Below the pieces are notes generated by a model that did not search any database, had not been told where the DNA came from, and saw only the letters and a program-made list of their open reading frames with translations. A DNA stretch of 64,000 nucleotides. It comes from an uncultured Candidatus Saccharibacteria bacterium (lineage in GTDB: Bacteria > Patescibacteriota > Saccharimonadia > Saccharimonadales > JACQNP01). A program made the translations under genes and the position numbers. Numbering within the stretch: the first letter of the stretch is position 1; every line of letters starts with the position of its first letter. The stretch spans positions 60,017 through 124,016 of the forward strand of contig CAZSZC010000001.1 of NCBI GenBank assembly GCA_964610775.1. Direction: 5' to 3'. This document shows, one piece after another, positions 1 to 64,000 of the stretch.

Positions 1-266
1 AAGAAATTCCAGCAAAAGATCACGATGTAAAAAAGGCTGAATTTGCTGACAAAGCAAAGGCTGATGGCAAGCCTGCAAATATGATAGATAACATTGTTGA
101 AGGTATGTTAAAAAAACACTTCGCAGAGAAGTGTCTACTTGATCAGCCGTTCGTAAAGAATCCCGATATTACGGTTGGTGAATATGTTAAAGAACATAAT
201 GCCAAGCTCGGTGAAAATATTGTGATACGACGATTTAGTCGAATTGCACTTGGCGAAGTAGCTTAA
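1..266 (+). CDS. tsf: Elongation factor Ts, C-terminal fragment (5' end outside window)
   Basis: Frame 3 is open from the window edge. The translation ...GKPANMIDNIVEGMLKKHFAEKCLLDQPFVKNPDITVGEYV...RRFSRIALGE matches the conserved EF-Ts C-terminal region. It sits upstream of frr, as in the canonical tsf-(pyrH)-frr arrangement. Confidence 0.8.
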   Translation, partial: EIPAKDHDVKKAEFADKAKADGKPANMIDNIVEGMLKKHFAEKCLLDQPFVKNPDITVGEYVKEHNAKLGENIVIRRFSRIALGEVA

Positions 267-285
267 ATAGACAAGTTGATCCGCA

Positions 286-498
286 ATGGAAACATGTGAA
301 TATTGTCCCTTGCTCGACGTGAGCGACGGTGTTAATTCTATAGCATTTTTGCTAGTTACCCGCAGTCTAGTCAGGCGCGGCAAGGTAACTCTACAAGAAC
401 TTGAATCTGATGGTTTGAGCAATGAGCAGGTATTGGCAATAGGTGATTGCCTGGATGCGCAAAAAAGTGGTAAATGCCAAATAGTGGAGGCTGATTAA
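286..498 (+). CDS. Hypothetical small protein (70 aa)
   Basis: ATG-initiated ORF. Its stop overlaps the next ATG (TAATG at 496-500), which suggests translational coupling. No recognisable motif. Confidence 0.3.
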   Translation: METCEYCPLLDVSDGVNSIAFLLVTRSLVRRGKVTLQELESDGLSNEQVLAIGDCLDAQKSGKCQIVEAD

Positions 499-613
499 TG
501 ACCGCAGAATCATTAATCAGCATTGAAGCTGAGATGCTTAGACAACAAGGCTTTGCTGAGCATGTTGGCTCTACTAAAAACGAGACGTCGGCAATTTTTA
601 CACGAACATACTA
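498..613 (+). CDS. Small ORF (38 aa), possibly the 5' part of a frameshifted gene continuing in 578-976
   Basis: ATG at 498 overlaps the previous stop. The downstream frame is open from 578 with no start codon until the TTG at 668. See the frameshift finding. Confidence 0.25.
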
Positions 614-667
614 GAGTCTTTTCATTACGAAGAAGTTGACCAAACTGAAGTTGCGTTTTTCTTCGAT

Positions 668-976
668 TTGTTGCCAGTTCGTTCATTAATCAAGGTTTAT
701 CCAAATAAAGGCCAAACACTTAGAGTTGATCACTATTCTGATGAGTGGGTTCCGTGTAGTACTTATGAAAATGATTGGACGAGGTGTGTTCTGAGTGCGT
801 ATCTTGATTATGGCAATAGAGAGGAGCGCCAAGAGCAGATTGATATTGATTCGAATCTAAATACTGTATGGCTCAACTCAGGAGGTTGGTCGCTATCTGA
901 TGGTGTAGAACTTAACTTTGATAGCCATGGCCGACCAAACTTTCGCCTTATGATTGAAGTACCTGAGGCTAGCTAA
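668..976 (+). CDS. Hypothetical protein (102 aa from TTG; frame is open upstream to 578)
   Basis: ORF track. There is no Shine-Dalgarno or -10 box before the TTG. The in-frame upstream sequence reads like protein (KRDVGNFYTNILESFHYEEVDQTEVAFFFD). Confidence 0.35.
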   Translation: MLPVRSLIKVYPNKGQTLRVDHYSDEWVPCSTYENDWTRCVLSAYLDYGNREERQEQIDIDSNLNTVWLNSGGWSLSDGVELNFDSHGRPNFRLMIEVPEAS

Positions 977-1002
977 TGTTGGTGGTATAATTAACTTATA
1001 TT

Positions 1003-1299
1003 ATGAGGTTCAAACGGTTACACCAACAAACTCCAGAGAGTGGATCAGAAAGTGAAGTAGATCTTCAATTATCTGCCGAGTGCAGACTAGCCACAGTAAG
1101 AGATTTAAATGATAACGATGAGTTTACTCGTCGAGCTCTTGCTAGAGGCGCGACAGTGTTACCATTTCTGGGTGGCGGGCTTCCTGAGATTTCTGATTTT
1201 GATCCTGAAACATTTGGTCGATGTCTCGATGATATATTAGCCAGACTTCGTAATGCACCTGAATCTAGTAAAGAAGAATATCGATCTGAACATCTATAG
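1003..1299 (+). CDS. Small acidic hypothetical protein, tandem paralog A (98 aa)
   Basis: ATG is preceded by TGGTATAAT (-10 at 986-991). The C-terminal segment GGGLPEISDFDPETFGRCLDDILARLRN aligns with GGCIEVSFFEPEAFAEAVRKTLAARNE of the next ORF. Confidence 0.45.
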   Translation: MRFKRLHQQTPESGSESEVDLQLSAECRLATVRDLNDNDEFTRRALARGATVLPFLGGGLPEISDFDPETFGRCLDDILARLRNAPESSKEEYRSEHL

Positions 1300-1350
1300 T
1301 CGAATAGCTGTCGGCAAAGTTGCATAATAAGTGGTATACTCTAAACTGAT

Positions 1351-1602
1351 ATGAGATTTTTTAGCAGGTCAGAACGAGAAGTACACACTGGCTGCCCCGA
1401 ATTTGATTTAAATAGAACTGATTTAATTCGCGAAGAAAATCCGAAACTCACTAAAATAGCAGTTGATCACCCAGGAGATCTTATTCTTAACGATACGATT
1501 GGTGGATGTATCGAGGTATCATTTTTTGAACCAGAAGCCTTTGCTGAAGCTGTACGAAAAACTTTAGCTGCTCGTAATGAAGATGGAGGAAAGCGTAATT
1601 AA
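1351..1602 (+). CDS. Small acidic hypothetical protein, tandem paralog B (83 aa)
   Basis: ATG is preceded by TGGTATACT (-10 at 1335-1340). It shares the MRF start and the C-terminal F-[DE]-P-E-x-F motif with the 1003-1299 ORF. Confidence 0.45.
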   Translation: MRFFSRSEREVHTGCPEFDLNRTDLIREENPKLTKIAVDHPGDLILNDTIGGCIEVSFFEPEAFAEAVRKTLAARNEDGGKRN

Positions 1603-1603
1603 T

Positions 1604-2167
1604 ATGAGTCCAAGCCAAGTAATTGATGAAGCAAAAACCAAATTTAACGGTGCACTTGAGCATTATCGTGATGAGCTTAAAAAACTAAGGACAGGTAGGG
1701 CACATCCAAGCATGCTTGAGGGTGTTATGGTTGAAGCTTATGGATCACCGATGCCAATTATTCAGGTTGGCAGTATTTCGGCACCAGAAGCAACTTTATT
1801 ACAAATAACTCCATTTGATCCGAATAATCTGCAAGCAATAGCTGACGCGATTCGTAATAATCAAAGCCTTGGACTCAATCCAATGGATGATGGTCATGTC
1901 GTAAGAATCCCTGTACCGCCTCTCACGGAGGAGCGCCGCCGTGAGATCACCAAGCAAGTTGGTATCAAGCAGGAAGATTGCATGATTACACTTAGAAACA
2001 TACGTCATGAGGCTCTAGATACTATTGATCAAGCCAAGAAGGATAAAGATATTGGTGAAGACGAGGCGAAAAGACTTACCGCACAAATTGAGGATGCTAT
2101 AAACAAGGCCAAAAGCGAGGCTGAATCAATAGCCAAATCTAAAGAACAAGAACTCATGACCGTATAG
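1604..2167 (+). CDS. frr: Ribosome recycling factor
   Basis: MSPSQVIDEAKTKFNGALEHYRDELKKLRTGRAHPSMLEGV...ITPFDP...PPLTEERRRE is typical full-length RRF. I prefer the ATG at 1604 over the track start at 1577, which would overlap the upstream ORF. Confidence 0.9.
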   Translation: MSPSQVIDEAKTKFNGALEHYRDELKKLRTGRAHPSMLEGVMVEAYGSPMPIIQVGSISAPEATLLQITPFDPNNLQAIADAIRNNQSLGLNPMDDGHVVRIPVPPLTEERRREITKQVGIKQEDCMITLRNIRHEALDTIDQAKKDKDIGEDEAKRLTAQIEDAINKAKSEAESIAKSKEQELMTV

Positions 2168-2170
2168 CTA

Positions 2171-2467
2171 TTGGTATGGCTAAAACCCTTCGAAAAAAAA
2201 CTAGAGCTAAAAAAGACCGATATTTATAAATTAACATTGGTTGCTGCTTTTGTGCAGCCGCTTATGACGGTGCCACAGGTAGTGCAACTTTATAAGACAC
2301 AGAATTCATCTGGATTATCTCTTTTAACTTGGTTGGGCTATGCTGTTGTTGGTCTGGTTTTTTTGGCGTATGGAATTGTTTATAAACTTAAACCGATAGC
2401 CATTACTCAAGTCCTATGGTTTTCATTGCAGATGAGCACTGTCGTTGGTATTTTACTTTTTAGATGA
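2171..2467 (+). CDS. SemiSWEET / PQ-loop family 3-TM transporter (tentative)
   Basis: 98 aa with three hydrophobic helices. TM1 carries VPQVVQLYKTQNSSGLSLLTW, which resembles the PQ-loop motif (PQ...k.k...glS). TTG start lies 4 nt after the frr stop. Confidence 0.5.
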   Translation: MVWLKPFEKKLELKKTDIYKLTLVAAFVQPLMTVPQVVQLYKTQNSSGLSLLTWLGYAVVGLVFLAYGIVYKLKPIAITQVLWFSLQMSTVVGILLFR

Positions 2468-2523
2468 GGTGCAAGTAGAAGATATTTGTAGTTAAATATG
2501 ACTAAGACGGGCTCTGATAAACA

Positions 2524-3234
2524 ATGTATAATAATCCCCACATGTCATCACAATCAGTACCCACTCATGTTGGCTTTATATTAGATGGTAATCGTCGTTG
2601 GGCTAGAGAAAACGGCCTAAAAACACTCGAAGGTCATAAAAAAGGTCTCGAAAACCTAAACGAAATTGCTAAGCACTCCTTCAAAAGAGGTGTTACCTTT
2701 GTATCAGCTTACGTTTTTTCGATCGAGAACTGGAAAAGAACCGAAGAAGAAGTCGGATATCTTATGAATCTAGTTACAAAGGCGTTAGATGATTATCTAG
2801 ATACCTTCCATAAAGAAGGAATAAAAATTGTCATAATGGGCCGTCGTGATGGCCTTAGAGCAAAAGTTATTAAAGCAATTAATAAAGCCGAGGAGACCAC
2901 TCGCAATAACACTAATGGGACGATCGGATTATGTTTTAACTATGGTGGGCAAGAAGAGATTGCTGATGCGGTTCAGCAGATTATCAGCTTAAAACCAGAT
3001 ACTAAAGATGTGACAACTGACATGATTAGTTCTTATATATACGGTCCAGAGATTCCGCCAATTGATTTGGTAGTTCGCACATCTGGCGAGCAGCGACTGA
3101 GTGGCTTTATGCTGTGGCGGGCTAGTTATGCCGAGTTACTATTCACTGACAAGCATTGGCCTGCTTTTACAACTAATGACTTGGACGAGTCGCTCGAGTG
3201 GTACGCGAATAGGGAAAGGAGATTTGGTAAGTAA
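2524..3234 (+). CDS. uppS: Undecaprenyl-diphosphate synthase (cis-prenyltransferase)
   Basis: HVGFILDGNRRWA, FSIENWKR and RTSGEQRLSGFMLWRASYAEL are hallmark UPPS motifs. Confidence 0.9.
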   Translation: MYNNPHMSSQSVPTHVGFILDGNRRWARENGLKTLEGHKKGLENLNEIAKHSFKRGVTFVSAYVFSIENWKRTEEEVGYLMNLVTKALDDYLDTFHKEGIKIVIMGRRDGLRAKVIKAINKAEETTRNNTNGTIGLCFNYGGQEEIADAVQQIISLKPDTKDVTTDMISSYIYGPEIPPIDLVVRTSGEQRLSGFMLWRASYAELLFTDKHWPAFTTNDLDESLEWYANRERRFGK

Positions 3235-4361
3235 TGACAGTAGTTTTATTTGTTTTTGGGTTGCTTGCATTTATTGGGCTGGTAATTGTTCATGAGTGGG
3301 GGCACTTTATTGCTGCAAGACGAGGTGGTGTTGAAGTTGAAGAATTTGGAGTTGGTTTTCCGCCAAAAGCTCTAACCATCAAGAAAAAGCGGGGTACTGA
3401 ATATACCCTAAACTGGCTGCCGCTGGGTGGCTTCGTTAGGCTTAAGGGTGAACATGATGCCGATACCGAACCTGGTAGCTATGGCGCTGCGCAGCTGAGC
3501 ACAAAAGTTAAGATTATGTTGGCTGGTGTCGGTATGAATTTACTGACAGCGTTCATTCTATTTACGATCGTTGCGCTTATCGGCATGCCTAAACTTATAA
3601 ACGACCAATTTACAGTTGCATCAGACACAAAAATCACCAAACAAAATCTGTATGCTGGCTATGTTGATGAAAATTCCCCGGCCGCAAAGGCAGGCATAAA
3701 AGCTAAAGATCAGCTTGTATCAATCACAAATAAAGAAGGCGTAGTCAGTAAAATTAAGACCAAGGATAGTCTGCCAAACATAACTCACCAATCAGCCGGA
3801 GAGACAGTAACAATAAGCTACATAAGAAGCGGACAAACACACGAAACCACAGCAACATTACTTAGCGACCAAGAAGTTGAGGCGAGTAAAAAGACGGATA
3901 ATCCAAAAGGTTACCTAGGAATTGTACCAACAGATCTTACCTTGCAACGATCTACGTGGTCGGCGCCTATCGTAGCCGTAGGCACAATGAAGCAGCTCAC
4001 AGTCATCACATTTAAGGGTTTAGGTTCGATTGTTTCAGGCTTATCTAGAGGTGATACAAAGAAAGCCACTGAACAGGTATCTGGACCTATAGGTATATAT
4101 GTAGTCTTAAAAGATGGCAGCTCACTTGGTCTGGCTTTTGTATTAATGATAATAGCCGTAATATCACTAACTTTGGCTATTATGAATATTTTGCCAATCC
4201 CGGCACTGGATGGGGGTAGGTTGTTTGTTACTTTGCTTTACCGTGTTAGGCGCAAAAAGCTTACACCTAAGATCGAAGAACGCATTCATGGCACTGGCAT
4301 GGCGGTATTGTTGACACTTATTGCGCTGATAAGCATCGTTGACGTTAAAAGGTTTTTCTAA
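3234..4361 (+). CDS. rseP: RIP site-2 metalloprotease, M50 family (RseP-like) with PDZ
   Basis: HEWGHFIAARRGG (HExxH in TM1), a central PDZ-like segment, and NILPIPALDGG near the C-terminus. The ATG overlaps the uppS stop. Confidence 0.85.
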   Translation: MTVVLFVFGLLAFIGLVIVHEWGHFIAARRGGVEVEEFGVGFPPKALTIKKKRGTEYTLNWLPLGGFVRLKGEHDADTEPGSYGAAQLSTKVKIMLAGVGMNLLTAFILFTIVALIGMPKLINDQFTVASDTKITKQNLYAGYVDENSPAAKAGIKAKDQLVSITNKEGVVSKIKTKDSLPNITHQSAGETVTISYIRSGQTHETTATLLSDQEVEASKKTDNPKGYLGIVPTDLTLQRSTWSAPIVAVGTMKQLTVITFKGLGSIVSGLSRGDTKKATEQVSGPIGIYVVLKDGSSLGLAFVLMIIAVISLTLAIMNILPIPALDGGRLFVTLLYRVRRKKLTPKIEERIHGTGMAVLLTLIALISIVDVKRFF

Positions 4362-5144
4362 ATGCCTAACGAAGATCATGTGGATTCAACAAAATCTAGA
4401 ATTCGTAGATGGGGGCCAGCTAGTTCTATAGTAGTAACTGTTGGTGGTTTCGTTGTCTCGCAAATTATCGCAGCTATTGCTCTGGGATTATATGCAAATG
4501 TTAAGGGATTGAGTACATCTGACATTACAGGCTTAATGCAGTCGTCAGCCTGGCTTACGTTTGCGTTTAGCTTAACGGTGTATGGTCTTTATATCTTGCT
4601 CATTAAGTACTTTCTTAATTGGACGAAACATACATTTAAAGACGTTGGCTTGGTTATGCCAAAAAGTTTGCTCATTACTATCGCTTACATATTAGGTGGT
4701 TTTGTTGTTTACTTCGTATTAACATTATTTACAACCGCTATCATTAAAGCGGTTTTCTCATCTGTTAATTTCGATCAAAAACAAGATATTGGTTTTGATA
4801 CCGCTGCTTCTGGTATTGCGCTATTACCAACTTTCCTAGCACTTGTCGTAATACCGCCGGTGGTTGAGGAAATTGTCTGCAGAGGTTTTCTTTATACTGG
4901 CTTGCGTAATAAGCTATCAATAAGCGTCGCGGGAATTATTACAAGTATAATTTTTGCCTCAGCACATTTGCAGTGGGGTAGTGGCGCGCCGCTACTGTGG
5001 GCGGCTGCCATTGATACTTTTGTGCTATCGGCAGTTCTCGTATATGTTCGTGAGAAATCCGGTAGCTTAGCAGGGCCAATTGGTATACATATGCTCAAGA
5101 ATGGTTTGGCGTTCATGATGCTATTTATTTTGCACCTTGCCTGA
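4362..5144 (+). CDS. CPBP (CAAX) family intramembrane metalloprotease
   Basis: Polytopic membrane protein with EEIVCRGFLY (EExxxR) and FASAHL motifs, typical of Abi/CPBP proteases. Confidence 0.7.
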   Translation: MPNEDHVDSTKSRIRRWGPASSIVVTVGGFVVSQIIAAIALGLYANVKGLSTSDITGLMQSSAWLTFAFSLTVYGLYILLIKYFLNWTKHTFKDVGLVMPKSLLITIAYILGGFVVYFVLTLFTTAIIKAVFSSVNFDQKQDIGFDTAASGIALLPTFLALVVIPPVVEEIVCRGFLYTGLRNKLSISVAGIITSIIFASAHLQWGSGAPLLWAAAIDTFVLSAVLVYVREKSGSLAGPIGIHMLKNGLAFMMLFILHLA

Positions 5145-5264
5145 ACAAAGTCACATGCTATACTGGGGGCATGCAAAAGCACATGACAATTATCGTGTTT
5201 CCAACAACCCTCTATTAGGGCTGATGGTGTTTGCATAAAATAAATTCACAAAAGCATCATCAAG

Positions 5265-5285
5265 CCCCTCCCAAGAGGGGTTTTT
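5265..5285 (+). terminator. Rho-independent terminator-like hairpin
   Basis: CCCCTC (5265-5270), loop CCAA, GAGGGG (5275-5280), then TTTTT (5281-5285). It lies 30 nt upstream of the proS ATG. Confidence 0.55.
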
Positions 5286-5314
5286 ATTAAAACTAATCCA
5301 GAGAATTAAGAGAT

Positions 5315-6565
5315 ATGAGACTATCACAGTCATTCGTAAAAACGCGAAAACAGTTGCCTGCAGATGAGACCGCTCGTAATGCTCAGCTATTGATTCAAGC
5401 TGGCTTTATACATAAGGAAATGGCGGGTGTTTACGCCTACACGCCACTAGGGCTTAGGGTTCTTGAAAATATCAAGCAAATAGTTCGTGAAGAAATGGAC
5501 GCTATTGGTGGTCAAGAAGTTCAAATGACGGTATTGCAGCCAAAAGATATTTGGGAGAAAACAGATCGTTGGGATGATAAAAAAGTCGACAACTGGTTTA
5601 AGACTAAACTAGCAAACGGTACCGAACTTGGTGTTGGATTGACACACGAAGAACCAATCGTAGACTTATTAAAGGATTTTGTGAGCTCGTACAAGGATTT
5701 GCCGATCTATATTTATCAGATTCAATCAAAGTTTCGCAACGAGCTTAGAGCCAAAAGTGGTTTACTAAGAGGTCGTGAATTCGTTATGAAAGACATGTAC
5801 TCACTTGCCCGAACACAGGAAGAACATGATCAACTTTACGAAAAGGCTGCCGAGGCTTACGTAAGAGTTTATGAGCGTCTAGGGATAGGTGATAGTACAT
5901 ACAGAACATACGCCGATGGCGGTATATTTACTGAGAGATTTAGCGACGAGTTTCAAACAGTTAGCCCAATCGGTGAAGACACTATTTATGTGGATCAGAA
6001 GAATAAAGTTGCAGTTAATCAAGAAGTCTCTGATGATGAAAATATGAAAAAGATCGGGCTCAACAAGAAAGATCTTGTTGAAAAACGCGGTGTAGAGGTC
6101 GGTAATATCTTTCCATTAGAGAGTAAGTATTCTGATGGGCTTGATCTTTACTATGTTGACGAGAATGGACAACGACAATCAATTATAATGGGTTGTTACG
6201 GTATCGGTATTAGTCGCTTAGTTGGTCTTTTGGCTGAACATTTTGCAGATGATAAAGGTCTGGTTTGGCCCGAAAATATTGCACCAGCCAAAGTTTATTT
6301 GGCCAGACTGGGTGATTCGGCAGTGACCGTTAAATATGCTGATAAGTTGTATAAAAGATTGATGAACAAAGGAGTTGAAACGCTATATGATGATCGTGAT
6401 ATGCGGCCAGGTGAGAAATTTGCCGATGCAGACCTGATGGGCATACCACATCGAATAGTCATTAGTGATAAAACAATTGCTGCCGATAAGGTTGAATATA
6501 AGCAACGAACCGATGGTGATGCAAAGTTAATCAGCGAGGAAGAGTTTTTAGAAATCGTAAATTAG
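5315..6565 (+). CDS. proS: Prolyl-tRNA synthetase (short form without large INS editing domain)
   Basis: N-terminal MRLSQSFVKTRKQLPADE...AQLLIQAGFI...GVYAYTPLG and class II motifs (FRNE.R...GLLRGREF, GCYGIGISR). At 416 aa it is too short to include the bacterial insertion domain. Confidence 0.9.
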   Translation: MRLSQSFVKTRKQLPADETARNAQLLIQAGFIHKEMAGVYAYTPLGLRVLENIKQIVREEMDAIGGQEVQMTVLQPKDIWEKTDRWDDKKVDNWFKTKLANGTELGVGLTHEEPIVDLLKDFVSSYKDLPIYIYQIQSKFRNELRAKSGLLRGREFVMKDMYSLARTQEEHDQLYEKAAEAYVRVYERLGIGDSTYRTYADGGIFTERFSDEFQTVSPIGEDTIYVDQKNKVAVNQEVSDDENMKKIGLNKKDLVEKRGVEVGNIFPLESKYSDGLDLYYVDENGQRQSIIMGCYGIGISRLVGLLAEHFADDKGLVWPENIAPAKVYLARLGDSAVTVKYADKLYKRLMNKGVETLYDDRDMRPGEKFADADLMGIPHRIVISDKTIAADKVEYKQRTDGDAKLISEEEFLEIVN

Positions 6566-6606
6566 AGTTAAACCGAGGTGACATCAGGTTGTAGAAAAGG
6601 AGTAGT

Positions 6607-7062
6607 ATGAATAAACAATTTCACTTAACACAGGATGGGGTAAAAGAACTAGAAGCTGAATTGAAAGATCTCGTCGCACAGCGACCAGCTATTGCCGAAC
6701 GCATAAAGACAGCTCGAGAATTCGGAGATCTGAGCGAAAATGCTGAATACAGCTCTGCACGACAGGAACAGGAAAGAGTAGAGAGTCGGATTGCCGAAAT
6801 CGAAAACATCCTCCAGAACGTCGAAATTATCAAGAAGCCAAAGGGTGATAACAAAGTTCAGCTTGGTTCAAAAGTAACGCTAAAAAACGGTAGCACAAAA
6901 GAGTTTCAGGTTGTCGGTACGGTAGAAGCCGACCCACTCAATGGCAAGATATCTGACGAGTCACCAATTGGCCAGGCATTGCTAGGAAAGAAGGTTGGGG
7001 ACGAGGTAGAAATCACGACTCCAGCAGATACAACTACGTATAAAGTCACGGCGATTGCCTAG
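6607..7062 (+). CDS. greA: Transcription elongation factor GreA
   Basis: LT..G...L..EL..L...RP.I...I..ARE.GDLSENAEY..A...Q...E.RI..L is the GreA N-terminal coiled coil, followed by a C-terminal SPIG.ALLGKKVGD. SD AAAGGAG upstream. Confidence 0.9.
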   Translation: MNKQFHLTQDGVKELEAELKDLVAQRPAIAERIKTAREFGDLSENAEYSSARQEQERVESRIAEIENILQNVEIIKKPKGDNKVQLGSKVTLKNGSTKEFQVVGTVEADPLNGKISDESPIGQALLGKKVGDEVEITTPADTTTYKVTAIA

Positions 7063-7303
7063 CATGTCTATGGAAATGACAGTTTGGCTTGATGAAGAAC
7101 TGTGTAATAGTTGTGGTAACTGTGTTGATATCGCGCCTGAAGTATTCGAGCATGTTGATCGATTGGCTCATGTCAAAGAGAACGGTCAGGTTCTTGATTC
7201 GATGGGAGTGGCATTTGTGCCCCCATCTGAACATGATGTGGTTATCGCTGCCGCCGAAGAATGTCCTGGGGAAATAATTTACGTTAACACGGCAACGCAC
7301 TAG
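7055..7303 (+). CDS. Small single-cluster ferredoxin
   Basis: CNSCGNCVDIAPEVF ... ECPGEII gives the CxxCxxC...CP pattern of a one-cluster Fe-S ferredoxin. The track start is TTG 7055 (overlaps the greA stop); ATG 7064 is an equally plausible start. Confidence 0.7.
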   Translation: MPSMSMEMTVWLDEELCNSCGNCVDIAPEVFEHVDRLAHVKENGQVLDSMGVAFVPPSEHDVVIAAAEECPGEIIYVNTATH

Positions 7304-7338
7304 TAACAAAAGAGTAAATCTTATATTCTATTTATCAA

Positions 7339-8847
7339 ATGGCTAATTTAAAAGAACTGCGTGATGAGCGCCTACGTAAACTCGATGAGTTAAAGAAACT
7401 GGGGGTTAATCCATATCCAGCGGAAGTTCGACGTACGCATGATAATGTGCAGATTGTAGCTGATTTTGACAAGTTGGAGAATAAACCAGTTTCAGTAGTT
7501 GGTCGCATAGTAAGTATTCGTAAATTCGGTAAGATTGCCTTTGTAATAATTAAAGATGATAGTGGTGAATTACAACTATTTTGGCGGGCTAGCGACAAAG
7601 CCGCAGATTACGGTAATAGCCAATTGAGCATCAATGAAATAAATCTGCTAGACAGTGGTGATTTTGTTGAGTGCTCTGGCAAGGTTATAAAAACACAGAC
7701 AGGTGAAATATCTGTTGAGGTGGAAAGTCTACGGTTGTTAACGAAATCACTGCGTCCGATGCCCACCAAGCAAGATGGCTTCACAAATAAAGAAGAGCGA
7801 CTACGTCGTCGTTACGTCGACACTAATATCAATGATGATGTTTACCAACGTTTTATTCGCAGAAGTAAGTTTTGGAAGTTTACCCGCGAATTTTTAGATA
7901 AAAATGGTTTTTTGGAAATTAATATTCCAGTTCTGGAACATACCACTGGTGGAGCTGATGCAAATCCGTTTGTTACGCATATGGATGCGCTCGATCAAGA
8001 TTTTTATCTTAGGATTTCTCATGAATTACCACTGAAAAGATTAATAGGTGGTGGTTACGAAAAAGTTTATGATATTGGACCACGTTTCAGGAACGAGAAT
8101 TACTCCGATGAACATTTACCTGAACATGTGGCAATGGAGTGGTATTGGGCATATGCCGATTGGCGTGACGGTATGAAGTTTATGACCGAAATGTATAAAT
8201 ATGTTTTGGAGAAAACTTTTGGAACACTCAAATTTAAACTAGATAAGTTCGAGATTGATCTTAGTAAAGATTGGGAAGAGTGGGACTATTCTGAGACGAT
8301 CAAAAAGAAGTACGGTATAGACCCACTAAATTGTACGCTCGAAGAAGTTAAGAAAGAACTGAAAGATAATAAACTCGAAGTTGAGAAGACCGAGAATATT
8401 GCTCGAGGCATTGACAAACTCTGGAAGAATATTCGTAAAGACGTAGCTGGTCCTATTTGGCTGGTAAATACGCCGCTATTTATTAGTCCACTAGCCAAAG
8501 CAAATACTGATCGTCCAGATACTGTACAGCGATTTCAGCCAGTTATTGCCGGATCAGAGCTTGGTAATGGGTTTTCTGAGCTAAATGATCCGATTGATCA
8601 GTTAAATAGATTTATAGAACAGCAAAATATGCGTGACGAAGGTGATGACGAAGCGATGATGCTCGATATAGATTTTGTTGAAATGCTGGAATATGGAATG
8701 CCTCCGGCATGTGGCTGGGGTTATAGTGAAAGAGTTTTTTGGGTGTTCGAAGGAGTTAGTGCTCGTGAAGGTGTGCCGTTCCCACAACTCAGACATGAGA
8801 TTGACGAGCTAACAAAAAGTATATATCCAGATATAAAGTTTCAGTAA
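7339..8847 (+). CDS. lysS: Lysyl-tRNA synthetase, class II
   Basis: N-terminal OB-fold region (GRIVSIRKFGKIAFVIIKDDSGELQL) and class II core (RFRNE, GGADANPF, ELGNGFSELNDP, MPPACGWG). Confidence 0.9.
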   Translation: MANLKELRDERLRKLDELKKLGVNPYPAEVRRTHDNVQIVADFDKLENKPVSVVGRIVSIRKFGKIAFVIIKDDSGELQLFWRASDKAADYGNSQLSINEINLLDSGDFVECSGKVIKTQTGEISVEVESLRLLTKSLRPMPTKQDGFTNKEERLRRRYVDTNINDDVYQRFIRRSKFWKFTREFLDKNGFLEINIPVLEHTTGGADANPFVTHMDALDQDFYLRISHELPLKRLIGGGYEKVYDIGPRFRNENYSDEHLPEHVAMEWYWAYADWRDGMKFMTEMYKYVLEKTFGTLKFKLDKFEIDLSKDWEEWDYSETIKKKYGIDPLNCTLEEVKKELKDNKLEVEKTENIARGIDKLWKNIRKDVAGPIWLVNTPLFISPLAKANTDRPDTVQRFQPVIAGSELGNGFSELNDPIDQLNRFIEQQNMRDEGDDEAMMLDIDFVEMLEYGMPPACGWGYSERVFWVFEGVSAREGVPFPQLRHEIDELTKSIYPDIKFQ

Positions 8848-8867
8848 TCTTGCTATACTACTTGTAA

Positions 8868-9839
8868 ATGACAAATCCTGAGTTTGATCAGGGTGGGGAA
8901 GATGCCTTGCTGAGACAGCAGGAGATTTTCCATGAGAAGGTTCATTTGAACGAGCTACTTATAAATGATTTACACAAAAGAGGTGAGCTAAACGAAAATA
9001 TAACCAAAGGCGTTGCAGAAGATCTTGATGACAATTGTCCTTATATGTATAAACCAGTGCTTATAAGTGGTAGAGCTCTTGTATCAACTTTTGACGAGGG
9101 AACAGGCAATATTACTGGCATGGAATGGATGGACGTAGAGCATACGGGTATACACCTGGGTGTAAATATTCTCACAAACGAGGAATTTGATATGCAATTG
9201 ATTGTTCAACAGGTTCAGGTTGATACCATACAATCCAGACCTTTACCGACTGCCAGCCAGATTACTACACTGTTCGCGTTTTTTGATAATGATGCGAATA
9301 TTACTCCAATAGACGAGATAGAGGGCGTTTTTCATCCGTATTACATGAAAGAGGCGGAAGACGAGGATATCTATAAAGGTTTTAGGGATTTAGTTGATTT
9401 TTCTTCAGATTTTGCTCGCATGCTTAGAGATACTAAATTTAGGCGAATGGACAGAAAGAAGCAACTCAGCTTAGTAAGTAGCGTCATTAGTGATATATCA
9501 AATACAATTAGTATTTCTGAACTCGAGGTAATTATACAGACTCAATACTGCTATGCTCCAGTACTGCGAAATGAAAGACAGGTGGGCGTTGCCGCGATTG
9601 CTGTAGACGATTGTGTTATATCCGGAACGTGTATGGGGGTAGATAGCTTGGAGAGAATAAGATTACCGGTGCAAAAAATAAGAAGTGATAAGCAACTAAT
9701 CGATAAATACGCGGGAATTTGCATTGTGATTGATCCGGATGAATCAACTCGAGTTGGTATGGATTTACTACCGGACCAGGTGCTCTTTATTCCAACAGCA
9801 AGCCAATCATTCGAAATAGAGATTATTCCTACGGATTAG
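8868..9839 (+). CDS. Hypothetical cytoplasmic acidic protein (323 aa)
   Basis: Long ATG ORF with TGCTATACT (-10 at 8854-8859) 8 nt upstream. No motif I can recognise. Confidence 0.5.
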   Translation: MTNPEFDQGGEDALLRQQEIFHEKVHLNELLINDLHKRGELNENITKGVAEDLDDNCPYMYKPVLISGRALVSTFDEGTGNITGMEWMDVEHTGIHLGVNILTNEEFDMQLIVQQVQVDTIQSRPLPTASQITTLFAFFDNDANITPIDEIEGVFHPYYMKEAEDEDIYKGFRDLVDFSSDFARMLRDTKFRRMDRKKQLSLVSSVISDISNTISISELEVIIQTQYCYAPVLRNERQVGVAAIAVDDCVISGTCMGVDSLERIRLPVQKIRSDKQLIDKYAGICIVIDPDESTRVGMDLLPDQVLFIPTASQSFEIEIIPTD

Positions 9840-9923
9840 TGAATATGAAAATTACGTAAATTCGTTGTTCATAACACAAACGGAATCACTCGCATCAAAG
9901 TACGATTTTAGATACAATTAAAA

Positions 9924-10673
9924 ATGAATGGAGGGGTTTTGATAGAAGTTAAAAACATTAGCAAAGTTTATGGAAAGAAAGACAATCTATTCATTGCACT
10001 TAATGATATTAGCTTAACTATTCCAGATGGTGCCACTGTGGCAATTACAGGTAAAAGCGGTAGTGGCAAAAGTACCCTCATGCACATAATGAGCGGCATT
10101 GATCACCCAAACGAGGGTGAGGTTATTGTGAATGGTAAGGATCTACACTCGCTCAAGAAAAAAGAGATGGATCGATTTCGTGCCGAGGAAATGAGCTTTA
10201 TTTTTCAGGCATTTTTTATCGAGGCTAATCAGTCTTGTTATCAAAACGTGGCGCTACCACTCGAGATCGCTGAGATTCCAAGTCGCCGTCGCCGTACAAT
10301 GGTGGAAAAAGCACTAGGCCGTGTTGACCTTAGTGAAAAGATAGATAGTAAAGCTGGTGACTTATCAGGTGGTCAAAAGCAACGACTTGCAATTGCTCGT
10401 GCGATTGTTAACAAACCCCAAATTATTTTTGCCGATGAGCCAACTGGTAACCTTGATTCTGCAACCGGTGATAAAATTATTGACTTACTATTTGAGCTTA
10501 ATAAGAAGCTCGGTTGTACCTTGTGTATTGTTACTCATGATGATGAGCTTGCGGAGCGATGCAAAATAAGAATACAGGTTAAAGACGGTGAAGTTGTGTC
10601 TATGACCGGCCGATCTGTATCTAAGCCTAAGACAAAAACGACTACTAGGAAGAAAGCTGGGGCTAAGTCATGA
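9924..10673 (+). CDS. ABC transporter ATP-binding protein (MacB/LolD-like) with Lys/Thr-rich C-terminal tail
   Basis: Walker A GKSGSGKST, signature LSGGQKQR, Walker B IIFADEPTGNLD, H-loop VTHD. The tail is SKPKTKTTTRKKAGAKS. Confidence 0.85.
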   Translation: MNGGVLIEVKNISKVYGKKDNLFIALNDISLTIPDGATVAITGKSGSGKSTLMHIMSGIDHPNEGEVIVNGKDLHSLKKKEMDRFRAEEMSFIFQAFFIEANQSCYQNVALPLEIAEIPSRRRRTMVEKALGRVDLSEKIDSKAGDLSGGQKQRLAIARAIVNKPQIIFADEPTGNLDSATGDKIIDLLFELNKKLGCTLCIVTHDDELAERCKIRIQVKDGEVVSMTGRSVSKPKTKTTTRKKAGAKS

Positions 10674-12034
10674 AAACAGTAGATGTATTAAAGCGCTCCA
10701 ACAGATCATTATTAAGCGCAAAGGCTAGGACTATTTTAACTGCTCTTGCTATTTCGGTTGGAACTTTTGCATTAACTTTAACGCTTGCTGCTAGTAATGG
10801 CGCACAAAATTTTGTTAATAAGATAATATCTGAAAATTTTGATCCTGCCGAGTTAATAGTAACAGCTGATCCAGATGTCTTGGGTAGGGCGGATACCAGC
10901 AAGCCCAAAGAGTATGACCCGAGTTTTGGCAGCTTTGTATCGAATGCGGGAGCGCCAGTACAGATTAAGCGTATAACAAACGAGGACATCAAAAAGATTG
11001 AACAGTTGGATGGTGTTGAGAAAGTGCGTGAAGGCGTGTCGGTTAATTTGCGGTATCTAACTAGAGAGGGCCAGAAAAAATATGTCGGCACGGTCGGTGT
11101 GTTTAGCCCATATCAAAAGCCAGAATTATTAGCGGGACAGGTTCCAGATCCATTGAATAACAAGCAGTTATTATTACCAGAGGCATTTCTGAGCTCGTTG
11201 GGTTTTAGTTCTGCTCAAGATGCTATAGGCAAGAAGCTTACCCTAGTGGTTAATAAGCCAATTAATCCTGATGCCGCAAAACAGGCATTGTCACAAGGTA
11301 TAAGTGGGCAAGATGCTCAGCAAATCGCTAATAATAATTCAGTAGCCGAAGAATTCACGATCGCAGCCGTCTTGAAAAAACCTACAACTGCACAGCCTGG
11401 AACTGAGCTTTATATTCTTGGCGGTATTGACGATGTTAAGAGGCTTAATGATGTAACAACTAATGGAACAGACAACTACGGTAAATATAGCTATATATTT
11501 GTAAGAGTTAAAGGCGGTGAAGATAAAACCAAGCTAACTGCTGTACAGAATGAGCTAAAGAACCTAGGCTTCGAGGCGCAAAGCGTTGAAGATACACAGA
11601 AGTTCCTAACTCAGATAATCAGCGTTCTGCAGGGTATAGTTGCGACATTTGGCATGATTGCTGTCATCGCTTCGGTGTTTGGTATTGTTAACACTATGTA
11701 CATCAGTGTCTTGCAGCGTACCCGTGAGATAGGTTTAATGAAGGCGCTGGGTATGCGCAAACGCGATGTGGGCAGATTGTTTAGGTTTGAGGCAGCTTGG
11801 ATTGGCTTCATCGGGGGTACTATCGGCGCTCTACTTGCTGTAATTGCTGGTACCGCGCTAAATCCATTCATCACCGACAAGCTCGAGCTAGGTAAGGATA
11901 GGTTACTAGTTTTTGATATAAAACAGATAGTAATCCTTATAGTGGCGCTTATAGTTGTCGCCATATTAGCTGGGTTACTTCCAGCTCGTAAAGCTGCAAA
12001 ACTTGATCCTATCGAAGCACTAAGAACAGAGTGA
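10670..12034 (+). CDS. ABC transporter permease, FtsX/MacB-type with large periplasmic domain
   Basis: N-terminal TM, a roughly 270-aa extracytoplasmic domain, then the C-terminal FtsX-like 3-TM bundle (RTREIGLMKALGMRKRDV...). ATGA overlap with the ATPase gene. Confidence 0.8.
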   Translation: MKTVDVLKRSNRSLLSAKARTILTALAISVGTFALTLTLAASNGAQNFVNKIISENFDPAELIVTADPDVLGRADTSKPKEYDPSFGSFVSNAGAPVQIKRITNEDIKKIEQLDGVEKVREGVSVNLRYLTREGQKKYVGTVGVFSPYQKPELLAGQVPDPLNNKQLLLPEAFLSSLGFSSAQDAIGKKLTLVVNKPINPDAAKQALSQGISGQDAQQIANNNSVAEEFTIAAVLKKPTTAQPGTELYILGGIDDVKRLNDVTTNGTDNYGKYSYIFVRVKGGEDKTKLTAVQNELKNLGFEAQSVEDTQKFLTQIISVLQGIVATFGMIAVIASVFGIVNTMYISVLQRTREIGLMKALGMRKRDVGRLFRFEAAWIGFIGGTIGALLAVIAGTALNPFITDKLELGKDRLLVFDIKQIVILIVALIVVAILAGLLPARKAAKLDPIEALRTE

Positions 12035-12041
12035 CATTATT

Positions 12042-12344
12042 GTGAAAGCTATACTCAAAGACAAAATAATTGCAGAAGCTAAACGACAAGAGCTAATTTA
12101 TATAGAGGGTAATTGGTATTTTCCTCCCTCACGAGTAAATATGGAATATTTACAAAAAAGCGATACTCCGTATACCTGTCCCTGGAAAGGGGTCTGTCAA
12201 TACTTTGATGTGTTGGCTGGCGAAGAAAATGCAAAAGACAGTGCCTGGTGTTATCCGGATCCACTACCTAATGCAATAGAACGAGTTAAAAAAGACTTTA
12301 GTAACTATATTGCGTTCTGGCGAGAGGTAACGGTAAGTCAGTAG
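12042..12344 (+). CDS. DUF427-like small protein
   Basis: IEGNWYFPP.....YL..S....CPWKGVCQYFDV matches my recollection of the DUF427 signature (Y.P......l..s...t.C.yKG.A.Yy.v). GTG start. Confidence 0.55.
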   Translation: MKAILKDKIIAEAKRQELIYIEGNWYFPPSRVNMEYLQKSDTPYTCPWKGVCQYFDVLAGEENAKDSAWCYPDPLPNAIERVKKDFSNYIAFWREVTVSQ

Positions 12345-12727
12345 ATGGAGACAATAGTTTTGGGCGGTGGATGTTTCTGGTGCTTAGAAGCAACCTACCG
12401 ATTGGTTAGGGGTGTTGAAAAAGTTATTCCAGGCTAACATTCGACCCTTCGATCATAGAACTAAGTGAATTGCTTGAAATATTTTGGATTATTCATGATC
12501 CTACAACTATAAATAGACAAGGTAATGACGTTGGAGAGCAATATCGCTCGGTCGTTTTATATGATAACGATACTCAAAAGCAGGTTGTCGAAAATTCGCT
12601 CGATTACGCAGAACATCATAATTATTTTCAGACACATCCTGAGCAGTCTTATTGTCAGCTCGTAATAAATCCTAAATTGCAAAAATTACGTTCTAAATTT
12701 GCCAGTAAGTTAAAAGATGACTATTAA
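12345..12727 (+). pseudogene. msrA: Peptide methionine-S-sulfoxide reductase MsrA, disrupted (internal deletions plus frame change)
   Basis: 12345-12437 encodes [30 protein letters not shown] followed by TAA. A different frame from 12437 encodes TFDPSIIELSELLEIFWIIHDPTTINRQGNDVGEQYRSVVLY...AEHHNYFQTHPEQSYCQLVINPKL. The roughly 25-codon Y.GG..NPTYE.VC.G.TGHAEVV block between the two pieces is missing. Confidence 0.7.
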
Positions 12728-13405
12728 ACCCTTTGCGATAAAATATATTCCTAGAATAAGGCATATCCATTTGATGCTGGCTTTGTAGTTTTTGTTAAGT
12801 ATTGGGTCGACGCGTTGTTCCAGAAACTTAAGCGCATCAGGCCGCTTTAATGATGCTCCAAGAAGGCCAAGAAATGGCAACATACCAATACAAATAGTCC
12901 AAAATACCCCAAGTAAAATCAAAATGTAGTTATCGGTATATTCTTTAATTAATTTTGTTGCAGCGAGTATTCCAATTATGCTCGTGAAGCTAAGCGCAGA
13001 GCGGAAAAATGCAAAACTAAAAATAGATGCGTATGACAATGATGCTGTACTTTTTTTGAAAGCTTCGGCCGTTTTTGCGGGTAAATCCTGGTGATTTATA
13101 AATTGTCGGATAGCAATAAGTATCAAAATTATACCGATCGCAATATTCACAACAGGAGAAAGTTGAATACTGCTATGGAATGGCTGTAAGTATGTGTCTT
13201 CCTGAAAAATGACAGCACCAACTAGGGCAAATAATATAAGTGGAGTTGCTACACCGATCATAAAAATCAACGTATTTAACAGGGGTTTTTTAGATTTAAG
13301 GATAATTACTAACTCAGAAATAAGTAGTAGAGGGTTGAATGCAACAAATATGCCTAGAAAACTTAATTCTAGTACTAGCACCATAAGCTTAAGTAAATTC
13401 TCCAT
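12710..13405 (-). CDS. Polytopic membrane protein (possibly GAP/DUF2910-like)
   Basis: 231 aa with about 6 hydrophobic helices. The family guess rests only on overall architecture. The 3' end overlaps the msrA remnant by 18 nt (convergent). Confidence 0.45.
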   Translation of the reverse strand: MENLLKLMVLVLELSFLGIFVAFNPLLLISELVIILKSKKPLLNTLIFMIGVATPLILFALVGAVIFQEDTYLQPFHSSIQLSPVVNIAIGIILILIAIRQFINHQDLPAKTAEAFKKSTASLSYASIFSFAFFRSALSFTSIIGILAATKLIKEYTDNYILILLGVFWTICIGMLPFLGLLGASLKRPDALKFLEQRVDPILNKNYKASIKWICLILGIYFIAKGLIVIF

Positions 13406-13461
13406 GTCGTATTAATAATACTTCGGTAGTCCGCCAAGACCAAGTGTGATAAAGTTGTTGC

Positions 13462-14388
13462 ATGGCTACAACTACTAAATCAACCAAGGCAAAGACCAAA
13501 ACTGCAAAACCTAAATCCACCAAAACCACAAAGCCTAAAACAGCTAGTGCAAAAACACAAAAATCCACGACAAAAAAAGCTGTCCAAAAATCAGCCAAAA
13601 CGGCTGCAGTTATTACTAGATCTAGCAATGGTATGCTGCAAAAACTATACGCAATTAGTATTGCTGTGTATGTTGCGATTTTTGGTGCCGCATTGTTTCT
13701 TATGGGACAAAAGAGTTATCAACTAAGTATTGGTTATTGGACTCGAGATGAGCTCGCAAGTAAAACTTCTACGGTTTTTGCACCCGCGACACAAGGCTTA
13801 ATCGATGTACAAATTCGCTGGGTTGTCATGGCGATAGCTGTCGTTTCTGTAGTTATGCCAGTACTTTATTTGACTAGACTAAAGAGCTATCACCAAAAAG
13901 CCATGAAGAATAAAGTTCTACCAACTCGCTGGCTGGATATGGCGTTAGTCGGGGCTATTATGCTCGAAACCGTAGCAATTGTTAGCGGTGTTTTGGATAT
14001 AGGAACGCTGAAATTAGTCGGTGGTCTTATGGTGGTGACCTGTATTCTTGGCTGGATGGCCGAAAAACGAACTGCCGAGGCTGGACGCCCGGCAACTGCA
14101 AAGTACTACTTAAGTATGCTTACAGGATTATTGCCTTGGGTGTTAATTGTACTCTATGCAATTGCTACGCCCATCTATGGGGCAGTTAGGTCGCCATGGT
14201 ACGTCTATACTCTATATGCGGTGATGTTAATTGGCGCTGGTCTAATCGGAAGTAACCAACTCAAGGGACTTAGGGGTAAAGGTAAGCAGGCCAATTATGA
14301 AGTAGTGGAACAGAATTATGCCACACTCTCACTGTTGGTACGTACCGCTTTTGCTGTTGTTCTCATTGTTGGCCTAATGGCCAAATAG
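13462..14388 (+). CDS. Heliorhodopsin-like 7-TM protein lacking the retinal-binding lysine (Arg294), with Lys/Thr-rich N-terminal tail
   Basis: Seven hydrophobic helices follow a 50-aa KTKTAKPKSTK-type tail. Ungapped matches to recalled heliorhodopsin 48C12 motifs: MKN.....RW(L/V)(D/E), GW..EK, (L/V)PW, GKGK..NY...E..Y..LSL. See finding. Confidence 0.55.
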   Translation: MATTTKSTKAKTKTAKPKSTKTTKPKTASAKTQKSTTKKAVQKSAKTAAVITRSSNGMLQKLYAISIAVYVAIFGAALFLMGQKSYQLSIGYWTRDELASKTSTVFAPATQGLIDVQIRWVVMAIAVVSVVMPVLYLTRLKSYHQKAMKNKVLPTRWLDMALVGAIMLETVAIVSGVLDIGTLKLVGGLMVVTCILGWMAEKRTAEAGRPATAKYYLSMLTGLLPWVLIVLYAIATPIYGAVRSPWYVYTLYAVMLIGAGLIGSNQLKGLRGKGKQANYEVVEQNYATLSLLVRTAFAVVLIVGLMAK

Positions 14389-14391
14389 TCT

Positions 14392-15636
14392 ATGACTGAA
14401 CAAGTAAGAATATCCAAGCTTGTTCATGGCGGACAGGCTATCGGTGATCTAGCTGATGGCCGTAAGGTATTTGTTTGGAATGCATTGCCTGGAGAGTTGG
14501 TAGAAGTTCAGATTACACGAAAAAGAAAAGACTATTGTGAGGGAATCGCCGAAAAAATTATCGAATCGTCGCCTGAACGCGTTTCACCAAAAGACGAAGC
14601 ATACTTAAGTACTAGCCCTTGGCAAATACTTGATTTCGAAGCAGAAAATAAATATAAGAAAAATATATTGGAAGAAACATTAAGCCGCGAAAAGATTAGT
14701 TACGACAGGGAAATATCATTATCCACTGATAACAAACAGTGGCGTTATCGTAATAAAATGGAGTATTCTTTCTGGGCTGACGAAAGTGGTCTTCATCTGG
14801 CTTTATTTAACAGAGGTAGCCATGGTAAACGTATTGTCCCTGGTAGTAGTATTGCGCGCAGGGAGATCGACGAGACGGCTACCAAAATTCTAGTAGAATT
14901 AAATAAAGCCCAAATTCGAGGCAGTCAATTAAAGACATTAGTTGTTCGCTGTAATCAGCAGGGCGAGACAGTTGCGGCGCTGTTCGTGAAGGATGAAGAA
15001 TTTCCAAAATTACCGAGTTTACAGGCGGACTGCATAGGAATGGTAGTGTGTTATTCTACGCCGAAAAGTCCAGCTAGCGTACTGACGCGTCAGCTCTATA
15101 AATTTGGCGACGTAACCTTATCTGATGATCTTTTAGGAACTAATGTTAAGTATGGTGTTAATTCGTTTTTTCAAGTCAATATACCGGTATTCGAGTTAGC
15201 CTTAAATCGCATAGGTGAGTATTTAAACGGTTGCGAAAAAATTGATCTGTACTGTGGTGTTGGTTCGATTGGAGTTGCGCTCGGTAGTACAGAAGTCTTT
15301 GTTGATACCGACGCCCAAAACTGTGAGTATGCACGAATTAATGTAGCGAAGAGTGGCAAGGTGGTTCATGCAAACTCAGAGTATGTATTAGATTATGTTT
15401 CGGCCAACCAGGCACTTATAGTTGATCCGCCGCGAGCAGGTATGCATAGAAAACTAGTAGATAGAATTAATGAGGTTAAGCCGCTGATGGTTGCTTATCT
15501 TAGTTGCAACCCCAGCACGCAGGCTCGTGACCTTTCGTTACTCGAAACAAACTACGAATTAAAAACCGTTGAGGGTTACAACTTTTTCCCAAAAACACCA
15601 CACATAGAATCGTTAGCTGTTATGATTAGAAAATGA
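14392..15636 (+). CDS. TRAM-domain RNA (uracil-5-)-methyltransferase, RumA/TrmA family
   Basis: N-terminal TRAM-like barrel (GGQAIGDLADGRKVFVWNALPGELVEVQITRKRKDY), FFQVN, DLYCGVGSIG (SAM motif I), VDPPRAG, and YLSCNPSTQARD with the catalytic Cys. Confidence 0.8.
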   Translation: MTEQVRISKLVHGGQAIGDLADGRKVFVWNALPGELVEVQITRKRKDYCEGIAEKIIESSPERVSPKDEAYLSTSPWQILDFEAENKYKKNILEETLSREKISYDREISLSTDNKQWRYRNKMEYSFWADESGLHLALFNRGSHGKRIVPGSSIARREIDETATKILVELNKAQIRGSQLKTLVVRCNQQGETVAALFVKDEEFPKLPSLQADCIGMVVCYSTPKSPASVLTRQLYKFGDVTLSDDLLGTNVKYGVNSFFQVNIPVFELALNRIGEYLNGCEKIDLYCGVGSIGVALGSTEVFVDTDAQNCEYARINVAKSGKVVHANSEYVLDYVSANQALIVDPPRAGMHRKLVDRINEVKPLMVAYLSCNPSTQARDLSLLETNYELKTVEGYNFFPKTPHIESLAVMIRK

Positions 15637-16319
15637 GGCTGCACAGATTTTATATTAGCTCTGAAACCAAATTGAAGCACGATTTTTGGTTACACGACCA
15701 AGATGTAATTAATCAGTGGCGTCGGGTCTTGCGATATCGTGATGGGCAAGAAGTGGTTTTGTTTGATGGGCTTACAGAAGATCGGCTTTATAAAATTGTT
15801 GAGCTGACAGAACGTGAAGCTCATTTGCAACTAATCACAGAAATGAAACGACAAGTTCCGAAAAAAGAGGTCTACTTATTTTGGTCACTATTAAAGAAAG
15901 ATAAGAATGATTGGGTATTGCAGAAATGTACAGAGTTGGGGGTTAGTCACTTCGTCCCATTACTGGCAGATCGATCAGAAAAGACAGGCTTCAATGTTGA
16001 GCGTGCCCAAAAAATTATTTTAGAAGCGGTCGAGCAGTGCGGAAGGAGTGACGTACCAACTGTTCGAGAACCATTACTTGTTAATACTGTGCTTGAAGAG
16101 TTCGCGGATAAGATACCGCTTTTTATTTGTGAGCGGGGTGAAGAAAGTTTAGCTAATGATTTTGACAGTCTTGGTTTCTTAATTGGTCCAGAGGGTGGCT
16201 GGTCAGATGCCGAAAAAACTTTATTCAAAAGTCGTGGTTTATTGCATGTAAATTTACATGATTTTACTCTTCGCGCCGAAACCGCCTGCGTCTCTGCGTC
16301 AGCATTGCTGTTACAATAA
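15633..16319 (+). CDS. rsmE: 16S rRNA (uracil1498-N3)-methyltransferase
   Basis: MRLHRFYI start, ...KMDWVLQKCTELGV..F.PL...RS and IGPEGGWSDAE are typical of RsmE (SPOUT). ATGA overlap with the upstream gene. Confidence 0.85.
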   Translation: MRLHRFYISSETKLKHDFWLHDQDVINQWRRVLRYRDGQEVVLFDGLTEDRLYKIVELTEREAHLQLITEMKRQVPKKEVYLFWSLLKKDKNDWVLQKCTELGVSHFVPLLADRSEKTGFNVERAQKIILEAVEQCGRSDVPTVREPLLVNTVLEEFADKIPLFICERGEESLANDFDSLGFLIGPEGGWSDAEKTLFKSRGLLHVNLHDFTLRAETACVSASALLLQ

Positions 16320-16324
16320 CGTCT

Positions 16325-17137
16325 ATGGCTAATAATTATTGGAGTGAGCGTAGCAAACCTTATGAGCCTGGTCAGGTAAAGCCTTTTAAGGTGAGCCGAA
16401 GTAAGATCGAGCTCTTTATGCAGTGCCCACGTTGTTTTTGGCTCGATGTACGACTTAAGATTAAGCGTCCTGATGGTCCACCGTTCAATATTAACAAAGC
16501 CATAGATGAGCTATTTAAAAAGGAATTTGATGCTCACCGTGCTGCCGGTACAAAGCATCCTCTACAAGAAAAGTTTAATATAGAAGCCAAGCCATACGCC
16601 CACAAAGATATTGATAAGTGGCGACACAATTTTACTGGAGTATTTACTGTCCACGGGCCAACAAACTTACATATATTTGGTGCGGTAGACGATGTATGGG
16701 TAAACGATAAGGACGAGCTCATAGTTGTCGACTATAAAGCGACCGCTAAAGCTGAACCTGTAAAAGCACTAGGTGCTGAGGGTACTTGGCATGATAGTTA
16801 TAGGCGGCAAATGGAGATCTACCAATGGTTATTGCGCCAAAACGGCTTCAAAGTTAGTGACACGGGTTATTTTGTCTATGCGACAGGTGACATGAACGCA
16901 GCTGAATTTAATGACGTAGTCCAGTTTAATACACATGTCTTTCCGCACAATGGTTCCGATGAATGGATTGAACCAGTAATAAAAAAGATGAAAGCTTGCA
17001 TGGATAGCGAAGTAATGCCAGATGTTGGTGTCGCGGCGATGGGTGGCGAGTGCGACTATTGCAATTATGCCAAGAGACGTACAGAATTAACGTTAGATCA
17101 TATAAATAAAACAAAATATGGAAGACAAAAAACTTAA
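16325..17137 (+). CDS. PD-(D/E)XK nuclease superfamily protein, Cas4-like Cys-cluster type
   Basis: QCPRCFW near the N-terminus and ECDYCNY near the C-terminus give four Cys. GAVDDV...LIVVDYKAT provides a D...D/E-x-K core, and QMEIYQWLL is a Q..Y motif. Confidence 0.6.
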   Translation: MANNYWSERSKPYEPGQVKPFKVSRSKIELFMQCPRCFWLDVRLKIKRPDGPPFNINKAIDELFKKEFDAHRAAGTKHPLQEKFNIEAKPYAHKDIDKWRHNFTGVFTVHGPTNLHIFGAVDDVWVNDKDELIVVDYKATAKAEPVKALGAEGTWHDSYRRQMEIYQWLLRQNGFKVSDTGYFVYATGDMNAAEFNDVVQFNTHVFPHNGSDEWIEPVIKKMKACMDSEVMPDVGVAAMGGECDYCNYAKRRTELTLDHINKTKYGRQKT

Positions 17138-18086
17138 TTCAATAGATTATAGGCCGCTTAACAATATGAATAGCGCCTGGTCGGAGACGTTGCGAAGCAT
17201 TTTTAAGGTACCACCTTATGTCTCTATAGTTATTCTTATTTTAGTTTCGTGTGTGGCGTTCTACTTTTTTGGTCAGTTTGCTATTATCGGCATAGTTCTA
17301 ATTTATGGTGGCATTTCGTCGCGTGTTTTGAAGCGTAAGGCGAAAATATGGCGTGATTTTGCAGCAGCTAATGGATGGTACGTAATTGAAAAAACCCAGG
17401 TAGACCCTTTATACATTCCGCCTGGTATTGCTGGTCAGGGTCATAGTGCAAAAATGGGTGACGTAGTTCATGCGCAGATTGACGATCATGAATGTGATGT
17501 ATTCATGTATCAATTCACGGTTGGTTCAGGCAAAAACAGTCAGACTCTCTTCTATACGGTTGCTAGAGTTGCCTTAGCTCGTCAGTTCCCACATATAGTT
17601 TTAGATAGTAAGGCGACGTTCTCGCTTCGAGACAAAACAGATGCAAAAGACACCGCCTCACTAGAAGGGGACTTTAATCAGTATTTTAATCTTTTCTACA
17701 GAAAAGACGACCAGATCAATGCTTTAAGTATAATCACGCCCGATGTCATGAAAACTCTTATTGAATATGATAAAAGCCAGGATATCGAAATAAGTGGTAG
17801 TTTTTTGTTTTTTATGGTTAATTCTGATCTTAGAACTGCAGCAGCATTACCGAGTCTATTTAAGTCGGTAGATGCTTTATCTGATGAAATAGCTCATAAG
17901 GCTGAGACTATTCAATATAAAACTAACGACACTCAAGCCGGCCTAGCGCTGGCACCAGTAGTTAATCAGTATATGAAAAGCGGCAATATGGTAATGGATG
18001 GTTTAGTAAAAACCCTAATACTCATATTGCTAATGCCAATAATATTTATGATATTTGTTGGTTTCGTTATTAACTTTGCTAACTGA
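17118..18086 (+). CDS. Membrane protein, hypothetical (DUF3137-like, tentative)
   Basis: Two N-terminal TMs, a soluble region with LEGDFNQYFNLF...ITPDVMKTLIEY, and a C-terminal TM. The family recollection is weak. A 20-nt overlap with the upstream gene means the start could be ATG 17166. Confidence 0.4.
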   Translation: MEDKKLNSIDYRPLNNMNSAWSETLRSIFKVPPYVSIVILILVSCVAFYFFGQFAIIGIVLIYGGISSRVLKRKAKIWRDFAAANGWYVIEKTQVDPLYIPPGIAGQGHSAKMGDVVHAQIDDHECDVFMYQFTVGSGKNSQTLFYTVARVALARQFPHIVLDSKATFSLRDKTDAKDTASLEGDFNQYFNLFYRKDDQINALSIITPDVMKTLIEYDKSQDIEISGSFLFFMVNSDLRTAAALPSLFKSVDALSDEIAHKAETIQYKTNDTQAGLALAPVVNQYMKSGNMVMDGLVKTLILILLMPIIFMIFVGFVINFAN

Positions 18087-18095
18087 TATCTAATT

Positions 18096-18878
18096 CTAGT
18101 TGGCTGGTTGTTCTTCTGTGGGCTGTGTATCTTGAATTGAGTCTGGATTAGCTTTTAGTTCAGTATTGCTCGATTGAAGATTTAGAATTTCCCACTTAGC
18201 AGTTGGTTTAGGTCTTTCTAGGATGATCCTTAGATAATAGTCATTATCGTTTACGATTGATTTATAGACTATAACACTCTGGGTTGAGTCTTTAACCTTT
18301 GGCTTATCGTGCCAGTGAGTAGAAAGTTCGAGTTTACCAGGATAGAAAGGGTGGATTTTTTCAATAACTTGATTGAGTTGTTCTTTTGTCGCCGAATCTT
18401 TAAAGCCGTTATTGGTCATGCTGTAGGCTTTATCAGTGTTTTTTGCTTGTATTGTTTCGGTAAAACGTCTTGCGGTACGAAGGTCAGCGCTAGCTGCAAG
18501 CTGGTTGTAGATGTATAAGTAACTACCACCAATTGCTATGACCAGACAAGCGGCGAAGACAGTACTTATTAGAACTACTTTAATAAATCTTCTGATTCGC
18601 GAGCTTTTTATTAGGTGTTTTCTCGGTTTTTTTACCTTCTTTGGCTTCTTGGTATTAGTAATTGGCTGTTGCGTGATAGGTTCGGGCTTTACAAATTGTG
18701 TCTTTGGTTCAATAGTCTGGGGTTGAGGTACCGTAGCTGAAGATTGTGGTTTATGGGGTGGTGCTTGCTGAGTAGGGGCTGGGGTTGGAGCTTGCTGTAA
18801 AGGTCTAGATTGATAACGGTCGAGCTGAGCCCGCTGTATTTTAACCCTTGGTCTATTTGGTCTTTCACCTGGACGCAC
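18096..18878 (-). CDS. Bitopic protein: P/Q-rich N-terminal region, single TM, extracytoplasmic globular domain
   Basis: N-terminus RPLQQAPTPAPTQQAPPHKPQSSATVPQPQTIEPK..., a basic stretch KKPKKVKKPRK, the TM VVLISTVFAACLVIAIGGSYLYIY, then a roughly 130-aa domain. Confidence 0.5.
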   Translation of the reverse strand: MRPGERPNRPRVKIQRAQLDRYQSRPLQQAPTPAPTQQAPPHKPQSSATVPQPQTIEPKTQFVKPEPITQQPITNTKKPKKVKKPRKHLIKSSRIRRFIKVVLISTVFAACLVIAIGGSYLYIYNQLAASADLRTARRFTETIQAKNTDKAYSMTNNGFKDSATKEQLNQVIEKIHPFYPGKLELSTHWHDKPKVKDSTQSVIVYKSIVNDNDYYLRIILERPKPTAKWEILNLQSSNTELKANPDSIQDTQPTEEQPAN

Positions 18879-18981
18879 TACATCTCCTATTGTTGCTTAT
18901 GTTATTTCATACTACCAAATATATTCATTAATTTGGAATCTCAACATGGCCGACTGGTGACATATCGCGTATAATATAAGT

Positions 18982-20283
18982 ATGATTGATATTCAGTACA
19001 TTAGAGATAATCCAGAGATTGTAAAACAAAAATCTGAGCAAAAAGGGTACTCAGTTGACATAGATGAATTGCTTAGACTTGATGTTGATCGGAAGAAGTT
19101 GCAAGCACAGGTTGAGGAAGTACGAACACGTAGGAACTCTCATGCTCAGACTATAAAGCAGCAGGGTAAGCCTACAGCCGAACAGATAAAATATGGTGCG
19201 GCAATTAAGGCCGAGATGGAGAGGGTTAATTCTGAACTTACAGATGTTGACTCGAAGTGGCTAGAGCTTTTGAAGCTTGTGCCAAATATGCCCCTCGACG
19301 ATGTTCCGGTGGGCAAGTCAGAGGATGAAAACGTCGTCACCAAAACGGTTGGCGAGCCAACGAAATTTGACTTTGAACCAAAAAATCATGCCCAAATTGC
19401 TGAGGCTAGGGGGTGGCTGGATAAGGAGCGTGCTGCCAAGGTCGCTGGATCCAGGTTTGCCTATATAAAAGGTGATTTGGTTAAGCTGCAGTTTGCCATC
19501 GTACAATTTATAATGGATAAGCTATCTGACAGAGATTTTTTACGTGAAGTTATCAGTGAAAATAACCTACAGGTTTCCGATAAGCCATTTATACCAATCT
19601 TGCCACCTTTCATGATAAGAACTGAGCTTTATGATGCTATGGACAGATTAGAGCCACGTGATGATAGGTATAAAATTGAAGATGAGGATTTATGGCTACA
19701 GGGTAGTGCAGAGCATGTTTTGGGTAGTATGCATGCCGATGAAATACTCAACGAAACTGAGTTACCCTTAAGATATATTGGTTATGCTTCGTCTTTTCGT
19801 CGCGAAGCTGGTACGTATGGAAAAGATATGGAAGGTATGTTCCGAATGCATCAGTTCGATAAATTGGAGATGGAGAGTCTGGGTTTTGGTGAGGCTGGCT
19901 TACAGGAGCACCTATTCCTGGTTGCGATTCAAGAAAAGATTATGCAAATGCTGGGTATTCCTTATGAGGTAATGAATAAATGCACGGCTGATATTGGTAA
20001 ACCGAATGCGCGTGGTGTTGATATTAACGCATGGCTACCTGGTCAACAAAAGTATCGCGAAACACACACTGCAGACTACATGACCGACTATCAGTCTAGG
20101 CGCCTGAAAACACGCGTTCGTCGTAGTGATGGCAATGTTGAGCTTGTGCATACAAATGATGCTACCGCTTTACCGCTTAGCCGTGGCCCGATTGCAATAA
20201 TAGAAAACTACCAGACAGAGAGTGGGACAGTAATAGTCCCCGACGTTTTGAAGCCGTACTTAAACAAAGGAGAATTGTCATGA
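18982..20283 (+). CDS. serS: Seryl-tRNA synthetase
   Basis: MIDIQYIRDNPE start, N-terminal coiled-coil arm, and class II motifs (FRREAGTYGKD..G..R.HQF.K.E; TADIG). Confidence 0.9.
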   Translation: MIDIQYIRDNPEIVKQKSEQKGYSVDIDELLRLDVDRKKLQAQVEEVRTRRNSHAQTIKQQGKPTAEQIKYGAAIKAEMERVNSELTDVDSKWLELLKLVPNMPLDDVPVGKSEDENVVTKTVGEPTKFDFEPKNHAQIAEARGWLDKERAAKVAGSRFAYIKGDLVKLQFAIVQFIMDKLSDRDFLREVISENNLQVSDKPFIPILPPFMIRTELYDAMDRLEPRDDRYKIEDEDLWLQGSAEHVLGSMHADEILNETELPLRYIGYASSFRREAGTYGKDMEGMFRMHQFDKLEMESLGFGEAGLQEHLFLVAIQEKIMQMLGIPYEVMNKCTADIGKPNARGVDINAWLPGQQKYRETHTADYMTDYQSRRLKTRVRRSDGNVELVHTNDATALPLSRGPIAIIENYQTESGTVIVPDVLKPYLNKGELS

Positions 20284-20651
20284 TCAAAAAACTAGAAATT
20301 AATGGTGTCCATACAGTTCTGAACGACGACTTAAAGAAGTACATAACTAAGAAGATTGGCAAGCTCGATAAATACTTACCAAGGGCAGCCCGCGAAAGTG
20401 CTCATGTTGAGGTTTTTGTGAAAGAGTCAAAAATCAAGAACAAAAAACAGTGTACTTGTGAAGTTGTATTGCACTTACCTAGTGACAATATTGTTATCAA
20501 AGAGAGTACGCTTAATATGTTTGCAGCTGTTGATATTGTTGAATCTAAGCTAAAAAATCAAATCAAGAAATACAAAGATTTGCATGGCGTGCGGGCTGGG
20601 CGAAAAGATACTATTGTTCGCCGAGCGTTTGGTAAAATCGTAAAACGATAA
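20280..20651 (+). CDS. hpf: Ribosome hibernation promoting factor / RaiA (short form)
   Basis: Shows the I.G......L..YI..K..KL.KY pattern and FAAVDIVESKL..QI.KYK, the YfiA/HPF fold signature. ATGA overlap with serS. Confidence 0.8.
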   Translation: MIKKLEINGVHTVLNDDLKKYITKKIGKLDKYLPRAARESAHVEVFVKESKIKNKKQCTCEVVLHLPSDNIVIKESTLNMFAAVDIVESKLKNQIKKYKDLHGVRAGRKDTIVRRAFGKIVKR

Positions 20652-20739
20652 ACTTTACAGTATAAAAATTGTCATAACACTAATGCTTGCAGGTGGCATT
20701 AGGTGGGCGTAAAGTTAATCCCAAATAAGGAGGCTGGAA

Positions 20740-21795
20740 GTGGAGCTAGGTCACGAAATTATAGAGGACAGGGAACCTGTGGTTTTTGATATCACTACTT
20801 TGCCTGAGGGATTTAATAAGGGGACTATTGATGAAATTCACGCGGCTTTTGTATTTGACCGAGTTGCTTTCGATGATGACTTACATACAGCTGTCGCTAG
20901 GCAACATGGCATAAATGAGCAGGGTGAATTAGATGTCAGGATGTTGGCAGCTACTGAGCATGTAGCTGATTATCTTAGAGATAAACAGGATCAGCCTATG
21001 ATATTGGTGGACACGGCGTTCGAGGAAAACAGTGAACGAGACTTTGTGTTTATGCATGGTTATATAGCTACAGTTGATAGTGTCGATGAACCCGTTGGTA
21101 TGGTTAGGGGCTCTAGGGATAACAGAAAGCAGTCTGGAATTGCGGTTACCGAGGGTTTCACTAGACTACATGGATATTGTGATCAGAATGGAAGTTACAG
21201 GTCACAATATCTCACCGACCAGGATGGAAGTACGGCCGTGCCACTTTCGAGTCGTGAAATTGTTATTGGGTGGCCGGGTAAAGACAGCCAGAGAGAAGAA
21301 TTGAGTTTCAGGCAAGAAATAGTAGCTGGACAAGATATAGTTCCATGGATTGAAACAACCTTTTCGGAGGATAATCGCTACACTTTCTATATGGATGTCG
21401 TGCAGTCGATTGTTCGGCACAGAAACTCAAGTAAAGATTTGAGCGTCCTTGATTGCTTGCTCGTAGAACCATATGTAACCCTTGCTAAGCGTGAGCGCGA
21501 CACCCTAAAAGATATTGAACAGACACTCAAAGGTTACGATTCAAAAGTTAATAACCTACGTAAAATGATTGATGGTGCAGTAGCTGAGGCCAATCTAACA
21601 CTTGGCGAATTAGATTCGCAGTACAGAGACATAAAAGGAGTAGTACCTCAATCATCAGGCAGTTATCCTTTACCAATTACAAGCCCTTTGGACTCACCTT
21701 ATGGTTCGCAACTAAAGGAGCGTCAATACGCTATTGATTGGTACCAAAATACTTTAGGGCCTCTCACTCTCCGGGCAGCTCAAAAAGAAGTTTAG
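20740..21795 (+). CDS. Hypothetical acidic protein (351 aa)
   Basis: GTG start 6 nt after a strong SD (AAGGAGG at 20727-20733). No recognisable motif. The C-terminal third has a coiled-coil character. Confidence 0.5.
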   Translation: MELGHEIIEDREPVVFDITTLPEGFNKGTIDEIHAAFVFDRVAFDDDLHTAVARQHGINEQGELDVRMLAATEHVADYLRDKQDQPMILVDTAFEENSERDFVFMHGYIATVDSVDEPVGMVRGSRDNRKQSGIAVTEGFTRLHGYCDQNGSYRSQYLTDQDGSTAVPLSSREIVIGWPGKDSQREELSFRQEIVAGQDIVPWIETTFSEDNRYTFYMDVVQSIVRHRNSSKDLSVLDCLLVEPYVTLAKRERDTLKDIEQTLKGYDSKVNNLRKMIDGAVAEANLTLGELDSQYRDIKGVVPQSSGSYPLPITSPLDSPYGSQLKERQYAIDWYQNTLGPLTLRAAQKEV

Positions 21796-21888
21796 ACTGT
21801 TGGTAAAATTACTGTGCACAATTGACCTCTATTAAGGTACAATAGGAGTATTATTTTGATCACAGTCAAATCTTAAAGAGGGAATTAG

Positions 21889-24492
21889 GTGAAGAAAGTA
21901 CTGAAACGGGTTTTGGGCGACCCACAAATCCGAACTATTAAGCGGCTTAAAAAGCGCGTTAAGGATATAAACGCACTAGGTCCTAAATATAAAAAGCTTT
22001 CCGATAAAAAGTTGGCTGAACAAACAGCTCTTCTGAAAAAAAGACTAGGGAAAGAATCATTAGATAAGATACTGCCAGACGCTTTCGCGGTCGTTCGCGA
22101 AGCTGCAACAAGGACACTTGGTCAGCGTCATTTCGATGTGCAGCTAATTGGTGGTATGGTGCTGCACGAAGGCAGTGTGGCTGAGATGAAGACCGGTGAG
22201 GGTAAAACACTAGTTGCCACCTTGCCAGTTTACCTAAACGCACTGACAGGCAAAGGTGTTCATGTCGTGACTGTTAACGACTATTTAGCTCAACTTCACG
22301 CTGGTTGGATGGGTCAAGTATATGATTTTCTAGGTCTTAGTACAGCTGTAATTATTGCCGACGAATCGTATATATACGATGCCTCATACACTAATAATGA
22401 TCACTACGATAAGCGCATGAAGCCGCTCAAGCCCTGTACTCGCCAAGAGGCATACAACGCCGATATAACCTATGGTACGAATAATGAATTTGGATTTGAT
22501 TACTTGCGAGACAACATGGTTCGTGAGGTTGATCAGTTGAGGCAAAGAGAACTGCATTATGCAATAGTAGACGAAGTAGACTCTATACTTATAGATGAAG
22601 CGAGGACACCGCTTATTATTTCAGCTCCATCTGTAACTAGTGGTAATGCCTATGCGCAGTTTAGCAAAGTAGTCCGGCAGCTTAAAAAAGACGACGACTA
22701 CGAAGTTGATGAAAAACGAAAATCAGTTGTTCTTACTGACGATGGTATTGAGCATGTTCAGAAGATTTTGGGTGTCGAAAGCTTATACGGAACAGAAAAT
22801 ATTCGAACAATTTATCACCTTGAACAGGCACTAAAGGCTCAGGCGCTATTTAAACGAGATAAAGATTACGTAGTTACCAGTGATGGCGAAGTCGTTATTG
22901 TGGATGAGTTTACCGGACGCCTTCTAAAGGGCAGACGATATAACGAAGGTCTACACCAAGCAATTGAGGCCAAAGAAGGTGTTGAAGTTCAAGAAGAGTC
23001 CATGACATTAGCCACTATTAGCTTTCAAAATTATTTCAGGTTATATGAAAAACTAGCAGGTATGACCGGAACAGCCCAAACCGAAAGCGAAGAGTTTCAC
23101 CAAATATACGAATTAGACGTTGTTGAAGTCCCATCAAATAAGCCATTGGCGCGTATTGATCAGGCTGACCGTATATATAAGACGGAAATGGGCAAGTTTA
23201 AGGCCATAGTGCGAGAAGTCCAAAAACTACATCATAAAGGCCAACCGGTTCTTATTGGAACAGTATCGATTGAGCGAAACGAAGTGTTAAGTGGGTTACT
23301 TAAAAAGGCTAAGATTCCACACCAAGTACTAAATGCTAAGAGTAATGAAAAAGAAGCGGCAATTATTGCTAAAGCTGGCGAAAAGGGAGCAGTAACATTA
23401 GCCACAAACATTGCTGGTCGTGGTACGGATATTATGCTCGAAGAAAGCGTTAGGAAGCTGGGTGGATTGTTTGTGCTTGGTTCCGAAAGACACGAATCCA
23501 GGCGCATAGATAATCAGTTGCGTGGTCGCGCTGGCCGTCAGGGTGATCCTGGTATGACACAGTTTTATGTTAGTACCGAAGATGACCTCATGCGTATTTT
23601 TGGTGGCGAAAGAATCGGGTCAATAATGGAACGCCTCGGTGTTGATGATGAAACGCCAATTGAAAATCGCGTAATCTCAAAGTCACTTGAAGCTGCTCAG
23701 AAAAAGGTTGAGGGCTATAACTTCGATGCTCGAAAAAATGTGGTCCAGTACGACGATGTCATGAACCGCCACCGTAAAGCTACCTATACTATGCGCAAAG
23801 AAATACTCATGCAGACCGATATTAAAAAGCGCATAAAGCTGTTTATACAAGAGGAAGTGAAGAGGTTAGCAAATTCACCACTACTCCTATCTGATAAGTT
23901 CGAAGAAGCTGTAACAAGTGTATTCCCGTTCGATGAGGATACCCTGGATAGGTTGTTTGATACTGAAGCAACGAAATTCGGTAAAGTACTAGAAACAGAA
24001 GCGTTAGAATTGTATGAATCTAGAGAGATGGCCTTTGGCGAAGAGGTTATGCGCAAGGTGGAAAGAGACATTTATCTCCAGATTCTCGACAATCTTTGGA
24101 TGCAACATTTAGAAAACATGGATCATATGAAGGAAGGTATTCATTGGATCTCTGTCGGACAACGCGATCCGCTTGTTGAGTATCGTCGTCAAGCACAACA
24201 CATGTTCGAAGAAATGCAGGAAAGTTTAAGACAAGAAGTCGTTAGAGCTGTGTTTAGTGCAGCGCCAGTAGATGAGGATGAGCTTGATGAGCCTATTGAG
24301 ACGGAGCTTACCAAAGCTGCTCGTAAGTCGGTAAGTAATGCGGATCAGATAATTGAAGCCGAAGAATTCCACGAAACAGACTTTATACCTCAACGCGTCG
24401 AACAAGCCGCAAATAAACAGGCGCATGACAAAATCAAAAAAGCTCGCAAGGCAGAGCGAAAGCGAAAAAAAGCAGGTAAGCGCCGTAAGTAG
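21889..24492 (+). CDS. secA: Preprotein translocase ATPase SecA (C-terminal zinc-finger tail replaced by Lys/Arg-rich tail)
   Basis: MKTGEGKTLVATLP (Walker A), IVDEVDSILIDEARTPLIIS, TNIAGRGTDI, LRGRAGRQGDPG. GTG start with SD. It ends ...KIKKARKAERKRKKAGKRRK with no Cys/His. Confidence 0.95.
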   Translation: MKKVLKRVLGDPQIRTIKRLKKRVKDINALGPKYKKLSDKKLAEQTALLKKRLGKESLDKILPDAFAVVREAATRTLGQRHFDVQLIGGMVLHEGSVAEMKTGEGKTLVATLPVYLNALTGKGVHVVTVNDYLAQLHAGWMGQVYDFLGLSTAVIIADESYIYDASYTNNDHYDKRMKPLKPCTRQEAYNADITYGTNNEFGFDYLRDNMVREVDQLRQRELHYAIVDEVDSILIDEARTPLIISAPSVTSGNAYAQFSKVVRQLKKDDDYEVDEKRKSVVLTDDGIEHVQKILGVESLYGTENIRTIYHLEQALKAQALFKRDKDYVVTSDGEVVIVDEFTGRLLKGRRYNEGLHQAIEAKEGVEVQEESMTLATISFQNYFRLYEKLAGMTGTAQTESEEFHQIYELDVVEVPSNKPLARIDQADRIYKTEMGKFKAIVREVQKLHHKGQPVLIGTVSIERNEVLSGLLKKAKIPHQVLNAKSNEKEAAIIAKAGEKGAVTLATNIAGRGTDIMLEESVRKLGGLFVLGSERHESRRIDNQLRGRAGRQGDPGMTQFYVSTEDDLMRIFGGERIGSIMERLGVDDETPIENRVISKSLEAAQKKVEGYNFDARKNVVQYDDVMNRHRKATYTMRKEILMQTDIKKRIKLFIQEEVKRLANSPLLLSDKFEEAVTSVFPFDEDTLDRLFDTEATKFGKVLETEALELYESREMAFGEEVMRKVERDIYLQILDNLWMQHLENMDHMKEGIHWISVGQRDPLVEYRRQAQHMFEEMQESLRQEVVRAVFSAAPVDEDELDEPIETELTKAARKSVSNADQIIEAEEFHETDFIPQRVEQAANKQAHDKIKKARKAERKRKKAGKRRK

Positions 24493-24507
24493 CGGTCATA
24501 TCAACAC

Positions 24508-25797
24508 ATGAAACACACAGTCAGTGAGGTTGATTTAAAAAATGGCGCCAAAGGTCTGTTTATTAATATTCCAGATGCAAGCGTCATGACCTTTGAAGTA
24601 AATTTTAGGGCCGGCGAATACCTTGTGTCGGAGGATAAGTGGGAAACGCCACATCTAATGGAGCATGTTCTGCTTGGCGCGAACGAATTAATACCAAAGG
24701 CTCGTTTATTCCAAGCTGAGTTTGAGAAAAACGGAGCATATAGCAATGCTAGCACTGGGACTTACGATATTAATTATGAAGCTGAGTGTGCTGATTTTGA
24801 ATGGGATCGCGTAGCAAGTATGTTGCTGACGGCAATCAGTAAACCACTTTTTTTACAGGAAGAGTTTGATGCTGAATATGGCAATGTAGTCGAGGAGCTT
24901 AACGCAAGATCGAATAACCATTTTCGACACTTAAGCTTAGCCCTAAGGGGGGAGTATGGCTACAAAGTTCTTACAGATCAAAAAAGATTAGAACTCATAG
25001 AGAACGTCAAACTAGATGACATAAAACAGCACTATGAGACCACTCATGTTTCTACCAATATGCGCTTCATAATCGCTGGCAAACTGAATCCAAAACGAAA
25101 AAAAATACTAACAGAACTACTTGATAATATTGAGCTGCCTCGTGGCAACAAGCGTTTTATTTTACCCAACGAAACCCCAAAATCACTCAAGAAGCCACTA
25201 TATTTGCATAATAATACAATTGATAACATGTATTTTTACATAGACACTTTTATGCGTAGAAAAATGACCAATGAGGAATCCGATGCCCTAAGCCTTATCA
25301 ATACTATGCTAACGGAGACGCTGTATTCGCGAATATTGGGTGAAGCGCGCGAACATGGCTTGGTATATCATATGAGTTCCGGAATCGGTCAATCAAAGTC
25401 TAGTGCAAACTGGTGGTTTGGTGCACAAATCATGCCCAAGAATGCAGAGAGGCTATTTTCGATAATTAATAGGGAATTAACCAAAGTGTTTGATGCTGAT
25501 ATTTCAAAAAACGATATTGTAGCAGCTAAGCAGTATTCACTTGGTCGTTATCAACGTAGTGGCCAGACAGTTTCTGGTGTTGCAGCTGGTTATGCCAACA
25601 GATATTTTTTCGATGGTTACATCGAAGATTATTATCAATTTCCAGAACGCATCGAGGCGGTTGATAGAGATAAAATTGTTGAGATATCAAAAAACTTATT
25701 CCGAGAAAATGTATGGGGTATGGGAGTTTTAGGTAGTTGCGGTAACGAGTTTGTCGATAATCTTGTCCCAGATATAGAATCTCTCTGGCTAGATTGA
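24508..25797 (+). CDS. M16 (pitrilysin/insulinase-like) zinc peptidase
   Basis: Inverted zinc motif H-L-M-E-H (PHLMEHVLLG), a downstream E in EFEKNGAY.NA.T, and a two-domain length of 429 aa. Confidence 0.75.
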   Translation: MKHTVSEVDLKNGAKGLFINIPDASVMTFEVNFRAGEYLVSEDKWETPHLMEHVLLGANELIPKARLFQAEFEKNGAYSNASTGTYDINYEAECADFEWDRVASMLLTAISKPLFLQEEFDAEYGNVVEELNARSNNHFRHLSLALRGEYGYKVLTDQKRLELIENVKLDDIKQHYETTHVSTNMRFIIAGKLNPKRKKILTELLDNIELPRGNKRFILPNETPKSLKKPLYLHNNTIDNMYFYIDTFMRRKMTNEESDALSLINTMLTETLYSRILGEAREHGLVYHMSSGIGQSKSSANWWFGAQIMPKNAERLFSIINRELTKVFDADISKNDIVAAKQYSLGRYQRSGQTVSGVAAGYANRYFFDGYIEDYYQFPERIEAVDRDKIVEISKNLFRENVWGMGVLGSCGNEFVDNLVPDIESLWLD

Positions 25798-25862
25798 TAT
25801 TACTGCTTATGTTAGTATTCTCTTAATACATAAGTTAATAGTCTAAAAACATAAATAATAAT

Positions 25863-27062
25863 ATGGACCCAAATCAAAGTCCCCAGCAAAACCAGCAGCC
25901 AGAGCAACAGCCAGTTTCTCCTGTGCTAGCCCAGGCGCAACAGCCACAAGTAGTAGACAATGCTCAGCCACTACCACAACAGGTTATACAGCCTTCTGCT
26001 CAGCCAGTAGTTAATAATCCCCAAGTTATAACACCAGCACCGTCAATTCAAGCGTCTGAAGGTTTGCCTTTGTCGGACCAGTCGCAAGTCGTGCAGCAAC
26101 CTGGTCAGGTTCAGGCTAACCCAACTACCGCGCCAAGTGTAATTATAGATCAACCAATACAAGCAGCTCCTGATAACAGTGCTGGTTTATCAAATCAGCC
26201 ACCGGTAGTTACGGCTATGCCTGGGCTAGCTACTCAGCCAGTAGCTCCTTCTTTAGGGGTTTCAGCTCCTGTGGCGCCACAAAATAATGAAACGTCCAAT
26301 AAAAAGACCCCTCTTGTGACACTAGCGGCCCAGCTAACTTTTAGGGGTTCTGAAGAGCAAAAACCTAAAAGTCTAATCGCGAAAATATTTGGAATCATTA
26401 TGATTATTATTGCTCTGGCTGCAAGTGCAGGCTGTATATATGCAACACAGCATATTAAAGGTGCTCGGCAAGCTATCAAAGAATACTCTAACCCCTATGC
26501 TGCGAAGAAGGAATCTGACACTAAAAAAGCTATCAAAGAAAGTGGCCCCGATACTCAAAAACTAAATGGTGACAAGCTTGATTTATCTAAACTATTCGAG
26601 GCAAGCATTGCCGAGCACGCTCAGGATATAAAAGGAAAAGTTAAAGAGCAAATTAATATTTCAGACGGGGTAAGTTTTGCTGTTACAGGTATTGAAAGAG
26701 GGTGGAGTACGGGAGATGATTATTACAAGCCCAGTAAGAATAAAGAATACATAAAAGTAGCTGTGACTGCGGGATATCGTGGCAAAACCGGTAGTGGGTC
26801 TGTTTCAGATTCTAGCTTCAAGTTACTCAACTCTAAAGGTGGCCTGCAAGATAATAGATATCTAAGCGATAAATTATTGCCAGACAATGAGCTTTCATCC
26901 GGGTCTACCACACTTAACCCAGGAGATGCACATAGTGGCTGGGTAGTTTATGAAATTGATAAAGGTGAACAAGTGACCTTGGTTTATGAGAAAAAGGGCT
27001 ATAGTTATGCAGATGGAACGAGTAAAGAGTTTATTATGAAAGGATCGGTGGAGTTGAAATGA
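25863..27062 (+). CDS. Bitopic protein: long P/Q-rich N-terminus, TM, DUF4352-like extracytoplasmic domain
   Basis: About 165 aa of QQPEQQPVSPVLAQAQQPQ-type sequence, the TM IFGIIMIIIALAASAGCIYA, and a C-terminal beta-rich domain with SFKLLNSKGG...LNPGDAHSGWVVYEI, resembling DUF4352 (recollection). Confidence 0.5.
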   Translation: MDPNQSPQQNQQPEQQPVSPVLAQAQQPQVVDNAQPLPQQVIQPSAQPVVNNPQVITPAPSIQASEGLPLSDQSQVVQQPGQVQANPTTAPSVIIDQPIQAAPDNSAGLSNQPPVVTAMPGLATQPVAPSLGVSAPVAPQNNETSNKKTPLVTLAAQLTFRGSEEQKPKSLIAKIFGIIMIIIALAASAGCIYATQHIKGARQAIKEYSNPYAAKKESDTKKAIKESGPDTQKLNGDKLDLSKLFEASIAEHAQDIKGKVKEQINISDGVSFAVTGIERGWSTGDDYYKPSKNKEYIKVAVTAGYRGKTGSGSVSDSSFKLLNSKGGLQDNRYLSDKLLPDNELSSGSTTLNPGDAHSGWVVYEIDKGEQVTLVYEKKGYSYADGTSKEFIMKGSVELK

Positions 27063-27397
27063 TACTGACTGCACTAATATTCGCGGCATCAAAGTTTGAG
27101 CCATACAAAGTTGATCTAGATCCGCAGTTTGTAATACCAATATTTTACTTTGTGCCTCTACTTATTTGTGCGCTGCTTCATAAATATTCACCTAAGATAA
27201 TATATGCAATAGTAGGAGTTATTTTTACTGCGTGTGCAGCCTACCTCGCCTATATACTCTATCTTGACTACGCAATCTGGAAGTTTGTTATGCCTGTAAT
27301 TGTGGTTTTTGGCGGCCTATCTGGACTGTCAGGTTGGATAAGATTCCTAATGAAAAAAATTAAAAACATTGGTGATGACGACTCTTACTTTAGCTAA
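27059..27397 (+). CDS. Small 3-TM membrane protein
   Basis: 112 aa with three hydrophobic helices. ATGA overlap with the upstream gene suggests co-translation. Confidence 0.45.
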   Translation: MILTALIFAASKFEPYKVDLDPQFVIPIFYFVPLLICALLHKYSPKIIYAIVGVIFTACAAYLAYILYLDYAIWKFVMPVIVVFGGLSGLSGWIRFLMKKIKNIGDDDSYFS

Positions 27398-27430
27398 TCA
27401 AATCGTAGCACTGGTATAATTTAATATATA

Positions 27431-28516
27431 ATGCACGAAATTTCTAAGAAAGCTGGCGAGTTAGTCGGTCAGGTTGATGTAGTTGTACAGCAGCTGGACT
27501 TGGCGAAACTAGAAAATGACCTTGAAGCTTTGCGCAGTAAATCGCAAGCTCCTGATTTTTGGGATAATTCCGATTACGCTCAAGCAACTATGAAGCGTAT
27601 TAGTAAGCTTGAATCACGAATTGAACCATGGAGAAAGTTGCAGACTGAACTTAGTGAAGTCTCAGATCTAGCTGCTATGAACGATGACTCCGTAGAGGGA
27701 TTGTTAGAAAAACAATTGGGTGACATACAATCAAAGTTCGATGAACTAAAGCGAGGGCTTCAATTTTCTGGACCCTACGATGATAGTGATGCAATAGTCG
27801 GAATATACGCTGGGGCAGGTGGTACTGACGCTCAAGATTGGGCGCAAATGTTGTTAAGGATGTACGTTAGATGGACTGAGGCGCAGGGATATAATATTAA
27901 GATGATAGATGAGTCGGCCGGTGAAGAAGCTGGTATAAAAAGTGCCACATTTGAGATCGAAGGCAAATATATGTTCGGTAAGCTAAAAGGCGAGCATGGA
28001 GTACATAGGTTAGTGCGGTTAAGTCCGTTTAATGCTGATAACTTACGTCAAACAAGTTTTGCAAAAGTTGAAGTTATGCCAAAGATTGATAGTCCTGAGA
28101 CATTGGTAATTGACGAAAAGGACCTGAAAATAGATGTCTATCGCAGTGGTGGACATGGAGGTCAGAGTGTTAATACAACTGATTCGGCTGTAAGAATAAC
28201 TCATCTACCAACTGGTCTGGTTGTGGCTATACAAAATGAAAGATCGCAATTGCAAAACAAGGAAACAGCATTAACAATTTTGCGTTCACGTCTGGCTCAA
28301 TTACAAATAGAGCAGCACGCTGAAAAAGTATCAGAGCTAAAAGGTCCAAATCAGTCGGCAGAATGGGGCAATCAGATTCGTAGCTACGTGCTGCATCCAT
28401 ATAAGCAGGTAAAAGACTTGCGTTCAAAGTACGAAACTAGTGACGCAGAAGGTGTTCTGGACGGAAAGCTCGATGAGCTCATAAAAGCATATCTAGAATC
28501 AACCCTTGCTCACTAA
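27431..28516 (+). CDS. prfB: Peptide chain release factor 2 (no programmed frameshift)
   Basis: SPF tripeptide (RLSPFNA), GGQ (RSGGHGGQSVNTTDSAVRITH), and a contiguous 361-aa ORF. TGGTATAAT lies 10 nt upstream of the ATG. Confidence 0.9.
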   Translation: MHEISKKAGELVGQVDVVVQQLDLAKLENDLEALRSKSQAPDFWDNSDYAQATMKRISKLESRIEPWRKLQTELSEVSDLAAMNDDSVEGLLEKQLGDIQSKFDELKRGLQFSGPYDDSDAIVGIYAGAGGTDAQDWAQMLLRMYVRWTEAQGYNIKMIDESAGEEAGIKSATFEIEGKYMFGKLKGEHGVHRLVRLSPFNADNLRQTSFAKVEVMPKIDSPETLVIDEKDLKIDVYRSGGHGGQSVNTTDSAVRITHLPTGLVVAIQNERSQLQNKETALTILRSRLAQLQIEQHAEKVSELKGPNQSAEWGNQIRSYVLHPYKQVKDLRSKYETSDAEGVLDGKLDELIKAYLESTLAH

Positions 28517-28538
28517 TGATTTGCTATAATGCTTATAC

Positions 28539-29219
28539 ATGATTCTTTTTGATAGGGTAACGAAAGTATATAATCGCAGTAATACCGCCTTAGATCGCGT
28601 TAGTTTACATGTTGAGCCCAAGGAATTTGTGATAATTATTGGTAAAAGTGGCGCCGGTAAATCGACGTTATTAAAGCTTCTCACCAGAGAAGAGCGACCA
28701 ACTAGTGGCAAAATCGTGGTTGGCGGCGTTGATTATGACAAACTAAAAGATAGAGACATACCATTACTGCGTCGAAAGATAGGTGTTGTTTTTCAGGATT
28801 TTAAACTGCTTCCTAATAAAACGGTATTTGAAAACGTGGCTTTTGCGCTCGAAATAGTTGGTTTTGGCAATAAAGAAATTAACCACACGGTTCCGCGTGT
28901 TTTGGATATTGTTGGATTGAAGGGCAAAGAGCGTCGCATGCCAATGGAGTTGTCTGGTGGTGAGCGACAGCGTGTTGCAATAGCTCGAGCAATAGTGCGA
29001 CAGCCAAAAATTCTAATTGCCGACGAACCAACAGGTAACCTTGACCCGAAACATGCATGGGATGTTATAAAGGTCCTAGAAAAGATTAATCGTTACGGTA
29101 CAACTGTTCTACTAACGACACATAATCAAGATATTGTTAATAAATTGAAGCGGCGAGTTATTACTATTAATGACGGTAAGGTCGAGAGTGATCGAGCTAA
29201 TGCGGAGTATAAGCACTAA
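28539..29219 (+). CDS. ftsE: Cell-division ABC ATPase FtsE
   Basis: Walker A GKSGAGKST, LSGGERQRVAIARA, ILIADEPTGNLD. It is followed directly by ftsX. Confidence 0.9.
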   Translation: MILFDRVTKVYNRSNTALDRVSLHVEPKEFVIIIGKSGAGKSTLLKLLTREERPTSGKIVVGGVDYDKLKDRDIPLLRRKIGVVFQDFKLLPNKTVFENVAFALEIVGFGNKEINHTVPRVLDIVGLKGKERRMPMELSGGERQRVAIARAIVRQPKILIADEPTGNLDPKHAWDVIKVLEKINRYGTTVLLTTHNQDIVNKLKRRVITINDGKVESDRANAEYKH

Positions 29220-30163
29220 TGAGACGAGGGTTAATATCTTTCAGTCGTGTTGTTAGAGCTGGTTTACAGAACTTTGCGCGCAATTTAACGTTAGCGATTG
29301 CCGCTATGGCAGTCATGTTTATTACTCTTACTATTGTTCTGTTTTCTGTAATAGTAAACGCGACCTTTGCACATACAGTTCAGCAGATTACTGATAAAAT
29401 TGATATATCTGTTTACCTGATTGACGATATTAAAGATTCGCAGCGCGAAAAATTAATAAATGACCTAAAATCCATAGATAACGTAAAAAGTATCGAGTAT
29501 GTGTCGAAAGACCAAGCTCTTGAACTATATAAGAAGCAGAATGCCGACAATATCGATTTGCTGGTTGCAATATCTCAAACCGATAATCCGCTTCCAGCTA
29601 GCTTGCAGGTTAAGCCGAAAGATCCAAATAGAATTGATGAAATAAAACAATTCCTTGAAAAACCCGAAATCAAGTCTTTACAATCGGATGAAACCTCATA
29701 TTCTGGCGATCGAAAAGAAGCTATAGATAAAATTTCAAAGGCTACAAGGTTCTTTCGTGAAGCCGGAATAGTCGGTGTTATTATCTTCATGATGGTATCG
29801 GTTCTAATAATATTCAACACTATACGAATGGCAATATTTAACCGGCGTGATGAATTAACGATAATGCGATTATTGGGTGCCGGTACCTGGTATATAAGAG
29901 GACCGTTTATAGTTGAGACAGTAATATACGGAATAATTGCTGGAACTTTGTCGATTGTGGCAGTCGGCTCAATGTTTGCTGTTTCATCAAACGCATTTGA
30001 TGCTAGTAGTCTTGGATTACTAGATATTAAGTTTGCCAGTGATTATTTTGCAAACCATTTCGCTACAATAGTGCTGGTACAGATAAGTATAGGTGTGATT
30101 ATTGGTGCTTTTTCGTCTTTCATCGCAACCAGGCGCTATCTTAAGTTTAAGAGTTCAAAATAG
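29219..30163 (+). CDS. ftsX: Cell-division permease-like protein FtsX
   Basis: N-terminal TM, an extracytoplasmic domain (..YVSKDQALELYKK..NPLPASL), then a C-terminal 3-TM FtsX bundle (R.DELTIMRLLGA). TAATG overlap with ftsE. Confidence 0.85.
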   Translation: MRRGLISFSRVVRAGLQNFARNLTLAIAAMAVMFITLTIVLFSVIVNATFAHTVQQITDKIDISVYLIDDIKDSQREKLINDLKSIDNVKSIEYVSKDQALELYKKQNADNIDLLVAISQTDNPLPASLQVKPKDPNRIDEIKQFLEKPEIKSLQSDETSYSGDRKEAIDKISKATRFFREAGIVGVIIFMMVSVLIIFNTIRMAIFNRRDELTIMRLLGAGTWYIRGPFIVETVIYGIIAGTLSIVAVGSMFAVSSNAFDASSLGLLDIKFASDYFANHFATIVLVQISIGVIIGAFSSFIATRRYLKFKSSK

Positions 30164-30228
30164 GTAACAACATACTAAATGAAGCTAAATTGCAAAGACT
30201 TGTGTCTTATGTTAATATTAAACAGGTT

Positions 30229-31419
30229 ATGCTAAAACAAAAAGCTCAACCGGTTATAAGAAGTTTAGGCACAAACATGCTTGTTCTTGTGTTGTTGCTA
30301 GTTTTTACCGGAAGTTTCTTAATAACACCTCTTGTAAAAGCCGATAAGTTTGATGAACAAATTAAGCAATTGTCAGCTGAAAATCAACAAAAGAAGGAGC
30401 AAGTTAACTCACTGGCCATAGAAGCTAGTAGTATTCAAGATACCATTTCTAAGTTGGAGGCACAGATAAGTGGTCTACAGGCTCAGATTACTGCTAATCA
30501 AGCCAAGAATGAAAAACTAAAATCCGAAATAGATATTGCACAAAAAGAACTGGACAAACAAAAGAAGCTTTTGGGTGAAAATATTAAAGCTATGTATTTA
30601 GAAGGGCAGATAAGTACACTCGAAATGCTGGCATCAAGTAAAGATCTGAGCGAGTTTGTTGATAAAGAGCAATATCGTGATGCTGTGAAGAGTAAAATCA
30701 AGACTTCACTGGACAGAGTAACCGATCTAAAGACTCAGCTTAAGAATCAAAAAGAAGCTGTTGAAAAACTTTTGGCAGAACAGCAGTCACTGCGTAGTCA
30801 GGTTGCTTCACAGCGGGCTCAGCAGGAAAGGCTTTTGTCTCTAAACCAGTCACAGCAAGACAGTTTCAATCAAGATATCCAGGCTAATCAAGATAAAATC
30901 AAAGAACTAAAGCGTCAGCAGGTGCTAGAAAACGTTAAGCTTTTTGGTGGTGGTGTTCAGCCTGGTATTCCTGGGGGTGGTGGTTATCCATGGGGTAACG
31001 CTTACTGTGCGCACACGGGTCAGGTTGGTGGTGATTGTTGGAATTACGACTGGGAATTTAATGGTAGTCCTTGGGATTCATGGGGTTATGGTTTTCGTAA
31101 CTGTACAAGTTGGGTTGCATATAAGTTGGCTTCCGATGGCAAAGTAGGCTTTACGTACTTAGGAAATGCAACTAACTGGCCTAGTGGAGCAGCGGCAAGA
31201 GGCATAGCTGTTTCATATGGTTCTGGTGCTAGGCCCGGTGATGCAGCTGTTAGGCAAAGTGGATATTACGGACATGTAATGTATGTGGAGGCTGTGACTG
31301 GTGACGGCCAGGTAATTGTCAGTGACTACAACCGTATGGGCGATGGTTTATATCGTGGTCCAGATGGTGGTAGTGCGGCAGTGCTGAGTCAATCTGGTTT
31401 GGCTTTCATCCATTTCTAA
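30229..31419 (+). CDS. Secreted coiled-coil + CHAP-domain peptidoglycan hydrolase (PcsB/CwlO-like FtsEX partner candidate)
   Basis: Signal/TM segment MLVLVLLLVFTGSFLITPLVKA, about 190 aa of heptad-rich coiled coil, and a C-terminal CHAP-like domain with NCTSWVAYKL (Cys) and GHVMYVEAV (His). The track ORF starts at TTG 30190. ATG 30229 is preferred because it has TGtTAATAT 10 nt upstream. Confidence 0.75.
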   Translation: MLKQKAQPVIRSLGTNMLVLVLLLVFTGSFLITPLVKADKFDEQIKQLSAENQQKKEQVNSLAIEASSIQDTISKLEAQISGLQAQITANQAKNEKLKSEIDIAQKELDKQKKLLGENIKAMYLEGQISTLEMLASSKDLSEFVDKEQYRDAVKSKIKTSLDRVTDLKTQLKNQKEAVEKLLAEQQSLRSQVASQRAQQERLLSLNQSQQDSFNQDIQANQDKIKELKRQQVLENVKLFGGGVQPGIPGGGGYPWGNAYCAHTGQVGGDCWNYDWEFNGSPWDSWGYGFRNCTSWVAYKLASDGKVGFTYLGNATNWPSGAAARGIAVSYGSGARPGDAAVRQSGYYGHVMYVEAVTGDGQVIVSDYNRMGDGLYRGPDGGSAAVLSQSGLAFIHF

Positions 31420-31483
31420 GTTTTCTGTCGTAGCATAGATGTGAATGTGTAATAATAAACTGGTCAAAACATAGGAGGAATTA

Positions 31484-32710
31484 GTGTATAAAGAGGTAGT
31501 GTCCGATAAACCAAAGCGTCCGAAATGGCTTAAAACATTATTAATTACACTTGGAGTGGCTGGAGTTTTTCTGCTTGGGCTGTATATTGGAAATGGCAAC
31601 ATAGCATTTGGATCGATTAATCTTAAGAAAAATAACCAAAATACTTCTAAGTTACCGGCAAATCTTAATTACACTTCAGTTGAACAGTTATATGATGCAC
31701 TAAAGTTGAGCTACGATGGTGAACTAGACCAAGCGAAGCTAGTTGACGGTATGAAGAAAGGACTGGTTGAGGCAGCTGGCGACCAGTACACGGAATATCT
31801 TAATGAAAAAGAATCAAAAGATTTCAACGACAGTCTTAATGGTACATTTAGTGGCATTGGTGCGGAATTAAGTAAGGACAACGATGCGATTGTAATAATT
31901 GCACCTATTTCTGGTTATCCTGCAGATAAGGCAGGGCTAAAGGCGAAAGATGTAATAGTTAAAATTAATGATGAAAATGCTACAAATATGTCAGTTTCTG
32001 ACGCAGTTAAAAAAATACGTGGGCCAGAAGGAACTAGTGTAAAACTTAAAATTATACGTGGTGGCACTGAGGAAAAAGAGTTTACAATTAACAGAGAAAA
32101 AATAACTATTCCTAGTGTTGAATCAAGTATCGATAGTAACAATATTGGCTACATAAAAATAAGTCGCTTTGCTGAAGATACTAGTGCATTGACCGAAAAA
32201 GCAGCCCAAGACTTCAAAGCCAAAAACGTTAAGGGTATCGTAGTCGATTTGCGCAATGATCCGGGTGGACTACTAGATGCTGCCGTTGATGTTTCAAGTC
32301 TTTGGCTGGACAAGAATGCGCTAATACTACAAGAAAAGCGTGGTGATCAAGTAGTTAAAACTTACAAAGCCAAAGGTGGCCAAGTTCTAAAGGGAATTCC
32401 AACCGTTATTTTGATAAACGAAGGTAGTGCCAGTGCCAGCGAAATTACTGCGGGGGCCTTAAGGGACAACAAAGTGGCTACTTTAATGGGTGTAAAATCG
32501 TTTGGTAAGGGCAGTGTGCAGCAATTGGCTGACTTGCGTGGCGGCGGCGTTCTGAAGGTAACGGTCGCAAAATGGTATACACCGGCAGGTAAGAATATCA
32601 ATAAGGAAGGCATTGAACCAGACACAAAGGTTGAATTGACTGAAGACAACGCGAAAAACAAGCAAGACCCCCAAAAAGACGCCGCCATTGAATATATAAA
32701 CAAGAATTAG
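31484..32710 (+). CDS. ctpA: S41 C-terminal processing (tail-specific) peptidase with PDZ
   Basis: F.GIG.......I.....GYPA.KAGL...D.I..I (PDZ), DLRNDPGGLLD, INEGSASASEI (catalytic Ser), and GVKSFGKGSVQ (Lys). GTG start 6 nt after AGGAGG. Confidence 0.85.
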   Translation: MYKEVVSDKPKRPKWLKTLLITLGVAGVFLLGLYIGNGNIAFGSINLKKNNQNTSKLPANLNYTSVEQLYDALKLSYDGELDQAKLVDGMKKGLVEAAGDQYTEYLNEKESKDFNDSLNGTFSGIGAELSKDNDAIVIIAPISGYPADKAGLKAKDVIVKINDENATNMSVSDAVKKIRGPEGTSVKLKIIRGGTEEKEFTINREKITIPSVESSIDSNNIGYIKISRFAEDTSALTEKAAQDFKAKNVKGIVVDLRNDPGGLLDAAVDVSSLWLDKNALILQEKRGDQVVKTYKAKGGQVLKGIPTVILINEGSASASEITAGALRDNKVATLMGVKSFGKGSVQQLADLRGGGVLKVTVAKWYTPAGKNINKEGIEPDTKVELTEDNAKNKQDPQKDAAIEYINKN

Positions 32711-32733
32711 TAACTCGATGTTATAATTGCTTT

Positions 32734-33363
32734 ATGTCAAAATATCCCGAAATTCGAATTAAAGATGCCTGGCTTTTACGAGAAAATGCCTCTAAACATT
32801 TGCATGAACTGTGGGGTAAAGATACGCAATTAGCTGACGATGCCTGGATGGAGAATCGCGTTAAACAGTATCAGAAAGCTTGGCAGACATACGAAAAAAA
32901 GATACTAAATGGCATGTGTGATTTGCTCGGGTTATCTTTTCGTCAAAATGTTATTGATGTATACATAGCACCTTGGTTCGGGGCATTTAGTGATCCATTA
33001 GTTATAGGAGTTATGCGCGAACCTGATCAATTTGTCGATACGCTCACTCACGAACTTATACATCGTCTTTTGACTGATAATAGTAGTATTCCATATGAGA
33101 CAAAATTATTTCCAAATTGGCAAAAACTTTTTGGCAAGAATCATTCATTTACGACTATCGTCCATATACCGGTACATGCAGTACATAAAGCAATATATTT
33201 AGATATACTAAATGAACCCGAAAGACTAGAACGCGATAAAAAAAGTGACATTCAACACAATGCAAAAGACTATATTGCGTCATGGCAGTATGTAGATAGC
33301 AATGATTACCAAATAATTATTGAAAAATTGAGAAACAGTTATAAACATCTAGCAGATAAGTAA
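32734..33363 (+). CDS. Hypothetical protein with HExxH motif (possible metallopeptidase-like)
   Basis: LTHELIHRLL is the only recognisable motif. TGtTATAAT lies 6 nt upstream of the ATG. Confidence 0.4.
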   Translation: MSKYPEIRIKDAWLLRENASKHLHELWGKDTQLADDAWMENRVKQYQKAWQTYEKKILNGMCDLLGLSFRQNVIDVYIAPWFGAFSDPLVIGVMREPDQFVDTLTHELIHRLLTDNSSIPYETKLFPNWQKLFGKNHSFTTIVHIPVHAVHKAIYLDILNEPERLERDKKSDIQHNAKDYIASWQYVDSNDYQIIIEKLRNSYKHLADK

Positions 33364-33506
33364 CACTCTAGACCCTGGGAATTCCTGACGAAACAGACCA
33401 ATGTAGCTTGTCGTGCAGATGTTTATGCTGAAATGTAGTTAAAAACTGTTTTCAAGAACGAAGTTCTTGTGGTAGTATCTCTTGGTAATGAGGGAGCTAA
33501 CACGAG

Positions 33507-35117
33507 GTGGCAAAGCCGACTAAGTATGTATTTGTAACGGGTGGTGTACTTTCTGGATTAGGAAAGGGTATCACTGCCGCCTCAATCGGAAATCTCCTCA
33601 AAGCTCGTGGCCTAAAAGTAAACATCCAAAAGTGCGATCCATATCTTAACGTTGACGCAGGGTTACTAAACCCGGCTGAGCATGGTGAGTGTTTTGTGAC
33701 TCATGATGGCGCAGAGACAGATTTAGACCTTGGACACTATGAACGATTTCTTGACCAAGAATTAACCAGAGGTAGCTCTTTAATGAGTGGTCGAGTACTG
33801 TTGAATGTTATTCAGGACGAGCGATTTGGCAGATACGAGGGCAAAACAGTACAATTTATTCCGCATGTGACCAAAGCTATTCAAGAGGAGATCCTTAAAG
33901 TTTCTAAGGGATTTGATGTTCATATTGTTGAAATCGGTGGAACAGTTGGCGACTATGAGGGTTTAAGTTTTATTGAAGCTATACGTGAACTTGGGTTTCG
34001 AGTTGGGCGCGAGAATTGCGTATTTGTACATGTAGTTTATGTTCCATATCTTGGTGCAAGTAACGAGTTCAAGACCAAGCCAGCCCAAAATGCCGTGCGT
34101 GAACTCAGGGGTCTTGGCATAGTGCCTGATGTACTGGTTGTACGAAGTGAAGAAACAGCTCCTAAATCGGCGATCAATAAGCTAAGCATGTTTTCGGGAG
34201 TAGCACCCGAGGCCATATCTTTACTGCCTAACGCATCATCAATTTATGAGGTGCCGCTTACACTAGAGGATGCTGGAATAGCGGGAGTTATTGCTAATAA
34301 ACTTGATCTAAAGATGCATAAAGCCAACTTGAAAGAGTGGCGCGCTGTGGTGAAGCGAGCCGTAAATAATAATCCAAAGCATAAACTAACAATTGGTGTT
34401 GTAGCTAAATACATGGATAACACCGATACTTACATGTCGGTCTTTGAGGCATTAAAGTCGGCAGCAATGTGGAACGATACGAAACTCGAGATTAAGTGGA
34501 TTGATGCTGAAAAAATTAAGAAAGATAAAGATATAGGCAAAGAGGCCAAGAACATTGATGGTTTAGTGGTACCTGGTGGTTTTGGTACCCGTGGTCTCGA
34601 AGGTAAAATTGCAAGTGCGCAATACGCCCTTAAAGAGTCAGTACCTTACTTAGGTCTTTGTTTAGGGATGCAGATGGCCGTGATCGCAGCTGCTAGGAAT
34701 TATGGCATTAAAAAAGCTACTTCCATAGAGCTAGATCCAAAGAGTGATGAAAAGGTTATAGACGTCATGGAAGGTCAAGAAGGAAAACAAAACACTGGGG
34801 GCACCATGAGGCTTGGTGATTATCCATGCAAAATTGCTAAGGACAGCAGGGTTGCTAAAATGTACGGAACAACCAGTATAACAGAGCGTCATCGTCATCG
34901 ATGTGAGGCTAATAATAAGTATCGTGATGAGTACGAGTCATGGGGAATACGTGCAGTCGGTACATCTCCTAATGGTAGTTTAGTAGAAATAATAGAAGCA
35001 ATTGATCATCCATTTTTTGTTGCAAGCCAATTTCACCCAGAGTTCAAATCTCGCCCAAATAGACCACACCCAATGTTCGATGGGTTTATAAAAGCCATCT
35101 TGCAAAATACTAAGTAA
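33507..35117 (+). CDS. pyrG: CTP synthase
   Basis: KYVFVTGGVLSGLGKG, DPYLNVDAG.L.P.EHGE.FVT.DG.ETDLDLGHYERF, and a glutaminase domain with GLCLGMQ and HRHR.E.N. GTG start with GAGGGAG SD. Confidence 0.95.
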   Translation: MAKPTKYVFVTGGVLSGLGKGITAASIGNLLKARGLKVNIQKCDPYLNVDAGLLNPAEHGECFVTHDGAETDLDLGHYERFLDQELTRGSSLMSGRVLLNVIQDERFGRYEGKTVQFIPHVTKAIQEEILKVSKGFDVHIVEIGGTVGDYEGLSFIEAIRELGFRVGRENCVFVHVVYVPYLGASNEFKTKPAQNAVRELRGLGIVPDVLVVRSEETAPKSAINKLSMFSGVAPEAISLLPNASSIYEVPLTLEDAGIAGVIANKLDLKMHKANLKEWRAVVKRAVNNNPKHKLTIGVVAKYMDNTDTYMSVFEALKSAAMWNDTKLEIKWIDAEKIKKDKDIGKEAKNIDGLVVPGGFGTRGLEGKIASAQYALKESVPYLGLCLGMQMAVIAAARNYGIKKATSIELDPKSDEKVIDVMEGQEGKQNTGGTMRLGDYPCKIAKDSRVAKMYGTTSITERHRHRCEANNKYRDEYESWGIRAVGTSPNGSLVEIIEAIDHPFFVASQFHPEFKSRPNRPHPMFDGFIKAILQNTK

Positions 35118-35135
35118 TCTGATAGCATAAGCGTC

Positions 35136-35519
35136 ATGGATGCACAAAATCAAAAAAAGGTTTTATTAGTAGAAGACGATGATGCGCTAGCTAGTGTTTA
35201 TCAGACTAGATTGCAAGCAGAGGGTTTCGATGTACAGCGCGTTCCAAATGGCGAAGACGCATTGGCAAAGACGCTTGAATACAAGCCAGATTTAATGTTA
35301 CTCGATGTCATGATGCCTAAGGTCAGTGGCTTTGATGTTTTAGATATTCTTCGAAATACACCCGAAACAGCTAATCTCAAAGTTATTATGCTAACAGCCC
35401 TAAGTCAGGACGCTGATAAAGAACGTGCCGAGAGTCTTGGCGTTGACGACTATCTAGTAAAATCACAAGTAGTTATTGCCGATGTTGTCGAAAAGATCAA
35501 GCAACATCTAGGTGTCTAG
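35136..35519 (+). CDS. Stand-alone response-regulator receiver domain (CheY-like), canonical residues intact
   Basis: VLLVEDDD, DLMLLDVMMP (phospho-acceptor Asp), MLTA (Thr), YLVKS (Lys). No output domain and no kinase nearby. Confidence 0.85.
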   Translation: MDAQNQKKVLLVEDDDALASVYQTRLQAEGFDVQRVPNGEDALAKTLEYKPDLMLLDVMMPKVSGFDVLDILRNTPETANLKVIMLTALSQDADKERAESLGVDDYLVKSQVVIADVVEKIKQHLGV

Positions 35520-35574
35520 TACCGAGTCCATTGTATTGAAATAACGAACTGTAGCATAGTACTATAGAGCGATA

Positions 35575-36066
35575 ATGTTTTCGTATGAACTAGAATTTGA
35601 CAAGGGCTTAAGTGAAAGTCATGAATTTATAGAAACTTACTTGCATGCTTCAAGCGGCTTAGAGACTTTCTTGGCAGACAAACATGATTATGTGTATTCT
35701 ATTGCTTTTCCTGGCCAGCCTTTTGGCCTAGAGATAGTTTCAGAATTACGCAATAACTATAGAGGTGGCGAAGTATCAATAATGCAAATTCCCGATGATC
35801 CAAATCATAGGGTGATTTATTGGGCTGGAGCTTGGCTAATTACTGATGATAAAGGGAAGCCAAAAGAGGATGTTATTTTTTATGCAGTGGAGCATTACAA
35901 TATCGAACAAAACGAATGGCATGAGGATACGAAAGTAGAGCTCGATAGAGCTTATATAATCACGAAAGAGCCAGAAAATATAGTAATAAAACCCCCTAAA
36001 GAATTACCGATAGCAAAAACTAGACTCCAAAAACTAGCCAGAAAATTAATCGTAAACAGAACATAG
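35575..36066 (+). CDS. Hypothetical acidic protein (163 aa)
   Basis: ATG ORF with no recognisable motif. It is the first of three consecutive orphan genes. Confidence 0.45.
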   Translation: MFSYELEFDKGLSESHEFIETYLHASSGLETFLADKHDYVYSIAFPGQPFGLEIVSELRNNYRGGEVSIMQIPDDPNHRVIYWAGAWLITDDKGKPKEDVIFYAVEHYNIEQNEWHEDTKVELDRAYIITKEPENIVIKPPKELPIAKTRLQKLARKLIVNRT

Positions 36067-36092
36067 TAGCTAACTATTTAACTATAACAACA

Positions 36093-36121
36093 TTGACTAA
36101 ATAGCGAAAAACTGCTATACT
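36093..36121 (+). promoter_or_regulatory. Sigma-70-type promoter for the 36147 gene
   Basis: TTGACT (36093-36098), a 17-nt spacer ending in TGc, then TATACT (36116-36121). It is followed by a roughly 20-nt A-rich leader ending AAAAACAAAAAA directly at the ATG. Confidence 0.6.
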
Positions 36122-36146
36122 CTTAGTGTAAAGTAAAAACAAAAAA

Positions 36147-37637
36147 ATGAGCGAAATCCCAGGACCATCACCAGAACAAATGAATGTTGAAGCCTCTTTA
36201 CCGCCAAAGACTGAGGTTTCGGGTTTTGATGCACCAGCAGAAGCTCTGGGTCTACAAAATATGAATTTTACAGTTCGTCGAAATGTTTATGATGGCAATG
36301 GTAATAAACAGGACGGCTTTACTGAAGAAACTGGCTGGTTTGTGCAAAGTACACATGAAATCCAAGACGAGGAGGGCAACCCGATTATGGTTGCTCGTAT
36401 TCGAAAAAATGCTCCTGATCCTGGACAGACGCAGCCCGGTACGCCATATAAGGATATCTTGGCTTCCGAGCTTCAATCTTGGCAACATAATGAAGATGAG
36501 GCAGATATTGAAACAGTACCTAGACAAGAGCTCAATAGGTTAAAGAGCACAATGGGTGCCGGGCGCCAGGATATTGAAGATTCTAGCTCAGTAGAAGAGG
36601 CTAAAAAGTACTGGTACAGCCCAGAAGAAGCTGCAGCGATTGATAAATCAAAGTACTCGCAACACAATGAATCACAAGATCCAGCTGAACAGTGGTGGAA
36701 TCAAGAACAGGCACAAGAGTCCAAAGAATTAGAAGCAAATCCAGAGATATCCAATGAGGTAGCTGAAGAAGTCGGCGAAGTAGCAGTTCCACAAGTGGTA
36801 GATTCATCATTTATAGATGGTGATCCACGTTTGGGTGGCGCTGGAGAACGAATAACCACTGGTACTAGTATAGAATCTGCTAAGCCGAATAGCCAAGATG
36901 CCCTAGGCAATGCACAAGAGAAACAAACAACAAAGTTAAATCCTGATGAGGTAATTGAAGGCGACCCACGAAGCGCTGCGGTAGCTGAGATAAATTCTGA
37001 TTCAATATCCGAAGCAAGGGCTAAAGTTCAAGAAGTGTTTAAAAAGTCGGATCATGAAGCATCTGAAGTAAATAGTGGTACAGAAACCGAAAACTCAACA
37101 AAAGAAGATCTCAAATTGAACCATAAGCAACTGGATATGCTTCAAAGTATTACTCAAGATATTCAGCGTATGTCTGAAAATGGTGCACCACAATCAGAGC
37201 TGGACTATCAAGTTGGCGGTATGGTCAACTCTGTATTGATACAGACTAAAAGACTTGCCGAAGAAGGAAAGCCCGAGCCTGGCCTAGAATTGGCGGTGTT
37301 GTCTTTAGAGTTTGGTGCAGCGAGTCATTCTGATAGAGCCTTTAACGAGATAGCAAAAACTTTAGGAAAAGATGAGCGACGTATGTTTGGTATGTTTGCA
37401 AATCAGTTGGATGGTTTGAAAAGGCAGGGTATTAAGGATCCAGCAGAAGTTACATATCATTTACAGAAACAGATTAGGAACGCATTAGATGCTGTAGAAA
37501 AAGAAAGTAGCGAATTTGATAAGGATAAGATGAGAATGGTAATTATGGGTACTGCACTTGGCGCAGCTGTTGAATTTAAACACAAACAAGCTATTTTTGC
37601 GGAGCTTGAAAGCACATTCTCTAAACAAGGCCATTAA
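36147..37637 (+). CDS. Hypothetical highly acidic protein (496 aa), N-terminal domain shared with the next gene
   Basis: Long ORF with its own promoter. The N-terminal pattern LGL...F.VRR...GW.V.S...K.......L.SWQ is shared with the 37642 product. Confidence 0.5.
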   Translation: MSEIPGPSPEQMNVEASLPPKTEVSGFDAPAEALGLQNMNFTVRRNVYDGNGNKQDGFTEETGWFVQSTHEIQDEEGNPIMVARIRKNAPDPGQTQPGTPYKDILASELQSWQHNEDEADIETVPRQELNRLKSTMGAGRQDIEDSSSVEEAKKYWYSPEEAAAIDKSKYSQHNESQDPAEQWWNQEQAQESKELEANPEISNEVAEEVGEVAVPQVVDSSFIDGDPRLGGAGERITTGTSIESAKPNSQDALGNAQEKQTTKLNPDEVIEGDPRSAAVAEINSDSISEARAKVQEVFKKSDHEASEVNSGTETENSTKEDLKLNHKQLDMLQSITQDIQRMSENGAPQSELDYQVGGMVNSVLIQTKRLAEEGKPEPGLELAVLSLEFGAASHSDRAFNEIAKTLGKDERRMFGMFANQLDGLKRQGIKDPAEVTYHLQKQIRNALDAVEKESSEFDKDKMRMVIMGTALGAAVEFKHKQAIFAELESTFSKQGH

Positions 37638-37641
37638 TATT

Positions 37642-38796
37642 ATGAGTGAAGTATTGATGCAAGCACCTCCACAAAGCGAACTTCAGGTAGAAAAAACTGC
37701 AGACTTAAATGCGCGCCAACTGGGACTTGAACCTGGTTTTATGGTTCGGCGTACATCTGGTGAAATGGAACAAGGCTGGGAAGTAGAAAGTATATCGACA
37801 ATACCAGAAGGTGAGTTATATGCAGGCGAGCAGGCAGCAGTAATAATCAAAGAGACTACCGGTCCGGATGGTAACCCACAGATACTCGAAAAGACAGTGC
37901 GCGCTCACGATTTGCTTTCATGGCAAGAGTCCGTTGAGACGGATCGTAATCAGTCGTCTAGTAAGATGGGCAGCATTGCATTATCTAGTGATGTCGAAAT
38001 AGTACCATTTAGCGTGACAGAAAATAACTTGGACAAAGCTAAGGCCGCCTTTAATGCCTCAAAAGAAAGTGATAACTACGCACACTTATTAGGCGGAAAC
38101 GAACTGGATGATATTTTGGACAAGATATCACCAGCAGAACGCAAGCAATTTGAAGCTTGGCAAGTTGAAAACGCTGCAAATAGACCAAAGAAGTTAGCAG
38201 AAATTTTAGATGAAGCTGAAAAACGCGGCAATAATGTACCGTTCATTGCTAGAGAAAATATTGAAGAACTGAAAAATACTCTTGAAGCAACTGGAGTTAG
38301 TGATGTTTTTGCCACCGAGCCAACCGAGGCTGATATTCAGGAAGGCATTAGTCATGCGCGTGATTTGGTTTCTAGAGGGCTGGCTGGTAGTGAACTTGCC
38401 GCCGAGCCATTTATGAACAACGCGGAATTTCAAAATCTTACGGAGAATGCTATATCCAGACAGCCAATATGGTTGGAGGCACCGATATACGTTAACCCAG
38501 GGTCTATTAATGGTGCTGAAGGATTTGATAGCTGGGAGGGTCGTGGGTTGCATGGTGGGGACGAGGTAGCAATTCGTGAAATCGGTAGTTCTGCAGCGAC
38601 ACGCAGTAGTTTTGAGCAGATAGTAGATTATGCGACTAGAGATACACAGATAAAAACGAATTCTGATGGAGTACTGGACATATTTATTACGAAAAACGGA
38701 GTGAAAACCTACACAATAGGATCGCATCGCGCTGCGGCTGCTAAATTACGTGGCGAGCCACTTGGCTACACAGCCATTACAATATACAGGGTTTAA
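37642..38796 (+). CDS. Hypothetical acidic protein (384 aa) with shared N-terminal domain and ParB/Srx-like C-terminal motif
   Basis: ATG 37642 lies 4 nt after the previous stop; the track ORF extends artificially to 37558. The C-terminus ...TYTIGSHRAAAAKLRGEP resembles the G.HR..A....G core of ParB-N/sulfiredoxin-fold domains. Confidence 0.45.
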   Translation: MSEVLMQAPPQSELQVEKTADLNARQLGLEPGFMVRRTSGEMEQGWEVESISTIPEGELYAGEQAAVIIKETTGPDGNPQILEKTVRAHDLLSWQESVETDRNQSSSKMGSIALSSDVEIVPFSVTENNLDKAKAAFNASKESDNYAHLLGGNELDDILDKISPAERKQFEAWQVENAANRPKKLAEILDEAEKRGNNVPFIARENIEELKNTLEATGVSDVFATEPTEADIQEGISHARDLVSRGLAGSELAAEPFMNNAEFQNLTENAISRQPIWLEAPIYVNPGSINGAEGFDSWEGRGLHGGDEVAIREIGSSAATRSSFEQIVDYATRDTQIKTNSDGVLDIFITKNGVKTYTIGSHRAAAAKLRGEPLGYTAITIYRV

Positions 38797-38810
38797 ATAA
38801 GAGGGTTTTA

Positions 38811-39083
38811 TTATTCTACGGTTACTTCGGTGCGACGAACGGATTTACCACTAAATAGGCGTACTTTGCGCTGTTGATATTTAACAACACCATCTTTTTC
38901 GGCATGAATCGTAAAGTTACGGCTCATGAATGTGCCTTTACCAGCTCTTTTAGTAGCACCAGTTTGTCGAACTATAATCTGACCAGTGTTTACTTTTTCA
39001 CCACCAAATAACTTAACACCAAGTCGTTGACCGGGACTGTCATGAACGTTCTTACTTGAGCCACCTGCTTTTACTTTAGACAT
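38811..39083 (-). CDS. rpmA: 50S ribosomal protein L27
   Basis: MSKVKAGGSSKNVHDSPGQRLGVK.FGG..V..G.IIVRQ.G........G...D.T..A..DG.V. Confidence 0.9.
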   Translation of the reverse strand: MSKVKAGGSSKNVHDSPGQRLGVKLFGGEKVNTGQIIVRQTGATKRAGKGTFMSRNFTIHAEKDGVVKYQQRKVRLFSGKSVRRTEVTVE

Positions 39084-39085
39084 AA

Positions 39086-40264
39086 TTACTTCCTTGTTAG
39101 TACTACGAGTTCGCGGCCGACAAATTGGCCTTCGCGGTGATAAATAAGTTTATCATTCTCCGCATGAACAAAACTCTGACGAGTATACCCCAATTCCTCG
39201 AGAGAATCAAGCACTTTAAGGTGTTTAAACCCATTATTAGTTTTCCAGGCAGGTACAGCGATACACATCCGGAAGCCCGGTTTGGTTTGTTGAGCTACAT
39301 TCAGAAGAAATTTTCGGTGAATAACATCGACGTCTCGCATAACTTCTGATAATACTTCTATGTGTGGAGTAGAGGAGAAAGGGCGGCCCAAATACGTCTC
39401 AGCTGCTATAAAATCAAAATTTTTATGCCATCTGTATGATGTCGCGTCGCCGATCTCTGCTAAACAGGTAAATGAGGTTAGGTTAAGTTTATTAGTAAGC
39501 CAATCGATATTGTAATTTGTATATTCAATCATTCTGTTGTCGATATCTGTGCCGTAAACATTGAAACCCATTAGGGCTGCTTCCTGCAGTATTACGCCAG
39601 TGCCACAGAAGGGGTCAAGTAGAGTAGCCCCATGGTAATTACTACCATGTGAACCAATGTTTACGATAATTTGTGCTAGCTTCGGAGGTAGCATGCCAAC
39701 TCTTGCATCGCGTTTGGGTCGTGCTTGGTCGCGCGCGGCATAAGCGTCAATATCTTGTATTGATACGGTTTGTGCTAGGTGAGTTTGATTTCCGTCTCGC
39801 AATAAAATAAGTTCCCAGCCATTTGATGATGTAAGTTTGTTACGAAGTACCTGAGCCGCGTTAAGCTCATTAGCGGTATTTGGTACTATCCTGACTGATT
39901 TGCCAGTTTCGCGAATCACTTTCTTTACTTTAAGCGCAGAGGCATTGATTTGTCTTGGATTAATATTGAATCCGTATACACTTACGCCAACATGCAACTT
40001 TCCTTCGGGTACAAACTTAACAAATTGTGGGGCAGCTTCTAGTAAATAACCTTGGACTTTACTCCAGTCTGAGTAGGGTAGGGTTGTGAGTAATTTACAC
40101 ACACGCGTACTGCCACCGAGTCTAGAAAAGGGTATATAGTCGGCAGGTTTGGCCGACAAGATAGCGAGCTTGTTTACTGGTTTTATCAGATCAGATCCAA
40201 TAAGACTCTCTAGTTCGGCAACACCAATATCTGACTGGCGTCCAAGTATATATAGCGATTTCAT
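39086..40264 (-). CDS. SAM-dependent methyltransferase, UPF0020/Trm11-like (THUMP-less N-domain)
   Basis: MLPPKLAQIIVNI, LLDPFCGTGVILQEAALMG (motif I) and YGTDID. Motif IV reads AETYLGRPF rather than the usual DPPYG. Its stop is 2 nt from the rpmA start. Confidence 0.6.
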   Translation of the reverse strand: MKSLYILGRQSDIGVAELESLIGSDLIKPVNKLAILSAKPADYIPFSRLGGSTRVCKLLTTLPYSDWSKVQGYLLEAAPQFVKFVPEGKLHVGVSVYGFNINPRQINASALKVKKVIRETGKSVRIVPNTANELNAAQVLRNKLTSSNGWELILLRDGNQTHLAQTVSIQDIDAYAARDQARPKRDARVGMLPPKLAQIIVNIGSHGSNYHGATLLDPFCGTGVILQEAALMGFNVYGTDIDNRMIEYTNYNIDWLTNKLNLTSFTCLAEIGDATSYRWHKNFDFIAAETYLGRPFSSTPHIEVLSEVMRDVDVIHRKFLLNVAQQTKPGFRMCIAVPAWKTNNGFKHLKVLDSLEELGYTRQSFVHAENDKLIYHREGQFVGRELVVLTRK

Positions 40265-40315
40265 ACGACTAATTATACGGCTAAGGCGATCTTTTTAGGT
40301 ATAATGTATACAACT

Positions 40316-41362
40316 ATGGTAGAAAAAATTAAACGGCGTGGCTGGAAAACCGTACTGACGGTTATTACTCTTGTTGCATTGGTAGGTATGACTTATGCCT
40401 TACGTGAACAAATAAAACAGACCTTTAATAACTTGACTCAGGTTAATGCTTGGGTGTTATTACTGATGATACCGCTCGAGGTGTATAATTATCATTTTCA
40501 AACCAAGCTTTTCCAAAGAGTCTTTCGTCTGTTGAAAGTTGATGTCGCTTACAAGTTTATGTATCGCGTGGCGTTGGAGCTCAATTTTGTTAATAATGTT
40601 TTTCCTAGTGGTGGAGTTTCAGGTTTTTCGTATTTGAGTTTGCGTCTACATTCCAGAGACGTTTCTACGGCTCAATCGACACTAGCTAATATGATCAAAC
40701 TTATATTAACTTTTGTATCATTTCAGATTTTGCTAGTGCTTGGTCTTTTTCTTTTAGCTATAGATGGGCGAGCTAGTGGATTATTAATTCTTGTCGCCGG
40801 ATCATTGGTGACACTACTCATTATTGGTACATTTGTTTTCGCTTTTATCATTGGAAGCAAGCAAAGAATCAACTATTTCTTTTTAAACATTACAAAAATT
40901 ATTAACAGATTGATTAAAATATTTTCTAGACACCCAGAAGCGATTAATGTTGCGAAGGCAAAGGCAATGTTAAACGAACTACATGATCATTACATGGAGA
41001 TTAAGCGAAATTTGCGACAACTAAATCGTCCATTAGTATATGCGCTACTAGCAAATCTCACAGAAATTCTAGTCATATATTCTGTTTATGTAGCATTTGG
41101 ACAGTGGGTTAATCCAGGCGCAGTGATCATAGCATATGCAGTAGCTAACTTTGCGGGTTTAATTTCTGTATTACCTGGTGGAGTTGGTATCTATGAAGCC
41201 CTGATGACCGCAGTATTAGCCGCTGGTGGCGTGCCGGCTAGTTTAAGTTTGCCAGTGACAGTCATGTATCGAATACTCAACATGGCTATTCAGTTGCCGC
41301 CAGGTTACATTCTTTATCACCGTGCTTTGAATGAAGAGCAGGGTAGTAGTGCAAAGCCTTAG
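40316..41362 (+). CDS. Flippase-like / LPG-synthase-TM (UPF0104) family membrane protein
   Basis: About 8 TMs. LPGGVGIYEALMTAVL resembles the conserved P..pgG.G..E motif of the family (recollection). ATG 40316 is preferred because ATG 40304 lies inside the TATAAT box (40300-40305). Confidence 0.55.
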   Translation: MVEKIKRRGWKTVLTVITLVALVGMTYALREQIKQTFNNLTQVNAWVLLLMIPLEVYNYHFQTKLFQRVFRLLKVDVAYKFMYRVALELNFVNNVFPSGGVSGFSYLSLRLHSRDVSTAQSTLANMIKLILTFVSFQILLVLGLFLLAIDGRASGLLILVAGSLVTLLIIGTFVFAFIIGSKQRINYFFLNITKIINRLIKIFSRHPEAINVAKAKAMLNELHDHYMEIKRNLRQLNRPLVYALLANLTEILVIYSVYVAFGQWVNPGAVIIAYAVANFAGLISVLPGGVGIYEALMTAVLAAGGVPASLSLPVTVMYRILNMAIQLPPGYILYHRALNEEQGSSAKP

Positions 41363-42473
41363 CGACCAGGTCTGGTCGGTTAGTGACTTTGTAGCGGTCT
41401 GTAATCAGACTTTGGAGTTCGCATATCCATTCATAACTATTCGTGGCGAGATTTCCAATTATAAAGTCAGTAAAAATCGCTGGGTTTACTTTGACTTAAA
41501 GGATGAAAATTCTTCGGTTCGTTTTTTTGGTTCGGTTTTTAGTCTAAGCACGGCTATTGAAGATGGCATGATTGTTGAAGTCCAAGGCGCCCCAAGATTG
41601 CATTCTCAATTCGGATTCTCGATAACATTCCAAACAATCAAGCCGGTTGGTGAAGGTTCTATAAAAAGAGCTTTTGACTTACTGAGAGATAAGCTTAGTA
41701 AAGAAGGCATATTCGATCCTGATCGAAAGCGACCAATTCCTTATCCCCCGAAAAGCATTGGGCTTGTAAGTTCATCGGAGTCGGCGGCTTACAGGGACTT
41801 CGTTAAGATTGTTGGTGATCGCTGGCCATATGTAGAGATAGAAATTTACGATGTCCAAGTTCAGGGCGAAGCAGCTGTAGAACAGATAGTAGGCGCGCTT
41901 GATTATTTTAATTCTCATAGTCAGCATGACGCTTTAGTAGTGACACGTGGCGGTGGTAGTGCTGATGATTTGGCGGCGTTTAGCACGGAGAAATTGACGC
42001 GTGCTGTAGCTAGTAGCCGAATACCAACTGTTGTTGCTATTGGACACGAGATCGATATTAGTTTAGCTGAAATGGCTGCTGACTTAAGGGCTAGCACACC
42101 AAGTAATGCTGCTGAGCTGATTACGCCGGATAAAAAGCAGGTACTAATACAACTAAAACAAACCAATAATCACCTAAAATCTTTACTTACTTCAAAATTG
42201 GATGACCAAAAGAACGGTATTGCTAGGCTCAAACAACAAGCTTTTCAATCACTTCACGACAAGATGGCGTATGAACATGAGAAGCTTGCTTATCTAAAAT
42301 CGATAGTCGTTTCACTGCACCCAGAATCTGTTCTAAAGCGTGGATACGCAGTAGTGCGCACCGAGGGTAAGTTGGTTAAATCGGCAGCTAAGCTTTTGGT
42401 TGGGCAGGAAATTGATGTTAGCCTCATCGATGGACAGCTAAAAGCACTAATTCAAAAAATTGAGTTAAAATAA
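41331..42473 (+). CDS. xseA: Exodeoxyribonuclease VII large subunit
   Basis: N-terminal OB fold (..SVSDF.....Q.LE.....I.IRGEISN.K.S.N.W.YF.LKD), the core VTRGGGS.DDL..F and IGHE.D. The start is uncertain because of a 32-nt overlap with the upstream gene. Confidence 0.85.
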   Translation: MKSRVVVQSLSDQVWSVSDFVAVCNQTLEFAYPFITIRGEISNYKVSKNRWVYFDLKDENSSVRFFGSVFSLSTAIEDGMIVEVQGAPRLHSQFGFSITFQTIKPVGEGSIKRAFDLLRDKLSKEGIFDPDRKRPIPYPPKSIGLVSSSESAAYRDFVKIVGDRWPYVEIEIYDVQVQGEAAVEQIVGALDYFNSHSQHDALVVTRGGGSADDLAAFSTEKLTRAVASSRIPTVVAIGHEIDISLAEMAADLRASTPSNAAELITPDKKQVLIQLKQTNNHLKSLLTSKLDDQKNGIARLKQQAFQSLHDKMAYEHEKLAYLKSIVVSLHPESVLKRGYAVVRTEGKLVKSAAKLLVGQEIDVSLIDGQLKALIQKIELK

Positions 42474-42477
42474 AATC

Positions 42478-42678
42478 ATGACCAAAAAAATTGATTATCA
42501 AGACAAGTATGAGCAGCTTAATCATCTAGTGGAAGAAATTCAATCCGGTGCGCTGTCTATTGATGAGGCAATAGGTAAGTACGAAGAAGCCGAGAAGCTA
42601 ATAAACGAACTCGAAAATTATCTAAAGCAAACAGAACTCAGGATAAAGAAAATAACTAGCCCAACTAAGAGTTCTTAG
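42478..42678 (+). CDS. xseB: Exodeoxyribonuclease VII small subunit
   Basis: 66 aa, helical, with ..YE....L..IV..IQSG.LSIDEA...YEEA..L... Confidence 0.8.
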   Translation: MTKKIDYQDKYEQLNHLVEEIQSGALSIDEAIGKYEEAEKLINELENYLKQTELRIKKITSPTKSS

Positions 42679-42679
42679 A

Positions 42680-43216
42680 ATGCATATCTTAAGTATTATT
42701 TGGGATATTGCTGTTGTATTGTCTGTGATAGGTTTTGTATGTTTTATTTTTGTTATTGCTTTCGGAGCTCCATTTTTACCAACCCTAAAACCGGAAATAA
42801 AAAATGCGCTTGATCTAATAGATTTGAAAGAAGGTCAGCACCTGCTTGAGCTAGGTAGTGGTGATGGCAGGATTTTGGTGGCTGCCGCCAAAAAAGGTAT
42901 ATACGCAACAGGTTACGAAATAAACCCACTTCTTGTCATTTACTCGTGGTTAATAACTCGAAGATATAGTAAGTATGTTAGCATTCGTATGAAAAATTAC
43001 TGGAATATTAGACTACCTGAATGTGACGGAATATTTGTTTTTCTGTTACAACCTTACATGGAAAAACTTGATAAAAAAGTATCCAGCGAAATATCCACCT
43101 CTGTAAAATTAGTTAGTTTTGCGTTTACTATACCGAACAAAAAAATTAGCAAAACTCAAGGCGGCATGTATCTTTACAAATATCCTAGCAATAAGGTGTT
43201 GCGTAAGACAGTATAA
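42680..43216 (+). CDS. Membrane-anchored class I SAM-dependent methyltransferase (tentative)
   Basis: N-terminal TM followed by LLELGSGDGRILVAAAKKG (motif I). 178 aa. Confidence 0.5.
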   Translation: MHILSIIWDIAVVLSVIGFVCFIFVIAFGAPFLPTLKPEIKNALDLIDLKEGQHLLELGSGDGRILVAAAKKGIYATGYEINPLLVIYSWLITRRYSKYVSIRMKNYWNIRLPECDGIFVFLLQPYMEKLDKKVSSEISTSVKLVSFAFTIPNKKISKTQGGMYLYKYPSNKVLRKTV

Positions 43217-43234
43217 GACATTATCATAAGCAGT

Positions 43235-43990
43235 ATGCAACCAAACGCGCCACAGATGCCGCCGGGAATGCCGATGGCACCTATGGGGGGTGGAATCCAG
43301 CAACCCGCTATGCCTCCTATTAATAACATGCCCGGACCTAAACGGCAGTTTAATATACTAATAATCCCAGTGATAGCTCTAGTAGTTATCTGTATTTCTT
43401 TGGCTGGCTTTGCGTTTTGGTCATTCTCAGGCCGACAGGACTATAAAAATAACAGTGATAAAAAAGTAGCTGCTGCCGTTACGGTTGCGAAAAAAGAAAC
43501 TGAAACTCAAAAGGACAATGAGTTCGTAGAAAAGGAAAAGATTCCCCATAAGTTTTATAAAAGTCCAGACACACTGGGAACCGTTGCGTTTGAGTATCCT
43601 AAGACTTGGTCGGCCTATATGGTGGAAGATGCTAAAACTAACGGTGGGACACCTCTTAATGGATATCTTCATCCGGACTATGTGCCATCCGACGATTCAG
43701 GAACGGACTTCGCTCTGCGTGTCGAAGTCATAAGTCGACCATACAGCGAAACACTCAAACAATACGAAGGAAAGATCAAACAGGGGAAGATAAAAATAAC
43801 GCCCTACAAACCCGAAAAAGTTTCATCAGTCTTGGGTGTAAGAATGTTTGGAGAAATAATAAAAGGTCAGAGAGACACGATGATACTGCTGCCAATACGC
43901 GATAAGACTTTAGCAATCTGGACCGAGTCAGATAGATATCTTTCCGACTATGACAAGGTAGTCATGTCGACACTGACATTTTCACCATAG
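43235..43990 (+). CDS. Bitopic protein: P/M-rich N-terminus, TM, extracytoplasmic domain
   Basis: MQPNAPQMPPGMPMAPMGGGIQQPAMPPINNMPGP, then the TM ILIIPVIALVVICISLAGFAFWSF, then a roughly 180-aa domain. Confidence 0.5.
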   Translation: MQPNAPQMPPGMPMAPMGGGIQQPAMPPINNMPGPKRQFNILIIPVIALVVICISLAGFAFWSFSGRQDYKNNSDKKVAAAVTVAKKETETQKDNEFVEKEKIPHKFYKSPDTLGTVAFEYPKTWSAYMVEDAKTNGGTPLNGYLHPDYVPSDDSGTDFALRVEVISRPYSETLKQYEGKIKQGKIKITPYKPEKVSSVLGVRMFGEIIKGQRDTMILLPIRDKTLAIWTESDRYLSDYDKVVMSTLTFSP

Positions 43991-44039
43991 CTGATGGTAT
44001 AATAAGTCACATATCTAGTAGGAGGGTAGCGAGACACTA

Positions 44040-44735
44040 ATGTCGGCGCATCATATAGATGGTGACGAAAGGTTAACTAAGACTTTGGCAGAGCAGCTTA
44101 AGTTGTCTTTGCTGCAGATTGCGCGTCAGGCCGAACTCGATCCCAAGACAAATAACGCTTTAGATATCGCTCATATGGCACAGATGTCTTTACGCTTGAT
44201 TGATAGCTACATACTAAGCACTGACGTACATATGCAACATTCACTAATACTAGAGCCAATATCTATAAAATCCGTTCTCTATGATACGGCAAATGATGTA
44301 ACTAGTTATGCTCGAATGTATGGCTGTGAAGTAGAAACCCAATTAGATGGTAAGTTCATGCCAGTTATGGGGAATTCTACGCTATTACGTGCGGCCTTTA
44401 CTTCACTTGCATCAGCTCTTATAGAGGCTCAGTCACCATCAGACGAACGGGGCAGCAAGGTTACGATCGCCACACATAAACATGGCGGTACCATTGTAGC
44501 TGGTGTGTTCGTTAACCAGTCTGGTCTTACAACTGATATGTTTCGTCGTGCTAGGGCTCTTTATGGATCTGCCCGACAACCAATGGTCAACAGTCTTCCG
44601 TCGGCAGCTGCAGGCGTTTTTGTAGCCGATAGTTTATTTAGTTCGATAGCCTCACCACTGAAGGTGGCAAAGCACAATAAACTAAATGGCCTCGCTACTG
44701 TACTGCTGCCTAGCCGACAGCTACATCTTATTTGA
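44040..44735 (+). CDS. Histidine-kinase-like protein with degenerate catalytic motifs (pseudokinase candidate), soluble
   Basis: DHp-like helix TLAEQLKLSLLQIARQAEL (no His at the H-box position). The HATPase_c-like region is LILEPISIKSVLYDT...VMGNSTLLRAAFTSLASALIEA...VFVNQSGL, with N-box Asn and G1 Asp substituted and no GxGxG. Confidence 0.4.
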   Translation: MSAHHIDGDERLTKTLAEQLKLSLLQIARQAELDPKTNNALDIAHMAQMSLRLIDSYILSTDVHMQHSLILEPISIKSVLYDTANDVTSYARMYGCEVETQLDGKFMPVMGNSTLLRAAFTSLASALIEAQSPSDERGSKVTIATHKHGGTIVAGVFVNQSGLTTDMFRRARALYGSARQPMVNSLPSAAAGVFVADSLFSSIASPLKVAKHNKLNGLATVLLPSRQLHLI

Positions 44736-44736
44736 T

Positions 44737-45126
44737 ATGCAAAAACTTCTACTAATCGAGCCCGATTTCGTACTCGGAAGAATATACACTAAAGCACTAA
44801 CAGATCATGGCTACGATACTACTACGGTTAAAGGCGCTCAGACGGCTATATCTGTCTTAGATAAAATGGATGACTTCGCAATGATAATTCTAGAAATTCA
44901 ATTGGTTGATCACGGTGGCGTGGAGTTCATATATGAACTTCGATCTTACAAGGAGTGGCAAAATTTACCAATAATAATACATACAATGGTTCCACTATCT
45001 AGTTTGCAATTTCCTAAAAATTTTTATGATAATTTCGGGGTAGTAGAATATTTATATAAGCCATCAACATCCATAGATAAGCTACTGAACACAGTAGATA
45101 GTAAATTAGCAGTCAATACAAAATGA
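44737..45126 (+). CDS. Receiver-domain-like protein with Glu at the phospho-acceptor position (pseudo-receiver)
   Basis: KLLLIEPDF / FAMIILEIQL (E53 where Asp is expected) / IIIHTMV / YLYKPS follow the REC fold pattern. The ATG is 1 nt after the upstream stop, and its own stop overlaps the recO ATG. Confidence 0.55.
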   Translation: MQKLLLIEPDFVLGRIYTKALTDHGYDTTTVKGAQTAISVLDKMDDFAMIILEIQLVDHGGVEFIYELRSYKEWQNLPIIIHTMVPLSSLQFPKNFYDNFGVVEYLYKPSTSIDKLLNTVDSKLAVNTK

Positions 45127-45809
45127 ACCACATAACTACAATGGGCGTGGTTCTTCGTCGCGTCAACTATCAAGAAGCTGATCGCATTGTTAGGCTGATA
45201 ACACCCGATCACGGTAAAATTTCTTTGATAGCTAAAGGAGCGCGGCGCACTAAATCGAAACTTGCTGGTGGTATAGAATTATTTTCAGTTAACGATATAA
45301 CTTTCATTAAGGGTAAATCAGAAATATTTACGCTCGTATCAAGTCGCGGAGCTAATCATTTCCAAAACATCCTAAAAGATTTGGAAAGGACTAAAACCGG
45401 CTTTGAATTTATAAAGAGAATTGATAAGTTGGTAGAAGATAATGCTGGCGGAGAATATTTTCAAATCTTGGCGAACGCTTTTGAGGGGCTAGATCGCAAC
45501 GATATTTCAAGTCAACTAGTTGAAGCGTGGTTCCTAATGAAAATTTTTGATAGTAGTGGACACGGGATTGAGCTTGATTTTGATGCTGATAGTAAGGGGC
45601 TGAAGGGTGGCTCGTCATATGATTTTGACCATGACACCATGGCATTCTATTCATCTCAGAATGGGGTGTTTAGCGAACAGCACATCAAGCTAATGAGGCT
45701 ACTACGTAGCTCGGTCAGTCCATTAAGATTGGTTAGCGTGCAGGGTGTTGATGATTATGTTATCGAATGTGTCCAGCTCTGTCGGAGTATTGATAAATTC
45801 CGAACATAA
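45123..45809 (+). CDS. recO: DNA repair protein RecO
   Basis: GVVLRRVNYQEADRIVRLITPDHGKISLIAKGARR.KSKLAGG.ELFS is the RecO N-terminal OB fold. Confidence 0.8.
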   Translation: MNHITTMGVVLRRVNYQEADRIVRLITPDHGKISLIAKGARRTKSKLAGGIELFSVNDITFIKGKSEIFTLVSSRGANHFQNILKDLERTKTGFEFIKRIDKLVEDNAGGEYFQILANAFEGLDRNDISSQLVEAWFLMKIFDSSGHGIELDFDADSKGLKGGSSYDFDHDTMAFYSSQNGVFSEQHIKLMRLLRSSVSPLRLVSVQGVDDYVIECVQLCRSIDKFRT

Positions 45810-45852
45810 ACCATTGCTTTATAATAGTACTTATGTTAAAATATATAAGATT

Positions 45853-46422
45853 ATGAACAGATTTGCTAGGAATGTGCTTTTGAGTGGTGGCGCTGTTGCT
45901 ACTGGCCTATTAGTAGGTGCAGGATTGTATGAATTCGGTGAACGTCCCGATTTGCCCATGGAAAGAATTCAGGATTGTACTAATAGTTTTGCAAATAAAG
46001 ACAGAGCCAGTGATATTCCAAAAGAATGCCAGGGGTTTAATCGGATATTTGAATACCATACCGAGCCAGTTGACGTTATTAATAGCAATAATGGACAGCA
46101 CGAAGTTGCTGACGGTAAATTTTACTGGATTTTACCTAAACCAGAAGTGTTCGTAGGCAGAGCAAATGAAGTTAATGAACAAGATCAGAGGACGAAGTTA
46201 CTTCGTGTGCTCGCATGTGGTGCTATTGGTGTTGCGGTGACTACTGGATTAAATTATCAAATTTGGCGTGGCAAATCTTGTACTGGTGGGGGGCAAGTTG
46301 ATGAGAGTGGTAAAGCAGAACTTACATCTTTTGATATGTCCACAAACACGACTAAGCCAGATTTAGGTACGGAAATAAATCTAGCAGAGCCCACATCACA
46401 GCATGAGCGCGTATCTATATAA
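45853..46422 (+). CDS. Hypothetical two-TM protein, tandem paralog 1
   Basis: ATG 45853 is preferred; the track ORF start 45745 overlaps recO. It has an N-terminal TM, an exposed domain with two Cys (IQDC...PKEC), and a C-terminal TM. Confidence 0.45.
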   Translation: MNRFARNVLLSGGAVATGLLVGAGLYEFGERPDLPMERIQDCTNSFANKDRASDIPKECQGFNRIFEYHTEPVDVINSNNGQHEVADGKFYWILPKPEVFVGRANEVNEQDQRTKLLRVLACGAIGVAVTTGLNYQIWRGKSCTGGGQVDESGKAELTSFDMSTNTTKPDLGTEINLAEPTSQHERVSI

Positions 46423-46481
46423 AAATTGCGAACCAATTCTGCTATAATGCTCTCTTAATATCGATAATAAGGAGAGAATAA

Positions 46482-46940
46482 TTGAGAAAAGCTAAACGTT
46501 TTGCGATTTGTGCTGGAGCTGCAATGACTGCGCCGCTGGCCTTATATGCTGGTTTTGAGATATACGAGGCAAACGATAATCATGATATACAGCGATGCGC
46601 TGATGCGCTTGGCGATATTGCTACTGTTGCGGCTCAACCTCCAGAGGATTGTAAACCTAATGAGGCGGATGAATATAATGGCTTCGTGTATCATGTTTCA
46701 ACAACCAAAAACTCTGGTGCTGAAGTTACGACTGCGTATTATGACATCCCATCGTCAGGTGACTACATAAGCAAAGCTACTACTCCAGAATATGAAAATA
46801 TGAGACCACCACTTAGTGAAAAAGAAACTTATATGTATCTGGCGATTGCAACTATGGCGGGTGCTGCAGCTATGGTTTTAACAAGAGGTCGTGAAACTAT
46901 TTTGTGGCAAGCCGAACAGCAGGACACGATATCCATATAA
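46482..46940 (+). CDS. Hypothetical two-TM protein, tandem paralog 2
   Basis: TTG start 9 nt after AAGGAGAG, with TGCTATAAT upstream. Same layout as the previous gene: N-terminal TM, IQRC...PEDC, C-terminal TM. Confidence 0.45.
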   Translation: MRKAKRFAICAGAAMTAPLALYAGFEIYEANDNHDIQRCADALGDIATVAAQPPEDCKPNEADEYNGFVYHVSTTKNSGAEVTTAYYDIPSSGDYISKATTPEYENMRPPLSEKETYMYLAIATMAGAAAMVLTRGRETILWQAEQQDTISI

Positions 46941-46994
46941 GCTTAGGTTCATACGCATTGGAATACTACTTTAAAGCAGTTATACTACTCTAAT

Positions 46995-48299
46995 ATGAGT
47001 GATAAAAAAACAGTTTCTATGGAAGATATTGTTTCTCTCTGCAAGCGACGTGGTTTTATATTTCAGGGCTCAGAAATCTATGGTGGTCTAGCCGGAACAT
47101 GGGACTACGGCCCACTGGGCCTAGCGCTTAAAAAGAACATCATGGATTTGTGGTGGAAGACGTTCGTTGATGACCGTGAAGATATGTATGGTGTCGATGC
47201 CGCTATATTAATGAATCAAAAAGTATGGCAGGCAAGTGGGCATGTCGACACTTTTACTGATCCACTTGTTGAGTGTAGTGAGTGTAAGTCTAGGTTTCGT
47301 GAAGACCAAATAGATACATCAAAATGTCCGACCTGTGGCAAGTCTGGCTCTTTCAGCGAAGCGCGCCAGTTCAACATGATGTTTAAAACTAATGTTGGTC
47401 CGGTTGACGATGAGTCTAGTATTAGTTATTTGCGACCCGAAACCGCACAGGGTATTTTTACAAACTTTAAAAATGTAGTAGATGTATTCTATCCGGATTT
47501 ACCATTTGGTATTGCGCAGCAGGGTAAAGCTTTTAGAAACGAAATTTCACCGCGTGATTTTGTGTTTCGTTCGCGTGAATTTGAGCAAATGGAGATAGAA
47601 TATTTTGTTCAACCCGAGTATTGGGAGAAACTGTTCGAACAGTGGCGAGATGATATAAAATCATTCCTTGAACAACTTGGTTTACCTGAAAATAGAGTGC
47701 ATGAGTTAGAGGTTCCAGAAAACGATCGTGCCCACTATAGCAAGCGCACAATAGACTTTGAGTTCGATTTCCCAATTGGTCGTAAGGAGTTACTAGGCTT
47801 AGCTTATAGAACCGATTTTGATCTTATGAATATTCAGAATGCTAGCGGCAAAAGCATGGAGTATACAGTTAAAGGCACGACGGATAAGTTTGTGCCACAT
47901 GTTATAGAACCAAGCTTTGGCGTCGAACGTGCAATCATGGCTGTACTTACGAGCGCTTATACTGAGGACGAGGTTAATAACGAAAAGCGTGTTTATCTAA
48001 GACTTCCAGCTCACCTCGCTCCAGTGAAAGTTGCTGTTTCACCACTACTAAAGAATAAGCCAGAACTAGTTGATAAGGCGAGGGAAGTTTATTCTACTCT
48101 TAAAAAAGAATTCGGTAATGTCATGTGGGACGACAATGGTAATATTGGTAAACGCTATCGCCGGCAGGATGAAATCGGAACACCATATTGTGTAGTTATT
48201 GATTTCGATACACTCGATGATGAAACGGTTACGGTTCGTGATAGAGATACCACAGAGCAAAAAAGAGTAAGTATTTCCAATCTAGTAAGCTCAATCTAA
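46995..48299 (+). CDS. glyQS: Glycyl-tRNA synthetase (alpha2 dimeric type)
   Basis: L.KRRGFIFQGSEIYGGLAGTWDYGPLG..LK.N, FRNEISPR.F.FR.REFEQME.E.F, and PSFG.ER. Confidence 0.9.
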   Translation: MSDKKTVSMEDIVSLCKRRGFIFQGSEIYGGLAGTWDYGPLGLALKKNIMDLWWKTFVDDREDMYGVDAAILMNQKVWQASGHVDTFTDPLVECSECKSRFREDQIDTSKCPTCGKSGSFSEARQFNMMFKTNVGPVDDESSISYLRPETAQGIFTNFKNVVDVFYPDLPFGIAQQGKAFRNEISPRDFVFRSREFEQMEIEYFVQPEYWEKLFEQWRDDIKSFLEQLGLPENRVHELEVPENDRAHYSKRTIDFEFDFPIGRKELLGLAYRTDFDLMNIQNASGKSMEYTVKGTTDKFVPHVIEPSFGVERAIMAVLTSAYTEDEVNNEKRVYLRLPAHLAPVKVAVSPLLKNKPELVDKAREVYSTLKKEFGNVMWDDNGNIGKRYRRQDEIGTPYCVVIDFDTLDDETVTVRDRDTTEQKRVSISNLVSSI

Positions 48300-48379
48300 A
48301 GCGTGGCGCAGGCGCTAGTCTTGACAACACATTGTATTAGTAGTATTGTAGATTTGTTAGTAAATAAATAAAAACAAAA

Positions 48380-48697
48380 ATGACAAGCACTAAACAGCAA
48401 CCTGATATATTCGGGCCCATTTATAAACTGTCATATATGGTGAATCAGATTGAACAGCGAGATGAAACCGGTGGTGTATTTCCGCGTGAAGTTGTTGAAC
48501 CGGTTCTAGGTCGCGCTACAAAGACTGCCGAGAGACTAGGTGATGTTACATCGAGTGCATTCATTGAATTATTAAACAAAGACTGTACAGAGAATAATGG
48601 TAATGAACCGTTAGTTTTTTCTACGGTTGTGGCTAAAGCGGTCATTGAACTAGCGATGCAGGATATTGGTCAACAGATTCAGAAAAAACCACAATAG
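48380..48697 (+). CDS. Hypothetical protein (105 aa)
   Basis: ATG is directly preceded by AAAAACAAAA. TTGACA-17-TATTGT lies at 48321-48349. No motif. Confidence 0.35.
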   Translation: MTSTKQQPDIFGPIYKLSYMVNQIEQRDETGGVFPREVVEPVLGRATKTAERLGDVTSSAFIELLNKDCTENNGNEPLVFSTVVAKAVIELAMQDIGQQIQKKPQ

Positions 48698-49153
48698 CTA
48701 AACTCGTGGCTGTGGAAAGCGAGCAAGATATAGTAGTGAGCGTCCGTATTTATCGATAGTTTCTATTCGTTTAAGTGACGGATTATCTAGTCCCGTCAGG
48801 TCAAGATTATCAAACAAATCAGCTTTCTTGACGGCTCTTGATCGTGCATTAACTGCCAGTCTCTGAATATATTGATCATAATCTGCGCCATTCACTTTGG
48901 TAAGTAGTTCAAGTGGAAAGATTATTTGATCGTCAAAGCCGTTTTGTCTTAGATCCTCAAATGTAAGGTTCCCGTCACTGTCTTCAATAGCGTCGTGTAG
49001 TACCGCGACCATTTGTGTTTCGACTGAATGACCTTGCGCCGCAATTGTCCCCATGACTCGGAGCGGGTGGTTGATGTACGCGCTGCCATCAAACCGAGTT
49101 TGACCCTCGTGAATATTAGTTGCTATTTCAATGGCTCGTTCTAAGGTTGCCAT
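48698..49153 (-). CDS. HD-domain hydrolase of the RelA/SpoT (p)ppGpp-hydrolase type (small alarmone hydrolase-like)
   Basis: A..IA...H.GQ.R.DG..YI.HPLRV...........AVLHDAIEDS. ATG 49153 has the SD AAAGGA; the track start at 49204 is less likely. Confidence 0.7.
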   Translation of the reverse strand: MATLERAIEIATNIHEGQTRFDGSAYINHPLRVMGTIAAQGHSVETQMVAVLHDAIEDSDGNLTFEDLRQNGFDDQIIFPLELLTKVNGADYDQYIQRLAVNARSRAVKKADLFDNLDLTGLDNPSLKRIETIDKYGRSLLYLARFPQPRV

Positions 49154-49282
49154 GATCTCGTCCTTTCTGTTCGTGAGAAACAAAAAACGGCTTCTCACAA
49201 ACAACTGATTAATAACGTTGTTTGTGAAGTAACCGCATTGGACGAATCCGTTCGGATTCCGCTGATCCTACTTCCATATTTA

Positions 49283-49310
49283 ATTATGTGCAGTTATTAG
49301 AAAAATGCAA
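49283..49310 (-). promoter_or_regulatory. Sigma-70-type promoter (minus strand) for the HD hydrolase gene
   Basis: On the minus strand: TTGCAT (49310-49305), a 16-nt spacer, then CATAAT (49288-49283). It sits just downstream of the NUDIX stop. Confidence 0.5.
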
Positions 49311-49314
49311 GAGT

Positions 49315-49761
49315 CTAAAGGTAGCTAAATATTTTTGTGGGCCGGGAGTCTAGATTTATAAACTTTTCTGTCATCAGAAAGGTTGGTTTAATCTGTGTTT
49401 CAGTCGGATCAACAAAAGCAAACTCCTCAATTTCTTCTTCGCCATGTGTTGTAAGTGACAAATCAATATGTAAATAGTCTTGGTTGTTCGTAATATGAAA
49501 GAATAGCTCTAATTGCTCATTTCCTGTATCTTGTTCTTTAAATTGTTGGACGTATAGCAGGTTGCCGATAATTGGTTTTACGCCAGTTTCTTCAATAAGC
49601 TCTCTTGAAAGAGCATCTATGATTGATTCACCATTGTCCATTCCTCCGCCGGGTGTGCACCAGTAATATTCACGCGATTTTCGGTTGTAGGGTTTATGTC
49701 TTAGACAGAATAGTTTTCCGTCATGGACGATAATTCCACGTACTGCAATTCGTATTTTCAT
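49315..49761 (-). CDS. NUDIX hydrolase
   Basis: Nudix box GGGMDNGESIIDALSRELIEETGV (G.5E.7REUxEExGU). Confidence 0.85.
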   Translation of the reverse strand: MKIRIAVRGIIVHDGKLFCLRHKPYNRKSREYYWCTPGGGMDNGESIIDALSRELIEETGVKPIIGNLLYVQQFKEQDTGNEQLELFFHITNNQDYLHIDLSLTTHGEEEIEEFAFVDPTETQIKPTFLMTEKFINLDSRPTKIFSYL

Positions 49762-49849
49762 ATGATAATACTATCATTTAATCTTAACTTAGATTAGTGT
49801 GTTACTGCTTGTGCTTGCATATGTCTTTGGTGCGTCATAATGTGTATTA

Positions 49850-50329
49850 ATGGAATATGTATTGTTTGATCCAATTGATTTGCGAGAAATTGAAAGCATG
49901 GCGGAGTCTGCTGCGACTATTTTTCATACGATGCCAGAGGAGTTTTATTACGATAGTAATTTGTCCAGTACTATAATCGAACCTATTAAAATACGATCAG
50001 AGGAATTGCTTGGTCCTTGGGCTTGCAGAGTGATAACAACTACATCTATAGGTTGTAACATTGATGGCGTTACAGATCACATAAATGGTGAGGATTGGGC
50101 ATCATTTTTTGGTCATTGGGTTGATGTTGATGTTCATGTATTCCCGAGCGTAGAGTCTAGTCCACTGACTCAAGATTTGGATGGCAAGATTGTGCCTAGT
50201 TTGGTATTTGAGACATTTGATGATAATAAATTTGACGGTACCATTGCTCAAACATACCTACATGTAGCTGTTCCTCTTCTGGGTACGCTAGTAGATATAC
50301 AACGTTATGGGATAGTCTACGGCGATTAG
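49850..50329 (+). CDS. Hypothetical acidic protein (159 aa)
   Basis: ATG ORF with CATAAT 8 nt upstream. No motif. Confidence 0.4.
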   Translation: MEYVLFDPIDLREIESMAESAATIFHTMPEEFYYDSNLSSTIIEPIKIRSEELLGPWACRVITTTSIGCNIDGVTDHINGEDWASFFGHWVDVDVHVFPSVESSPLTQDLDGKIVPSLVFETFDDNKFDGTIAQTYLHVAVPLLGTLVDIQRYGIVYGD

Positions 50330-50371
50330 TTATAAATAACTAGCGTATCTTGCTTTGCTACAATTGAGTTG

Positions 50372-50611
50372 ATGAGAATAATAGAAGTACGCGTTAAGCC
50401 AAGTAGTAAAGTTGGAACATTGGTACAGCCAGCACTAGACGGTACGTTTTTAGTCTTTGTACGCGAACCGGCAAAAGATGGCATGGCAAATACGGCAGTT
50501 CGAGATGCACTGGCAAGTTATTTTGAAGTCCCAAAAACTAGTGTCCAGATGACAGCCGGTCGTACCTCTAGGTTTAAGAGATTTAAGATATCAACGAATG
50601 TTGGTTATTAA
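50372..50611 (+). CDS. DUF167 (YggU-like) protein
   Basis: I.V.VKP.S........DG.....V...P..G.AN.A....LA..F.V.K..V....G..SR.K matches my recollection of DUF167. Confidence 0.6.
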   Translation: MRIIEVRVKPSSKVGTLVQPALDGTFLVFVREPAKDGMANTAVRDALASYFEVPKTSVQMTAGRTSRFKRFKISTNVGY

Positions 50612-50643
50612 AACTGCTAGAATTAAACGGGAGGCACGATAAT

Positions 50644-50901
50644 ATGGGAAAACAATTTACGACTGACGAGGCAAAACAAATAGGTGATCAAATTGGGATT
50701 GATTGGAACAAGGTAAATATAAATGAATTTCGTCGCGGACTTGAAGTTGAGTTTGAGCATGGTAGTCAGTGGGGAGAAGAGACTAATATTACCAAAGATG
50801 ACCCAATACTTACTGGTCGAATCGCTTGGGCTCATCTAAAAGAAATAGCAGATTACTATACTCGTCTAGATAAAATGGAAGCCGAAGCAGAGGGAAGGTA
50901 G
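50644..50901 (+). CDS. Small conserved protein (DUF5661-like, tentative)
   Basis: EFRRGLEVEFEHG...T.DDP...GRIAWAHLKEIADYYTRL. SD GGGAGG upstream. Confidence 0.45.
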   Translation: MGKQFTTDEAKQIGDQIGIDWNKVNINEFRRGLEVEFEHGSQWGEETNITKDDPILTGRIAWAHLKEIADYYTRLDKMEAEAEGR

Positions 50902-50906
50902 GTTAG

Positions 50907-51446
50907 GTGAAAAAGTATGCGATATCTGGTACTAGCTGTAGTGGCAAAACAACTCTGATAAATGCCCTAAAAAACAGTGATCATACCATCGATATTGCAT
51001 ACGTTGACGAAGCTGGACGCAAGTTTTTTTCAGAAAATCCAATGACTGAGATTGAGCGATTTTTGCCGATTACACAAGAAAGAATTAGTAACTTGATAAT
51101 TTCTATGGAAACTGATGCTATGAAAAATAGCCCAGATCTAGTCATTTGCGACAATTCTGTTGTAGCGGCTGCCGTATACGCTGGCGTTCTTAACGGGCGG
51201 CATGAGGCAGATAGAATTATGGACTTGAATAGTGATTGGCTGAAAACATATCACAAATTTTTTGTCCTGAATCCTGACGATGTTGAGTTCAAGAATGACG
51301 ATGTGCGCTCAGAGTCATTAGAGTTTCGTAATCAGGCACATCAATTATTTATTGAAACATATAAAAGATATGGGCTTGATTTCGAAATTGTTAGCGGCAC
51401 TGTTCAACAACGATTAGATTTTATCGAAATACAACTAGGACTATAG
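50907..51446 (+). CDS. P-loop NTPase, AAA_28/NadR-kinase-like (possible nucleoside or ribosylnicotinamide kinase)
   Basis: Walker A ISGTSCSGKTTL. The size and layout resemble NadR C-terminal kinase-type proteins. GTG start. Confidence 0.55.
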   Translation: MKKYAISGTSCSGKTTLINALKNSDHTIDIAYVDEAGRKFFSENPMTEIERFLPITQERISNLIISMETDAMKNSPDLVICDNSVVAAAVYAGVLNGRHEADRIMDLNSDWLKTYHKFFVLNPDDVEFKNDDVRSESLEFRNQAHQLFIETYKRYGLDFEIVSGTVQQRLDFIEIQLGL

Positions 51447-51510
51447 ACAATCCGCTGGTGCTTGCCGTTAATAGTTGTTGGGTTTAGACTCAAATGTAAG
51501 GAGATAAAGT

Positions 51511-52425
51511 GTGATAGAAACAATTTTTGAGAGGTTTAGCGAGTTTAATACCAGTGTTATGTTAAGTGCAGAAGCATCGACGCATGGTGAAATTCTTAGA
51601 GATAAGATACGCTATGAGCAATACTGTTCGATAAGCGAGGGGCTGCCACATTCAGAACTTAGTGCCGATAGACAAATCGAAGTGTCTACTACATGGGAGG
51701 GAATACTCGACGCAGACGTCAATAATTTCCAGCATAACGTTGTTACGGCGCTGATTGGCCGTTGTGTATGTAAATTAGATGGCTGTAGCGATGAGGTTGC
51801 TGATACTGTGGAGTTATTGTCACTGGTGCACGATCTGCCAGAAGCCATATCCGGAGACCTTACATATGACGATGCACAGAAACTCGGTATCGATGGTCAT
51901 AGAAATGATAATAGGGCATTGGGGCAAATGCTTATTGAGGAAGACTTTCCGACTATAACTCCAGAAATTGCTGCAAAAATCGAAGACTACTTAAACGACT
52001 CTAAACAAAAACAACCGGAAACCGAAGTAGGGCAGGAGTTTGAAATAACTGAGCGTATAGGATATGTGCGCACGGCTCTCATAGCTCAAGATGTTGTGAA
52101 TAGTAGGTCTATTAATTTAATAGACAAAGACCAGGTTCATCGACTAGATTGGCTAACCGAAAATGTATTGTCAAACCAAATTCCTCGCCTGATTGAGTTA
52201 GCTTCTAGTTTTGAGAGTGCTAGATGGTTTTTGGAGGTTTGTGAAGAGCGAATCAGTGAAGCCATATTTAGGTTAAACGATGATAAAACTAGGTCTGAAA
52301 GGATTTCGCCTTACTACGAAGCTCGAGGTGATGATGTTAAATCTAGAGAATACAAATGGGATGATTTTATTGCTGCTTGGATTAATTATGACATGCAGAT
52401 TAACAGTGATATGGTACCGGCTTAA
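51511..52425 (+). CDS. HD-superfamily phosphohydrolase-like protein (YfbR/HD_3-like core, tentative)
   Basis: FQHNVVTA...LLSLVHDLPEAISGDLTYDD gives an H...HD..E..GD pattern. GTG start 7 nt after AAGGAGA. Confidence 0.45.
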   Translation: MIETIFERFSEFNTSVMLSAEASTHGEILRDKIRYEQYCSISEGLPHSELSADRQIEVSTTWEGILDADVNNFQHNVVTALIGRCVCKLDGCSDEVADTVELLSLVHDLPEAISGDLTYDDAQKLGIDGHRNDNRALGQMLIEEDFPTITPEIAAKIEDYLNDSKQKQPETEVGQEFEITERIGYVRTALIAQDVVNSRSINLIDKDQVHRLDWLTENVLSNQIPRLIELASSFESARWFLEVCEERISEAIFRLNDDKTRSERISPYYEARGDDVKSREYKWDDFIAAWINYDMQINSDMVPA

Positions 52426-52441
52426 TTGGGGCTAGTGTTTC

Positions 52442-52735
52442 ATGAAAGAGAAATTAAGCGAAGAGAATGAATTAGGTACTAGAGCGGTTATGTTGCCGGT
52501 TGAGGGTGGTAGTAACTTCCAAGACTGTAACCACTGTGATGAGAGAATTAAATTCATGAGTCCCGCATCACAAAAAGCATCAATACATCTTGCCGGAGTA
52601 ATTATTTGTAATGTTTATGAGAATGGTAAATGGGATCGGATTGAGCAGTTTCACCCTGATTGCTATAAAGAGGCAGGCAGACCTTTTGGCGAGATTAAGG
52701 ATAGGCCTCGTGCCTCAATGTTGACTGAAGATTAG
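52442..52735 (+). CDS. Hypothetical protein with putative Zn-ribbon Cys/His (97 aa)
   Basis: CNHC ... HPDC spacing. No family recognised. Confidence 0.35.
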   Translation: MKEKLSEENELGTRAVMLPVEGGSNFQDCNHCDERIKFMSPASQKASIHLAGVIICNVYENGKWDRIEQFHPDCYKEAGRPFGEIKDRPRASMLTED

Positions 52736-52790
52736 TCAACTTTAGTTGATTCGGGTGCTATGATAGAAGTAATTAAATGAGGTATTTGAT

Positions 52791-53009
52791 ATGATCGATA
52801 GCTGGGTTAATAACTACTGGTATCTGTTAGTTGCTTTGGCGATATGGGAATTAGTATGGAAGGGTATGGGTTTATGGAAGGCTGCCCAAAATAATGATAA
52901 AGCCTGGTTTGTTCTAATACTTATACTAAACACCGTAGGGATATTACCAATAGCTTATATTTATATATTTTCTAAAAGACATCCAGTATCCAGTGGAAAT
53001 GATAAGTAA
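52791..53009 (+). CDS. Small 2-TM protein (DUF5652-like)
   Basis: WELVWKGMGLWKAAQNNDKAWFV.ILILNTVGILPI matches my recollection of DUF5652. Confidence 0.5.
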   Translation: MIDSWVNNYWYLLVALAIWELVWKGMGLWKAAQNNDKAWFVLILILNTVGILPIAYIYIFSKRHPVSSGNDK

Positions 53010-53557
53010 TGCGTCCTATAAAAATAAAAGGGAACTACGCATTTATTGATAGTCAAAATCTAAATCTTGGCGTCCAAAAAGCTGGATGGAAACTCGATTG
53101 GAAAAAATTCCGAGAGTACTTGCGTAGCAAATATGACGTTAAGACAGCGTATTTATTTATCGGTTATTTACAAGAAAATGAGGCTATGTACGAACAGCTT
53201 CACGAAGCTGGTTATTTGATAGTTTTGAAGCCAACAGTAGAGATGGTTATGAATAAAACTGATGATCCAAAGGTTGATAAACCGATAGTAAAGGGCAATA
53301 TTGACGCCGAGCTAGTGCTTTATGCAATGAAGGAGATGGCTAATTATAAGAAAGCTGTTATCGTTTCTGGTGACGGTGATTTCTATTGTTTGGCCGAGTA
53401 CTTGGCAAGTAAAAAAAGACTTCTAAAAATTATGACGCCTAATTGGATGTATTCATCTCTACTAAAACCATACGAAGAATATGTTGTACGAATAGATAAA
53501 TTACGTACCGAACTGGAACATAAAAGTTATCGTCGAAAACCAAAAAATACTAAGTAG
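53009..53557 (+). CDS. NYN-domain (LabA-like) putative RNase
   Basis: AFIDSQNL.... and ..VSGDGDF..L.. acidic motifs of NYN/PIN-like nucleases. TAATG overlap with the upstream gene. Confidence 0.7.
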   Translation: MRPIKIKGNYAFIDSQNLNLGVQKAGWKLDWKKFREYLRSKYDVKTAYLFIGYLQENEAMYEQLHEAGYLIVLKPTVEMVMNKTDDPKVDKPIVKGNIDAELVLYAMKEMANYKKAVIVSGDGDFYCLAEYLASKKRLLKIMTPNWMYSSLLKPYEEYVVRIDKLRTELEHKSYRRKPKNTK

Positions 53558-53571
53558 CACAAGGGGGCAGT

Positions 53572-54306
53572 ATGGCAAAAAATGACAAAGATTTCGATTA
53601 TCAAAATCTTAAAGCCTTATTTATTAATTGCACTCTAACTAAATCTCCAGAACCTAGTCACACCGAGTTATTAATAAACATTAGTAAAAGTATTATGGAA
53701 AAACAGGGTTTAGATACTGATTATATCCGAGCAATTGATTTCGATATCGCCACTGGCATATATCCGGATATGACTGAGCACGGCTGGGATGCCGATAGTT
53801 GGCCAGCTATATATAAGAAGGTTCAGTCTGCAGATATTTTAGTTTTAGGAGGCCCGATTTGGCTTGGCGATAACAGCTCTGTGATGAAAAAAGTAATCGA
53901 AAGATTATATGCAAACTCGCACCTACTTAACGAGCAGGGCCAATATTCGTACTATGGTAAAGTCGGAGGCTGCTTGATTACAGGTAATGAAGATGGCGTA
54001 AAACATTGCGCGATGAATGTACTTTACAGTCTGCAGCACTTGGGATACACGATTCCTCCACAAGCAGATGCTGGCTGGATAGGTGAGGCAGGTCCAGGAC
54101 CGAGTTATGGAGATAAGTTAGATGATGGTAGCATTGCGGGTCTAGACAATGACTTCACTAATCGGAACACAACGTTTATGACATGGAATCTAATGCACAT
54201 GGCTAATATGTTAAAGGTTACTGGCGGTATACCCGCATATGGTAATCAGCGTAGCGATTGGGATGCTGGTTGTCGATATGATTTTGAAAATCCAGAATAT
54301 CGCTAG
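53572..54306 (+). CDS. Flavodoxin-like fold NAD(P)H-dependent FMN reductase family protein
   Basis: FINCTLTKSPEPSHT (phosphate-binding loop-like), ADILVLGGPIW and GNEDG, with typical length. SD AAGGGGG. Confidence 0.6.
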   Translation: MAKNDKDFDYQNLKALFINCTLTKSPEPSHTELLINISKSIMEKQGLDTDYIRAIDFDIATGIYPDMTEHGWDADSWPAIYKKVQSADILVLGGPIWLGDNSSVMKKVIERLYANSHLLNEQGQYSYYGKVGGCLITGNEDGVKHCAMNVLYSLQHLGYTIPPQADAGWIGEAGPGPSYGDKLDDGSIAGLDNDFTNRNTTFMTWNLMHMANMLKVTGGIPAYGNQRSDWDAGCRYDFENPEYR

Positions 54307-55475
54307 GATGCTGATCGTCTAGTTAAACTACTTACTTGAATTGCTAGTTTACCGGCTATGAATGCTGATAAGGCAATCGGTATGTATAAATTTACAGGGA
54401 AGAATAGGAATAATAAAACTGCAGCAACGATTGGCTTTCTTAGTACATAGGATAGAGTAGCACTCATGCCTACACTTAGTGCTAGTGTCTCGGGGATTGG
54501 TAATAGCTGGGCCAAAAATAAACCAATTGCTGCGCCGGCAAACATTAGAGGGAAAAACCTACCGCCTTTCCAGCCGGTAGCTAGACAAATACATGCGGCA
54601 AGCACTTTGAGTAAAGAGGCGATTAAAAAATAGCTGGCCGATTGTGATGAAAAGCTAGTGCTTATAGTTCTAATTCCCTCGTGACCAGAAAAAAGAACCA
54701 GTGGTTGGTATGCGGCGAGTATGCCCAAGCCCACGCCGCCAATTAGGGCCAAAATAATCGTTCTTTTTGTTCGCAAATTCTTGAACGCATTTTCCATGAA
54801 ACCGTCAACAAGAGTGTATATTAGGCCGACTATGGCTCCAGTAATCGCTACTATTAATACCCAGCCAAGGTCAGAAACTTTTAAACTATAGGGAGCTAAA
54901 TCCAGATTAAAGTATCCATTGTCTCCAAATGGCCGAACTATTAAATATCCAGTTAATGTTGCAACAAGACCCAGAATTATTCTTTTAGGTCTGTTTAATT
55001 TTTTATCAATCTCGGCTCCGTAACGAATTATCTCGGCGTTGTGTAGATTTACGCCTATCATGGTTACAAAGCCTCCAATAATACTGGTCAGAGCGGCTTC
55101 TGGTCCAAGTGCTGCGCCAAAACCTAATGATATTATTGATATTACTAAAGCCTGCCATATATGTTTATAGTCGAATGCCTTGGTAGCTTTATATTTTTCG
55201 ATTGCTTCTTCTATAGTCACAGGATAGTTACCTAGAAAATATACGCTCACACCAACAAGCAGCCCGCCAACTCCACATATAGCCACAGGAAAAAAGTTAT
55301 GACTGGTATTGATACCTAATTGGTTGGGCAAGTTTGTCCAGAGAAACTTCTGTACTAGCTGAAAAAGCAGAATGAAAAGAACTGTGATACTACCAGCAAA
55401 TATACCGAGTAGGGCACTATAAATTAGTAAGCTTAAATAGCTGAAGCTACTTTTACTTCCGAAAGACTTATTCAT
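54303..55475 (-). CDS. ClC-family chloride channel / H+-Cl- antiporter homolog
   Basis: GFGAALGPEAAL (G.EGP-type selectivity motif variant), GGRFFPLMFAGA (G.F.P), and about 10 TMs. ATG 55475 is preferred over the track TTG 55493. Confidence 0.8.
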   Translation of the reverse strand: MNKSFGSKSSFSYLSLLIYSALLGIFAGSITVLFILLFQLVQKFLWTNLPNQLGINTSHNFFPVAICGVGGLLVGVSVYFLGNYPVTIEEAIEKYKATKAFDYKHIWQALVISIISLGFGAALGPEAALTSIIGGFVTMIGVNLHNAEIIRYGAEIDKKLNRPKRIILGLVATLTGYLIVRPFGDNGYFNLDLAPYSLKVSDLGWVLIVAITGAIVGLIYTLVDGFMENAFKNLRTKRTIILALIGGVGLGILAAYQPLVLFSGHEGIRTISTSFSSQSASYFLIASLLKVLAACICLATGWKGGRFFPLMFAGAAIGLFLAQLLPIPETLALSVGMSATLSYVLRKPIVAAVLLFLFFPVNLYIPIALSAFIAGKLAIQVSSLTRRSAS

Positions 55476-55481
55476 GAGTGT

Positions 55482-55489
55482 AGTATAAT
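55482..55489. promoter_or_regulatory. Shared bidirectional -10 element (AGTATAAT / ATTATACT)
   Basis: The plus-strand TATAAT (55484-55489) lies 6 nt before GTG 55496. The minus-strand TATACT (55487-55482) lies 6 nt before ATG 55475. Confidence 0.5.
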
Positions 55490-55495
55490 GCAAAC

Positions 55496-55804
55496 GTGAA
55501 TCAGCAGCTAGAAGAGCAATCTAATATTTTTAATCTTATTAAGCCTCGACGAATTGCTGTAGTGGCTATAGCCGTACTTGCCGTAGGTGCCGTTTTTTAT
55601 CATTTAGTTGAAAAACTTAGTTGGCTGGATAGTTTTTATTTTTGCGTAGTTACTTTAACTACGGTTGGTTATGGTGACATAACTCCCAAAACCCCTGCTG
55701 CCAAATTATTTACCATATTCTACATTCTATTTGGCGTAGCAATCATGGCAGCCTCATTGAGCTACTTACTAAAAGCAGCGGTCGTTAAGCGTGTCAAAAA
55801 ATAA
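55496..55804 (+). CDS. Minimal two-TM potassium channel (KcsA-like pore only)
   Basis: Selectivity filter TLTTVGYGDITP flanked by two TMs. 102 aa. GTG start. Confidence 0.8.
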   Translation: MNQQLEEQSNIFNLIKPRRIAVVAIAVLAVGAVFYHLVEKLSWLDSFYFCVVTLTTVGYGDITPKTPAAKLFTIFYILFGVAIMAASLSYLLKAAVVKRVKK

Positions 55805-55823
55805 GCTACAATTCATATAAACT

Positions 55824-57086
55824 ATGAACGAAAACAGTGACAGTAAAGTATTCCCTAAGAATTTTTTCTGGGGTGCAAGCACGGCATCGCATCAAGTCGA
55901 GGGGGGGACGGTAAATCAATGGAGCGAGTGGGAGCTTGAGCATGCTAAGGAATTAGCACAAACAGCTCATCAGCGTTTGTCGTGGCTACCTAACTGGCAT
56001 GAAGTAAAAGTACATGCCGAAAAACCAGAAAATTATATTTCTGGTCGTGGAGTCGATCACTACAACCGTTATGAGGAAGATTTCGACATAGCACAATCAC
56101 TAAACATGAACGCATTTCGGTTTGGTATTGAGTGGTCACGCATTCAGCCAGCCCAAGGTGAATGGGATGAGGACGAGGTCATATATTATAAGAAATATAT
56201 TTCACAGTTACGTAGTAGGGGTATCGAACCATTTTTAAATATTTGGCACTGGACTATGCCCAAGTGGTTTACCGATCTAGGTGGTTTTGAAAAGAAGACA
56301 AATCTAAAGTATTTTGATGATTTTGTTAGAAAGGTGGCTGTCGAGTTCACGGAAGACGTGACTTATGTAATCACTCTAAACGAGCCGAATGTTTATGCCA
56401 GTTTTAGCTATGCAACAGGAGAGTGGCCGCCGCAAAAAAAGGATTGGATAAAGACATTTTTGGTTTACCTGAATCTCGTGCGCGCTCATAAACGAGCTTA
56501 TAAAATACTCAAAAAGAAAAAGCCATCGCTTCAGATAGGTGTGGCTGCACAGCTTGCTAATATTCAAGCAAAACGACCTCATAGTTACATTGATAGCGCC
56601 TCAACTAAGTGGATGCGTTATTTTTGGAACTGGTGGTTTTTGAAAAGAATTCGCAATCAACAGGATTTTGTTGGATTTAATTATTACTTCACCGACTACT
56701 ATACTGGCTTTGCGCGTCGAGAAAATCCGAGAGTGCCATTGAATGATCTTGGTTGGTATATGGAGCCTGAGGGATTGTATCCACTCTTGGTTCGCTTGTG
56801 GGCACGATTCAAGAAACCAATTTTTGTGACTGAGAATGGGTTGGCTGATTCCAAGGACGAGTATAGACACTGGTGGATAGAGGAGACTATTGTTGCTATG
56901 GAGCGAGCTATCAGTGAAGGTGTAGATTTGAGAGGCTATTTCCATTGGAGTCTGTTAGATAATTTTGAATGGAAATACGGCTGGTGGCCAAAGTTTGGGC
57001 TAGTCGAGGTAGATCGCGAACATGGCATGAAACGGACCATTCGCCCAAGTGCAAAGTGGTTTGCCAAGAAGATAGAAAAACTATAA
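55824..57086 (+). CDS. Glycoside hydrolase family 1 beta-glucosidase
   Basis: FPKNFFWGASTASHQVEG, RFGIEWSRIQP, TLNEPN (acid/base Glu), VTENG (nucleophile Glu), and HWSLLDNFEW. Confidence 0.9.
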   Translation: MNENSDSKVFPKNFFWGASTASHQVEGGTVNQWSEWELEHAKELAQTAHQRLSWLPNWHEVKVHAEKPENYISGRGVDHYNRYEEDFDIAQSLNMNAFRFGIEWSRIQPAQGEWDEDEVIYYKKYISQLRSRGIEPFLNIWHWTMPKWFTDLGGFEKKTNLKYFDDFVRKVAVEFTEDVTYVITLNEPNVYASFSYATGEWPPQKKDWIKTFLVYLNLVRAHKRAYKILKKKKPSLQIGVAAQLANIQAKRPHSYIDSASTKWMRYFWNWWFLKRIRNQQDFVGFNYYFTDYYTGFARRENPRVPLNDLGWYMEPEGLYPLLVRLWARFKKPIFVTENGLADSKDEYRHWWIEETIVAMERAISEGVDLRGYFHWSLLDNFEWKYGWWPKFGLVEVDREHGMKRTIRPSAKWFAKKIEKL

Positions 57087-57097
57087 TTCATCTATAG

Positions 57098-57126
57098 TTG
57101 ACAAAAGCGCTAATGTTTAGTATAAT
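57098..57126 (+). promoter_or_regulatory. Perfect consensus sigma-70 promoter
   Basis: TTGACA (57098-57103), a 17-nt spacer, then TATAAT (57121-57126). The ATG of the LysM gene is only 8 nt further on (57135). Confidence 0.65.
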
Positions 57127-57134
57127 CATTAGCC

Positions 57135-57596
57135 ATGAGTCCAATAAAAAAATACAATATCAGAAATAATAAACCCAAATCTCACGCTAGTGATTCCGAG
57201 ATAGATGGCTGGATAAAGCCTAATGCTGTATCTGAACGCAAAAAAAATGCTTTGGTTAAGCTTGGAGTAGTGGGCGTGTCAGCGCTTGCACTACTGGGAG
57301 TTGCTAAGAATTCTACTAATAATTCAAGTTCTGATAAAGTTAATGAACCGAGCGTAGAGTACACAGTAAGACCTGGTGATACGGACTGGGATATTGCAGA
57401 ACGATATGCTGACCCAAATTCTGAAATTCGTGATGATGTCGATAATTTAGCTGACCAGCACAAAGGTATGCCACTGCAAATCGGGCAGACATTACTCTTG
57501 ACAGGTGATTTAGCCGAAAACTACAAACAAATTCATGAGGCAGAAGCAATTGCTACTGAACATGATCAGCAAACCAAAACTCAGCATAATTCATAG
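57135..57596 (+). CDS. Membrane-anchored LysM-domain protein
   Basis: The TM LVKLGVVGVSALALLGVA, then YTVRPGDTDWDIAERY...L.IGQ.L.L (LysM). Confidence 0.7.
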   Translation: MSPIKKYNIRNNKPKSHASDSEIDGWIKPNAVSERKKNALVKLGVVGVSALALLGVAKNSTNNSSSDKVNEPSVEYTVRPGDTDWDIAERYADPNSEIRDDVDNLADQHKGMPLQIGQTLLLTGDLAENYKQIHEAEAIATEHDQQTKTQHNS

Positions 57597-57670
57597 TAGC
57601 GTTTTTAGTAAAATGATAGCCGCTATATATAGCGGCTGGTGACTATAATTGTATAAACTGTGGATAACTT

Positions 57671-57692
57671 AGCTGCGAAAGCAGCTGTTTTT
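57671..57692 (+). terminator. Rho-independent terminator
   Basis: AGCTGC, a GAAA tetraloop, GCAGCT, then GTTTTT. Confidence 0.6.
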
Positions 57693-57703
57693 ATATATTT
57701 ATG

Positions 57704-57759
57704 CTTGCATGTGGGTAAGTGTGGGTAGTATATTCATGGCAGTGGGTAAACGTGGGTAG
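57704..57759 (+). promoter_or_regulatory. dcw-operon promoter with four GTGGGTA direct repeats (putative MraZ operators)
   Basis: TTGCAT at 57704-57709 and TAGTAT/TATATT around 57726-57734. GTGGGTA occurs at 57711, 57721, 57743 and 57753, i.e. two pairs with 10-nt phasing. Confidence 0.6.
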
Positions 57760-57815
57760 ACCAAAATAGTCTCACCACCAAAAAACAAAAACCACTAGCA
57801 GCTTAATTAAAAACT

Positions 57816-58175
57816 ATGGCCACGGTAGATTATTTCGAAAGGAAGCTTGACGATAAGCGGAGGTTAACCATACCTACCGAACTTAGAGATGAGTTTTCTA
57901 GCGGAGTAGTTATTACCCAAGGGTTTCAGAAGTATTTGCATCTGTACCCTAAATCTGTTTGGGAAGAACAGATGGAATCGCAGTTACAAGGTAATATCCT
58001 TGATGAGCGTACTGCGGACCTGAATGTAAAATTCCGAATGGGCAAGGTCGAGAGCGTGCTGGACGAAAAACAAGGGCGAATCGTTATAGAGCAGCATTTA
58101 CTCGATTACGCGGGCATTACTCGTGGCATTGTGGCAGTCAGAGCAGGGCGATATTGGCGTCTGATGGCTTCATAG
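57816..58175 (+). CDS. mraZ: Transcriptional regulator MraZ (short, 119 aa)
   Basis: Two D..(K/Q)(R/G)R...P-type SpoVT/AbrB-like repeats (LDDKRRLTIP; LDEKQGRIVI), and first position in the dcw cluster. Confidence 0.85.
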   Translation: MATVDYFERKLDDKRRLTIPTELRDEFSSGVVITQGFQKYLHLYPKSVWEEQMESQLQGNILDERTADLNVKFRMGKVESVLDEKQGRIVIEQHLLDYAGITRGIVAVRAGRYWRLMAS

Positions 58176-58487
58176 AGCTGGTGATCATTAACAATTCGGG
58201 CAAAATAGCAAAACACAACGACTCGAGGTTAGCTATTCGGCAGTCAACAAGTGGACGAAGGCACCACTTTAAAAACCTTTGTACCTTACACTAAACACCT
58301 CCCAAAACTCCACCTCACACATAAGTCTCTCAAAACTTACATGAACCAGAACGGAGTTTGTAAGATTTTCTAAAATCTTAAACTTATACACTCCGATACG
58401 TTCCAGTTCGTGAAACAAAAAACAAAAACTACAAAAAAACAAAAAGTTGACTGCTGAATAGGTGACCTTGCAAAAACAAAAACAAGC

Positions 58488-59429
58488 ATGAAAAATACAA
58501 ACAAAAATCACCAAAATGAACATTTTCCAGTCTTACTTGAAGCTACGCTTAAGTGCCTAAACCCTCAAAAAGGAGATAGTTATCTTGATTTGACGGCAGG
58601 GTATGGAGGCCACGCTAAAGCAATTCTGGAACGCACCTTAAATCCGGCGAAAGCCACACTCGTCGATCGCGATCATAACGCAATTGATTACCTAAAAACA
58701 TTGTTTACGCAAAGCGAAACTATAATTCAAAACGATTTTTATAACGCGGCGTTAGACATTCAAAAAAGTGGTAAACAATTTGACATAATTTTGGCAGATT
58801 TGGGCGTATCGTCACCGCACCTTAACATAGCGAGTCGTGGGTTTAGTATTCGATTCGATGGACCACTTGATATGCGCATGGATCAGTCACAGGAATTAAG
58901 TGCAGATATAGTAATTAATACTTATTCTGAGCAAGATTTAACTGAGATGATTCGGCTATATGGTGAAGATCCTAAGGCTAGTAAAATAGCTAGATTGATC
59001 GTAGATAATCGACCGATACACACAACCACAGAACTTGCTAATGTTGTTGCCCAAGCTTGGCCGGGTCACAGCAAGGTTCACCCAGCGACAAGGACCTTCC
59101 AGGCAATCCGAATCGAGGTAAATCATGAGCTGGAGTTACTCCAAAATGCTTTACCAATTTGGTTAGACTTGCTGGCCCCGGGTGGGCGAATAGCGATTAT
59201 TAGCTTTCACAGTCTTGAAGATAGATGTGTGAAAAGGTTCCTCAACGAACACTCTGGTAATCGCTACGACGCCATCCTGGAGCTGCTAACAAAGCAGCCA
59301 GTAGTAGGCGACAGCAATGAGATAGCTTTTAATCCGCGAGCACGTAGCGCAAAGCTACGAGCCGCCGTAAAAATAAAAACAAAAAGAAAGGAAGGGCATA
59401 ATGCCTATCCAGGTAAAAAGTCTCTCTAG
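58488..59429 (+). CDS. rsmH: 16S rRNA (cytosine1402-N4)-methyltransferase
   Basis: H.PVLL.E....L.......Y.D.T.G.GGH...IL, DLGVSS..L, RGFS...DGPLDMRM, ISFHSLEDR.VK and NPRARSAKLR. Confidence 0.9.
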   Translation: MKNTNKNHQNEHFPVLLEATLKCLNPQKGDSYLDLTAGYGGHAKAILERTLNPAKATLVDRDHNAIDYLKTLFTQSETIIQNDFYNAALDIQKSGKQFDIILADLGVSSPHLNIASRGFSIRFDGPLDMRMDQSQELSADIVINTYSEQDLTEMIRLYGEDPKASKIARLIVDNRPIHTTTELANVVAQAWPGHSKVHPATRTFQAIRIEVNHELELLQNALPIWLDLLAPGGRIAIISFHSLEDRCVKRFLNEHSGNRYDAILELLTKQPVVGDSNEIAFNPRARSAKLRAAVKIKTKRKEGHNAYPGKKSL

Positions 59430-59480
59430 AGCATACAAAGTAAAGGTTAGAGTTATCTAAACTTTGTTGCACCGTAGCTT

Positions 59481-59512
59481 TGGCTACTGATTCTGTCCCA
59501 AATCAGTAGCCA
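59481..59512 (+). other. Perfect 12-bp hairpin between rsmH and ftsL
   Basis: TGGCTACTGATT, loop ctgtccca, AATCAGTAGCCA. No U-tract follows. Confidence 0.5.
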
Positions 59513-59545
59513 GACTACAGCAATATAAAAATAAAAACAAAAAAT

Positions 59546-59893
59546 ATGACATATTCAAATTCATTATCAGTTAGCCGACAGAGATTTTCAGTTAACAATC
59601 AGAATACAACTGCGTTCCGTCAAAAGGAACGAACCATTGGACCTGTGACCAATACGATTATCCTAATCGTCTTAGCCTGTCTGATAGGACTTCTGTATTT
59701 AACGCAAGTTACCAAAACCAATTCTTACAGCTATAAGCTTAACGATCTGCGTCACGAGCAAACTAGGTTGAGTAGTGAAAAAGATCAGCTTGAAGTTGAT
59801 TCTGCTAGATTACAGGCTCTAGAACGCGTCAAGGATAGCGAAGTAGCAAAAGGCTTAGTATCGGTCGCTCCCTCAGCTTCAATTCAGAACTAA
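59546..59893 (+). CDS. ftsL: Cell-division protein FtsL-like (bitopic, coiled coil)
   Basis: Its position between rsmH and ftsI, a single TM (IILIVLACLIGLLYL), and a coiled coil (L..E...L..E.D.L....). The call is based on context and architecture. Confidence 0.55.
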   Translation: MTYSNSLSVSRQRFSVNNQNTTAFRQKERTIGPVTNTIILIVLACLIGLLYLTQVTKTNSYSYKLNDLRHEQTRLSSEKDQLEVDSARLQALERVKDSEVAKGLVSVAPSASIQN

Positions 59894-59911
59894 GGTATAG
59901 TCTATAGTGCC

Positions 59912-61687
59912 ATGGGCGCAAACATACAACCAAATAATTATTTAGGCCCCTTACAACGCATACGCTTTTGGTATGCGATATTGCTCGTTATCACGGCTGT
60001 TTTTGTCGTGCGTCTGTTTTATCTACAAGTTATAAAACATGATTATTACAATACTAGTGCACTCAAGGGTCAGCTCAAGGAGTATGAAATACCTGCTAAA
60101 CGAGGTGTTATTGAAGCACATAGCGGCAACGATATTGTCCCAATAGTTTTGAATGAGACTAAGTATACATTGTTTGCTGATCCGAAATTTATAACAAATC
60201 CAGGCGATAGTGCTGGTAAAATTCAACAGATTATTGGTGGCAATTCTCAAGATTATGAAAATAAAATGAAAGTACCCAACAGTCGGTATGCGATACTCGC
60301 CAAAAAACTTGATAAATCTCAAAGCGATAGAATTATGGCACTAGGTATCAAAGGAATTGGAACCAGAGAGGCGGTATACAGGACGTATCCCCAGGGATCC
60401 CTGGGTTCTCAGGTGTTAGGTTTTGTAAATGATGATGGTCAAGGTAAATATGGCCTTGAACAAGCGCTGGATCAGGATCTACAAGGTAAACCAGGCTTGC
60501 TGAAGGCAATTACTGATGCACGCGGCGTTCCGCTAGCTTCTCAGAAGGATAACGTACTCATAGAACCTATTGATGGTAAGCGAGTTGTACTTACGGTTGA
60601 TCTAGGTATGCAGCAGCAACTCGAAGAGATACTCAAGCAGGGTTTAGACAGAGCTAGATCAAAATCCGGCAGCGCTTTGATTATGAACGTAAAAACAGGG
60701 GAGATTAAAGCAATGGCCAACTATCCGACCTACAATCCAGCCGAATACAATAAGGTAGAGGATGCGTCGCTATTTACGAATCCCGCTGTTAGTTCTCCTC
60801 TTGAGGTAGGGTCAATTATGAAACCACTAACTGCGGCAGCGGCACTCGATAAAGGAGTTGTTAATCGTAACACGTCTTATTATGACCCGAGCTATTTCAT
60901 AGTTGATGATGCCAAAATTACTAATATCGAAGAGGATGGTGGTGCTGGTACAAAAACAGTACAGGACATAATACAGTTATCTCTAAATACAGGTGCAACA
61001 TGGCTACTTATGCAAATGGGCGGTGGCAAGATCAACGAGCAAGCTCGTGTGACTTGGCACGATTATATGACCAATCACTACGGTTTTGGTAAGCTAACAG
61101 GCATCGAACAAGGATACGAGTCGGAAGGTTCGATTCCTGATCCCAAGAACGGATTTGGGCTTGATATACAGTATGCAAACTCAGCCTTCGGGCAGGGTAT
61201 GACGGCTACGCCTCTACAAATGGCAGCGGCTATGGGTAGCGTTATCAATGGCGGCACCTATTACCGGCCACGCTTAATTGACAAGATAATTGGGGATAAC
61301 GACAAAACGATTGATCAGAAGAAGCCTGAGGTGGTAAGAACTAATGTCGTAAACCAGCAAACCAGTAAAGACATAAGAGAAATAATGGAGTACGCATTTT
61401 CTAAGAACTACCTTATTTACGGCTTGAAAGATCCGCGACCTAATTATTCAATTGGCGCAAAGACCGGCACCGCACAAGTAGCAAAACCTGGCGGCGGATA
61501 CTACGAAGATAGATTTAACGGTACTTTCTTGAGCTATGTTGGTGGTAATGATCCAGAATATATTGTTGCTGTTAGAGTAAACGAACCGGGAATTGCTGGA
61601 TATGCGGGCGCCAAGGCGGCTGCGCCAATTGGCCTTGGCTTAATAAATATGTTGATTGATAATTTTGGCGTATCACCCAAGAACTAA
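59912..61687 (+). CDS. ftsI: Class B penicillin-binding protein (FtsI/PBP-type transpeptidase)
   Basis: N-terminal TM, a dimerisation domain, and SxxK (GSIMKP), SxN (SLN) and KTGT motifs. Confidence 0.9.
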   Translation: MGANIQPNNYLGPLQRIRFWYAILLVITAVFVVRLFYLQVIKHDYYNTSALKGQLKEYEIPAKRGVIEAHSGNDIVPIVLNETKYTLFADPKFITNPGDSAGKIQQIIGGNSQDYENKMKVPNSRYAILAKKLDKSQSDRIMALGIKGIGTREAVYRTYPQGSLGSQVLGFVNDDGQGKYGLEQALDQDLQGKPGLLKAITDARGVPLASQKDNVLIEPIDGKRVVLTVDLGMQQQLEEILKQGLDRARSKSGSALIMNVKTGEIKAMANYPTYNPAEYNKVEDASLFTNPAVSSPLEVGSIMKPLTAAAALDKGVVNRNTSYYDPSYFIVDDAKITNIEEDGGAGTKTVQDIIQLSLNTGATWLLMQMGGGKINEQARVTWHDYMTNHYGFGKLTGIEQGYESEGSIPDPKNGFGLDIQYANSAFGQGMTATPLQMAAAMGSVINGGTYYRPRLIDKIIGDNDKTIDQKKPEVVRTNVVNQQTSKDIREIMEYAFSKNYLIYGLKDPRPNYSIGAKTGTAQVAKPGGGYYEDRFNGTFLSYVGGNDPEYIVAVRVNEPGIAGYAGAKAAAPIGLGLINMLIDNFGVSPKN

Positions 61688-61715
61688 GGTATAATATAGA
61701 CTTAGAGCCCATAAA

Positions 61716-62756
61716 ATGACACAAACTATAAACTTGGTTTTAGAAACAAGCACGTTGGTTAGAATATTACTCCTAGGCTTTACTGGGTTTGTGCTCAGTA
61801 TGTTTATTACGCCACTCTATACCTCGCTAGCATACAGAGGAGAGTGGTGGAAACGTCAGCGAAGCGACGCTTGGGCTGGTGGTAAGGCTGAAGTTTACCA
61901 AAAACTCCACTCAGAAAAACACAAACGACAAATTCCGACCATGGCCGGTTTGATATTCGTAATCTCAACATTATTAGTAACGGTTCTGTTTAATTTAAGC
62001 AGGGGACAAACATGGCTACCCCTAGCCGCCATGGTAGGCTCTGGGTTCATAGGCCTATTCGATGATTGGTTTAATATTAGAAGTTCCGGTAAGGGTGTTG
62101 CAGGCATGCGCGCCAAACTCAAATTTACACTGCATAGTATGGTTGCACTTATAGGTGGGTGGTGGTTTTATTCAAAACTCGACGTTAGTAGTGTTCAGAT
62201 TCCGGGTTTTGGTCAATTACAAATAGGAATATTAGTAATTGTATTGTTTTGGCTTGTAGTGATAGCAACCGCAAATGCTGTAAATATTACGGACGGCCTT
62301 GATGGCTTAGCTGGTGGTCTACTGGCATCTTCTTTCGGAGCTTATTGTTTAATAGCTGCGATAGAAGGTAAGTACGCTTTAGCGGCTTTTTGCCTAACTG
62401 TTGTTGGCGCATTGCTTAGCTATACATGGTTTAATATTTTCCCAGCGAGGTTTTTTATGGGGGATGTTGGCTCGTTTGCTTTGGGCACTGCACTAGGCGT
62501 TATAGCCATGCAGACCGACACAGTTTTTGTTTTGCCAATAATTGGAATTGTGTATGTTGCCGAAACTGGTTCTGTAATTGCTAATCGTTTGTCAAAGAAG
62601 TTGCGTCATGGCAAAAAGATTTTTCTATCGTCGCCAATTCATCATCATTTTGAAGCCAAGGGTTGGCCAGAGACAAAAGTAACTATGCGCTTCTGGATCA
62701 TTGGTCAGGTTGCTGCAGTAATTGGATTGGCAATATTTCTGATCGGGAGGGCTTAA
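61716..62756 (+). CDS. mraY: Phospho-N-acetylmuramoyl-pentapeptide transferase
   Basis: K...PTMAG, NAVN.TDGLDGLA, FMGD.GS.ALG, and HHHFE..GW.E. Confidence 0.95.
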   Translation: MTQTINLVLETSTLVRILLLGFTGFVLSMFITPLYTSLAYRGEWWKRQRSDAWAGGKAEVYQKLHSEKHKRQIPTMAGLIFVISTLLVTVLFNLSRGQTWLPLAAMVGSGFIGLFDDWFNIRSSGKGVAGMRAKLKFTLHSMVALIGGWWFYSKLDVSSVQIPGFGQLQIGILVIVLFWLVVIATANAVNITDGLDGLAGGLLASSFGAYCLIAAIEGKYALAAFCLTVVGALLSYTWFNIFPARFFMGDVGSFALGTALGVIAMQTDTVFVLPIIGIVYVAETGSVIANRLSKKLRHGKKIFLSSPIHHHFEAKGWPETKVTMRFWIIGQVAAVIGLAIFLIGRA

Positions 62757-62760
62757 TACC

Positions 62761-64000
62761 GTGAATACCCGCAGTGTTCGAAGGCCGAGCTATATTAGCA
62801 AAGATCAAACCACTAGACGTCATCGCCCTGATTATTGGTTATTAATATTTTCGGTACTTTTATTGGTAATTGGTCTCGTAGTTGTTTACGCGATTAGTCC
62901 AGGTTTGAGTGTGCAAAAGAATGTGAGCGACAATTACTTCGTCACAAAACAGTTAGTAGCAATAGCATTGGGGATTGTGACTTTTATTGGTGCATCAATG
63001 TTGCCGACTCAATCATGGCGAAAACTACAGACTCCGTTTATAGTGTTGTCGGTCGTAGCATCCGTAGCAGTTTTAGTATTTGGCGAAAGAGTTAATGGGG
63101 CTTATCGTTGGATTCAGATCGGCGGTTTATCTTTTCAGGCTGTTGAGTTAGTTAAGTTTACGTTACTAATATGGCTGGCTGGATTTTTAACAGATAGGAT
63201 TAAGAATAAAGAATTAAGTGATTCTAGAAAAACTTTTAGGCCATTATTGATACTGCTGGCGATTATTGCCTTAGTTGTTGCAAACCCAAAAATTCAGAGT
63301 GATCTTGGTTCGACTGGTGTTCTTATAGCAATGATAGCGGCCATGTGTTTTGTGGCATGCCTGCCATTAAAGCGTGTAGTGGTTATTGGCTTGGTTGTTA
63401 TTGCTGGTACCGGATTGTTGGTAATTACGTCGCCATATAGGCGGGATCGCTTTCAAACATTCTTACAGCCGCAGAGAGATTGCCAGAATACAGGTTATCA
63501 GGCTTGTCAGGCACTCATTGCTATAGGCTCTGGAGGCCTATTTGGTAAGGGCTTGGCTCATAGTGTTCAAGCTTATGGCTATCTACCAGAGGCAGCTAAT
63601 GACTCAATATTTGCAATATTTTCGGAAAAATTTGGTTTTGTGGGAGTTACGTTGCTTCTTTGTCTGTATGCAGCATTTTACGCTCGCCTAAAGGCGATCA
63701 TGGAGCGTGCACCAGATGTTTTTAGCAGACTATTAGTAGTTGGCGTACTAGCTTGGCTCAGTACGCAAGCGTTAATAAATATAGGTGCTATGGTGGGCTT
63801 ATTGCCATTGAAAGGTATTACATTGCCATTCATAAGTTACGGTGGTACCAGTATAATTTTCGTTACAGCGGCTATTGGTATAGTATTTAACATTTCTCGC
63901 TACACAACCTACGGTATTAATAGTAATCTTGAGTCAGAAGGGGGCAGTAATGAAAGTATTACTGACAGGCGGGGGGACAGGCGGACACATCACGCCTATA
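62761..64000 (+). CDS. ftsW: SEDS-family peptidoglycan polymerase FtsW (no stop codon before window end)
   Basis: GTG 62761 follows GGGAGGG. Motifs WIQIGGLSFQ..EL.K, GSGGLFGKGL, P.A.NDSIF and LP.KGITLPFISYGGTS. The frame is still open at 64000. Confidence 0.85.
   Translation, partial: MNTRSVRRPSYISKDQTTRRHRPDYWLLIFSVLLLVIGLVVVYAISPGLSVQKNVSDNYFVTKQLVAIALGIVTFIGASMLPTQSWRKLQTPFIVLSVVASVAVLVFGERVNGAYRWIQIGGLSFQAVELVKFTLLIWLAGFLTDRIKNKELSDSRKTFRPLLILLAIIALVVANPKIQSDLGSTGVLIAMIAAMCFVACLPLKRVVVIGLVVIAGTGLLVITSPYRRDRFQTFLQPQRDCQNTGYQACQALIAIGSGGLFGKGLAHSVQAYGYLPEAANDSIFAIFSEKFGFVGVTLLLCLYAAFYARLKAIMERAPDVFSRLLVVGVLAWLSTQALINIGAMVGLLPLKGITLPFISYGGTSIIFVTAAIGIVFNISRYTTYGINSNLESEGGSNESITDRRGDRRTHHAY
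63950..64000 (+). CDS. murG: UDP-GlcNAc:lipid I GlcNAc transferase MurG, N-terminal 17 codons (truncated by window)
   Basis: The ATG follows GAAGGGGG. MKVLLTGGGTGGHITP is the MurG G-loop 1 signature. Confidence 0.6.
   Translation, partial: MKVLLTGGGTGGHITPI

Follow-up and report, generated by a model that had tools for sequence, protein, structure and literature searches.

A Heliorhodopsin-Like Protein From Saccharibacteria With Arginine at the Schiff-Base Lysine Position

The window (the whole 64-kb stretch of Saccharibacteria DNA analyzed here) encodes a heliorhodopsin-like seven-transmembrane (7TM) protein with arginine at the position of the retinal-binding lysine, and this observation is confirmed. 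The favored interpretation, to which we assign a probability of roughly 0.7, is that the protein is a working, chromophore-free descendant of heliorhodopsins with a light-independent role, the absence of a pigment being argued from the chemistry of arginine. A first-pass annotation of this sequence had proposed an opsin-fold protein with a light-independent function, a proposal that is supported by the arginine (Arg294) together with the purifying selection acting on the gene.

Identification and Predicted Fold

The open reading frame (13462..14388, + strand) is a complete coding sequence, with an ATG start, a TAG stop, and a product of 308 aa. This product matches the Pfam Heliorhodopsin profile (PF18761) at 93.2 bits (cut-off 26.7; E = 2e-26) over residues 63–305, which correspond to profile positions 4–241 of 242, i.e., to its full length. 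The same profile gives 314 bits for a canonical Saccharibacteria heliorhodopsin vs. 93 here, and the match to the NCBIfam "HeR" equivalog (NF038020; 91.1 bits) falls below the curated cut-off of 100, placing the protein outside that equivalog. Database names follow the same division: members of the clade to which the protein belongs are deposited as "hypothetical protein," and canonical Saccharibacteria sequences as "heliorhodopsin HeR." The exact protein is also found in three further independent assemblies. The heliorhodopsin homology proposed in the first-pass annotation is thus borne out by the Pfam match, by sequence matches in the PDB, and by fold superposition, and the fragments of heliorhodopsin 48C12 that it had quoted agree with the PDB sequence.

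The AlphaFold model (pLDDT 76.5 overall, with helices mostly >80) contains seven helices (residues 56–80, 118–138, 154–174, 180–207, 212–239, 246–271, and 279–307) and a long TM1–TM2 loop, as had been read from the sequence, and the 7TM heliorhodopsin-fold domain occupies residues 56–308 (13627..14385, +). In the TM1–TM2 (AB) loop, DSSP assigns two strands (85–95 and 106–117) that form a predicted β-hairpin (residues 85–117; 13714..13812, +), a heliorhodopsin hallmark corresponding to the long AB-loop β-structure of 48C12 (PMC7049168, PMC13295031), and a short helix (141–150) is modeled in the TM2–TM3 loop. When superposed with Foldseek, the modeled fold is nearer to the solved heliorhodopsins (target-normalized TM scores of 0.83–0.90, including 0.89 with an rmsd of 2.2 Å for TaHeR, 6is6, and 0.83–0.88 for 48C12) than to type-1 rhodopsins, the best of which reaches at most 0.71 with an rmsd of around 7–9 Å. 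The inverted topology that had been suggested, with a cytoplasmic N-terminus, is likewise predicted from the model loops, where a positive-inside count gives 24 K/R inside vs. 5 outside (8 vs. 5 when the N-terminal tail is omitted).

The Schiff-Base Position and Counter-Ion

Four independent alignments (phmmer to the PDB chains of 48C12, a clade profile against the PDB, MAFFT, and hmmalign) concordantly place Arg294 (codon CGT, 14341–14343) opposite the Schiff-base lysine of 48C12, K241, and Asp159 (GAT, 13936–13938) opposite the counter-ion, E107, with Asp instead of Glu. Both columns had been assigned in the first-pass annotation, and both are confirmed, as is the near-gapless C-terminal alignment on which they were based: in the pairwise phmmer alignment, residues 140–304 match 48C12 residues 89–251 with two one-residue gaps only. 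TM7 accordingly reads S290-L-L-V-R294 (14329..14343, +) in the place of the heliorhodopsin SxxxK motif, with S290 opposite S237. In TM3, the motif R156-W157-L158-D159 (13927..13938, +) corresponds to R104-W105-V106-E107, so that the Arg-Trp pair and acidic counter-ion of heliorhodopsins are present; alignment A2 shows no variation at R156 or W157, and 41/43 of the Arg-type sequences have D or E at the counter-ion position. The claim that TM7 contains no other lysine also stands over the modeled helix (279–307), the nearest being the C-terminal K308, and the protein therefore shares with the Rh-noK proteins the defining absence of the TM7 lysine from a microbial-rhodopsin homolog.

A guanidinium group forms no stable imine with retinal, and because of this chemistry the protein would be unable to form a retinal Schiff base, in support of what had been inferred earlier. 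Use of a different lysine for the Schiff base was considered and rejected: the sole conserved intramembrane lysine, K184, is located close to the extracellular end of TM4 and is conserved equally in Lys-bearing relatives (98/120 vs. 41/43 in Arg-type sequences). E169 and K184 make up a charged pair in the extracellular half, where heliorhodopsins are usually hydrophobic.

Selective Constraint on the All-Arg Clade

The protein belongs to a monophyletic clade of 23 sequences with 53–96% identity, and arginine occupies the Schiff-base position in all 23, so that its occurrence here is not a chance event. The 7TM domain has a dN/dS of 0.031 at a dS of 0.70, and the Arg294 codon itself varies synonymously among orthologs (CGT, CGA, and AGA). 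Such strong purifying selection indicates that the protein is still functional; since it is conserved yet unable to form a Schiff base, a light-independent role is the natural expectation.

These data bear directly on the possibility that the gene is a decaying relic, either an incipient pseudogene or a neutrally evolving leftover of a disused heliorhodopsin. Earlier surveys handled Lys-less matches as possible pseudogenes (bioRxiv 10.1101/2021.02.16.431466), and the adjacent msrA is truly a pseudogene. However, the reading frame is intact, the arginine is kept across the whole identity range of the clade with synonymous turnover of its codon, the acidic counter-ion is co-retained with it, and a dS of 0.7 excludes very recent divergence as the source of the conservation. 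With a dN/dS of 0.03, the relic reading is effectively refuted.

Recurrent Lysine Loss in a Divergent Saccharibacteria Family

The all-Arg clade lies within a divergent family of roughly 1,800 heliorhodopsin-like proteins from Saccharibacteria, which is syntenic and separate from the canonical heliorhodopsins that are abundant in the phylum. The survey of K versus R among homologs gives a divided answer, with arginine fixed in the clade of the window protein and a mixture of lysine, arginine, and neutral residues in the wider family, where 25% of the 50%-identity clusters are without the Schiff-base lysine. The number of independent losses is at least about 15–25 when counted on a neighbor-joining tree of these divergent sequences, and a tree-free nearest-neighbor count also gives at least 15. 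The protein is thus not a lone oddity; it is part of an all-Arg clade within a paralog family in which the lysine has been lost repeatedly.

The state of the counter-ion varies with the replacing residue. An acidic counter-ion accompanies arginine in 11/11 independent lineages vs. 4/13 lineages with a non-basic replacement (Fisher p = 6e-4), and at the sequence level the corresponding values are 41/43 and 4/20. In 48C12, direct hydrogen bonds join the Schiff base to Glu107 and Ser237 (PMC7049168). We infer that the guanidinium of Arg294 would pair with Asp159, taking the place of the protonated Schiff base with its counter-ion, and that this pair would balance the buried charge in a protein that has no pigment.

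A broader generalization is offered tentatively, at somewhat less than even odds: the core function of this entire, vertically inherited paralog family may not involve retinal or light, with the lysine lost at least about 15–25 times, either to arginine (an ion pair mimicking the dark state) or to neutral residues without the carboxylate. If this were true, these natural "dark-locked" variants would be a genetic tool for separating the light-independent activity of heliorhodopsins, namely partner binding via cytoplasmic loops and basic tail, from their photochemistry. With regard to a link with dark vs. sunlit habitats, the one sample traced (P0015) comes from a wastewater nutrient-removal pilot plant.

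The Former Retinal Pocket

Several positions that line the retinal in 48C12 differ in the window protein according to the hmmalign mapping. Met160 (13939..13941, +) occupies the position of the pocket-wall residue Tyr108 and occurs in 100% of the all-Arg clade vs. 15 of ∼120 Lys-bearing relatives, and this position is Tyr in 120/120 canonical Saccharibacteria heliorhodopsins. Met190 (14029..14031, +) is at the position of Asn138, near the β-ionone ring (the role of Asn138 in 48C12 has been described; PMC7049168), and is found in 96% of the clade vs. 19 of ∼120 sequences in the Lys group. Ala259 (14236..14238, +) replaces the pocket-wall residue Phe206; it is shared by the window protein and all nine other all-Arg clade sequences compared, vs. 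Phe in 10/11 of the Lys-bearing sequences in that comparison and in 120/120 canonical heliorhodopsins. Together, these clade-specific residues would remodel the former retinal pocket. Some of the changes shrink side chains (F206A, S112G), and, judged from its residues, the pocket does not appear obviously filled, unlike that of FArhodopsins with their bulky blocking residues.

A pocket that partly persists could be taken to mean that the protein is still a photoreceptor, with retinal or a different chromophore (a carotenoid, for example) bound non-covalently; a non-covalent ligand was raised in the first-pass annotation, and aromatic and polar pocket residues do survive (W157, W198, P225-W226, Q266, and S290). 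Against this, the arginine side chain sits where the lysine-retinal linkage would be, the clade has fixed the changes of Tyr108 to Met, Phe206 to Ala, and Asn138 to Met, and no gene for retinal or carotenoids turned up among the window ORFs scanned. Retinal that is neither bound nor protonated has its absorption in the near-UV and makes a poor sensor. On balance, this reading is very improbable.

Much of the cytoplasmic-side polar network is retained (R156, W157, D159, E201, Q266, Y279, E283, and S290). A light-independent sensor of, or conduit for, small ligands or ions, acting through a charged cytoplasmic-side cavity (R156, D159, E201, E283, and R294) and not through partner binding, would be in keeping with the conservation of these residues among Arg-type sequences (E201, equivalent to 48C12 E149, and W157 in 43/43 each, R156 in 41/43, and E283 in 39/43). 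In 48C12, acetate binds in the homologous cavity, and binding of carbonate has also been proposed (PMC7049168); viral heliorhodopsins can conduct protons, as cited in PMC11109279 and PMC12873467. However, residues that line the 48C12 cavity (His23, His80, Asn101, and Tyr108) are replaced here; His23 and His80, whose equivalents are present in 120/120 canonical Saccharibacteria heliorhodopsins, become V71 and P133 in the hmmalign mapping (48C12 numbering for the histidines), so that neither cavity histidine is present. Furthermore, no transport-related or signaling gene is specifically tied to the locus, and we regard this role, as an alternative to partner binding, as unlikely.

The N-Terminal Tail

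The 7TM domain is preceded by a basic, Lys/Thr/Ala/Ser-rich tail (residues 1–55; 13462..13626, +) that is predicted to be cytoplasmic. It contains 16 Lys + Arg and no acidic residues (D/E), K and T each account for 26% of residues 1–58, and residues 1–53 have pLDDT <50 in the AlphaFold model and are thus predicted to be disordered. These values, with the loop charge count, agree with the basic cytoplasmic N-terminal tail of the first-pass annotation, and no other tail of this kind occurs among the 77 ORFs of the window. Its description there as "histone-like" holds for composition, and beyond composition is rejected: a Pfam scan at E ≤ 10 returned no histone or nucleoid-protein family, giving only weak, sub-threshold families (CECR6_TMEM121, RIC3, DUF6465, and DUF3464), and a homology search with the tail alone yielded zero matches at E ≤ 0.01, a result that is silent on the tail as a portable module.

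Orthologs keep the motif with which the tail starts, MATTTKSTKAKTKT, and the tail has a dN/dS of 0.58 vs. 0.03 in the 7TM domain. Because Lys-bearing relatives carry it equally often, the tail is unlinked to the loss of the lysine; it predates that loss.

A Probable Light-Independent Role for the Protein

What heliorhodopsins do has been under debate since 2018, and only a few cases of partner regulation are known. In one of these, OcHeR uses its intracellular loops to form a dark-state complex with its ABC transporter, and the effect of light is only to increase the activity of the transporter (PMC11109279); in another, the partner of AbHeR is glutamine synthetase (PMC9529153). For the window protein, which would act independently of light, the most likely mechanism is that the "dark" half of heliorhodopsin action has been kept, i.e., partner binding, scaffolding, or regulation via the conserved cytoplasmic loops and basic tail; small-ligand or ion sensing by the retained polar cavity is possible within the same scheme. 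Saccharibacteria are thought to depend on host retinal (bioRxiv 10.1101/2022.02.13.480300), and for this reason retinal independence is a plausible selective route, suggesting that evolution has found a way around the need for a cofactor. That a retinal-incapable branch is conserved and widespread, and has arisen repeatedly, argues that at least part of the work of this fold is light-independent.

Comparison With Heliorhodopsins and Other Opsin-Fold Proteins

The window protein resembles canonical heliorhodopsins (48C12, TaHeR; PF18761, NF038020) in its fold, AB-loop β-hairpin, short BC helix, N-in topology, TM3 R-W-x-(E/D) motif, and TM7 serine four residues ahead of the Schiff-base position, and the equivalents of E149, Q213, Y226, E230, and Y233 are kept. 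It differs from them in the change of the Schiff-base Lys to Arg, in the replacements of His23 by Val, His80 by Pro, Tyr108 by Met, Asn138 by Met, and Phe206 by Ala, in the 55-residue basic tail, and in the charged E169/K184 pair.

Lysine-less type-1 rhodopsins are already known. Among these, the Rh-noK proteins (type-1, e.g., xanthorhodopsin-related, from marine betaproteobacteria) are also conserved 7TM proteins minus the retinal lysine, but the window protein is of heliorhodopsin (type-3, inverted) ancestry, has no neighboring rhodopsin in the position of the Rh-noK tandem pump, and has specifically arginine as the replacement with the counter-ion retained. FArhodopsins likewise keep a retinal-free rhodopsin fold without its cofactor in bacteria with streamlined genomes; they are of a different rhodopsin type, and the marine ones keep the lysine in a pocket blocked by His84 and Glu120, unlike the lysine-less protein described here. 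The flotillin that a FArhodopsin assignment calls for has no family match among the scanned neighbors. Haloarchaeal Lys-less opsins, fungal ORPs (of which those of yeast regulate the plasma-membrane H+-ATPase), and animal "gluopsins" are further opsin-fold proteins from which the Schiff-base lysine has disappeared and whose independence of retinal is presumed or shown, but they represent unrelated type-1 or type-2 lineages without the inverted topology or basic tail.

In the openly accessible literature searched, we found no description of lysine-less heliorhodopsins, only type-1 cases and lysine-filtered surveys; TM7 motifs such as SLLVR were not found in the accessible text of Chiriac et al. 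(2022). Three published heliorhodopsin surveys took the TM7 lysine as an inclusion criterion and discarded sequences without it. This exposes a blind spot, in which lysine-less proteins are filtered from surveys and named "hypothetical" in public databases.

Genomic Neighborhood

The gene sits in a common syntenic slot (ABC-FtsX, MsrA, the heliorhodopsin-like gene, RlmD, RsmE, and PD-(D/E)XK) in loci whose Schiff-base residue is Lys, Arg, Thr, or Leu, and because of this the window protein is considered an ortholog of the Lys-bearing proteins. Lys and Arg orthologs in one genomic slot are natural controls for heliorhodopsin function. Most of the conserved neighbors have housekeeping functions, in a genome that is streamlined. 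Immediately downstream, a TRAM/tRNA(U5)-methyltransferase (RlmD-like) gene identified by Pfam (14392..15636, +) starts 3 nt past the stop codon and is probably co-transcribed with the heliorhodopsin-like gene; it occurs downstream in 17/27 loci, across every Schiff-base state. A functional tie of the OcHeR-OmrDE kind to the MacB-type ABC transporter gene upstream was considered and rejected, as the adjacency is inconstant (absent in L005) and the genes around it form a syntenic block of housekeeping functions. The earlier statement that retinal or carotenoid biosynthesis genes are lacking held among the ∼47 window ORFs compared with Pfam (those of at least 200 aa, and shorter ones within 2.5–26 kb), and an Rfam scan of the window gave no RNA elements.

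One of the 27 related loci (L006) has a different arrangement, in which a canonical heliorhodopsin (267 aa, Pfam 313.7 bits, TM7 motif SLVAK) lies in tandem, immediately upstream of an Arg-type ortholog (P0004) with 78% identity to the window protein; at this locus only, the arrangement is like that of Rh-noK with proteorhodopsin. It raises the prospect that the Arg-type protein pairs as a subunit with a canonical, Lys-bearing heliorhodopsin of the same cell, tuning or silencing its photosignaling. Heliorhodopsins are dimers, the dimer-forming AB hairpin is retained, canonical partners are plentiful in the phylum, and the idea has a precedent in the Rh-noK/PR tandem (PMC10308929, bioRxiv 10.1101/2025.04.29.651185). 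However, the tandem is confined to this single locus, no second heliorhodopsin or type-1 rhodopsin is present across the 64-kb window, and great divergence separates the two paralog families (93 vs. 314 Pfam bits), which together make such pairing unlikely. The chromophore-free, light-independent role remains the preferred reading.

On the other side of the gene, 56 bp upstream and divergently transcribed, is a six-transmembrane protein of the SfLAP family (12710..13405, −; PF11139, 65.5 bits), which also occurs in L001, L002, L006, and L022–L026. The usual upstream neighbor in relatives is an intact msrA; here, this gene is reduced to a pseudogene (12345..12727, +) with an in-frame stop and, by comparison with the intact ortholog of L023, two internal deletions, and it matches only profile positions 67–120 of 153. 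The same 85-aa msrA remnant is present in an independent assembly (L025).

Family assignment and fold

The ORF at 13462-14388 (+), which begins with ATG and ends with TAG, encodes 308 residues, and its product matches the Pfam Heliorhodopsin family (PF18761) over nearly the entire profile (93.2 bits, E 2e-26), in support of the homology that the first-pass annotation had proposed; the fragments of 48C12 quoted there are also correct against the PDB sequence. The score for the NCBIfam 'HeR' equivalog is 91.1, narrowly below the cut-off of 100. Sequence searches of the PDB returned heliorhodopsins (HeR) as the sole matches (48C12, TaHeR, and others), with E-values of ∼1e-15 for the window protein alone and 7e-29 for a profile of its clade. 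Four independent and concordant alignments (phmmer, profile hmmsearch, MAFFT, and hmmalign) place Arg294 (codon CGT, 14341-14343, +) opposite Lys241, the retinal Schiff-base lysine of 48C12, and Asp159 (codon GAT, 13936-13938, +) opposite its counter-ion, Glu107, at the columns first suggested; Ser290 falls opposite Ser237, and Arg156-Trp157 opposite Arg104-Trp105. TM7 contains no lysine, as had also been claimed. The sole residue able to carry retinal covalently, which defines the heliorhodopsin family, has been lost, yet descent from that family is clear.

An AlphaFold2 model of the window protein (input of 38 clade sequences; mean pLDDT 76.5, pTM 0.71) has seven helices, a beta-hairpin in the TM1-TM2 loop (residues 85-95 and 106-117), a short helix within the TM2-TM3 loop, and disorder at the N-terminus (residues 1-53). 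When superposed on PDB structures with Foldseek, its top ten matches are heliorhodopsin chains (target-normalised TM 0.83-0.90, rmsd 2.2-2.9 Å), and type-1 rhodopsins rank below (TM ≤0.71, rmsd ∼7-9 Å), which establishes heliorhodopsin fold as well as ancestry. Lys and Arg number 24 on the predicted cytoplasmic side and 5 outside (8 and 5 with the tail excluded), a predicted distribution that obeys the positive-inside rule for an N-in orientation and agrees with the cytoplasmic, basic N-terminus envisaged earlier.

Recurrent loss of the Schiff-base lysine

A survey of the Schiff-base column among 184 aligned family members found Lys in 121 sequences (counting the 48C12 reference as one), Arg in 43, another residue (Thr, Ala, Leu, Val, Gln, Ile, Tyr, Asn, or Ser) in 20, and a gap in two; among representatives chosen at 50% identity (n = 150), Lys is absent from 37 of 148 (25%). 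On a neighbour-joining tree of these divergent sequences, rooted with 48C12, the window protein belongs to a monophyletic, all-Arg clade (n = 23; 53-96% identity in the 7TM domain) nested among Lys-bearing sisters. Parsimony on this tree requires 23 changes between Lys and non-Lys and delineates 26 maximal non-Lys clades, and a tree-free check identified 15 non-Lys sequences whose closest relative within the set bears Lys. Loss of the lysine is recurrent, and the favored replacement is Arg.

The gene occupies a slot common to 27 related loci, whether Lys, Arg, Thr, or Leu is present at the Schiff-base column: ABC ATPase, FtsX/MacB permease, (DUF427), MsrA, (SfLAP-family membrane protein), the heliorhodopsin-like gene, RlmD-like methyltransferase, RsmE, and PD-(D/E)XK nuclease, with SerRS, HPF, and SecA farther along. 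It belongs to the core gene set and has been inherited vertically. Because gene order is the same whichever residue is present, the Arg-type and Lys-type proteins are orthologs, and because Lys is the root state of the tree, Arg is derived.

That a rhodopsin-fold protein can do without the lysine is established among opsins of types 1 and 2, with Rh-noK, fungal ORPs, animal gluopsins, and haloarchaeal opsins as examples; the window protein belongs instead to the heliorhodopsin lineage. It also differs from the FArhodopsins, in which the lysine is kept and the pocket is blocked. Three surveys explicitly made the TM7 lysine a condition of inclusion (Chiriac et al., 2022; Bulzu et al., 2022; Chazan et al.), and we found no description of lysine-less heliorhodopsins in the literature, although a passing mention outside open-access sources is possible, since one paper assigns ∼600 microbial rhodopsin genes, 'including HeRs', out of 5,558 to Rh-noK without further detail.

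Two heliorhodopsin families in Saccharibacteria

All named relatives, and 16 of 16 genome matches, derive from MAGs of Candidatus Saccharibacteria/Saccharimonadales (Patescibacteria), one of which was traced to a wastewater pilot plant. The window itself resembles a Saccharibacteria genome (∼41% GC, nearly all genes on one strand, housekeeping content). With the clade profile as query, a full HMMER scan of 1.84 billion cluster representatives gave 1,813 matches at E ≤1e-3, of which 288 reached E ≤1e-30.

Saccharibacteria have two distinct heliorhodopsin families. The canonical family is abundant, is named 'heliorhodopsin HeR' by NCBI, and has K241, H23, H80, R104, W105, E107, Y108, F206, and S237 each in 120 of 120 members. 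The divergent family, which includes the window protein and appears in databases as 'hypothetical protein', is without His23 and His80, usually has a long basic N-terminal tail, and throughout carries a conserved Glu in TM3 (48C12 V117; Glu169 here, 13966-13968) together with a Lys, also conserved, where TM4 begins (48C12 L132; Lys184 here, 14011-14013). This pair, which Lys-type and Arg-type members have alike, appears to form a salt bridge specific to the family, and it sits in the extracellular half, described as fully hydrophobic in 48C12.

Constraint on the lysine-less protein

The protein is under strong purifying selection. Between the window and a relative, P0001, dN/dS is 0.031 in the 7TM domain (13627-14385; dS 0.70), and since CGT, CGA, and AGA are all used among five orthologs, Arg has been kept while its codon drifted; an identical protein occurs in three further independent assemblies. 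These data exclude a pseudogene or decaying relic, an explanation to which we give practically no credence.

In 48C12, the protonated Schiff base makes direct hydrogen bonds to Glu107 and Ser237 (PMC7049168). Arg covaries with the counter-ion: an acidic residue is kept in 11 of 11 lineages (41 of 43 sequences) after replacement of Lys by Arg, versus 4 of 13 lineages (4 of 20 sequences) after replacement by a neutral residue (Fisher p = 6e-4 and 2e-9, respectively). The simplest reading of this covariation would be that the buried charge pair is either preserved as Arg+/Asp- or removed altogether, and Arg294-Asp159 may stand in for the Schiff base and counter-ion.

Former retinal-contact positions carry fixed changes in the all-Arg clade: Tyr108 of 48C12 is Met160 (100% of the clade), Asn138 is Met190 (96%), and Phe206, kept by most Lys-bearing relatives, is Ala259. 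A photoreceptor with a non-covalently bound chromophore is highly improbable. Arg-type sequences keep the polar network of the cytoplasmic side (W157 and E201 in 43 of 43, R156 in 41, and E283 in 39; Q266 and Y279 mostly). A sensor of a ligand or ion that uses the retained cavity is an unlikely alternative.

The N-terminal tail

Residues 1-55 include 16 Lys or Arg and no acidic residue, and residues 1-58 are 26% Lys and 26% Thr. The tail initially called histone-like is thus truly basic, but the likeness is compositional: a Pfam scan and a tail-only search detected no homology to histones or anything else. Other ORFs in the window have no comparable tail. Within the family, 131 of 182 members have a tail of at least 30 residues (median length 60; on average K 24%, T 20%, A 15%, and S 11%), and because Lys-type (80) as well as Arg-type (36) proteins carry one, the tail is older than, and independent of, lysine loss. 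Although the tail (13462-13626) changes at a far higher rate than the 7TM domain (dN/dS of the tail 0.58 at dS 0.185 against P0001, and 0.144 at dS 1.556 against a second relative, P0002), it retains its composition and first 14 residues, with a conserved N-terminal motif, MATTTKSTKAKTKT; this is consistent with selection acting on charge, composition, and the short motif. Its cytoplasmic position suggests that it might electrostatically bind nucleic acid, acidic lipid, or an acidic partner.

Possible function

The window protein is probably chromophore-free and light-independent, and probably retains a partner-binding or scaffolding role, by analogy with known heliorhodopsins that bind partners. 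OcHeR binds an ABC transporter via its intracellular loops in a complex that forms in the dark, the only effect of light being higher transporter activity (PMC11109279), and AbHeR has been described as binding glutamine synthetase (PMC9529153). Because Saccharibacteria are thought to rely on retinal supplied by the host (as outlined in bioRxiv 10.1101/2022.02.13.480300), selection may plausibly have favored independence from this cofactor.

At one locus (L006), a canonical heliorhodopsin (2021-2824, +; 267 aa, 313.7 Pfam bits, SLVAK motif, Glu counter-ion) lies directly upstream of an Arg-type gene (2884-3804) whose product is a 78%-identical ortholog of the window protein, a tandem that recalls those of Rh-noK and proteorhodopsin. 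This pair is the sole support for the window protein acting as a heterodimer partner of canonical HeR, which is unlikely given that the other 26 of 27 loci examined have no such tandem. The 64-kb window holds no second heliorhodopsin and no type-1 rhodopsin, although the organism may encode a canonical rhodopsin in another part of its genome.

Genomic neighborhood

Intact msrA (peptide methionine sulfoxide reductase) is the immediate upstream neighbor in most related loci. In the window it is a pseudogene (12345-12727, +): the N-terminal GCFWC part (12345-12437) terminates at a stop and is divided from the remainder by two internal deletions (∼79 and ∼69 bp) relative to an intact 175-aa ortholog (L023); the identical remnant of 85 aa is also called in an independent assembly (L025). 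A DUF427 (PF04248) gene (12042-12344, +) lies between the FtsX permease and this remnant, and the DUF427-msrA pairing also occurs beside Lys-type and Thr-type orthologs (L005, L010, L013, and L019). The divergently transcribed SfLAP-family (PF11139) six-TM protein (12710-13405, -) is 56 bp from the heliorhodopsin-like gene, a pairing shared by the closest relatives (L001, L002, L006, and L022-L026) and not by more distant loci.

A scan of the 64 kb against Rfam yielded nothing at or above a gathering score, so the window is without tRNA, rRNA, or riboswitch. Of its 32 2-kb segments, 31 have positive GC skew, and the + strand holds 65 of 77 ORFs, which fits a long leading-strand stretch. A cell-division/cell-wall cluster at 28539-32710 (+) encodes an FtsE-like ABC ATPase, an FtsX that bears an extracellular domain, a protein with a CHAP domain, and a PDZ-containing C-terminal processing peptidase of family S41. 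Its ABC/FtsX pair is additional to, and separate from, the MacB-type one at 9924-12034.

Follow-up and report, generated by a model that had tools for sequence, protein, structure and literature searches.

A lineage-restricted Saccharibacteria protein family with a probable divergent ParB/sulfiredoxin-like domain, encoded in a variable slot of a conserved gene block

The last of three consecutive genes in the window (the whole 64,000-nucleotide stretch of Saccharibacteria DNA analysed), ORF C (37642-38796, 384 aa), is the local orthologue of a previously undescribed, lineage-restricted protein family, which has so far been found only in Saccharibacteria/Patescibacteria and is present in no curated library. 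The probable fold of its C-terminal domain, as judged from a structural model, is a divergent form of that of the nucleotide-binding domains of ParB and sulfiredoxin (Srx). The three proteins are encoded in a variable gene slot, set in a core block of the genome that is strongly syntenic apart from it. The preferred explanation, to which a probability of about 45% is given as a whole, is that ORF C is the resident gene of this slot and codes for a cytoplasmic, NTP-binding regulatory protein with a divergent ParB/Srx-type domain.

ORF C is preceded by ORF A (35575-36066, 163 aa) and ORF B (36147-37637, 496 aa), all three being real genes on the + strand. The positions given in the original prediction are exact and every peptide string quoted there was found, while the reading frame of ORF C is open further upstream, from TTG 37558. 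The three products had been described as strongly acidic orphan proteins without a signal peptide or transmembrane segment. A 19-residue Kyte-Doolittle scan bears out the last of these points, with no transmembrane segment or hydrophobic signal core and a highest mean of ~0.8 in ORFs A, B and C. The description as strongly acidic is appropriate for ORFs B and C (pI 4.61 and 4.60; median 6.6 for the 53 ORFs of the window), but ORF A is only moderately acidic (pI 5.15). As for their orphan status, none of the three has a credible match in Pfam, NCBIfam, PHROGs or PADLOC, but all have relatives: the ORF C profile finds at least 215 clusters at 50% identity (E <= 1e-3), ORF B has two close homologues and a fragment, and ORF A has a single divergent homologue.

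Every named source of the ORF C family members is a Saccharibacteria or Patescibacteria genome, as are all nine of the nine matches among GTDB species representatives, which are MAGs of these groups. The protein would consist of three parts, namely a small beta-rich N-terminal module (N-module; residues 19-100, 37696-37941), delimited by HMM and model, a mostly helical middle region modelled with high confidence (residues 129-254, 38026-38403) and the ParB/sulfiredoxin-type C-domain (residues 255-384, 38404-38793), with a pLDDT of 88.7 for the full-length AlphaFold2 model. The second half of the middle region is conserved in most family members, and many family matches begin at profile position ~178. 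Family architectures vary by the presence of the N-module, a second 'HR' domain, and fusions to Fic and FHA domains. A Fic domain is located C-terminal to the C-domain in four proteins confirmed individually (five matches in a scan of 136 members), while two FHA-C-domain proteins were confirmed (three FHA matches in the same scan). The Fic and FHA partners represent signalling-type fusions.

The conserved core of the family is the 130-aa C-domain, and no part of the family is more conserved than the C-terminal motif. Ten positions are at least 90% conserved among 136 members (W298, G300, S323, I327, A331, P338, H362, R363, A366 and A367), and across alignments A3 to A5 W298 is invariant and the conservation of G300 is at least 90%. 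The first two belong to a W298-E-G300-R301-G302 loop (38533-38547; family motif SWxGRG). Four others, H362, R363, A366 and A367, belong to the G-x-H-R-x-x-A-x-x-x-x-G motif reported in the original prediction; the motif is present in ORF C, but its flanking glycines, G360 and G371, are not conserved in the family, and a few members carry H-T or N-T-R instead of H-R.

A domain-only AlphaFold model of the C-domain (pLDDT 94.6, pTM 0.86) was compared with ~350,000 PDB chains using Foldseek, and 12 of its 15 top matches are Srx, ParB or Noc entries. These include structures of human Srx (3cyi, 1xw3, 1xw4 and 7lj1) and Arabidopsis Srx (6ky4), and ParB/Noc structures 7bm8, 6sdk, 7ol9, 7bnr and 7bnk, the best match being 3cyi, Srx with ATP (probability 0.92, 116 columns). 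The scores are weak (E 0.027-1.3, TM 0.3-0.49, rmsd 5.6 Å, ~100-116 columns). With the full-length model, the PDB yields no ParB/Srx entry, and in BFVD one appears only at rank 6 (E 0.097). A conserved basic motif begins the helix that follows a beta-hairpin, and this 'HR' helix (S361-H362-R363-AAAAKLRGEP373, 38722-38760) corresponds to GGCHRYAAYQQL in sulfiredoxin and to GERRxRA in ParB. Both hhalign and BLASTP, using an Srx query sequence checked against its PDB entry, place the family S-H-R-A-A in register with Srx G-C-H-R-Y-A-A, and align H362-R363 to Srx H100-R101 and the ERR motif of ParB; both alignments are weak, that of hhalign having a probability of 3% over 25 columns. None of the 136 family members, ORF C included, matches Pfam ParB_N (PF02195) even at E <= 1, whereas the model detects three control ParB sequences at 1e-36 to 1e-40. 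The ParB/Srx resemblance originally proposed is partly supported, by the structural ranking and the register of the HR helix, but all scores are sub-threshold and the Pfam family is not matched. A published survey of the ParB/Srx fold used PF02195 at its gathering threshold (PMC12704722), and would therefore have missed the ORF C family.

In an alternative explanation, the C-domain would be a lineage-specific fold, with a likeness to ParB/Srx that is convergent or too remote to inform on function, and with the conserved H-R helix and W-x-G-R-G loop binding a protein or other ligand in a Saccharibacteria-specific structural or adaptor factor. In its favour, none of the similarity scores reaches the usual limits, searches of Pfam and of PDB sequences return neither ParB nor Srx even when the profiles comprise 61 to 136 sequences, and the domain has extra N-terminal elements, a helix and a long beta-hairpin (domain residues 6-30). 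This explanation is considered somewhat unlikely, given that ParB/Srx entries take 12 of the 15 top ranks over ~100-116 columns each and that three independent methods (hhalign, Foldseek and BLASTP) place the HR helix in the same register.

That ORF C is an ordinary, known enzyme of this fold, either a ParB/Noc CTP clamp of DNA segregation or a peroxiredoxin-repairing sulfiredoxin, is contradicted by the motif and domain tests and is extremely improbable, the only point in its favour being the resemblance at the level of the fold. The CTPase domains of ParB, Noc, KorB and VirB form the second group of structural matches, and share with the C-domain the conserved basic motif that starts the helix after the beta-hairpin. 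Unlike ParB, the family has no GERRxR motif, and ORF C has no PF02195 match, HTH or ParB C-terminal dimerisation domain; no parA gene is located nearby. Its gene belongs to the chromosomal core and not to a mobile element, and a DNA clamp would not be expected to be as acidic as pI 4.6. Fusions of the ParB fold to lineage-specific domains are known, as is its binding of CTP, ATP or GTP (PMC12704722). Among the structural matches of the C-domain model, sulfiredoxin, which is nearly absent from bacteria other than the cyanobacteria (PMC12704722), ranks first (108-116 columns, probability up to 0.92), and like Srx the C-domain has neither an HTH nor a dimerisation domain, with its S-H-R-A-A aligning to C-H-R-Y-A-A. 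The domain differs from Srx in its identity of ~15% and TM of <0.5, in its extra N-terminal helix and hairpin and its W-x-G-R-G loop, and in being embedded in a 384-aa multidomain protein. The position of the catalytic Cys of the F-G-G-C-H-R signature is Ser361 in ORF C, and family members have Asn, Ser, Ala or Gly there, which argues against a sulfiredoxin. The elements of the C-domain apparently run in the same order as in Srx: strand, helix, beta-hairpin, H-R helix, strand.

In the preferred explanation, the H362-R363 helix of the C-domain would bind a nucleoside triphosphate at its N-terminus, aided by S323 and the W-x-G-R-G loop, and the nucleotide may act as a conformational switch, as in ParB, or as a phosphoryl donor, as in Srx, SerK and SbnI. 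The last two provide the model for the phosphoryl-donor variant, being serine kinases, ATP/ADP-dependent phosphotransferases with a ParB/Srx fold that function outside DNA segregation and lack an HTH (PMC12704722); neither was matched in the sequence or structure comparisons made here. Partners may be recognised by the N-module and the helical region, and the protein would be cytoplasmic, probably within a regulatory or protein-modification circuit tied to the receiver encoded upstream.

The N-terminal region common to ORFs B and C is confirmed by profile comparison, as the original prediction had proposed. Direct BLASTP of ORF B against ORF C is weak (E 0.14), but hhalign of the two families gives a probability of 97.6% (E 3.6e-12, 122 columns), an HMM built from the C-orthologues alone matches ORF B at 8e-17, and ORF B matches the C-orthologue P0002 at a BLASTP E of 1e-24. 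Approximately 80 aa of this region recur as a module, located at residues 27-119 of ORF B (36225-36503), with the consensus LGLxDGxFxVxRSxGxxExGW...K.V...LLSWQ, in which R19 and W28 (module numbering) are invariant. In the full-length model of ORF C the module comprises strands 47-53, 64-73 and 79-87 and a helix at 88-93, and its sequence has no match in the PDB. Across the catalogued C-terminal parts, it is joined to the C-domain, a second 'D2' domain, the C-terminal region of ORF B, tandem copies of itself and other tails. The proposal of a paralogous family with variable C-terminal payloads is therefore supported with respect to the N-module, but in the family it is the C-domain that is conserved, rather than being a variable payload.

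ORF B is a lineage-specific paralogue that shares only its N-terminal region with the ORF C family. It would have kept only the N-terminal ~140 aa, to which a long middle, acidic and variable, and a new C-terminal region were added. The latter (residues ~341-496, 37167-37634) is conserved and unique to the ORF B lineage, and it matches none of the other family domains significantly. ORF B is restricted to close relatives, P0007 and P0008, together with a gene fragment upstream of P0002 in L001, which shares 47% identity with the C-terminal region. The near-consensus promoter reported upstream of ORF B is present at 36093-36121 (+ strand), where a sigma-70-like candidate, identified by consensus match only, consists of TTGACT, a 17-nt spacer and a TG-extended TATACT. 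It matches 10 of 12 consensus positions and is the best site between 35000 and 39200, a region that contains, in all, no more promoter-like sites than shuffled sequence does. Given this site and the gap of 4 nt between the ORF B stop codon and the ORF C start, the two genes are probably coupled and co-transcribed from 36093.

ORF A is a hypervariable, lineage-restricted accessory gene, and would be a fast-evolving component of the slot. Identical copies occur on eight contigs, and its sole homologue is a 171-aa ORF at the same position in L018 (34% identity, E 4e-29), with no further relative found in sequence searches. Between the strains in which ORF A is only 34% identical, the flanking genes are 82-98% identical. 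Unrelated small ORFs fill the slot in other genomes.

The original prediction raised an effector or conflict role, for which no direct support was found. In its full form, this explanation takes the products of the slot to be polymorphic toxin- or effector-like proteins, with the N-module serving in delivery or as an adaptor, C-terminal payloads (a ParB-like nuclease/NTPase, Fic or D2) and small ORFs such as ORF A serving as immunity proteins or antagonists, in conflict between epibiont and host or with phages. It draws on the presence of the N-module in at least five C-terminal arrangements, tandem copies among them, the turnover of domain architectures in the ORF C family, the divergence of ORF A between strains with flanks that are 82-98% identical, the unrelated small ORFs found elsewhere in the slot, a sub-threshold T7SS_signal match in one distant family member, and the Fic domains of some members, with weak Doc/SoFic-type matches. 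As in Fic/Doc AMPylation systems, the four confirmed fusions carry Fic, and one of them (P0048) is encoded in a receiver-adjacent slot, directly 3' of the receiver gene; ORFs A, B and C themselves have no Fic domain. The N-module carries varied C-terminal parts, yet within the main family it is the C-domain that is conserved and the N-terminal parts that vary, opposite to the pattern of polymorphic toxins. Furthermore, the three proteins have no signal peptide, transmembrane segment or known secretion domain in Pfam, no relatives in phages or plasmids (tblastn) or in IMG/VR, and no match among the defence families of PADLOC or in PHROGs, and the ORF C gene is fixed in a core block. There is also no downstream gene to encode immunity, as rpmA directly follows ORF C, on the opposite strand and convergent, 14 nt past its stop codon. 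An effector or conflict role is accordingly regarded as unlikely.

The core block has the order ftsX-CHAP-S41-pyrG-receiver-(slot gene)-rpmA, in which S41 denotes a peptidase gene, and the neighbours of ORF C comprise pyrG, the receiver gene, rpmA and a methyltransferase gene. The receiver is a single-domain, CheY-like protein (35136-35519, + strand; Pfam Response_reg E 3.3e-24), encoded directly 5' of the slot in all syntenic genomes examined. In 13 contexts a family gene directly follows the CheY-like receiver gene that itself follows pyrG, receiver-then-family-gene contexts being those of the window, L002, the P0003 contig, L003, L018, L020, L022, the P0116 contig, L023, L024, L006 and L010, while in L001 the contig is cut upstream and the same downstream genes are present. 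Near the C-domain genes of L008, L009, L012 and L013, no receiver, pyrG or rpmA gene can be recognised (L011 is too short to tell). Since the whole block is conserved and these four genes occur in contexts that lack a recognisable receiver, the adjacency to the receiver may be mere synteny. No histidine-kinase (HisKA/HATPase_c) or HPt domain was found by Pfam in ORF C or the 136 members. A bolder extension of the preferred explanation, which is considered quite improbable, is that the fixed slot 3' of the CheY-like receiver encodes an unrecognised, fast-diversifying set of NTP-dependent enzymes or switches of the ParB/Srx fold, in N-module, D2, Fic and FHA variants, which serve as the partner of the receiver and are modulated by accessory genes such as ORF A. 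If true, genome-reduced epibionts would have, in this family of receiver partners, a novel type of device for signalling output or phosphotransfer.

ORFs A (35575-36066; 163 aa, pI 5.15), B (36147-37637; 496 aa, pI 4.61) and C (37642-38796; 384 aa, pI 4.60) are encoded consecutively on the forward strand, directly downstream of a gene coding for a CheY-like single-domain receiver (35136-35519, forward strand). What the original prediction observed was confirmed, including the positions of the three genes, and its interpretation is partly supported. The open frame of C starts at a TTG codon at 37558, yet its orthologues begin at the methionine of the MSEVLMQ motif. The stop codon of B and the start codon of C are separated by 4 nt, and rpmA is convergent with C, 14 nt past the stop codon of the latter. 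The strong acidity predicted for all three products is evident for B and C when compared to the median pI of 6.6 across the 53 window ORFs, but A is only moderately acidic. Three further forward-strand ORFs of the window, at 49850-50329 (pI 4.17), 51511-52425 (pI 4.43) and 8868-9839 (pI 4.44), are at least as acidic as B and C. As predicted, no hydrophobic stretch of the kind found in transmembrane segments or signal peptide cores occurs in A, B or C. The near-consensus promoter proposed upstream of B is likewise present (TTGACT-17-(TG)TATACT, 36093-36121) and is the top site of the region, as judged by consensus match only. The 64-kb window contains no tRNA genes and no Rfam families at the gathering score, its long ORFs lie nearly all on the forward strand and its GC skew is positive in every 2-kb window but one; the strand bias and skew fit one long leading-strand stretch.

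Small genomes with a large share of unannotated genes are characteristic of the Saccharibacteria and other Patescibacteria. No credible matches to A, B or C were observed in Pfam, NCBIfam, PADLOC or PHROGs, the weak matches to SdbC_C (E 0.06) and Phosphorylase (E 0.019) being judged noise. The claim that the three proteins match nothing stands for these libraries, but not for C, whose family spans 215 or more clusters at 50% identity, lacks a Pfam or NCBIfam model and is newly defined here with a domain map comprising an N-module, a helical region, a C-domain and a further domain, D2. The extent of this family was revealed by an exhaustive profile search of representative proteins (215 clusters at E <= 1e-3, 40 at <= 1e-30) and not by a word-indexed protein search, which yielded six homologues of C and two of B, with a profile run adding at least one more. 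Among the GTDB species representatives at least nine loci were identified, all in Saccharibacteria or Patescibacteria MAGs, this number being a lower bound as the scan relied on two peptide patterns. Conservation in the family is concentrated in the last ~130 aa, extending to ~200 aa in most members; W298, G300, S323, I327, A331, P338, H362, R363, A366 and A367 are each kept in at least 90% of 136 sequences. In one Saccharimonadales MAG (L013, 5260-6400), the C-domain gene is split over two overlapping frames, the first (ORF 5260-6054) covering HMM positions 2-49 and the second (ORF 5918-6400) positions 62-118, owing to a faulty assembly or to a frameshift in what is now a pseudogene.

Among 153 collected proteins, the C-domain (residues 255-384 of C) occurs alone or with unassigned heads in 114, is joined to the N-module in 13, to Fic in four, to FHA in two and to D2 in two, the N-module also being found with D2 (9/153) and either repeated in tandem or followed by different tails (9/153). 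The predicted module family with variable partners holds. D2 (RVRRNTQKNPN...SREYVALLxLSMxDGTF...GQHRxAA) is joined to either the N-module or the C-domain and is carried outside the window by P0104, P0117, P0125, P0128, P0132, P0136, P0145, P0148, P0149, P0070 and P0116. A G-x-H-R-x-A-A motif of its own closes this domain and is the only part aligned by hhalign with the C-domain or with ParB/Srx (P ~0.02); kinship of D2 with either is treated as unproven.

The N-terminal region proposed to be common to B and C was recovered in profile-profile comparison (hhalign probability 97.6%, E 3.6e-12, 122 columns; B 18-161, C 8-142), although direct BLASTP of B against C gives an E-value of only 0.14. 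An HMM made from C orthologues only matches B at 8e-17. The core of this new, small N-module comprises ~80 aa (PAxxLGLxDGxFxVxRSxGxxExGW...V.I.K...K.V...LLSWQ) with one invariant Arg and one invariant Trp, and folds in the AlphaFold model of C into a small, beta-rich domain with a short helix after it. Within the window it is carried by B and C only, and its profile matches no PDB sequence. A Foldseek match of the full-length C model to Pur-alpha (49 columns, probability 0.89), too short and weak to use, probably reflects the small N-module in this model. The relatives of B are restricted to P0007 and P0008 (82-98% identical) and a C-terminal fragment in contig L001, located upstream of the homologue P0002 and 47% identical to the C-terminal region of B. 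P0002 (L001, 491-1696) shares 61% identity with C across residues 84-384, but its N-module carries the 10-12-residue insertion of B rather than the shorter form of C and matches B at E 1e-24. This mosaic suggests that adjacent paralogues may exchange modules. The middle of B (residues ~120-320) is acidic and varies through insertions and deletions, and its C-terminal ~155 aa match nothing elsewhere, including other regions of the family compared by hhalign; a resemblance of "AASHSDRA" in B to "GSHRA" (P 0.039) is among these non-significant alignments, and the L001 homologue does not retain the motif.

ORF A occurs as identical copies on eight contigs and has a single homologue, at the same position in strain L018, to which it shows 34% identity (E 4e-29), compared to 90% for pyrG, 98% for the receiver, 82% for B and 94% for the N-terminal part of C. 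Given this divergence amid neighbours that are 82-98% identical, A is a real gene that has either evolved very fast or been replaced by a distant allele. A metagenome scan for relatives of A returned only an identical contig.

The original prediction linked the C-terminus of C to the ParB/sulfiredoxin (ParB/Srx) fold. Sequence searches gave no match at normal thresholds: Pfam ParB_N matches none of 136 family members, and no ParB or Srx was found in the PDB with the single C sequence or with profiles of 7, 136 and 62 sequences, the best matches, to a Cna B-type domain (E 0.096) and the ABA-1 allergen (E 0.33), being attributed to chance. The full-length AlphaFold model (pLDDT 88.7) likewise has no significant Foldseek match in the PDB, and in BFVD a phage "ParB/Sulfiredoxin" protein is a weak match at rank 6 (E 0.097). 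When the C-domain is modelled alone (pLDDT 94.6, pTM 0.86), 12 of the 15 top PDB matches are Srx (human 3cyi, 1xw3, 1xw4 and 7lj1; Arabidopsis 6ky4), ParB (7bm8, 6sdk, 7bnr) or Noc (7ol9), over 100-116 columns at E 0.027-1.3, probability <= 0.92 and TM 0.3-0.49. The segment matched by hhalign to a small verified ParB/Srx alignment coincides with the beta-hairpin plus the HR helix (25 columns, P 0.013, probability 3%), and BLASTP aligns 73 columns with a verified Srx sequence, ending at the same H-R (E 0.13); the two methods agree on the register of the HR helix. The elements are predicted to run from a strand to a helix (S323...), a hairpin, the HR helix and a final strand, an order that appears to match the Srx/ParB core. 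We read the C-domain as a divergent ParB/Srx-type fold of unproven membership; the likeness is plausible but weak, the predicted structure giving a consistent but weak yes and the sequence, at normal thresholds, a no. It is not a sulfiredoxin, as the catalytic Cys of Srx is absent, nor is C a ParB clamp, since the GERRxR motif and HTH of ParB and a nearby parA are lacking and its pI is 4.6. A histidine-kinase H-box (S-H-E-L-R-T-P-L) was also considered for the S-H-R...L-R-x-E-P-L string of C and dropped, as the helix in question comes after a beta-hairpin, within an alpha/beta domain, and is not part of a DHp hairpin, and no HisKA match was found. On the ParB/Srx reading, the C family adds a lineage-restricted form to a fold class already known.

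Across Saccharibacteria the family gene occupies a fixed position in the block ftsX, CHAP, S41 peptidase, pyrG, CheY-like receiver and family gene, followed by rpmA and a UPF0020-type methyltransferase gene (both on the opposite strand), an LPG-synthase-like gene, xseA and xseB. It is present in this slot in 13 contexts, directly after the receiver in 12 of these (the window, L002, the P0003 contig, L003, L006, L010, L018, L020, L022, the P0116 contig, L023 and L024); in the 13th, L001, the upstream side is cut off and the downstream genes are identical in kind. The position is kept although the architectures differ, with C-domain and D2 in P0070, C-domain, N-module and D2 in P0116, N-module, helical region and a "DSGFHR" tail in P0099, C-domain and Fic in P0048, and short C-domain-only forms in P0064 and L010. 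The C-domain genes of L008, L009, L012 and L013 have different surroundings, in which no receiver was recognised, and L011, on a 1.5-kb contig, is uninformative. Unrelated small ORFs also gather in the slot of different genomes, showing no kinship with A or with one another. As the block is syntenic, the slot content varies and no relatives were found in phage, plasmid or IMG/VR collections, the locus is a variable slot within a core block and not a mobile island. That a gene for CTP synthase lies two genes ahead of a fold that may bind CTP is taken as coincidence in this block, and the location of the UPF0020/N6_N4-type methyltransferase gene (39086-40264, reverse strand), two genes downstream of C and co-oriented with rpmA, may be coincidental too. 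Variation also seems to affect a second, small site of the block, the interval from the S41 peptidase gene to pyrG, which in the window holds a 209-aa ORF (32734-33363, forward strand) with an HExxH string (THELIHRLL) and no Pfam match, is empty in L002 and L003 and contains a Tricorn-like gene in L020.

NTP binding by the ParB/Srx fold underlies a CTP switch in ParB, Noc, KorB and VirB and ATP-dependent phosphoryl transfer in Srx, SerK and SbnI. The C-domain would bind NTP via H362, R363, S323 and the GRG loop, with the N-module and helical region supplying partner specificity, and C would be active as a cytoplasmic protein. A possible protein-modification or signalling role is indicated by the fusions to Fic and FHA and by the constant location behind the receiver gene. 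The Fic fusions, together with the architecture turnover and the hypervariable ORF A, also favour the originally suggested conflict or effector proteins, a rival that is still live; an effector role is nevertheless unsupported, and speaking against it are the lack of secretion signals in A, B and C, the core-block location, the conservation of the C-terminal part of the family and the lack of an immunity-type gene downstream of C.

Searches for literature on Saccharibacteria with ParB or response-regulator synteny returned nothing relevant. Great versatility of the ParB/Srx fold, well beyond DNA segregation, has recently come to light (PMC12704722). The survey concerned searched with PF02195 at the gathering score and so would have missed the C family, which escapes searches based on PF02195. 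The link of the C family to this fold is a tentative, biochemically testable hypothesis; should it prove correct, what is known of the fold's distribution would extend to the candidate phyla radiation. The fixed receiver-adjacent position and rapid architecture turnover make this locus worth examining for lineage-specific regulation or host interaction.
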